From assembly GCF_000002075.1 (NCBI RefSeq), contig NW_004797294.1, positions 308,491 to 372,490 of the forward strand: a stretch of DNA of 64,000 nucleotides. Reading direction: 5' to 3'. The DNA is from Aplysia californica. Taxonomy: Eukaryota. Positions 1 to 64,000 of the stretch are shown here, piece after piece (position 1 is the first letter of the stretch; the number at the start of each line of letters is the position of its first letter). The notes under the pieces are model-generated. The model was not told where the DNA came from. It worked only from the letters and a program-made list of their open reading frames with translations, and did no database searches. Both the position numbers and the translations under genes were made by a program.

Positions 1-12331: not shown

Positions 12332-15300
12332 GCAGCATCCTCATCATCCTCATCATCATCACTTTTCCCATCAGATCAGGCCACTCAACAACCAATCCCA
12401 TGCCGTGAACGTCGGAGTCGGCTTTGATCTCATTGCCATAGCTGGACTGGATGACGTCACGTCCACTTTCACCTGTAACGGATTCCTGTACCTTACGTGG
12501 GAGGACCAGGTCTGATTTATTTACATTATCGTTTTCAGTTTATCCTCCCCCCCCCCCGTTCCCCCCCCCCCATTTCACTTTACCTTGCTACNNNNNNNNN
12601 NNNNNNNNNNNNNNNNNNNNNNNNNNNNNNNNNNNNNNNNNNNNNNNNNNNNNNNNNNNNNNNNNNNNNNNNNNNNNNNNNNNNNNNNNNNNNNNNNNNN
12701 NNNNNNNNNNNNNNNNNNNNNNNNNNNNNNNNNATGCTATGCTTTTTCATAACTCGCAAATTAGTAGATGTGTCACGTAATGCCAGGTTGGATACTGTTA
12801 ATATCTCTTTGATATTCAATGCTAACTTTATTTATGGAAACTCTGCGGTGTAAAATAAAATTGTTCTTGGTAGATTATTTTTGTTCCTGGGTCCTCAAAG
12901 CTGCACCAGTGCTTGAAAGATTAGATCATTTGTAAGTTTGCATGCATTTTATTTCCTGAAAGATTCAACATTTTTAGGGGATTAACACACCTATCACAAA
13001 AATGAAATACTTCGTAACTTTGAAAAGCCACTTCAAAGGTTACTCGTATAGGTTGCTGTTGAAAGAACATTCTATATTGCTAATTTGACTTCTTTGCAAA
13101 CTCGGAAATAAAATATTTAATCTTAAGCAAAAAAATACATGTTATCAGCCTTCCAAAGAGGATATGACAATTGATAACATAACACCCTCACAAATTGGAA
13201 GCGACCACACCTGTGATCTTTGGAGAGTCTATATTTACTTCTTTTTGCAGCGTTATCCAAATAATTAATACATTCCAAAAGTTTTTTCAGCTGTGTCAAA
13301 TACCCATTTTAGTGGCATTTTGGTGAAATCAGGCTCTCGCCAAGATAAAGTAATCAAAGAAATCGACTTTTTTCCCCCTCATGTTCGGCAATTTTATCAA
13401 TTTTTTTGTCAGTTTGTTTTGTGTCCAACGTGTTTTATAACCACTTAACGACATAGTCCTGCCTGGATTTTTACTTAACAAAAACCGACACCAAAGATAC
13501 AAAAGATGCAAATTGTAGTTTCCCAGGATTTCAATCTTTGGAGGTCACCAAACTTTGGCTGCCATTTTCTCACAAATGTTTGACCTCTGATCCATGGCGA
13601 TACTCAACTCCTCGAATCGCAAATATCTCAACTTCTGTTCAAGACAGATGTGTTTTGTTTTCATCAAAAGAAAGACAAATGAACCACCTTTAAGATTATA
13701 CTAATAATTCCATATGTCCAGAAATTGACAAGCGCCTGATTGTGCCGTGTCGTGACACATCTTTCTGTTCTTGTTCCCATACTCAGCGTTTGGCGTGGGA
13801 CCCCGCTAAATATGGTGGCATTGAAATGATGTCCCCCATGCCGATCAGAATCTGGAGACCTCGGCTTATTGTGGTCAATACCGTTGGCGACAGGGACATC
13901 TTTGAGGACGATAATGCGTGAGTTTGACGGTTTCATTTATAACCGGCGTCTATAAGTAAAAAACTTCCTTCTTAAGCGAAATGGTGTGGCCCAGCACTCG
14001 TTTGTTCACGTTTACATAGATATTATTTCTATTATGACTCAAAAATAAATGTATACTCTTGATGCAAAATAGCTCACATTTGATGTACATTATTTTAAAA
14101 CTACCCTCGATATTAAAATATTTTTTAAACGTAATTTAAGGGTGGACTCCAAAATTGCTTGTCATGTCCAACCTGCGTTGAGAAGAATTTAATGTCCGAG
14201 CAGAAACATTAAAATACTCGATAAAAATTTCTCCCCACCTGGGAATCGAACTCAGGTGTTCTGCGTTAGACAACAAGGCACTTTACCGCTACACCTTAGA
14301 TGCTGGTATAATGTCTTTTCGAGAAATAAACTCCAGCAACAGCAACGAGGACGATTGTTGTTCTTGATCTCTGATGAGCATTGCTTTGGNNNNNNNNNNN
14401 NNNNNNNNNNNNNNNNNNNNNNNNNNNNNNNNNNNNNNNNNNNNNNNNNNNNNNNNNNNNNNNNNNNNNNNNNNNNNNNNNNNNNNNNNNNNNNNNNNNN
14501 NNNNNNNNNNNNNNNNNNNNNNNNNNNNNNNNNNNNNNNNNNNNNNNNNNNNNNNNNNNNNNNNNNNNNNNNNNNNNNNNNNNNNNNNNNNNNNNNNNNN
14601 NNNNNNNNNNNNNNNNNNNNNNNNNNNNNNNNNNNNNNNNNNNNNNNNNNNNNNNNNNNNNNNNNNNNNNNNNNNNNNTAGAAGAGACAGAGAGACAGTT
14701 CGAGAGACAGATTCGAGAGACAGATTCGAGAGACAACTTTGTCACCCGTTTGTTGGTTTTTCTTGTTGTGTAGCCCTACTATTGTCATGGCTAATGGCAG
14801 CACGTCATGGAAACCTGGTGGACTGTTCCCAGTCAGTTGCCGAATGGATCTAAAACATTTTCCTTTTGACGAACAGGCATGCACGCTCATGGTACGTATT
14901 ATAACAGCTTGCTAACTTTCAATTCAGTTTAGAAGACGTTTTTCGGCGCTCGCAACTGCATAAGGTCATATGAGCGTCAGAAGATTAGAGGTGTTACAAG
15001 AGAGTAACAAACATATAAAACAGGAGGGGAGTTAAGGACGATAGGTGTCTGATAGGAAAGAAAGAGCAAACCATACCAAAGCCCCCGCCAACCACCCACT
15101 TGCTAACTTTCGTCTCACCGCAGTTAAAACAACGTAAAATAAAATCGATTTGTTTAATAATTTATCTTCTCAGATCGGTTCATACGGGTCTAAAAGTTGA
15201 GTGAACAAAATAATCTAATAGCCTATTTTTGAGGCCACTGCAAAACAAGGTTCTGAAACACTTTCTTTGATGTAAACAATTTTCTTTAGACGAACAGTTC

Positions 15301-18300
15301 TGCACGCTCTTGGTACCTATTATTTGAGTTCTCATTTCTTTTGTTCACTGTCTTATATCAGGCATGGTCTAGCGTATTCAAGTAGCTTGCTGGATTACGC
15401 GATTCTGAAAAATATCGTCACTACAGTATTCTAAACGGCTAATTCGGTTTCTATACATTTTAGAGGGTGAAAAATCTCAAAACTCAAAGCTATAGCTCTA
15501 ATACACATTTTAGTTGTTTAGAATCCAACGTTGAAGCGACTTTTTGGGAAGGTTAATCTTGCTAAAAGTCATTACAGAATGTTTGTTGGTTAGAAAAAGT
15601 AAACTATTTAAAACAGGAGTTAGCTGTTGAAATTCTCCAGTTACAATATCTCTCTTGCCAAAGCGGGTGAAAATTGGGTTAATTCAGTGAAAATACCCAA
15701 TTTCTTAAATGTGAGACTAAAGCAGAGAGAATAGCAAAATCTTCAGGTCATTCAATATGTTTTATAAAGTAACATAATAGCTTATCTGTTAGTTCCAGTT
15801 TGACCAGAAGCTACTAATTTTAACAGGTAAGACGAATTTTGTGTTTGTCTGTTTGTTTGTTGGGGCTATTTTTATAGTTATAGTCGACTCATCCTGTGCC
15901 ACATTTTGTTATCAATTACTGAGTCGACTCACGGGCCATACTGCAACTACCCACAGGCCTTTGCCCAGGTCAGATTTTTAGACACAGTTAAGACAGTAAA
16001 GGACAGCTATGGCTCTCCCATTTTTTGCAACCTATATCTTTTTCAAAGAGTTTATTTTATTGAGTTTTATTTTCTGAACTCAACAGCCATATATTTTATA
16101 CGAGGGGATATCAATAAGTTTTTAACTTGAGTATGAAGTAGTGAAGCTACGACCTTTAAATTTGGTACGTTGACACTTATTTCTCTATGTAGGCACCAGC
16201 GGCAAGAACACACGTTTGCCAGCGATGACTGACCTTGAAAATTCCTTTTAAAAGAAAGATCACTTTGCCAGATGAATTCTGCACTTTGGCTTTTAGGGGG
16301 TGGGGGAAGATGGTGTTTTCCATTGCATTGAAGCAGATTTTGACTCTGGGTCGAACTGATAGACCCAGATTTCATCCATTGTTACTAAACGGTCAAAACA
16401 GTAGTTGTCAGGATCTTCATCAAACAAGTCAATCATTTGCAAACGGCACTATGTTCTCTGTTCTTTTTGATGAGGGGTAAGGAGACACGGCACCCATCTT
16501 GCAGACACTTTCATCATACTTAAATGGTCAGGTAGTATTGTCTGAACAGATCAGTAGCTCAAGCTAGTTTCAGCATAAAGTTGTGGGAGAGTAACGTGCA
16601 TGTCATTCAGCACAATCTTCTTGACTTTTGAAACATTGTCTTCAGTCACGGCTGAGAGAGGGCGATCTTCTCGAGGGTTGTCTTCAATGGACATGTTACC
16701 AAATTTGAATCGCTTGCACTAAAATTTGACCACGTCATAGCTTGGGCAGATATCTCCATACACTACTGACATTTCATTTTTTTCCTTAGAGATGAAGGAA
16801 CTTCATCACAGCTCTCATTAGGCCTAATTTTTTTCCCATTTTGTGAAAATAAATGAAAATTGCTAATCATGCAATCAAACAATTTGCTGTATAACCTGAA
16901 CTGACCATCAGAAATTCACAATTATTGTGTTCATTCTTAGTTCAGATGTATCTTGAACCTGTTCAAATTTCAAGTTCGTAGCTCCACTCCTTCATACTCA
17001 GGTAAAAAAAAACGTACTGATACCACNNNNNNNNNNNNNNNNNNNNNNNNNNNNNNNNNNNNNNNNNNNNNNNNNNNNNNNNNNNNNNNNNNNNNNNNNN
17101 NNNNNNNNNNNNNNNNNNNNNNNNNNNNNNNNNNNNNNNNNNNNNNNNNNNNNNNNNNNNNNNNNNNNNNNNNNNNNNNNNNNNNNNNNNNNNNNNNNNN
17201 NNNNNNNNNNNNNNNNNNNNNNNNNNNNNNNNNNNNNNNNNNNNNNNNNNNNNNNNNNNNNNNNNNNNNNNNNNNNNNNNNNNNNNNNNNNNNNNNNNNN
17301 NNNNNNNNNNNNNNNNNNNNNNNNNNNNNNNNNNNNNNNNNNNNNNNNNNNNNNNNNNNNNNNNNNNNNNNNNNNNNNNNNNNNNNNNNNNNNNNNNNNN
17401 NNNNNNNNNNNNNNNNNNNNNNNNNNNNNNNNNNNNNNNNNNNNNNNNNNNNNNNNNNNNNNNNNNNNNNNNNNNNNNNNNNNNNNNNNNNNNNNNNNNN
17501 NNNNNNNNNNNNNNNNNNNNNNNNNNNNNNNNNNNNNNNNNNNNNNNNNNNNNNNNNNNNNNNNNNNNNNNATTCTCTTTCTCTTTTTCCATCTCTGTCT
17601 TTCTTCCATTCTCTACTTTTTTCTTTCTAATCCTCTTTTTGTTTACAGTTTTAACATTCTTTCCCTCACCTTTTCACTACACTACGTTCCAAGAGAAAAA
17701 TGTTGATACTACACAAAATTAATACTGCCTCGACCTAGAATCGAGTGTACATTGATTTAAGAGCTTGTTAAAACCCCTAGGAGAGGCTGTTTTCTTTTTT
17801 CTTTCTTTATTTCTTCATATGTAAAAAAGTACTATCTTTTCCAGTTCAAAACTATGTCTGGTGGTAAAAACGAAATTGACTTCGTGGCTCTAAGGGTCCT
17901 TTCATCCGAATATAGAACCTTTGGTGAATGGATATTGCTCGGCTCTAGTGTTCGAACAAGTTACTCCAACGGCATGGACAGGAAACCTAGGATAGAGGTA
18001 AACGGCTTGTTTCGTTTGATGTAGATAAATAAACGTGTCACGAGGCGGTGGAATCAGGCACTCCCCAAGTTTTGGGTATATTGAGTTATTAGTACCATCT
18101 TAAAGCGTGTTCATTTATATTTCTATTGTCATAATGGTATTTATCTATCTTTAATACTAATATTTGCAAATAATTAAGTAAGTGCGGTCACCTGATGTAA
18201 GAGGTAAAATTAGTGAGAAAAAAGCTGCCATAGTTTGCATGGTAATTTCTTTGAGAGTTCTTGAAAATTTAAAATTGACATTTCTGTGCCTTTAGTCAAC

Positions 18301-20522
18301 GTTTTTCAGTATAATCCAGCCGAAAGCGTATTAATGAACATAAATGGCGATGAGCAAAAAAAATCAAAAAATCAATCGAATAATCACAAATAGAGAAGAC
18401 AATAGTGTAAACACAATCCCTCAAAAACAACTCTAGTGGCAAGAGCTTACCACGCCCGTGAATCTGGCTTCAAATCAAGAGGAAGACCAAGAAGGGCCCG
18501 GCTGTACAAGGGTTTAAAAGGTATTGGAACAACATGACATATCTATCACAGATGCTTCCCACTTAACACAGGACTCAAAACTGCACACTCTACCCCCCAC
18601 ACCGCGCCCCCTTCCTCTCGACATCTTTAGGATACCAGATGAAGGAAAAAAGTAAGAGTAAAAGTATAAAGTGTTTCTCATATCCGATTCGGACATTGAG
18701 GATTGCCTTGTTAGTGAGACAACATCCTGGACCTTCGGCAAAATAATACTGCTGTCGGGTGGCCAGTTCCTTTCCATGTCACCTTTACTTCACCAACTCG
18801 ATGTCAAGTACGCGTTACTGCTGGGTGGGCAGGAGGGGGCGAAAAAATATCCGCGTCCAAACCGAGGCTCGAACCAGAACTTTCAGCTTCGGAAACAAGC
18901 GCAAAAATAAAAGTAAAGTAATAATACTATTATTTGTTCAACAGATACGGTTTCGAATGAAAAGGGAGCCATTCGCCGTTATGATGACAACGATCCTGCC
19001 AGCTATCTTCTTGACCCTCCTCGTCATCTTTGTCTTTGCTATACCCGTGGAGTCTGGAGAGAAAATCAGCTACGGTAACTGGAGACTGTCTAATTGTTTT
19101 CTAAATAATTTAGTTGTAGTAAGTGCTTTACAGCACGTATGACAAATTATACAGGTTACGCAAGTGCCAAAGATTGAAGGTATTACTAGAGAGTAGCATA
19201 CACAGAATAGAAGAAGGAGAGATAAGTACGATAGATGACTTTGACTGGGAAGAAGGAGCAAACCACTCCAAATCACTCGTTAGTGACCCACTTCTTAATT
19301 GTTGACAACTACATAATATAATGAGTTTTAACTGAATGTGCATGTGGCGCATGTTGTATGACAACTGGTCATTATTAATACTCTACTCTCTATTTGATTT
19401 TACTTTACTTTATGGGGCTCTCATGGCCTAGAGGTTAAGGTGTTGGCCTCTGTTTCCAAGGTCCCGGGTCCGAATCCGGGTAGCGACCAAAAAATTTTCT
19501 TCTCTAAAATGGTCTCCTTCCCCCCCCCCCTTTCCTGCTCTCTAGCAATGTTCTGTCATCTGCTTTCATTTCCACTTTCTTCCCCCACCCCATCACCTCC
19601 TTTGCCCCCTCCTCTGGGCTCCTGACTCTTTCTGCAGCCTTTCTATTGATACTCCTTGGCGCCTCCTTACTGCTGTCTTTCTGCCACACCCCTGATCTTC
19701 TGGAAGGAAAGATGTACACCCAGCCTTCTCGGACAAGGGCGAAAAATCTCGGAGGGCCCGAGTGCAAGTTGTGCACGTTAAAGATCCTTTGGTGGTCTAA
19801 AATCGATAAGAGTAGGCTTCGGCCGCCACCCAGGCAAAATTCAAAATTTCCTACCAACAAAAAATATTAGGTGTGTCCCGCGCGCTCATAATATGACCTT
19901 ATGCAGTTGCGAGCGCCGTAAAACACTTTACAAAAACAAACAACTTTACTTTACTTAAGTTTAATTTAATTTACTTTACTTTGCTTTGCTTTGCTTTACT
20001 TTGCTTTTTTTTTAACTTTATTTTACTTTACTTTACTTCTCTTTGCTTTGCTTTGCTTTGCTTTACTTTGCTTTATTTTACTTTCTTTCACTTTACTTTA
20101 ATTTACTTTACTTTGAAGGGCAAAGAAACCTGTGGTTTTTTTTTTTACGGAAACCAAGTTAACACCTCATCTAAAAACGAGAAAAAAAGTGTTTGCTCTA
20201 ACCCTACTGAAAATTACTCAAATGTACAAATACATTGTTCTTGTTAAGCGAAAAACAGTGGATTTTTGGAAAGGAACGTCTATTCTCACAGGCCTGAGGA
20301 CTGGTTGATTTGGAGGCTGGAAAACAGGTAAAAAAGACTCGTTCAAGCTCATTTTGTCATTCATAGTTCCTCCCACCCTTCCCAGGTAATAATATTCAAA
20401 CTGTAATAGCTTATAATAATACTACTACTAATAATGAAGGTCATTTCTATAGTGCCCACTCCCGTGTAAACCCATCTCTTGGTGCTTTACATAATTGCAT
20501 GTACGAACAATATTCATACACA

Positions 20523-20588
<66 letters not shown>

Positions 20589-22159
20589 CACACACAGATA
20601 CACACACAAACACGTGCGCACATCACGCACACATTACACGCACATATGTGCANNNNNNNNNNNNNNNNNNNNNNNNNNNNNNNNNNNNNNNNNNNNNNNN
20701 NNNNNNNNNNNNNNNNNNNNNNNNNNNNNNNNNNNNNNNNNNNNNNNNNNNNNNNNNNNNNNNNNNNNNNNNNNNNNNNNNNNNNNNNNNNNNNNNNNNN
20801 NNNNNNNNNNNNNNNNNNCGCGCACGCTTACACATCGTTACGAATTGAGCACATGCACATACATAATAAATAAAACAATATACCCAACACAATTCGCAAA
20901 ATACGTAATTGGATAGCGTAAGTTCATGGTCTGTCAGGACCGTCTCAGTGGTGTAAGGGTCAGGCGTTTCGTTATCGCTCGAGGGAGTTCCGAGTTCGAT
21001 TGCCGACTGGGCGTGGATTTTTTAAAACAAGAAACTCGTTCTTTCTACCGCTAATATGTTGTGTCCCTCTTAGCTAGCGTTGACGATGACTTACTTTTCT
21101 TTTTTCTTCCGCTTGTACCGGAGGGTGTCGCGGGGAGACACATGCGTCTGTCTGCATCAAGGCGAGTGGCCTGCAGGAGGGACATCCCTTGAGCTCCCTC
21201 GATGATTGACAGGAGAAAAGCCCGCCTCCTAAATTATCCAAAATTGGTAAATTGTGGGGCACGGAAGGGAGGAGGGAAGGGTCAATGATGGAAAGGGGTA
21301 ACATTAAGAATTTTGAAAAATATCGTCATAACAAAAAGAAGGTAGTGACCTCTGACTCCTCTGACCTTCGCCCGTCCTTCCTCCAGGTATCACCGTGCTC
21401 CTGGCTCTGGCTCTGTTCATGAGCCTCACCAGCTCTATGGTATCACGGTCCTCGGCCACCTCCGCCCTCGTCGTTATCTACATCTTCATCCTCCTCGTCG
21501 TCTCCGTCCTGGCGGTTATTGTCTGCATCATCGTGGTCGTCTTCCACAACATGGAGGAGGTAGGTTTTTGTATTTGCAAATTATTGTGTGTCGGTCTTGG
21601 GGGCTGTAATTAGTGCACTTATTTTGGACATATATCCACATGGATTTTTCTAAAACGACAAATTCTTTTTGACATCCACATACATAGACATAGGGGTCTT
21701 GAACACCTAGCTCTCACTTGCAAAACTGAGGACAAGCGAGGCAGGGGAAAGCCCAGAACAACATACTTGGGTAACCTAAACAAATGGGTAACATGGAAAG
21801 ATCCGGGAAACGTAGCTTTTTTTAGAGCATCCGAGCAAAGGAGTGAATGGAGAACCATGATTGCAGATGTCTGTCGCAGATCCGGCACTGGATGATGATG
21901 ATGAGCCACGCTCTACATGACAATATGGCTCATGTGTATAATGTGTGCGAGTAATACGTGTAATGTGTATACAATAATATTTGTACTTATTTTCCTTTTG
22001 CGCACATTGGAAATTTGATAAAAAGGATTATGAAAGCGTGTGTGAACGCATGTGTGAGTGTCTGTGAGTGTGTGAGTGTGTGTGTGTGTATGTGTGTGTG
22101 TGTGTGTGTATGTGCGTTTCTATGTTAGTGTGCTTGTGCACTTGTGTTGTATGTGTGTA

Positions 22160-22215
<56 letters not shown>

Positions 22216-22253
22216 CTTGTGCATTTGTGTTGCTTGTGTTTGTGTTTGTTCGT

Positions 22254-22297
<44 letters not shown>

Positions 22298-22795
22298 AAA
22301 GAGAGAGAGAGACTGAGAGACAGTGAGATTGAGAGAGTAGTAGACAGATAAGTGGACAGAGTGTGGGTCTGTCTGCCCCCATCCCACCCTTCCTCAAACT
22401 CTTACTCAATCTTATTTCCAATTCGTTTTTATATAAAAAGAAAATAAGACCAACAGTAAAGTACAAGTGAAAACATTAACTCCAATAGTCTCTTTATTTC
22501 AACTCATGCACAGCGAACTGACAAAAACAAAAAGGAAAACAAGATGGGCAGTCTCCCAACAGTCACCAAAGTCACCGAAAACAAGTGCCCCAGCTCCAAG
22601 CTGTCTCTCAATCGAGTACATCCTCAACAAACGGAGGAAGCCCATCTGGACGAGACGTCTGGCACTGCGCATGCGCCCGCCATCACTTACAGAAGGATTG
22701 GGCAGCTCATCAACAATATTTCTTTCGTTGTTTTCTTCCTTGTTTGGGTTTTCCTAACTCTTTTCTTTTTCTTGAGCATGAAGAACATTATGTAA
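10837..22795 (+). CDS. Gene 1: divergent nicotinic acetylcholine receptor-like (non-alpha) Cys-loop ligand-gated cation channel subunit, 8 exons, about 426 aa
   Basis: Hand-spliced join(10837..10995,12375..12509,13787..13917,14774..14891,17845..17997,18945..19074,21387..21559,22514..22795) = 1281 nt, open, all introns GT-AG, phases 0,0,2,0,0,1,0. Signal peptide then QTYSKTKTLFEDKLDSSVYDTDIRP; WDPAKYGG; IWRPRL; Cys-loop CRMDLKHFPFDEQAC; GEW; M1 ILPAIFLTLLVIFVFAIP; ESGEKISYGITVLLAL (M2); M3; M4 INNISFVVFFLVWVFLTLFFFL. Confidence 0.93.
11216..12243 (-). mobile_element. Penelope-like retroelement remnant (RT plus start of GIY-YIG region), frameshifted, in gene 1 intron 1
   Basis: Minus-strand motifs FLAIDVVNMYNNIPH, FLQLTGTAMGSPVAPSY, MRYTDDV, TSFLDM, TDLYKK, RQPPNLGNLLIR and CQKPKCRIC. 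Confidence 0.88.
12249..12360. repeat. Compound (CAT)n(CAG)n microsatellite just upstream of gene 1 exon 2
   Basis: Read directly. One of many microsatellites: (CA)n 8698, (CT)n 9781, (CA)n 20520, (GT)n/(GA)n 22070-22320, (GA)n 30830-31092, (GATA)n 34873, (TA)n 43597, (AAT)n 59310. Confidence 0.95.
12766..13762. mobile_element. Unclassified non-autonomous DNA element ending 24 bp before gene 1 exon 3
   Basis: Terminal inverted repeat agatgtgtcacg / cgtgacacatct. Its right ~230 bp resembles 32900-33141 and 36110-36352. Confidence 0.6.
15269..15323 (+). pseudogene. Degenerate relic of the 3' end of the gene 1 Cys-loop exon with its donor site
   Basis: gatgtaaacaattttctttagacgaacagttctgcacgctcttggtacctattat aligns to the exon 4 end gatctaaaacattttccttttgacgaacaggcatgcacgctcatggtacgtattat. 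Confidence 0.7.
16099..17026 (-). mobile_element. Defective Tc1/mariner element in gene 1 intron 4
   Basis: Left end TA|CGAGGGGATATCAATAAGT with a ~60 bp imperfect inverted copy just before the gap at 17027. Minus-strand transposase relic EMSVVYGDICPSYDVVKF*CKRFKFGNMSIEDNPREDRP. Confidence 0.85.
19414..19942 (+). mobile_element. tRNA-derived SINE family A, full length, in gene 1 intron 6
   Basis: Same head, body and tail (atgaccttatgcagttgcgagcgccgtaaaacac). Flanked by actttacttta and followed by a (TTTAC/TTTGC)n tract. Confidence 0.88.
20938..21242 (+). mobile_element. SINE family C copy, with related degenerate copies near 7930-8140 and 25620-25940
   Basis: tRNA-like head (agtggtgtaagggtcagg...gagttcgatt) and the shared 3' motif aaagcccgcctcctaaat. 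Confidence 0.55.
21640..21903 (+). mobile_element. RTE-type LINE 3' fragment in gene 1 intron 7
   Basis: GLEHLALTCKTEDKRGRGKPRTTYL...RSEWRTMIADVCRRSGT followed by a (TGA)n tail. Confidence 0.7.
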
Positions 22796-23141
22796 TCAAT
22801 TGAAATTTTTAGAGTTTTTTTTTGGGGGGGGGGATTTGGGTGGGGGAGGGGGGGGGGGAGTTAATTGTTAGCTTAGTTGGTATCATGCAGAACAGGGGAG
22901 CGGATGACCCTGGTTAGAAACCCAACAAGAAGTGTTGTGAACTGGGTGTTTTGAAGTGTTTTAAAGGCTCTCCATCCAATTTGATTAATACAGTCTTTTT
23001 TTAAACTGACACCAAAATAATTCCGAGGTACCAACTCGAGAATATCCAACAGTGTTGAATTTGGCGTTAAATCTAATTAATCCCTTTTTTCGCAAATTGA
23101 ATCGAGCTGGTCTCATAGCAGGAAAGTATAAATATATTATA

Positions 23142-24400
23142 TTAGCTGAGCACCCGGCTTTGCTCGGGGTCGACGCCTTGGCGTCACTGCTCCTACTGGT
23201 CTACGCCGCAGAGGCATTTTACATCTACATGTACCTTGCTGTCTAGCATTTCACAGTCATACCTGGCTTCTAGATCTACATTGCTTTAGTGTATTGCTGT
23301 CTAGCCCTTCACAATCACAAAATACGGATTTCGCCATACACCATCACAAAAAGACTAAGAAAATAATAAACCACGATAGGGCTGCTACACCGAAAAAGGA
23401 ACACACCGACGTCTTCAAAATCATAGAGGCAGTGTCTATAGCTTTTTCGCTTTCCTCATACAGCGTTAAAAAAATTCTAGCTCATTGACAAATTAACCTA
23501 GGCCCACGAAACTTTGCATGACACTTCTACAGACTATTCGAAATGTGAGCGTGCAAATTCATAAGCACATTTCAGATTATGACATACGAATTATGGCAAT
23601 GCAACATGGCTTAAAGATCAGAAATGATCCCAGGCTCAAGTACTTGGAAAAGACTGTTTCTGCGCTCTGAGGCTGCATCACTTTCCATGAAATAAACTTA
23701 CAGAAATGAATACTCATTTTGGGTGGCAGGAAGGAGAGAGCCGATACGATGATATACTTGACCCTGCACGCGAAACTGTGGATTCCATCCATTGAGGGTT
23801 GCATCGGTATAGCCCATGGATGTGGGCTGAAAGCAATTGTTGTACATCCTGATTTTCTCCAGAAAGTGAGAGGACAGTGTCGACACACCAGACTGAAGGA
23901 TTTGCAGTTCAGGAGGTGGTTTTGGATGCAGATCAACTTTGCCATTGCTACAGCACATACCTTGTGTTTCATATGATAATCTTATGGCCAGGCAGTGTGT
24001 ACACTGTGTCGTCTGTTCTCCAATGTAGCACTCGTACTGAAAGGAATTGACAATGTAGAGGAATGCTTTTGGGAGATTTAGATCTAGAGAGTCCCCATCA
24101 TTTTGTTGTTGAACTAGACCACCTCGACCTTTACGAGCTCGGGAGGTTCCAACTGCAGAACTTCTTTTTCTTTTCAGCATGGTCAAGCGCTATCTAGGTC
24201 TAGATCTAGATTCTTATCTAAGATCTATTTACATTGTTCCCAGTAGCAAGAAAAATAATTTGACAAAGGAGTCCAGAAAAAGCGATGATGGGCATCAAAC
24301 GAAAGGATCACAGTCGAATTTAGCTCCAAGTAAAAAAATAAAACATAAGGCTAGATCTATATGGGTCGCACACTGAAAAAAGTGCCCAGTATTGTGCGAC
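23142..24400 (-). mobile_element. Internally deleted Helitron remnant (5' boundary not defined)
   Basis: Rep N-terminal motifs CTHCLA...ETQGMCCSNGKVDL, FLEKIRMYNNCF and FRVQGQVYHRIGSLLP over frameshifted ORFs 23577-24186. The minus-strand 3' end shows the hairpin CCCGAGC-AAA-GCCGGG followed by CTAA|T at 23142. Confidence 0.85.
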
Positions 24401-24702
24401 AATGCGCGATAGTATCGAACGGAAGTACGACTTGAAATAAACAAACCTAATGGATTTTCTAAAATTACAGAGACAGAAGCGTCGGCCTACAAAAGCGATC
24501 GACGAAATAAAGAAATTTAGCTTTTTGCAGCAAAACTGTCTCAAAACTGAAAAATCGAAGTGTGCCATGATCTGGAGATTATTTCAAAGAATATTTTGGC
24601 GAAAACCACATGTCGATAGATGAAACCATTAAAAAGCCTTTTGAATAGCAAAGTTCAGCCACCACAAATAGATAATAGATGATGTAATCTGTTCCATCGA
24701 AA

Positions 24703-38311: not shown

Positions 38312-40916
38312 GAAAGAGAGAGAGCGAGAGAGAGAGAGCGAGAGATAAGAGATATGTGTTTTATGTTGTTATATTGTTGATTAATAGGTACATGTGTTCG
38401 CATTATCTTTGAAATAAAATGAAATAATTATTCCCAGTATGGAAATACATCATGCAAACATAATCTACAATTATTAAGGGAGTCCCAAACAGTGTCGGAC
38501 TCAAAGGGATACAAAGTCCCTGCAGAATATCGCAGTCTACTCGATAAAAGTTCCCCGAACAAGGGAATTGAACACACGTCTTCAGCATGCATCTACTCTT
38601 GCACCATGCAATATCATAGCACAACGCATTTCAACGCCATATTATCATAGCACAATACCTTGCCTTACCATAGCATAACGTAATGAACAAAACTGTGTCG
38701 CATAATACCATACAATAGCACAATGCCTTACCATAGCATAATTTCATGCCATATCATAGCACAATGAAATACAGCAGCACAATGCCGTACCATAGCATTA
38801 TGTCAAACCACAGCAAAATGCAATACCATAGTACATGAACATACCATAGTACATGAACATACCATAGTACATGAATATACCATAGTACATGAACATGCCA
38901 TAGTACATGAACATACCATAGCATAATGAGATGACATACCATAACACAATGCAATATTATCATAGTGCACTACCATATCATGTCACAGTGTAATACCATA
39001 GTACACTACCATATCATGACACAGTGTAATACCCTAGTACACGACCATATCATGACACAGTGCAATACCATAGTACACGACCATATCATAACACAGTGCA
39101 ATACCATAGTACACGACCATATCATAACACAGTGCAATACCATAGTACACGACCATACCATGACACAGTGTAATACCCTAGTACAATACCATACCACAGC
39201 ACAATGTCACGTCAGACCATAGCACCCATGTCCTAGCACAAAACCACACCATAGCACAATGCTCAGCCAAACAATAGCGCAATACACACCATAGCACAAT
39301 GCTCTGACAAAAAATAGCACAATGCCATGCAATATCACAATGCCATACCATGGCACCACACCAAAGCAATAATATAAAATGCCAGACTGTAGCGCCTTTA
39401 ATGTGGCCTTTCCCAGGCCTTTACAAGTCTACCATTCTGGATACGCTTCATGGATTCCTGGTGCACTCTTCACCGTGAACTGTGTTATGGACGTCACAAA
39501 CTTCCCTTTCGATGAACAGATGTGCTCACTTCTTGTGTGTGGTAACTGTATATTGTTTTAGTTTAGTTGGAATGAAAGTTTTTACGGCAAATATTATAAC
39601 AAAATAGATCATACAAGTCTCGATGATCCCAGGTATTAAAAGAAAAAAGTTAGAGATAAGTACGATAGACTTTTGATAGGAACAAACTGCATCAGAGCAT
39701 CCACCAAACAGTCACTAGTATTATGTGAGTATACTAGATATTTTGGATAACGCTTCGGCTTTTGCCGTTTTAAAAATGCGCTTACAAGTTTCTATAAAAC
39801 AATATGGAGGAAGGGGGTAGTGAAGGGGGGGGGGTGCAGGTGGTGGTTAGAGAGCACTGTAGGCACAGTTTTGTTTGTGCACCATCATTACGTTCTTCTT
39901 TTCTTTTTCTTTTACTTTTTTCCTTCATTTTTGAGGGGTGAGGTGGTGTGGGGGAGGTAACAATTAGAGTCAATGTTCTTCACCTTCAGTCAGACATGAG
40001 CCAGTAAGAGAATTGCACATAAACCTGAAATCCTCTTTTGGTCTTTTGGTTTCGCTTTATAAATGTAAAATAATAGTAAGTAAGCTATTTGTTTGTAAGT
40101 ACTGCCCCTTAAGTAAACTAAAAACAGTCGGTGCAGGGGCAGGGGGGAGTTTCTCAACTTCTTTATTATTGGTAGTCAAATGGGTTGACCCCTCCCCTCA
40201 CCCCCACCCCCCATCCCAGTCCCCTGCTTTCCTCTTTCTCCCTCGAAATATAAAGCTAAACAGTTAACAGGCAGCAGGTTCTATACAATAATTACAGGTG
40301 TATAATATTCAAGAAAAGTATACGCCCCGATGTAAAATTCCTTGAAAGAAAAGAAAGTGGTGAAGGGCTGTGCAGAACGTGCTAGATGCCTCTTTTATAC
40401 CAACATTATTTCCAGAGTCTTCGGTCTCATCAAGTTTTATTGTTTCGCAAAGTGGTTCTCACAATCGTTCCCTAGGATATATACAAATAACTCTCTTTCT
40501 ATCTGACCTGTTTCGTCTTAACCTCTTTACTGTTTGAAGAGACCTCACAAAAGGGATGCGCAGTTTTAACTACAGGTGTTGACATAATTATTATACTTAA
40601 TAACTAAGTTAGTCAAAACAATTCTAAAATCGTCATCTTTACAATAATGTTATAACGTTTAAAATAACAGCTGTTCTCACAGAGCGACAGCCGCTAAGTT
40701 TGAATTGTTCAATAGCATTTATTATTTTTTTAAAATTGTTTTTGAAAACCAAATCTTGTTGTTAAATTTGAAGTATACACTCATCCCTTCCCTCNNNNNN
40801 NNNNNNNNNNNNNNNNNNNNNNNNNNNNNNNNNNNNNNNNNNNNNNNNNNNNNNNNNNNNNNNNNNNNNNNNNNNNNNNNNNNNNNNNNNNNNNAGATAG
40901 ATAGATACATAGATAA

Positions 40917-40951
<35 letters not shown>

Positions 40952-43587
40952 TAGAGAGGGGTGAGAGAGTAAGAGATATGTGTTTTATGTTGTTATTTTG
41001 TTGATTAATAGGTACATGTGTTCGCACGATCTTCGAAATAAAATGAAATGATTATTCCCTGTATTGAAATACATCATGCAAACATAATCTACAATTATTA
41101 AGGGTTTTTGGTCCGAAATTATCAAAGACTTATTTTTGTATTATGTGGTCCTATTTTGTCTTTTCCTCAGTCCCAAACAGTGTCGAACTCAAAGGGATAC
41201 AAAGTCCCAGCAGAATATCGCAGTCTCCTCGATAAAAGTTCCCCGAACAAAGGAATTGAACACACGTCTTCAGCATGCAACTACTCTTGCACCATGCAAT
41301 ATCATAGCACAACGCATTACAATGCCATATAATCATGGCACAATACCTTGCCTTACCATAGCATAATGTAATGAACAAAATTGTGTCGCATAATACCATA
41401 CAATAGCACAATGCCTTACCATAGCATAATTTCATGCGTACCACAGCACAAAGCAATATCATAGCACAATGAAATACAACAGCACAATGCCGTACCATTG
41501 TATAACGCCATACCACAGCAAAATACAATACCTTAGTACAATAACATACCATAGCATAATGTGATGTCATACCATAACACATTGCAATATTACCACAGTA
41601 CACTACTATATCATAACACAGTGCAATACCATAGTACACTACCATACCACAGCACAATGCTCTGCCAGACCAAATCACCCATGTCCTAGCACAATATCAT
41701 ACCATAGCACAATGTTCTGATAAACAATAGCACAATACCACACCTTAGCACAATGCTCTGCCAAACAATAGCACAATATCACACCATAGCACAATGCTCT
41801 GCCAAACAATAGCACACCATAGCACAATGCTCTGCAAAAGAATACCACAATGCCATACCGCGGTACCACACCAAAGCAATAATATGCCATGCTAGACTGT
41901 AGCACCCTTAATGTGGCAATCCTCAGGCCTTTACAAGTCTACCAGTCAGGATACGCTTCATGGATTCCTGGTGCACTCTTCACCGTGAACTGTGTTATGG
42001 ACGTCACTAACTTCCCTTTCGATGAACAGATGTGCTCACTTCTTGTATGTGGTAACTGTATATTGTTTTAGTTTAGTTGGGATGAGAGTTTTTTCGGCAA
42101 ATATTATAACATAATAGATCATACAAGTCTCGATGATCCCAGGTATTAAAAGAAAAGAAGAGTTAGAGATAAGTACGATAGACTTTTGATAGGAAAAAAG
42201 GAACAAACTGCATCAGAGCACCCACCAAAAAGTCACTAGTATTATGTGAGTATACTAGATAGTTTGGATAACGCCTCGGCCTTTGCCGTTTCAAAAATGC
42301 GCTTACAAGTTTCTATCAAATAAGATGGAGGAAGGGGGTAGTGGAAGGGGGGGGGGGGAGAGCAGGTGGTGGTGAGGGAGCATTACAGGCACAGTTTTGT
42401 TTCTGACCATCATTTCGTTTTTTCTTTTCTTTTTCCCTTACTTTTTGTTTGTTTTTCTCTTACTTTTTTCTTTCGTTTTTGAGGGGTGAGGTGGAGGGGG
42501 GAGGGGTGGGAGGTAACCGTTAGAGTCAATGTTCTTCACCTTCAGTCAGACATGAGCTAGTAAGAGCATTGCACATAAACCTGAAATCTTTATTTGGTCT
42601 TTTGATTTCGCTTTTTTAAAGTAAAATAAAAGTAAGTAAGCTTTTTGTCAAAACAATTCTAAAATCGTCATCTTTACAATAATGTTATAATGTTTAAAAT
42701 AACAGCTGTTCTCACAGAGCAACCGTCGCTAAGTTTGAATTGTTCAATAGCATTTATTTATTTTTTTAAATTGTTTTTGAAAACCAAATCTTGTTGTTAA
42801 ATTTGATCTTTTCATGACTCTGACTATGCACTCATCCCCTCCCTCCCCACTCCCCCTGTGAGCCCCAAATACCCACCCACCTGCGGTACCTTCATTTGTC
42901 GTTCTTTTGTGTGTGTCTATTTCCAGTTCTTCAGCATGTCTCATCCCCAAAAAGAGGTCGTTTTCGTGTCCAACCAAACGACGGTGCGCACGGATTCTCT
43001 GACGCCACATGGGGAATGGGAAATCCGCGAGGCAACGATCAACGTTGATGGGAGCCAAATTCCTCAAGAGGGCTTGGCACCCATTGGAGTGAGGAGCTNN
43101 NNNNNNNNNNNNNNNNNNNNNNNNNNNNNNNNNNNNNNNNNNNNNNNNNNNNNNNNNNNNNNNNNNNNNNNNNNNNNNNNNNNNNNNNNNNNNNNNNNNN
43201 NNNNNNNNNNNNNNNNNNNNNNNNNNNNNNNNNNNNNNNNNNNNNNNNNNNNNNNNNNNNNNNNNNNNNNNNNNNNNNNNNNNNNNNNNNNNNNNNNNNN
43301 NNNNNNNNNNNNNNNNNNNNNNNNNNNNNNNNNNNNNNNNNNNNNNNNNNNNNNNNNNNNNNNNNNNNNNNNNNNNNNNNNNNNNNNNNNNNNNNNNNNN
43401 NNNNNNNNNNNNNNNAAACAATAAAAATGATTATGAAAATGATAATGATAATGATGTGTTTTAAAAAGATTGATAATGAAAATAATGAATTTTTTTCTAA
43501 AATCAATAATGATAATAATGATAATGAAAACAATAATAATATATGAACAAATACATATACGAGTGTATATTATATAAAATACATATA

Positions 43588-43655
<68 letters not shown>

Positions 43656-46600
43656 TATTAATATTAATATAAATTTGTATATAGTATATACAAGCTGCTG
43701 ATTGCACGAATTCAAAGCCTAACCAACTGACAAGATCTTTCCTTCCCATAGCCTGGTACATAATCCGCTGTAGATTCTGTCTCAATACGAGAATAATAGG
43801 CACGTTTTTGGAATAGGAGCAGGTTTCATAATTACTTTTAGTTTTCGAATTATTTTGCGTTATATACCTGTCGTCTACAGATTGTAGATGGTCGGAGAGG
43901 GCTACTGATAGATCCTGCTTTTTTCCTGTTCCTCTGTTGTTTCTCTCTGCCTGCCTGTCTTTTTTTCACCTGCGCTAAATGGCCATTATTGTGTTGACGT
44001 GCTTCTCTTTACTCAAACAAATATAATACCTTTCTTTCCCTCTCTTGTTTCTGTCCTTATTTTCACCTGCACTAAATGACCATCAATGTACATCTCTTTG
44101 TTCAAACTAACAAATTACCTCTCTTTCCCTCTCTTGTTTCAGTCTGTCTGTCTTATTTTCTCAGCACTAAATGGCCATTATTGTATCAATGTCATTCTCT
44201 CCCGTTCACACAAACAAATTACGTACTTTTCTTTCCGTCTCTTGTTTCTGTCCTATTTTTCCCCAACACTGAAGGACCACTATTGTGTTGATGTTCTCCT
44301 CTTTACCCAAACAAACAAATTACGTACTTTTCTTTCCCTCTGTTGTTTCTGCCTGACTGTCTCATTTTTCCCCAGCACTAAATGGCCATTATTGTGTTGA
44401 TGTTCTCCTCTTTACCCAAACAAACAAATTACGTATCTTTCCCTCTGTTGTTTCTGCCTGTCTGTCTCATTTTTCCCTTGCACTAAATGGCCATTATTGC
44501 AACGAAGTACTTCTCTTTGTTCCAACAAACGCCTACAGATCGTGCTCAAGCTCCGTAGACGGCCAATGTTCCTGTTCATGAACACTATACTACCCATCAT
44601 GGTCCTTTCCCTTCTCAACATCATGGTCTTTCTCATACCACATGATTCAGGAGAAAAACTTAGTTTTGGTAAGCACTTTTGACTGTTAAGTATGGTTACA
44701 CAGTAGTGCGAGGCAGATAGCATTTCCATTTTTGCGTAGCAATTATTAGATAATTCATCCCGGACGCGTTTCTGCATCACCGCCCACTGAGTTGATTGCA
44801 TTGTTTTTAGATCTCCAAGATCGTCGAAAGTGGGTAGCGTGGAACATAAACGCTATCTTTTTTCATAATGAATATAAGATCTTCACATTAAAACAAAAAT
44901 CACACGTTGAGGTCTAGGCATCGGCAGGCCAAGCACGGAGAGCAAGGGCGTGGACTCCTTAACATCCAATCAATCACTGGAGCACAGCTGTTCAAAAGTT
45001 AGATAACTACTCGTTTAGTTTAAATGGTCACTGGCTCGATCCATAGCGTTGCTTGAGAACTGAAGGAATTTGTCATAAAATTAAGTCACTCTTTTCTATT
45101 CAAATTTAGGTAACTTCTCTTTCAGATATGGTTATTGGATCATTCTATGGTGCTTGAGAACTGAAGCATTGCGTCAAAAATCGATTTATTCTTTTTCATT
45201 CAAAAGTTAGATAACTCCTCTTTCAAATGGTCACATGACCATTCTATAACGATGCTTGAGAACTGAATGAATAGGTCATGAAATCTATTCACTCTTTTCT
45301 AAACAAAATTTAGACAACTTTTCTTTCAAATGGTTACTGGCTCAATCCATTTCGGTGCTTGAGAATTGAAGCATTGCCTCATAAAATCTATTCATTTTTT
45401 AAAATTCAAAATTTAGATAACTTCATTTTGAAATAGTCATTGGTTTATTCCATAATGATGCTTGAGAACTGAAGGAAAGGGTCAATAAAATAATGGAAGA
45501 GGCTAGCCGTACTTAATGACGACTAGACTGGTTGGCTAGCTGTAAGTTAGACTGGTTGGCTAAGTACTGCTGGACAGCTGGGCTAGCCGTACTTATTCTT
45601 AATATGATGGCTAGACTGACCATACAAAAAATAGGCCTACTGAAATGTAAATATATTTTATTTTTTTTTGCAGTACCTAAAGTATTTGTATTTGAGACGA
45701 AACCAGGTGCCTTAATGACAGTGCATGTATTTTAAACCTCCTGTTTTCTAATGTTAATAGGACCTAAGATAAGTATGGCTAGACTGTCATGCTAGCCGTA
45801 CTTACTATTGATGGCTGAATTCTAAATACAATTTTTAGTTTACAATGCCTAAAGTATTTGTATTTGAGACAAAACCAAAAGGTGCCTTACTGACTTGCAT
45901 GTATTTGAACCTGAATAATCACTAGACCTAGATCTAATGCGACCTGTGTACTTAACAGGTTTGAGTCGATAGGGCCAAACCTAGATCTAAGTACGGCTAG
46001 CCACTTCGTAAAATAATGTCATACTAATTGACTCCCCCTGTAGGCTATCATTCACGTTGTGTTCCCCCCAGGCATCACCGTGCTCCTGGCCCTGACGTTG
46101 TGTCTAAGCATCACTAGCACAATGCTGCCTCGGTCTGCCACAGACATGGCTCTCCTTCTCATCTACGTCTCCATCCTCCTCGTCATCTCTCTCCTCACCG
46201 TCGTCGTCACTGTCATTGTCTCCTTCTTCCACTATAAAGAAGAGGTAAGTTTGCATAACGGGAAGTGTTTGTTACATGTACATGTCACTGTACCTTTTTA
46301 TTGTTAACTTGGTTTTTCTTTCTGTGTACCAGACTGTCGAGTTGTGTGTAGTTTTTATGTTTTTTAAAATTAAAAAGTAACATTATTGCTCTGTTTGTTT
46401 TGCTTTGTTGTTGTTGTTTTTTATAGTAGAGGGTTTTACGGCGCTTGCAATTGCATAAGGTCATATGAGCGCTCTTAGTTGGGGTTTTTTTGTTGTTGTT
46501 TCCTCTCAACTGAGTATTTGTTTGCCGTTCCTCTTTTATTGCCTTGTAGATTGAGCATTCCTTCGAAATGACAATAGGCAATACCAATGCATTCTAATGC

Positions 46601-47749
46601 TATGTTATATTTGTCTGTAATAGTGAAGTGTTACGTCCATATCGACACTATTTAGGTCAATAAGGAGGGGAGTTGCTTCGACCCTGCCTGTCAGGGCCAA
46701 CACGGGCTGAGGGGGAGGCAAGGTCCAATATGATATATGTGACTCGTGCTGACAAAATGAGTTACTTCTCGGATTCAGGCCGTTAAATGAATACATACAT
46801 CACACATATGGTATGGATGAAGTTGTTACAATTTATAAGCTTAAAATAAAAGGTATGTAATACTTAACGAATATGGCATCGATAAAAAATCTTAAAAATT
46901 TGACCCTTGTGTCAATTTTTGGGCAATGTCTCCATTTGTGGATGTCGAGAAGTAACTCGTTTTGTCAGCTCGCCTCACATATCGAGATACTAGATAAAAT
47001 TGAGCTCAATCCGTCTGTGTAGAATTGTAAAGTTCCCAAATGTTCCATTTCAGTCGCTCATATAATAGAACAGATGGAATACGTTCTCTATTTCTCCATG
47101 ACATTTTCGTTAAACATACCGAGGCAATGGTCTGGATAAAAGGTAGGACACAGAGCTAAAGAGAAAAATGCAACGAAGTATAATGGTCATTTTCACTTCT
47201 AATTTCTGTTTTGTCGAACCTTTATAAAAACGACAGCCCATTATTGAAGAGACAGGTGGTCATCTTAGACAGGTGGTTCTCTTGGACAATGTCATTCTAA
47301 TACGGAAATGACACAAGGCGGGGGGGGGGGGGGGGTAGGAAGTGTTAGTTTTTACAGTTTATCATCATTATTATTATTGCTATTATTATTCATTTTATTT
47401 TTTATCATTATTATGGTTGCTATTATTATTATCATTATCCTTTTCACAGAGGAAGGCCGTCAGTACTCAAGAAGAAACAGTGAGGCCTGTGGGATCGTTC
47501 CAGAGCGGGTCTGCCAAATCGACAGTGTCATCCGAGAAGCAAAAGAAAAGTGTCTATCCTGCACTAAAGCTACCAACAGACAGGGACGCAATTCCAGATG
47601 ATAACGATTCCCCTAAGCATTGCCACGGCTGGTCCTACAAACGGATAGCGAGATGGATAAATAACGTCTCCTGTGCTATCTTTCTCTTTGCCTGGTGTTC
47701 TGTCACTGTAATATTTTTCATCTTGCTTACTAGAAGTGTCCACACTTGA
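31235..47749 (+). CDS. Gene 2: divergent nAChR-like Cys-loop channel subunit, 8 exons, about 421-434 aa depending on start codon
   Basis: Preferred join(31235 or 31274..31390,34052..34186,35078..35208,41927..42044,42927..43088,44539..44668,46072..46244,47450..47749), open, GT-AG, same phases as gene 1. MKKIIPMVYLCFLTVSSQTYEQ; VYNPEVRP; WNESEYGG; Cys-loop CVMDVTNFPFDEQMC; PHGEW; LRRRPMF; DSGEKLSFGITVLLALTL; M4 RWINNVSCAIFLFAW. Confidence 0.92.
33153..33506 (-). mobile_element. tRNA-derived SINE family B, full length and young-looking, with (TTA)n tail
   Basis: Minus-strand head ggggcgtcggtggcctagtggttagg...gggttcgaatccc, core ttgtgtccttgggaaaggcacttta, tail gcgctatacaaatgctatctattattatt. Related fragments near 29800-29862, 32480-32620, 35690-35815, 43690-43765 and 60125-60320. 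Confidence 0.88.
33553..34038 (+). pseudogene. Broken partial duplicate of gene 2 exon 2, interrupted by a ~390 bp antisense retroelement (33586-33974)
   Basis: AG|GTGAGACCCATTGACGAC start identical to exon 2. The insertion is flanked by a degenerate 15 bp TSD (cagggcagtgttctg / cagggaagtgtgctg). Exon-like sequence resumes (FYLICIVGLDDV) and joins the acceptor of the intact exon. The same structure is repeated at 36416-36912. Confidence 0.8.
36926..39534 (+). CDS. Second copies of gene 2 exons 2, 3 and 4 (36926..37060, 38055..38185, 39417..39534), probably the alternate haplotype
   Basis: Intact splice sites and identical exon lengths (135/131/118 nt). Only two amino acid differences from the other copies (KDAYA vs KDDYA, VYHSG vs VYQSG). 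The block 35539-40794 is bounded by two gaps of exactly 100 N. Confidence 0.75.
38600..39390. repeat. ACCAT/AGCAC/AAT-based cryptic satellite upstream of exon 4 (also 41290-41890, 55410-55575, 56630-56820)
   Basis: Recurring accatagcacaat motif. This copy contains extra ~18 bp and ~36 bp sub-arrays. Confidence 0.85.
43920..44530. repeat. Diverged ~90-110 bp tandem repeat abutting gene 2 exon 6, with a homologous shorter array at 60790-61110 in gene 3
   Basis: Recurring cactaaatggccattattgtgttga...caaacaaacaaattac...ttccctct...gtttctg. Confidence 0.8.
44985..45480. repeat. Diverged tandem repeat, ~102 bp x 5, gene 2 intron 6
   Basis: gcttgagaa recurs near 45051, 45152, 45254, 45357 and 45460. 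Confidence 0.85.
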
Positions 47750-47812
47750 TAATATGATAGAAGTAGAAGATGGCATCGACAACTGCTGCTATCGTTTTCT
47801 CTCTCTCTCTCT

Positions 47813-48158
47813 TGCCCGTTTTAACTCCCAATGGAGCACAGGCCATCAACAGCATTACTCAAGCGAAGCCTGTCTTGAGCATCCTTTTCTATTTGTTTCC
47901 ATGATGTCCCCCCTTTTTTCAATTTTCGCTTGTACCGCTCGCCTCCATGTCATCTTTGGTCTTCCCTTCTTACGTTTTCCTTGTGGGTTCCACGTTAAAC
48001 CCTGCCTGGTGATGCTTGTCGGGGGTCTCCTCAGGGTGTGTCCAATCCATTTCCATTTCTTCACCTGTATGTCTTCCTATTTTGGCCTTTGGCTTGTTCT
48101 TTCCTACAGTTGAGCATTAGTGACTCGATCGTACCACTTGATCCCCACTATCCTTCGT
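47813..48158 (-). mobile_element. RTE-clade LINE 3' fragment just downstream of the gene 2 stop codon
   Basis: RRIVGIKWYDRVTNAQL...[40 protein letters not shown], with in-frame stops. Confidence 0.85.
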
Positions 48159-51100
48159 TTTACTTTTAGCAAAAGCTGAGAACTCAAGCATTTTGTTTGT
48201 TTGTTTGTTTTATTTGTTTTTGTCTTTGTTTTGCCGCAAACTCAAGTTTTGTTTGTTCGTTTCATTTGTTTTGTGATGTAATTGTTTTTGTTTTCGTTTC
48301 TTAGGCCTGCATTGTCGTTTGAAATGTTATATCGATCCCTTAGAATGGCTGGCGTCTCTCGTAAACCGTTGCAGCACCTGTGTTACACAAAGCACTTTAT
48401 GACACAGATGCCGTGCACACTGTGTCCAAAGCTCGAGACTATCTGACCTGATTTTTTTTTCAGTTTTACGAAGACGTAAAACTATTTTATAGACAAGACT
48501 GTGAATTTGTTATGCTCAAGAAAAAACTTACAACTTCACAAGGATCGATGTTTCGTGGCCAGGTTGTTGGTTGTATATATAAAACTGCATACTTTTTTCG
48601 TGCTTTTTTTCGTGTAACTATCGTTTGTCTTGGTGTGATTTCATCTTGCTTAGTGACAGTTTGGGACACCTAAGGTGTAGCAATTTTTTGTGATACCTAT
48701 TATTTCCTAGGTCGTTTGCCTTAAATTTATACGTGGAAAATGTTCTTTGTTTGACTCTGAAGTCATATCTTCAGCATATATCGGGTTTCCAATAAATAGG
48801 TGAAGGATTTTAAATGTGGTAAGGAATGACATTGCCATAGTTCTTGTAATCGAATAAACGTTTACTCTTCATAAAACTAAAGTTTCAGTCTTTGAGGAGG
48901 AAGGATTCTTTGACTCTACCGACACAGTCTTTGAAGGATACCTCCGTTTCAGCAGACAAATAAACATATTACATTATCCAAAAGCATATTATTCATTACA
49001 TGAGAACGAAACCAAATTGGTCTTTGCCGGTTATACCAAAAAACCTCTCAATGTCTCCAACAGATTGATGTTTTAACTACTTTTCTTGGATACGCCATAA
49101 TGCAGGGTTTAGATGAAGCAAAATCTTATGAGTAACAACAGCCCAGAGATTTCGAGAGACATATTTTCATCAAAAGCCTCTCTAAAAACAAAACCGAATG
49201 ATTATTTATTTGTGCTCCAATTAGCTATGTTCTGATATTGTTAAAGCCTCTTTCTCCCCAGTCTTTCATTTCATTCGTTCTATATGTTTATGCATCTTGT
49301 ATATGTGGTATATTTACAGGGATTTTGCTTATGCTTCATTTTTCAAGTGCACTGTAACCATAGCCACCCCTGCCACAACCCCCCTAAACTATCCCTAGCG
49401 CAATGCACTTGCAATAACAGTATTATAATTACACTACCACCTCAATGCATTTCATGTTGGTTTTTTTTGCATTGCTACATATGATAAATGTTATTATATT
49501 CTATTAAAATATACTGATTGGTTCAAGACACTCTATAATTTTCTGCTCTCGATTTTAATATGCGTTTGAAACTTAACAGAAAACCAGTAGGCTGCTTCAA
49601 ACTTTTCAGGGCTATACCATTCGAAAGATTCACGGGGAAAAAAACTGTACTGGATCGCTCAAACACTAGTACAGATGGGAAAACTGATAAAAGATGCAAT
49701 ATATAACTGGTACCAATGCGAAAACATGAAATAATGATATGCATTGTGCTTTTTTCAGGGTGGGGTATAACACAATGGGCAGTGCGTATTAAAATCATAC
49801 GCATGCTTGATGGTTTGACTTAAATGACTACAGCGTTTTGTTCTTCAATCGCAAATAAAAAATCATCCTGATGCAAAATACGATATAGAAGTGAGGTAAG
49901 GTATAATACAATGAAGCTGTCCTGAATATCCAGACTGAAATATGCAATAGGCTGAAAAAATATATAATAAAAATAACTTACATTCTTGCACTTTTTGCAA
50001 TATTCACTTTTTTTTCCTATCATGACTGGAGTGGAATAAACTATCTATTACTCTAAAAGCATTCTATTGTCCTTTGTTGTTTTTCTAATATCTAGTAATG
50101 AAGATAGAAGGGACAACACAGTATAGCAAGATGTTTGCAAATTGGTTATCATTAAATTATTTAGCTTATAAGCAGTAGAATTATTTCAGCCTCTATTCAG
50201 GCTTCTCAACATGGAATAGAGGGCCGTTTTAAAAGCTCTTAATGGATCATTTATCTACAGTAGACAAAGGGAAAGGCTTCCATTCTTGCCTCAATCGATT
50301 TACAACCTACATTAATTTGACACTTTGGGGAAATCAATACTGGTCGAGAGGTTAAGGCAAGAAGTGGGCTAGTCAAGGACTATTCTTTCATTTTTCATAT
50401 CATATGACTCAAGAAGCCTCATTTAGTCAGTACTTGTTTGTGTTGTTTTGTCTCCGACTAAGTAGTGTAGTCTCTAGATTTTGGCGCATCTCAAGGACCT
50501 TTTTGAGACCAAACTCAAATAGTCTCTTTACTCTCTCCCTTCTTTCTAACATGGGAGTACACAGTTTATATATTTGCTACACGGATAACTATAATTATGT
50601 CTAATTATTTGTATCCGCAACTCCATGTTTAATAGGCCTCGAAAGGAATAATGGGGGCAAAAGATTGGGGATTAGACTCTGACTACCGTGTGTCATAAAA
50701 TGTTTAACCTGTTTGTCAGCCCGCTACCTACTACCCACTTACGAAGACACCAACATGCCTCTATACTGTCTATCAACTTAGGTCGTCCCCCCCCCCCCCC
50801 CCCCCCCCCCTTCTCTTGTCTTGGCCCAACAGAATAGGTTAACGCTAACAAAGCCACCAAAGACGAGTCTGTGCTCACGTTTTCGAAACATTTCGGTGAT
50901 GTTAAAGATTGTTCCGGTGAGGAACAGGATAAAGGGTGCCCACGTCCCTCGTGACTCATTGGAGCAGAGGACGATATGACTAGCATAAATATCCCAAACA
51001 CCCAGCTGACAGTGTAGGGACGCATGTCTGCTCAATAGTTAATTGCATAATAAACACCATCTCATAACACCAGCCACCGCCACCATCATATTTAAAGTCA

Positions 51101-52352
51101 TCTTTGCTCTCAACTCCTTGACATACGTCTGTCTTCCTTGAATCTCTATTTAATAACAGTTCTGTCGTCATCTATGTCAGTACATGGTGATCTCTAAAGC
51201 CTGGATTGTAATTGCTAATGTTATCAACATTCTCATTGCGCGTTTTTAAATATGTATGGCAATTTAACACTTAACGAAAAGTGATGGACGTTGGAAATTT
51301 CACTTGGAAAGTAAAACATGATTACAGTTTTAACAAATCGTCACAAATTAGGCTAACATGATACAATAATTATGTATGTAATACTTAACACTGTCATGCG
51401 AACCTTTTTCTTCTTATCGTATGTCGATAATTTGGTTTTAAAAAATGGACAGGGAACAACAAAAAAAGAACAGAAAAAAACACCGACTACTGTATAAATC
51501 GGTACTACCTCTTGTAACAATATCAATCAACCTTTCTCCAAAATGGAGCAAAGCGCAGCACTTGAGAGAACCTGGGCCTGTCAGACGTTGTAAGCACTTT
51601 ATAAACAGCTAGAGAAACTACAAGTTCTTAAACTGTTTACTTACGTACTTACTTACTTGCTTACCTACTTACCTACTTACCTACTTACTTCCTTACTTAC
51701 TTACTTACTTACTTTCAGTATATCGAAGGGCTTCATTCAACTTTAAACCTGCACATTCAGTTATGATGTCTTCCCATCTCTTTTTTTCTGTCGAATTTCC
51801 TTATTCCACTGTTTGCGAGAACTGAGTTGTACAGTACTCATTACTGACACATAGTATGCCCACACTGTATTAAAAGCTCGAGATAATCAGATCAATTTTT
51901 TTTAATTTGACACTTAGCGAATAAGGTGTAAAGANNNNNNNNNNNNNNNNNNNNNNNNNNNNNNNNNNNNNNNNNNNNNNNNNNNNNNNNNNNNNNNNNN
52001 NNNNNNNNNNNNNNNNNNNNNNNNNNNNNNNNNNNNNNNNNNNNNNNNNNNNNNNNNNNNNNNNNNNNNNNNNNNNNNNNNNNNNNNNNNNNNNNNNNNN
52101 NCTCGCTCTCTCTCTCTCTCTCGTTCTCTTTCTCTCTCTATCTTTCTTTCGCCCTCTACACCTCTTTCCCCTTCTNNNNNNNNNNNNNNNNNNNNNNNNN
52201 NNNNNNNNNNNNNNNNNNNNNNNNNNNNNNNNNNNNNNNNNNNNNNNNNNNNNNNNNNNNNNNNNNNNNNNNNNNNNNNNNNNNNNNNNNNNNNNNNNNN
52301 NNNNNNNNNNNNNNNNNNNNNNNNNNNNNNNNNNNTCTCGCACCCACCCATC

Positions 52353-52425
<73 letters not shown>

Positions 52426-53145
52426 CCTCCTAATGTTGCCTAATGCTGGAGTCAAAACACAAAAGCAGTGCAATAAAAGTTTTTGAGCACCCCTCCATTT
52501 GGTATGTACACAACTATGTGGTGAGTGGACTCCCACAGAGCTACTCAAATGTGTCGGTACACTAATAGTTAGAAACGGTACAAAGTTTCATTATACTTTC
52601 TGCCAAAGACCACATACTTTACAAAAAGGCAAGTCAACAAAGCGCTCTAAGGCCATTATAGGAAACTGATTCCATGAAACCACAGTTCAACGAGAAGTTA
52701 CATAATATTAAATGACGCTTGTGTTTCCGTGGTGGATACCTCCAAAATGGGAGAGGAGAGAGGAGGGGTAGAGAGAGTAGAGAGCTACAGAAAGAGACAG
52801 AGTGGGAAAGNNNNNNNNNNNNNNNNNNNNNNNNNNNNNNNNNNNNNNNNNNNNNNNNNNNNNNNNNNNNNNNNNNNNNNNNNNNNNNNNNNNNNNNNNN
52901 NNNNNNNNNNNNNNNNNNNNNNNNNNNNNNNNNNNNNNNNNNNNNNNNNNNNNNNNNNNNNNNNNNNNNNNNNNNNNNNNNNNNATCCGGTCAACCTGTT
53001 CAGGCCATTCCAGAAACTGGTTGGGTTCAAACGGGTCATAGTCCGTACTAGAAGAGGCAGGGAATCTGTGGAGTCAAATCTATAAAAGAATGTTTTCTTT
53101 AGATGAAGTTTGTATTTCTGTGCCTTAGTCAAATTTTTGTTCATT

Positions 53146-54909
53146 ATGAAGAAAAGTATACCGATATTATATCTCTTCTTCCTATCTGCCTCAGCGCAGA
53201 CATACGAACAAACCAAAGCACTTTACGACGACAAACTTAGCCCAAGTGTTTATAACCCAGACGTGAGTACCTACCACTGTTAATATTATTACTCTGCCTT
53301 GTCATTAATACAATAAATACTAATACTAATAATCAAAAATAGTATTTTTCAACAGGCTCCAAACCGGGACAATACACCTCTAGACCCGTTACAATACCGT
53401 TATCTTGACACAACATATTTGTCGTGTATAACATACAAACATACGATCTTTTAATTAACGCTAACAAATAATAAGCAGAGATTGTATCTGTACTGTCACA
53501 ACACATTCAAATGCCATCTTCACATCACACTGTGAACATAAAAGTATTATGAATAAGAAGGGCTCTCTATAAAAATAAAAAAAAAATATATATATAGTCT
53601 GATGTATTATGCGTTTAGCTGAATTTATAATCGTTAGATTCCTCGTCTTGTGTTCATTTAGCTTTTTTTTCTTCAGCAAGCTTTTTTATGTCAGAGCCAG
53701 ATCTTCTTTAGCGAATGCTCTCTTCTCTCTTTGTTGATAGTTCATCATGGTCACTTTTTTTGCATTGTGTTTTACGGTTTCAGGTGAGACCTACTGACGA
53801 CCAGGCTAGTGTACTGAAGGTGCAAGTTTACTTTACTTTGATGTACATTGTTGGTCTTGATGACGTCACTGCAACATTCACCTGTAACGGTTTTCTCAGA
53901 CTGAGCTGGTTTGATCAGGTATAGTAAAATAACTTTACATGTTGCCAGACATTGTTCATATGCTTGTTTATTTGCTTTGATATATATTTATATAATTGCA
54001 GTTTCTTAATTTGTGGGATTGGTTGCATGTGTTCAGGAAACATTTTGTCGAAATTCATATTCTAAATGTTGAAGTATAGAAAGCCTTGTGCGAATTCTAA
54101 AATATTATTTAACTTAAATGTTTTGTTAGTTTTGTTTGTTTTTTCTTTATTCATGCTTTTTCCTTTGTTTTCCTTCTTGGAAAGGGGGGGGGGGTGAGAG
54201 TTGGAGAGAGAAATGGGGGAGGAAGGCTGGGGGGGGTTCTTAATGCTTTTGTTCCAGTTTTTTTCCTTTGTTTTTAAAATGTGCGCGTGTGTGGGAGGGG
54301 GTTGGGGTCATAGACGTTACAATTTTGATTCCCACCTCTTCAGTTTCTCTTCAGAGTTGGCCAGGCCACATTAAACCTATTCCTTACAAGTCATACAATT
54401 GTCTTGTTTTTGGTTGATTCGTTGCAAACTTGCAGAAATCGAGGATCCACGATGTTAGTCCTTGTTTTTTTATTAGTATTAAAATTTTCATCTAACTCNN
54501 NNNNNNNNNNNNNNNNNNNNNNNNNNNNNNNNNNNNNNNNNNNNNNNNNNNNNNNNNNNNNNNNNNNNNNNNNNNNNNNNNNNNNNNNNNNNNNNNNNNN
54601 NNNNNNNNNNNNNNNNNNNNNNNNNNNNNNNNNNNNNTGTTGGCATTCAGTTGTTTGTTTTCTTAATTGTTTGTTTGTTTTCCTCCAAAGCGTCTAACTT
54701 GGAACGAAAGCGAATACGGCGGTGTTACAGTTATTCACCCGAAGCCTCAACAAATCTGGAGACCTCGGGTTATGCTTCTAAACACGGTTGGAGAAAGAGA
54801 CATCTTTAAGGATGATTTTGTGTGAGATTTTCATTTGTTTTGTGTTATGCTTAAGGTTCTGTTTAGGGAAAGGTGGTGGGGGTTGAGATAGGAGCATATG
54901 TAGAGAAAT

Positions 54910-54965
<56 letters not shown>

Positions 54966-56092
54966 TGAGAGACATACCACAGCACAAAGTGTTTGTTTAA
55001 GTAAGATTTTACGGCGCCACAAGTGCATAAGGCAATAGAGCGCCAAGGGGTTGAAGACAACAGAGAAGTCCATACGGAAAATCAGGCTTACTTTGCTCAC
55101 TTCTCTAGCCTCTACAGCACAAAGTCTGCTTTGACTATGAAGGCACCCCGGAAATAGCAGATCACAAGATAGTGACAAACAAGTAGAAGAGGTAGAGAAA
55201 AAAAATGACGATAGTAAGGATGGGGAAAGAAAAAGCAGCAATTCCCCCTATGTTGTTCCAGCACAGCATTAGCATAACATTGATAAATCAGCCCATTTAC
55301 AATTCTACTGTGCTTAAGAACATGTTAATATCTCCCCTTTTGGGAATGGCCTAAAGACACTTCAGTCAGTAGCACTGCACTGGGTGGGTAGGGGTTGGAG
55401 GGGGGCGTAACACAATACCAGACCGTGGTACCATGCCACAGTAATTACTAATAATGTTATGCCATAGTACATTGCAATACCAACACTTCCATTCCATTGT
55501 ACTATACTACAGCGCTATGCCATACCATAGAACAATACTGTACACACCATATCATAATGCTGTGTTACCATAGCACCCTCAATGTGGCCATCCACAGGGC
55601 AGTATATCGGAACAGCGTAGTTTTCAAATTTATTGTACTGAGAACAATAGGGAAGGTATATTGGAACGGCGTATGTATCGCCGACAGCAGTTCAGGGAGG
55701 ATTACTTTAGGAATGAGAAAGATAAACCCGATTATTGCAGATAAATTTGTCCTTGTTTGTAGCGGGTTATCAACTCGAATCTTTTTTTTTTCATCTTTCC
55801 TGTCAGCTTTGCGCTTTCTGTTCGTTGTCATTTTCATCTTGAGGATGATTCACGTGACTTTACGGACACTTGTACACAACACGGGACACATTATAGTAAG
55901 TACTGGTAAAGTGCGGGACTTCTTACTGCTGTCTTTCAGCCACACCCCTGATCTTCAGGTAGGAAAGATCTACACCTAGCCTTCTCGGACAANNNNNNNN
56001 NNNNNNNNNNNNNNNNNNNNNNNNNNNNNNNNNNNNNNNNNNNNNNNNNNNNNNNNNNNNNNNNNNNNNNNNNNNNNNNNNNNNNNNNNNNN

Positions 56093-56131
<39 letters not shown>

Positions 56132-59100
56132 AAGAGAGAGAGAGAGAGACAGAGAGACTGAGAGAGAGACAGAGAAAATGAGAGACATACCATAGCACAA
56201 TGTGTTTGTTTTAGTAAGATTTTACGGCGCTCACAAGTGCATAAGGCAATATGAGCACCAAGGGGTTGATGTCAACAGAGAAGTCCATACGGAAAATCAC
56301 ATCACCCTTACTTTGCTCACCTCTCTAGCCTCTACAGCACAAAGTCTGCTTCGACTATCAAGGCACCCCGGAAATAGCAGATCAGAAGAAAGTGACAAAA
56401 AAGCAGAAGTAGAGAAAAAATGACGATAGTAAGGATGGGGAAAGAAAAAGCAGCAATTCCCTCTATGTTGTTCCGGCACAGCATTAGCATAACATTGATA
56501 AATCAGCCCATTTACAAGTCTACTATGCTTAAGAACATGTTAATATCCCCCTTTTTGGGAATGGCCTAAAGACACTTCAGTCAGTAGCACTGTACTGGGG
56601 GGGGGGTAGGGGTTGGAGGGGGTGGGCGTAGCACAATACCAGACCGTGGTACCAAACCACAGTATTTACTAATAATGTTATGCCATAGCACATTGCAATA
56701 CTAACAATGCCATTCCATTGTACTATACTACAGCACTATGCCATACCATAGAACAATACTGTACACACCACATCATAATGCTGTGTTACACGAGAGGGAA
56801 CAGCCATACCATAGCACCCTCAATGTGGCCATCCACAGGGCAGTATATCGGAACGGCGTAGTTTTCAAATTTATTGTACTGAGAACAATAGGGAATGTAT
56901 ATTGGAACGGCGTATGTATCGCCGACAGCAGTTCATGGAAGATTACTTTAGGAATGAGAAAGATAAACCCGATTATTGCAGATAAATTTGTCCTTGTTTG
57001 TAGCTGGTTATCAACTCGAATCTTTTTTTTCATGTTCCCTGTCAGCTTTGCGCTTTCTGTTCGTTGTCATTTTCATCTTGAGAATGATTCACGTGACTTT
57101 ACGGACACTTGTACACCACAGCGGGACACATTATAGTAAGTACTGGTAAAGTGCGGGACTTCTTACTGCTGTCTTTCAGCCACACCCCTGATCTTCAGGT
57201 AGGAAAGATCTACACCTAGCCTTCTCGGACAAGAGCGAAAAATCTCGGAGAGCCCGTGTGCAAGTTGCGCACGTTAAAGATCCCTGGTGGTCTAAAATCG
57301 ATAAGAGTAGGCTTCGGCAGCCACCCGGGAAAAATTCAAAATTTTCTACCAACTAAAAATATTAGGAGTGTCCCGCGCGCTCATGTGACCTTATGCAGTT
57401 GCGAGCGCCGTAAAACACTTTACAAAAACAAAAAGTGCGGGACTCGTGACTCGCAAGCAGAGAAACATACACACTAAGTATTCGGTCGATTTAATGTGCA
57501 AAATTGAACCTACTATGTAGTATTCGACTATCATGATCAAAGAGACGTATGCGCCGTTACTATAACAAAAATTATGCCGTTCCGACATATTATGCCATTA
57601 CGTATTTACGCCGTTCCGATAACCTGCCATCCACAGGCCTCTACTAGTGGACAAATCAGGATACGCTTCATGGATTCCGGGCGCACTCTTCAACGTGCAC
57701 TGTGAGATGGACGTGACCAACTTCCCTTTCGATGAACAGACGTGCACACTGGAGGTGTGAGGGAACTATACTTTTTTTTTCTTTTGGTTTTTGATTTAGT
57801 ATTAGTACGAGTTTAACTGCAAAATGCAACACAATTGATTATATTATTATAGTTGTCGAAGATTGCACGTATTTCAAGTGCGTAACTTGTAAAGAAAAGG
57901 AGTACGATAGATGTTTGGTAGGAAACAACAGCGAACCACAGTAGAGCACACACTATTCTGAGTGTATACAAGGAAACGTTGGATAACGCTTCGGACTTTG
58001 CCATGTTTAATTTATTTACCAGTTTCCTAAAAATATCATGGAGAAATCTGGCGATTTTTCAATTATTTTTTAATATATATATTTTTTATTTTTTTTGGGT
58101 GGAGGACACGGTTGTTAGAGGGCACTACATGCACAGCCATCTATTCTCTTAACCAGATATGTATTTTCTTTTGATAAGATATCATATAATTTACTATTAG
58201 TGCCCGAATGCTTCCTCTTAAGTCTTTAGTAAAATGAAGTTAAAGCAGTCAACAAAAAGCAATGAACTAAAATCTGAAAATGAATTCACTCTGCCTGTTT
58301 TGCTTAACTATGTAAAAAAAAAAAAGTAAACTATTAGTTTCAAGGTACTGAAATTCAAGTCAAACATTAATTAACTAAAAGCAATGGATACGAGGATGCA
58401 TTTTCCAACTTCTTTTTCTTTTATTAGTTATATGATTCACAACCTGTATTATTTCATCATGGAAACGTATAAATGAATGAGCGTTTTCAGTGACATGGGC
58501 TGACGATCATAAATACTGAAAAAATAATACACTTATTTTTAAAAAGGATAAAACTACAAACTCTCTTTCTCTCTGACTAGTTTCGTCTTAACCTCTTTGG
58601 CGTTCGAAGAGCTTCACAGAAAGGAAGCTGTATAGCTCAAAAGGTGTTTTCATGGCTATAATATTTTAAAACTTGGTGAATCAATTACTTCTAAAGAAAG
58701 TATCAGATAATCAAAATAAATGGGCTATTCTCTGCGAACAACAGTCACTAAAATTCAAATTGGTTAATGGCATAGTATTATTACATAATGCACTTTTGTT
58801 ATCGAAAACCAGATTCATTGCTAAAAAGTTAGGTATCTTATCCTGACTCTGACGACACGCCCCCCCCCCTCCCTGCGCCCCACATCCCACTCAACCTTCC
58901 ACTGACCCCTTATTTCTTTCTTCACTCCTATATTATTCAGTTCTTCAGCATGAACTATATACTTGCTGAGGTCGAGTTCGTTTCCGAGACAACCACGGTG
59001 TTTACGGGCGTCCTGAAGCCCCACGGGGAATGGGATCTTCTCAACGCAACAATCATCGCTTATGGAAGTAAACTTTCGGATGACAACTTGGCACCCATTG

Positions 59101-59310
59101 AAGTAAGGAACAATCAGGAACATAGGTCAACAGGTTGTCAATGTGCNNNNNNNNNNNNNNNNNNNNNNNNNNNNNNNNNNNNNNNNNNNNNNNNNNNNNN
59201 NNNNNNNNNNNNNNNNNNNNNNNNNNNNNNNNNNNNNNNNNNNNNNNNNNNNNNNNNNNNNNNNNNNNNNNNNNNNNNNNAATGATAATAATAATAAACA
59301 GATTAGTAAA

Positions 59311-59376
<66 letters not shown>

Positions 59377-62300
59377 CGAAACAGTAATAATAACAACGAT
59401 AAAGACGATATNNNNNNNNNNNNNNNNNNNNNNNNNNNNNNNNNNNNNNNNNNNNNNNNNNNNNNNNNNNNNNNNNNNNNNNNNNNNNNNNNNNNNNNNN
59501 NNNNNNNNNNNNNNNNNNNNNNNNNNNNNNNNNNNNNNNNNNNNNNNNNNNNNNNNNNNNNNNNNNNNNNNNNNNNNACAATAATAATAATATGTAATAG
59601 TCATAATGATGATACTAACGATAATTCAACGATAATAATAACAACAGTCATAATAATGATATTAGTAGAAATAGTAACACAATATGTAATAATCATAATA
59701 ATTCAATGATTATAAAAACAATTTTTAAAAAAATATTGTTAATAAAATNNNNNNNNNNNNNNNNNNNNNNNNNNNNNNNNNNNNNNNNNNNNNNNNNNNN
59801 NNNNNNNNNNNNNNNNNNNNNNNNNNNNNNNNNNNNNNNNNNNNNNNNNNNNNNNNNNNNNNNNNNNNNNNNNNNNNNNNNNNNNNNNNNNNNNNNNNNN
59901 NNNNNNNNNNNNNNNNNNNNNNNNNNNNNNNNNNNNNNNNNNNNNNNNNNNNNNNNNNNNNNNNNNNNNNNNNNNNNNNNNNNNNNNNNNNNNNNNNNNN
60001 NNNNNNNNNNNNNNNNNNNNNNNNNNNNNNNNNNNNNNNNNNNNNNNNNNNNNNNNNNNNNNNNNNNNNNNNNNNNNNNNNNNNNNNNNNNNNNNNNNNN
60101 NNNNNNNNNNNNNNNNNNNNAAACAATTATTGTTTATTAGCCCAAAAGACCCTAAAACACTCAGAACATTATCGGCCTCCCAAGAAGCATACAGTGCAAG
60201 CTGCAGATTGCATGCGCTCAAACACTACCAGATTGACAAGATCTGTCAATAGCCTGGTGCACAATCCAACCTAAGTGAAATGAGGGAAATTCCTGTAAAA
60301 TTCCTTTCGCAAGGATACAAACTGACTGCTACTGATCTAGATCTAGATATAACCGTAACTATTTCAAATTTAACATTGGGAAATGTTTCATCAAAGTATA
60401 AATGAAAAAGCAAAGGAACGGGAAAAAGGGAGTAAAAGGGTTGGGGTGGGGGTGGGTGTATAAACATTTCCCCCAAAAATAAACTGTAACTATAATTTAT
60501 ATTGTTTTTTGTTACATGGCGGATATCATTTTTGTAACTATTGTCAACATGACAATGTAGTAACCATGCTTCAANNNNNNNNNNNNNNNNNNNNNNNNNN
60601 NNNNNNNNNNNNNNNNNNNNNNNNNNNNNNNNNNNNNNNNNNNNNNNNNNNNNNNNNNNNNNNNNNNNNNNNNNNNNNNNNNNNNNNNNNNNNNNNNNNN
60701 NNNNNNNNNNNNNNNNNNNNNNNNTGATTTTACCTTGTATTTTTTTTAAACAGTTCACCGATTAAAGGTGGTTGGAGCACGCTATTTATAGATCCTACTT
60801 CTTTTCTTTCCTTCCTTTCTTTCTGTCTGTCTTGTCTTATTATTCCCAGCACTATAGACCGTTACCATGCCGATGTGTGTCAATTTATTCAAACAAACAG
60901 ACTTCTTTTCATTCCCCCTGTTATTGCCATCTGTCTGTTTGCCTCATTTTTTCCAGCACAAAATAACCATTATTGTGTCACTGTTCTTCTCTACCCAAAC
61001 AAGCAAATTACGTCTCTCTCCCTCTGTTGTTACTGTCTGTCTTATTTTGCCTAGCACTAAATGGCCATTATTATGTCGATGTTTTCCTCTTTAATAAAAC
61101 AAACAAACGCCTACAGATCGAGATCAAGCTCCGTAGACGGCCAATGTTCCTGTTCATGAACACTATACTACCCATCATGGTCCTTTCCCTTCTCAACATC
61201 ATGGTCTTCCTCATACCACAGGAATCAGGAGAGAAACTCAGTTTTGGTAAGCACTATTGACTTTGTTATTTAAGTATTGTCAAAGATCTTTCATAACAAG
61301 ATAGTTCACTCGGCCAAAAAAAGTGTCCGCGGAAGTCCACGCATTGGTTCAGAAGGCGCTGATGTCTTTGTTTTGAAGCTCTCTTTCGTTTCTACAGAAG
61401 AAGAATAGGAAAAGCATAGTTTGTTAGTTTCGCTTTCCATTGTTTTTCACACAAGTAGGGTAACTCTGTTCGCAAAGTCCGCATCTTTTAGAAGAGGGCG
61501 CCGCCGGATTTTTAAGGACACTTTTTTAAACTGGCTCAAAGAGAGGAGTGAACTATTTTGTTATGTACGATCTTTGGGTTTTTTTAAGCTGTGGTGCGAG
61601 GAAGACGGCGATTCAATTCTTGCGGAAGGATGTTATATTAATCGAGTATCCCAGTATGCTTGAAACCTTCTCAGTCTGGGCTGGTCGTCGAACTATTTTC
61701 TGTATTATAACGTAAAGTATTTGCAACCACTTACTGACTACGATAGGCTTGTTGTCGTTGAAAACAAAAGAACATAGACTAGCCTGGATATGGCAGTATG
61801 TGCAACGGCAGCCCGTGACCGTGACAGATGGAGTGTCATTACACCTCACCCTGTGAGTCAGAGATTACGCCTCCGGGTATCCAGGTATCCAGGTATCCAG
61901 GATGCCACTGACTGCCATTGATGTGTAGTTTACCGCGAGCTGACTTGGCAATTGCCATGTATCGCCAGAATCAAGGTATCCAGGTTGTAAGCAACTGCCA
62001 TTGATGTGTAGTTTACCTCGAGCTGGCTAGGCAATGGCCATGTATCGCTAAAATCAGTTCTAGGTAATGCATGTCAGTGACCACAATGGGAAGTATTTCA
62101 AGCATATACAACAGCAAACGGCATCAAGATACCAAGGAATTGTGTGAGAGTGGGTGGGGGGAGGGTTGCAATAAAACAGAGTGTGTTGATTTCTAGGGGT
62201 CGGGGAGGGGAGGGGAGGGGAGGGGAGGGGAGGGGTGATTGGCTAAAATATATATCTAATGAATAAGTATTGGTGAAGGAAGAGGAAAAATACTCTAGTT

Positions 62301-63576
62301 ATGTCACATGGTGAAATCAAGTCGTCGTTCTTCTTTCTTTAATAGAAGTTGAGATATTTGCAATCGAAGGTGAAAGTCAACTGCTGTTAGAGAAAGAATA
62401 AGTGAGAAAATGGCTACAAAATGTTAGTGGCTTCCAGAGCTTGAGCGTCCTAGGAAGCTGTAAATTTACCTAAAAAGTGTGTATGCCTTTGATCAGCGTC
62501 AGTAAGTAGAATCCATACAGAAATGTGTATGTGTATTTTGACATGGACATTAATGATGTTCAAAAATTTGTAAAAGTTTATCAGAATTTTCCAACGACCG
62601 GAAAAAATGCCGGTGTCTTCGATTTCATTATTATGACGAGAGACTGATTTCACCACGATGCTACACAAATATTCCCTTTGTTTCTCACAGGCATCACCGT
62701 ACTCCTGGCCCTCACGTTGTGTCTAAGCCTCACTAGCACAATGCTGCCGCGGTCTGCCACAGACATGGCTCTCCTTCTCATCTACATCTCCATCCTCCTC
62801 GTCATCTCCCTCCTCACCGTCATCGTCACTGTCATTGTCTCCTTCTTCCACTATAAAGAAGAGGTAAGTTTGCCTCACAGAGAGCATTTTTGAATTTTAA
62901 TGTCAACACATCTGTTTATTGTAAACGTCCTGATGTGTTTATAATTAACATACTTTTGAAAAAGGTATCTCTTATGTGATTTAACTCGTTTTCTTGTTTC
63001 ATATGAAATGTTTATGCTTTTATGTTGTATGTGTGAAGATTTTCTCTCAGTAGTCACGCCACGTAAAGCACTCAGAGAGTACTCTTGTGTGGGTTCGAGT
63101 TTTATACAGATGCAGGCTATTATTGTCATCGNNNNNNNNNNNNNNNNNNNNNNNNNNNNNNNNNNNNNNNNNNNNNNNNNNNNNNNNNNNNNNNNNNNNN
63201 NNNNNNNNNNNNNNNNNNNNNNNNNNNNNNNNNNNNNNNNNNNNNNNNNNNNNNNNNNNNNNNNNNNNNNNNNNNNNNNNNNNNNGTCGGTAGACTAAAA
63301 GAAAAAATGAGCCCCATCAGACCGTCCTGGAAAGCCTCCTCCAAATCGTCAGTGGCATTCGTGAACCAAGAGAAATGTGTCTATCCCGAACTGAAGCTAC
63401 CTATGGATATGGACGAAATTCCAGATGAGAACTATTCCCCTAAGCATTCCCACGGCTGGTCCTACAAACGGATAGCGAGATGGATAAATAACGTCTGCTT
63501 TGCTATCTTTCTCTTTGTCTGGTGTTCTGTCACTGTACTATTTTTCGTTTTGCTTACTAGAAAATCCCACACTTAA
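53146..63576 (+). CDS. Gene 3: divergent nAChR-like Cys-loop channel subunit, close paralog of gene 2, 8 exons, about 421 aa
   Basis: join(53146..53262,53784..53918,54691..54821,57637..57754,58941..59102,61117..61246,62691..62863,<63286..63576). The last acceptor and about 3 codons fall in the N gap. MKKSIPILYLFFLSASAQTYEQ; Cys-loop CEMDVTNFPFDEQTC; ESGEKLSFGITVLLALTL; M4 RWINNVCFAIFLFVW. Confidence 0.92.
54990..55400 (-). mobile_element. ~400 bp non-LTR retroelement 3' fragment sharing its tail with SINE family A (also at 33586-33974, 36449-36847, 56205-56625)
   Basis: Four homologous copies begin with the reverse complement of the family A tail (ttttacggcgctc...gcataaggtcatatgagcgc) followed by a different body. 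Confidence 0.7.
56839..57628. mobile_element. Non-autonomous DNA transposon (MITE) with 22 bp TIRs and 8 bp TSD ATCCACAG at the gene 3 exon 4 acceptor
   Basis: Left end ggcagtatatcggaacggcgta; right end tacgccgttccgataacctgcc (2 mismatches to the inverted left end). TSD copies at 56831-56838 and 57629-57636. A partial duplicate starts at 55598. Confidence 0.88.
57161..57431 (+). mobile_element. 5'-truncated SINE family A copy nested in the MITE
   Basis: Matches the 3' half of 19414-19942. 13 bp TSD aaagtgcgggact at 57148-57160 and 57432-57444. Confidence 0.88.
61281..61576. mobile_element. Shorter, inverted copy of the same MITE family in gene 3 intron 6
   Basis: TIR caaagatctttcataacaagatagttcactc / gagtgaactattttgttatgtacgatctttg. 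The body is the reverse complement of 24703-25197. Confidence 0.8.
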
Positions 63577-64000
63577 TAATATTATGGTTGGGGCAAAAGA
63601 TTGCTAGTCTACAATATTGAAAACTGCTTCTCCCGTATAACTTTGGGAAAGAAATAACAAGAAACTCCAGTTGTTACGTTTTTTGTTGTTGTTTTTCCTC
63701 TTGGAACTGCGCTATCGCTGGAACTACAATACAGCTCTCTTAGAATGACAGGGGTCCAACTTCCACTTTTCCTAGAACTGAGTTACACAGGACACATTAC
63801 TAAAACATATGCCCTGCACACTGTGTCCAACACAGGAGAAAGTCTGACCTGTATAATTTTTTGTACAGTTTCATGAAGACGTAAAACCATTTTAGCGAAA
63901 AGTGTATGAATTTTAAATCCAATTTTCTTAAAACTATGTATCATGGAGTTACAATAATTGTGTCATTGTACGTGCGCGATGTGTGGGGTATACTGGAGCC

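What the first reader, a model, noticed from the sequence alone, without database searches (positions are those of the whole stretch)
56831..57754. DNA transposon inserted exactly at the Cys-loop exon acceptor; its TSD regenerates the splice site
The ancestral context aatgtggccATCCACAG|gcct (compare gene 2 aatgtggcaatcctcag|gcct) is split by a 790 bp TIR element. The duplicated target ATCCACAG contains the acceptor AG, so exon 4 keeps an AG whose upstream context is now transposon TIR. The original acceptor with its native upstream sequence survives 798 bp upstream, in front of the element. Competing acceptors could give a productive transcript or a transposon-exonised non-productive one (inference). 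An 8 bp TSD with GG termini or a 10 bp TSD both fit, suggesting Merlin or Mutator type.
Basis: seen in the sequence. Interest (0 to 1): 0.7.

Follow-up and report, generated by a model that had tools for sequence, protein, structure and literature searches.

The report
Old Mutator insertion duplicated splice acceptor
An old cut-and-paste transposon fragment sits exactly on an intron-exon border of an acetylcholine-receptor-like gene and copied the splice signal to both of its sides; the gene, present in two copies that both carry the insertion, has kept its reading frame, so it likely splices at the copy next to the exon, a known and ordinary way for such an insertion to be tolerated.

Summary
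In detail: a TIR element at 56839-57628 is flanked by an 8-bp duplication that contains the exon-4 acceptor AG. Other family copies share the termini but not the flanks, so the TSD is real. Corrections: (1) 284 of the 790 bp are a later nested SINE; the element proper is about 506 bp. (2) A longer family copy carries a broken FLYWCH-type transposase, so Mutator/MULE, not Merlin. (3) The insertion is old: it predates an inverted duplication of at least 85 kb (about 6% intron divergence), both gene copies carry it, and three further DNA samples hold the junction. (4) The best-scoring rival acceptor lies inside the element (57046), not at the orphaned native site; all five alternative splice forms translated hit a stop. 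Both copies keep open frames (pN/pS 0.35, p=0.0005; no coding indel where about 12 are expected), so splicing at 57637 is likely, but no RNA junction read was obtained. Known precedents: the dog merle allele and introners. This scan noted the same arrangement in four other genomes. Ordinary; low interest.

The parts
53146..53262 (+). Cys-loop gene 3, exon 1 (ATG, signal-peptide-like start)
   Evidence: open frame, GT donor; one synonymous difference to the second copy
53784..53918 (+). exon 2
   Evidence: Neur_chan_LBD, below cut-off
54691..54821 (+). exon 3, phase-2 donor GTGAG; lies on the piece that probably belongs to the second gene copy
54902..55992 (+). copy A: duplicate of intron 3, orphaned acceptor (AG at 55596-55597) and left half of the element, ending at a 100-N run; likely the piece missing from the gap of the second gene copy
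   Evidence: 4.1% substitutions to copy B; 17-nt overlap with the start of the second copy's sequence
56831..56838 (+). left TSD copy; orphaned native acceptor with native upstream intron
   Evidence: alignable with acceptors at 39417 and 41927
56839..57628 (.). non-autonomous Mutator/MULE-like deletion derivative, about 506 bp without the SINE; three blocks match a 2189-bp family copy (L070) whose broken transposase runs antisense to the host gene
56839..56860 (+). left TIR
   Evidence: I2
57046..57135 (+). candidate cryptic 90-nt exon inside the element (T-rich acceptor, GTAAGT donor at 57136); its junction with exon 4 would read TA|G, a stop. Use not shown
57148..57444 (+). nested 5'-truncated SINE with 13-bp duplication (57148-57160 and 57432-57444); absent from other family copies; a longer copy at 19.4 kb has a weak tRNA-like head
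   Evidence: D8; E=0.047, under the gathering score
57607..57628 (-). right TIR; supplies the new upstream context of the acceptor (yUnAy match with A at 57608, 90 nt free of AG)
57629..57636 (+). right TSD copy, regenerated acceptor AG of exon 4
57637..57754 (+). exon 4 with the Cys-loop (C-x13-C)
   Evidence: (PF02931, E=7e-10); identical in the second copy
58941..59102 (+). exon 5 (no vicinal cysteines; most non-synonymous differences per site between the copies)
61117..61246 (+). exon 6 (M1)
62691..62863 (+). exon 7 (M2-M3)
   Evidence: (PF02932 over cut-off)
63286..63576 (+). readable part of exon 8 (M4, stop); its start is not readable in the window

Best explanation
A Mutator/MULE-family DNA transposon derivative is inserted between the AG and the first base of exon 4 of a nicotinic-receptor-like gene, its 8-bp target duplication leaves an AG on both sides, and the gene likely splices exon 3 to the copy at 57637, so that the whole element is removed with intron 3 and the protein is unchanged. 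Shown: termini, TSD, family, nested SINE, presence in both gene copies, open reading frames. Inferred order: insertion (internal deletions before or after), then SINE insertion, then an inverted duplication of the gene cluster, then about 3% divergence per lineage. Inferred mechanism: the last 11 intron bases are the same at both sites (the TIR ends in GCC like the native intron), the right TIR supplies a branch-point-like TTTAC 29 nt upstream and 90 nt without AG, and only this acceptor pairs with the exon-4 donor; the upstream sites lead to stops and would be minor, decayed or removed by nonsense-mediated decay.
For: TIR/TSD geometry. Right-end pattern: 11 genome matches at <=1 mismatch, 0 in the control; left-end pattern 4 matches, 0 control (two of each are this insertion). 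Of 4 other copies with both ends, one has an exact 9-bp TSD, one a 9-bp TSD with one mismatch, two none. FLYWCH E=1.7e-7, over cut-off, in the 2189-bp copy; its downstream frames match genomic relatives at E=8e-14 and 7e-14, one of which hits Pfam MULE at E=0.0012, below cut-off. Second gene copy has the same right junction; copy A has the same left junction. Between the copies: 329 codons, 21 synonymous and 25 non-synonymous differences, pN/pS 0.35, Fisher p=0.0005, no gap, no stop; 57 gaps in 4620 aligned intron bases predict about 12 in 984 coding bases, 0 seen. Window copy alone: 418 readable codons without a stop, where about 5 disabling changes are expected if neutral since the duplication (P=0.007). 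All five alternative splice forms translated give a stop. DNA contigs of three further samples bridge element and exon 4 (57598-57851).
Against: No junction read was obtained, so use of 57637 is inferred only. Polarised with the neighbouring gene as outgroup, the window copy has 7 synonymous and 11 non-synonymous changes (ratio 0.46, P=0.09; 0.68 if 5 unresolved changes are its own) against 13 and 9 for the other copy (0.20, P=0.0003): constraint is clear for the second copy and weaker for the window copy. pN/pS of gene 3 is higher than in neighbours (0.04-0.17 on other exon sets; 0.23 without exon 8). The new acceptor ranks only 8th of 51 YAG sites in a crude score built from 27 partly redundant acceptors. 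Gene conversion (210 identical bases around exon 4; near-identical 3' exons with gene 2) could keep frames open without expression. The neutral indel rate is taken from introns and may overstate the coding rate.
Confidence: 0.75

Rival explanations
1. Splicing is substantially split: the element adds a poison exon (57046-57135 or 56839-57135, donor GTAAGT) that lowers or regulates output of the receptor subunit.
For: 57046 is the top-scoring acceptor in this intron and lies 90 nt before a GTAAGT donor; both signals persist in copy A (89 nt, frameshift); inclusion gives a stop in both versions. The dog merle allele shows graded use of such sites (PMC7349775, passages).
Against: Both signals also occur in other family copies, so they need no selection; the exonic side of the donor is poor (ATA); introns hold many high-scoring unused AGs (three of the top four lie outside the element's ends or in another repeat); no transcript shows it.
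Confidence: 0.14
2. The window copy is a silent or recently relaxed duplicate; only the second copy is functional, or the insertion has weakened both.
For: Lineage-specific ratio 0.46-0.68, not significantly below 1.
Against: No stop, frameshift or lost splice site in the window copy. The second copy carries the same insertion and is clearly constrained, so the rescue argument stands for the insertion itself.
Confidence: 0.1
3. The two versions are alleles of one locus that the assembly placed twice, not paralogues (the splice mechanism is the same either way; the insertion would then predate the split of two very divergent alleles).
For: Pieces of one version sit inside the other at 100-N runs and are missing from gaps of the second region.
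Against: Both versions appear in each of three further DNA samples (diagnostic letters at 57502, 57518, 57571, 57589); 9% synonymous divergence; the arms are inverted, about 310 kb apart, and the 100 kb fetched inside each arm do not mirror each other; the outer end near window 7912 lies in gap-free sequence. Contig depth is only a hint.
Confidence: 0.12
4. The element is a Merlin (IS1016-like) transposon.
For: GG termini and 8-9 bp TSD fit the recalled Merlin description; the genome has 70 PF12762 matches.
Against: The family's long copy encodes FLYWCH and MULE-like frames; no blastn or tblastx match to the 20 of 70 PF12762 loci fetched.
Confidence: 0.03

Closest known systems
Canine merle allele (SINE-Cf at PMEL intron 10/exon 11; PMC7349775, passages read)
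   Same: Insertion at an intron-exon boundary; the TSD (15 bp there) contains the acceptor; original and cryptic acceptors can compete.
   Different: Merle is a retroposon, polymorphic, with length-dependent cryptic splicing and a phenotype. This is a DNA transposon, old, in both gene copies, with no demonstrated alternative splicing.
Introners that co-opt the 3' splice site from their TSD (PMC9860276 and PMC11282704, passages read)
   Same: An AG in the TSD serves as acceptor next to a TIR element.
   Different: Introners land in exons and create a new intron; this element only lengthens an existing intron and uses the host donor.
FLYWCH-bearing MULEs, e.g. the Phantom group (PMC6446971, passages and Table 1 read)
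   Same: TSD within the 8-11 bp MULE range, short TIRs within the 14-500 bp range, FLYWCH finger ahead of the transposase in the long copy.
   Different: No intact transposase was found; no tree was built, so the subgroup is not assigned.
Tandem nAChR expansions of molluscs (PMC6896357, passages read)
   Same: Tandem cluster of nAChR-like genes, lineage-specific duplication.
   Different: This cluster is intron-rich (8 exons) and lacks the vicinal cysteines; ligand unknown. The passages seen do not discuss transposon insertions at splice sites.

Membership tests
Mutator/MULE | terminal inverted repeats | tested here: met
   22-nt arms, shared by family copies
Mutator/MULE | TSD of 8-11 bp (PMC6446971) | tested here: met
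   8 bp here; 9 bp exact in one and 9 bp with one mismatch in another of 4 two-ended copies; none in two
Mutator/MULE | zinc finger (FLYWCH) ahead of the transposase in the parent element | tested here: met
   PF04500, 31.8 bits, cut-off 23.6, in L070; not retained in the window copy
Mutator/MULE | MULE DDE transposase domain (PF10551) | tested here: inconclusive
   L070 frames are broken and give no direct Pfam MULE hit; they match relatives (E=8e-14, 7e-14, 0.001), two of which hit PF10551 below cut-off (E=0.0012, 0.12)
Merlin/IS1016 | GG termini and 8-9 bp TSD (recalled, from no call) | tested here: met
   not diagnostic
Merlin/IS1016 | IS1595-type transposase (PF12762) | tested here: not met
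   no PF12762 hit in five L070 frames; no match to 20 of 70 PF12762 loci
Introner | insertion in an exon creates a new intron | tested here: not met
   the intron position is shared with uninterrupted paralogues
Introner | splice site co-opted from the TSD and used in mRNA | tested here: inconclusive
   AG present in the TSD; no junction read
Introner | many family copies form introns | not tested
   gene context of the other copies was not examined; family is low-copy
Cys-loop receptor subunit (host gene) | ligand-binding domain with C-x13-C plus transmembrane region | tested here: met
alpha-type nAChR subunit (host gene) | vicinal cysteines in loop C (recalled) | tested here: not met

The most novel reading that the evidence does not exclude
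The fixed element works as a regulatory switch: its internal acceptor and GTAAGT donor define a poison exon that ends in a stop in both gene copies (TA|G at the junction in one, frameshift in the other), tuning the level of an orphan, possibly sensory, Cys-loop subunit through nonsense-mediated decay.
Probability: 0.06. Interest if true: 0.55.

Novelty: new member of a known kind. Interest (0 to 1): 0.22.

Why it matters
It is a tidy, datable example of a transposon surviving at a splice junction because its target duplication rebuilds the acceptor, with evolutionary rather than transcript evidence that the gene stayed functional. It offers a natural three-acceptor test of 3' splice-site choice in an invertebrate, but the principle is already established (merle, introners). 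It would matter more only if regulated poison-exon inclusion were shown.

Tried and rejected
RNA: no RNA holder was listed by the run search. Three raw polyA runs and one contig set were laid on 52990-64000: depth was 0 in the bins of exons 1, 5 and 8 and at most 0.7 in the exon-3 bin; signal came from repeats; none of the 15 joints shown (18 not shown) was an exon junction. This is uninformative for splicing and no evidence of silence. In one search one contig of run X12 ran unspliced from the element through exon 4 into intron 4; none of the 21 loose ends shown (13 not shown) was an empty site or an exon-3 join; contigs show presence, not absence. Protein search with exon 4 among longer proteins found no candidate, so no transcript-derived protein could be checked. 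Idea that the right TIR was remodelled into a better acceptor: rejected, the left/right asymmetry is a family trait, except that the G third from the end was not seen in the other right ends printed. Idea that the orphaned acceptor lost its branch point (TTAAT in gene 2, TCAAT here): weak, cannot be ordered relative to the insertion. 10-bp TSD and Merlin readings rejected (above). No intact autonomous partner found. Literature searches for this exact arrangement: (0 papers); supplements were not opened.

Full report
Observation. The sequence at 56831-57754 is as described. ATCCACAG stands at 56831-56838 and 57629-57636, and 22-nt inverted arms (91% complementary) start and end a 790-bp interval. 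Exon 3 ends in phase 2 and joins 57637 in frame. Two uninterrupted paralogous acceptors in the window (39417, 41927) align with the sequence left of the element, which fixes the empty site. An exact 8-mer flanking the arms has a chance near 1.5e-5 under equal base frequencies.

The element. Genome searches with each arm returned 24 and 15 matches; pattern scans gave 11 right ends and 4 left ends with 0 in controls (lower bounds, two of each belong to this insertion). Other copies stop at the same termini and have unrelated flanks, so ATCCACAG is target, not element. Of four other two-ended copies one has an exact 9-bp TSD, one a 9-bp TSD with one mismatch, two none. In register with the family termini the TSD here is 8 bp; 9 bp is possible if one terminal base was lost; the total direct repeat is 12 nt. 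The window copy differs from nine other family copies by 7-12% in the right arm, similar to the mean 8.8% among them, so the family is old. A SINE with a 13-bp duplication interrupts it at 57148-57444; without it the element is 506 bp. The longest relative (L070, 2189 bp) holds frameshifted frames on the strand opposite to the host gene: a FLYWCH finger over the Pfam cut-off and downstream frames that match other genomic elements at E about 1e-13, some of which hit Pfam MULE below cut-off. Nothing matched 20 of the 70 IS1595/Merlin-type loci. MULE TSDs are 8-11 bp and FLYWCH occurs in several MULE groups (PMC6446971, passages). I file it as a non-autonomous MULE derivative; the catalytic-domain test is inconclusive.

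The host gene. Eight exons encode a signal-peptide-like start, a Neur_chan_LBD with C-x13-C, and a Neur_chan_memb region; 418 readable codons contain no stop; vicinal cysteines are absent. It lies in a tandem cluster of at least five such genes, as is common in molluscs (PMC6896357, passages).

Age and spread. The cluster is present twice on contig C24, inverted, from window 7912 to beyond +94 kb against C24:793-718 kb; the 100 kb fetched inside each arm do not mirror. Introns differ by 285 of 4620 aligned bases, 6.2%. The second gene copy has the same right junction and the same SINE. The window also holds a second left junction (copy A, 54902-55992, 4.1% from copy B) whose end overlaps by 17 nt the base where the second copy's sequence resumes after a gap, so copy A, and exon 3 with it, probably belongs to the second copy and was misplaced; the apparent third acceptor at 55597 is then an assembly effect (inference). 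Contigs of three further DNA samples each bridge element and exon 4 (57598-57851) and each show both versions of the right arm. No empty site appeared in the rows shown, but contigs cannot prove absence. The order insertion, SINE, duplication follows from nesting and sharing.

Which acceptor is used. Direct evidence is lacking: three polyA runs had essentially no reads on the exons, and one contig of uncertain kind was unspliced. Indirect evidence: since the insertion predates the duplication, constraint between the copies is constraint after the insertion. Over 329 codons pN/pS is 0.35 (p=0.0005), with no gap or stop; about 12 gaps (5.5 if only frameshifting gaps outside simple repeats are counted) would be expected from intron rates. 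By lineage the second copy is clearly constrained (0.20, P=0.0003) and the window copy less so (0.46, P=0.09), though about 5 disabling changes would be expected in it under neutrality and none is seen (P=0.007). Conversion between copies could contribute (210 identical bases around exon 4). All five alternative forms translated give a stop: 56839 reads 98 codons to a TAG; splicing 56839 or 57046 to the donor at 57136 creates TA|G at the junction; the SINE mini-exon and the copy-A forms shift frame. A functional gene therefore most likely uses 57637. Locally, the last 11 intron bases are identical at both sites, the right TIR offers TTTAC with its A 29 nt upstream and 90 nt without AG, against 22 nt at the native site. 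A crude tract score from 27 cluster acceptors gives 1.0 (new), -0.4 (orphan), 6.8 (57046) with real acceptors ranging -5.9 to 6.9: it cannot decide use, but it moves the most plausible competitor inside the element.

Comparison. The arrangement works like the dog merle allele, where a 15-bp TSD contains the acceptor (PMC7349775, passages), and like introners that take their AG from the TSD (PMC9860276, PMC11282704, passages); it is not an introner because no new intron arises. Five searches for this arrangement in print returned no paper on this locus in their listings; PMC12130899 was searched by passage without a MULE mention. Earlier notes of this scan describe the same geometry in coral, sea urchin, insect and shark genomes; they are unchecked and not counted as support.

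Verdict. Real, correctly located, mechanistically ordinary: an old MULE fragment tolerated at a splice acceptor. Confidence in distal-acceptor splicing 0.75; interest 0.22.

Noticed in passing
window 7912 to beyond 64000; G000:C24:718000-793000: The whole Cys-loop gene cluster is duplicated as an inverted block of at least 85 kb with about 6% intron and 9% synonymous divergence; gene models here probably mix pieces of the two copies.
   Followed up: partly
window 32329-42648: Exons of the neighbouring gene appear twice across 100-N runs, matching an 11-kb gap in the second arm; probably misplaced pieces of the other copy rather than exon duplication.
   Followed up: partly
L132 (G000:C24 near 736300): The exon-4 acceptor of another cluster gene carries a 20-nt tandem duplication including its AG, in the second arm only: a second duplicated acceptor at the same intron.
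   Followed up: no
window 56840-57133: The left end of the element is open for 98 codons in the frame of exon 3 (about 0.3% of Markov shuffles for one given frame); also open for 105 codons in L070 but not in two other copies read by eye; no Pfam hit. Probably chance.
   Followed up: partly
window 58941-59102: Exon 5 (ligand-side loops) has 7.5 non-synonymous and 4.5 synonymous differences between the copies while exon 4 is identical; possible divergence of ligand specificity.
   Followed up: no
window 44539-47746 vs 61117-63573: The transmembrane exons of genes 2 and 3 are 93-95% identical in protein while their ligand-binding exons are 52-79% identical, suggesting gene conversion of the 3' half.
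   Followed up: no
run X12 on window 57529-57807: One low-depth contig bridges the junction with 19 gap letters and several family-type letters in the right arm: a third variant lacking one subterminal repeat, or a chimeric contig.
   Followed up: no
G000: The genome has at least 70 IS1595/Merlin-type transposase matches, many without stops in the matched part.
   Followed up: no
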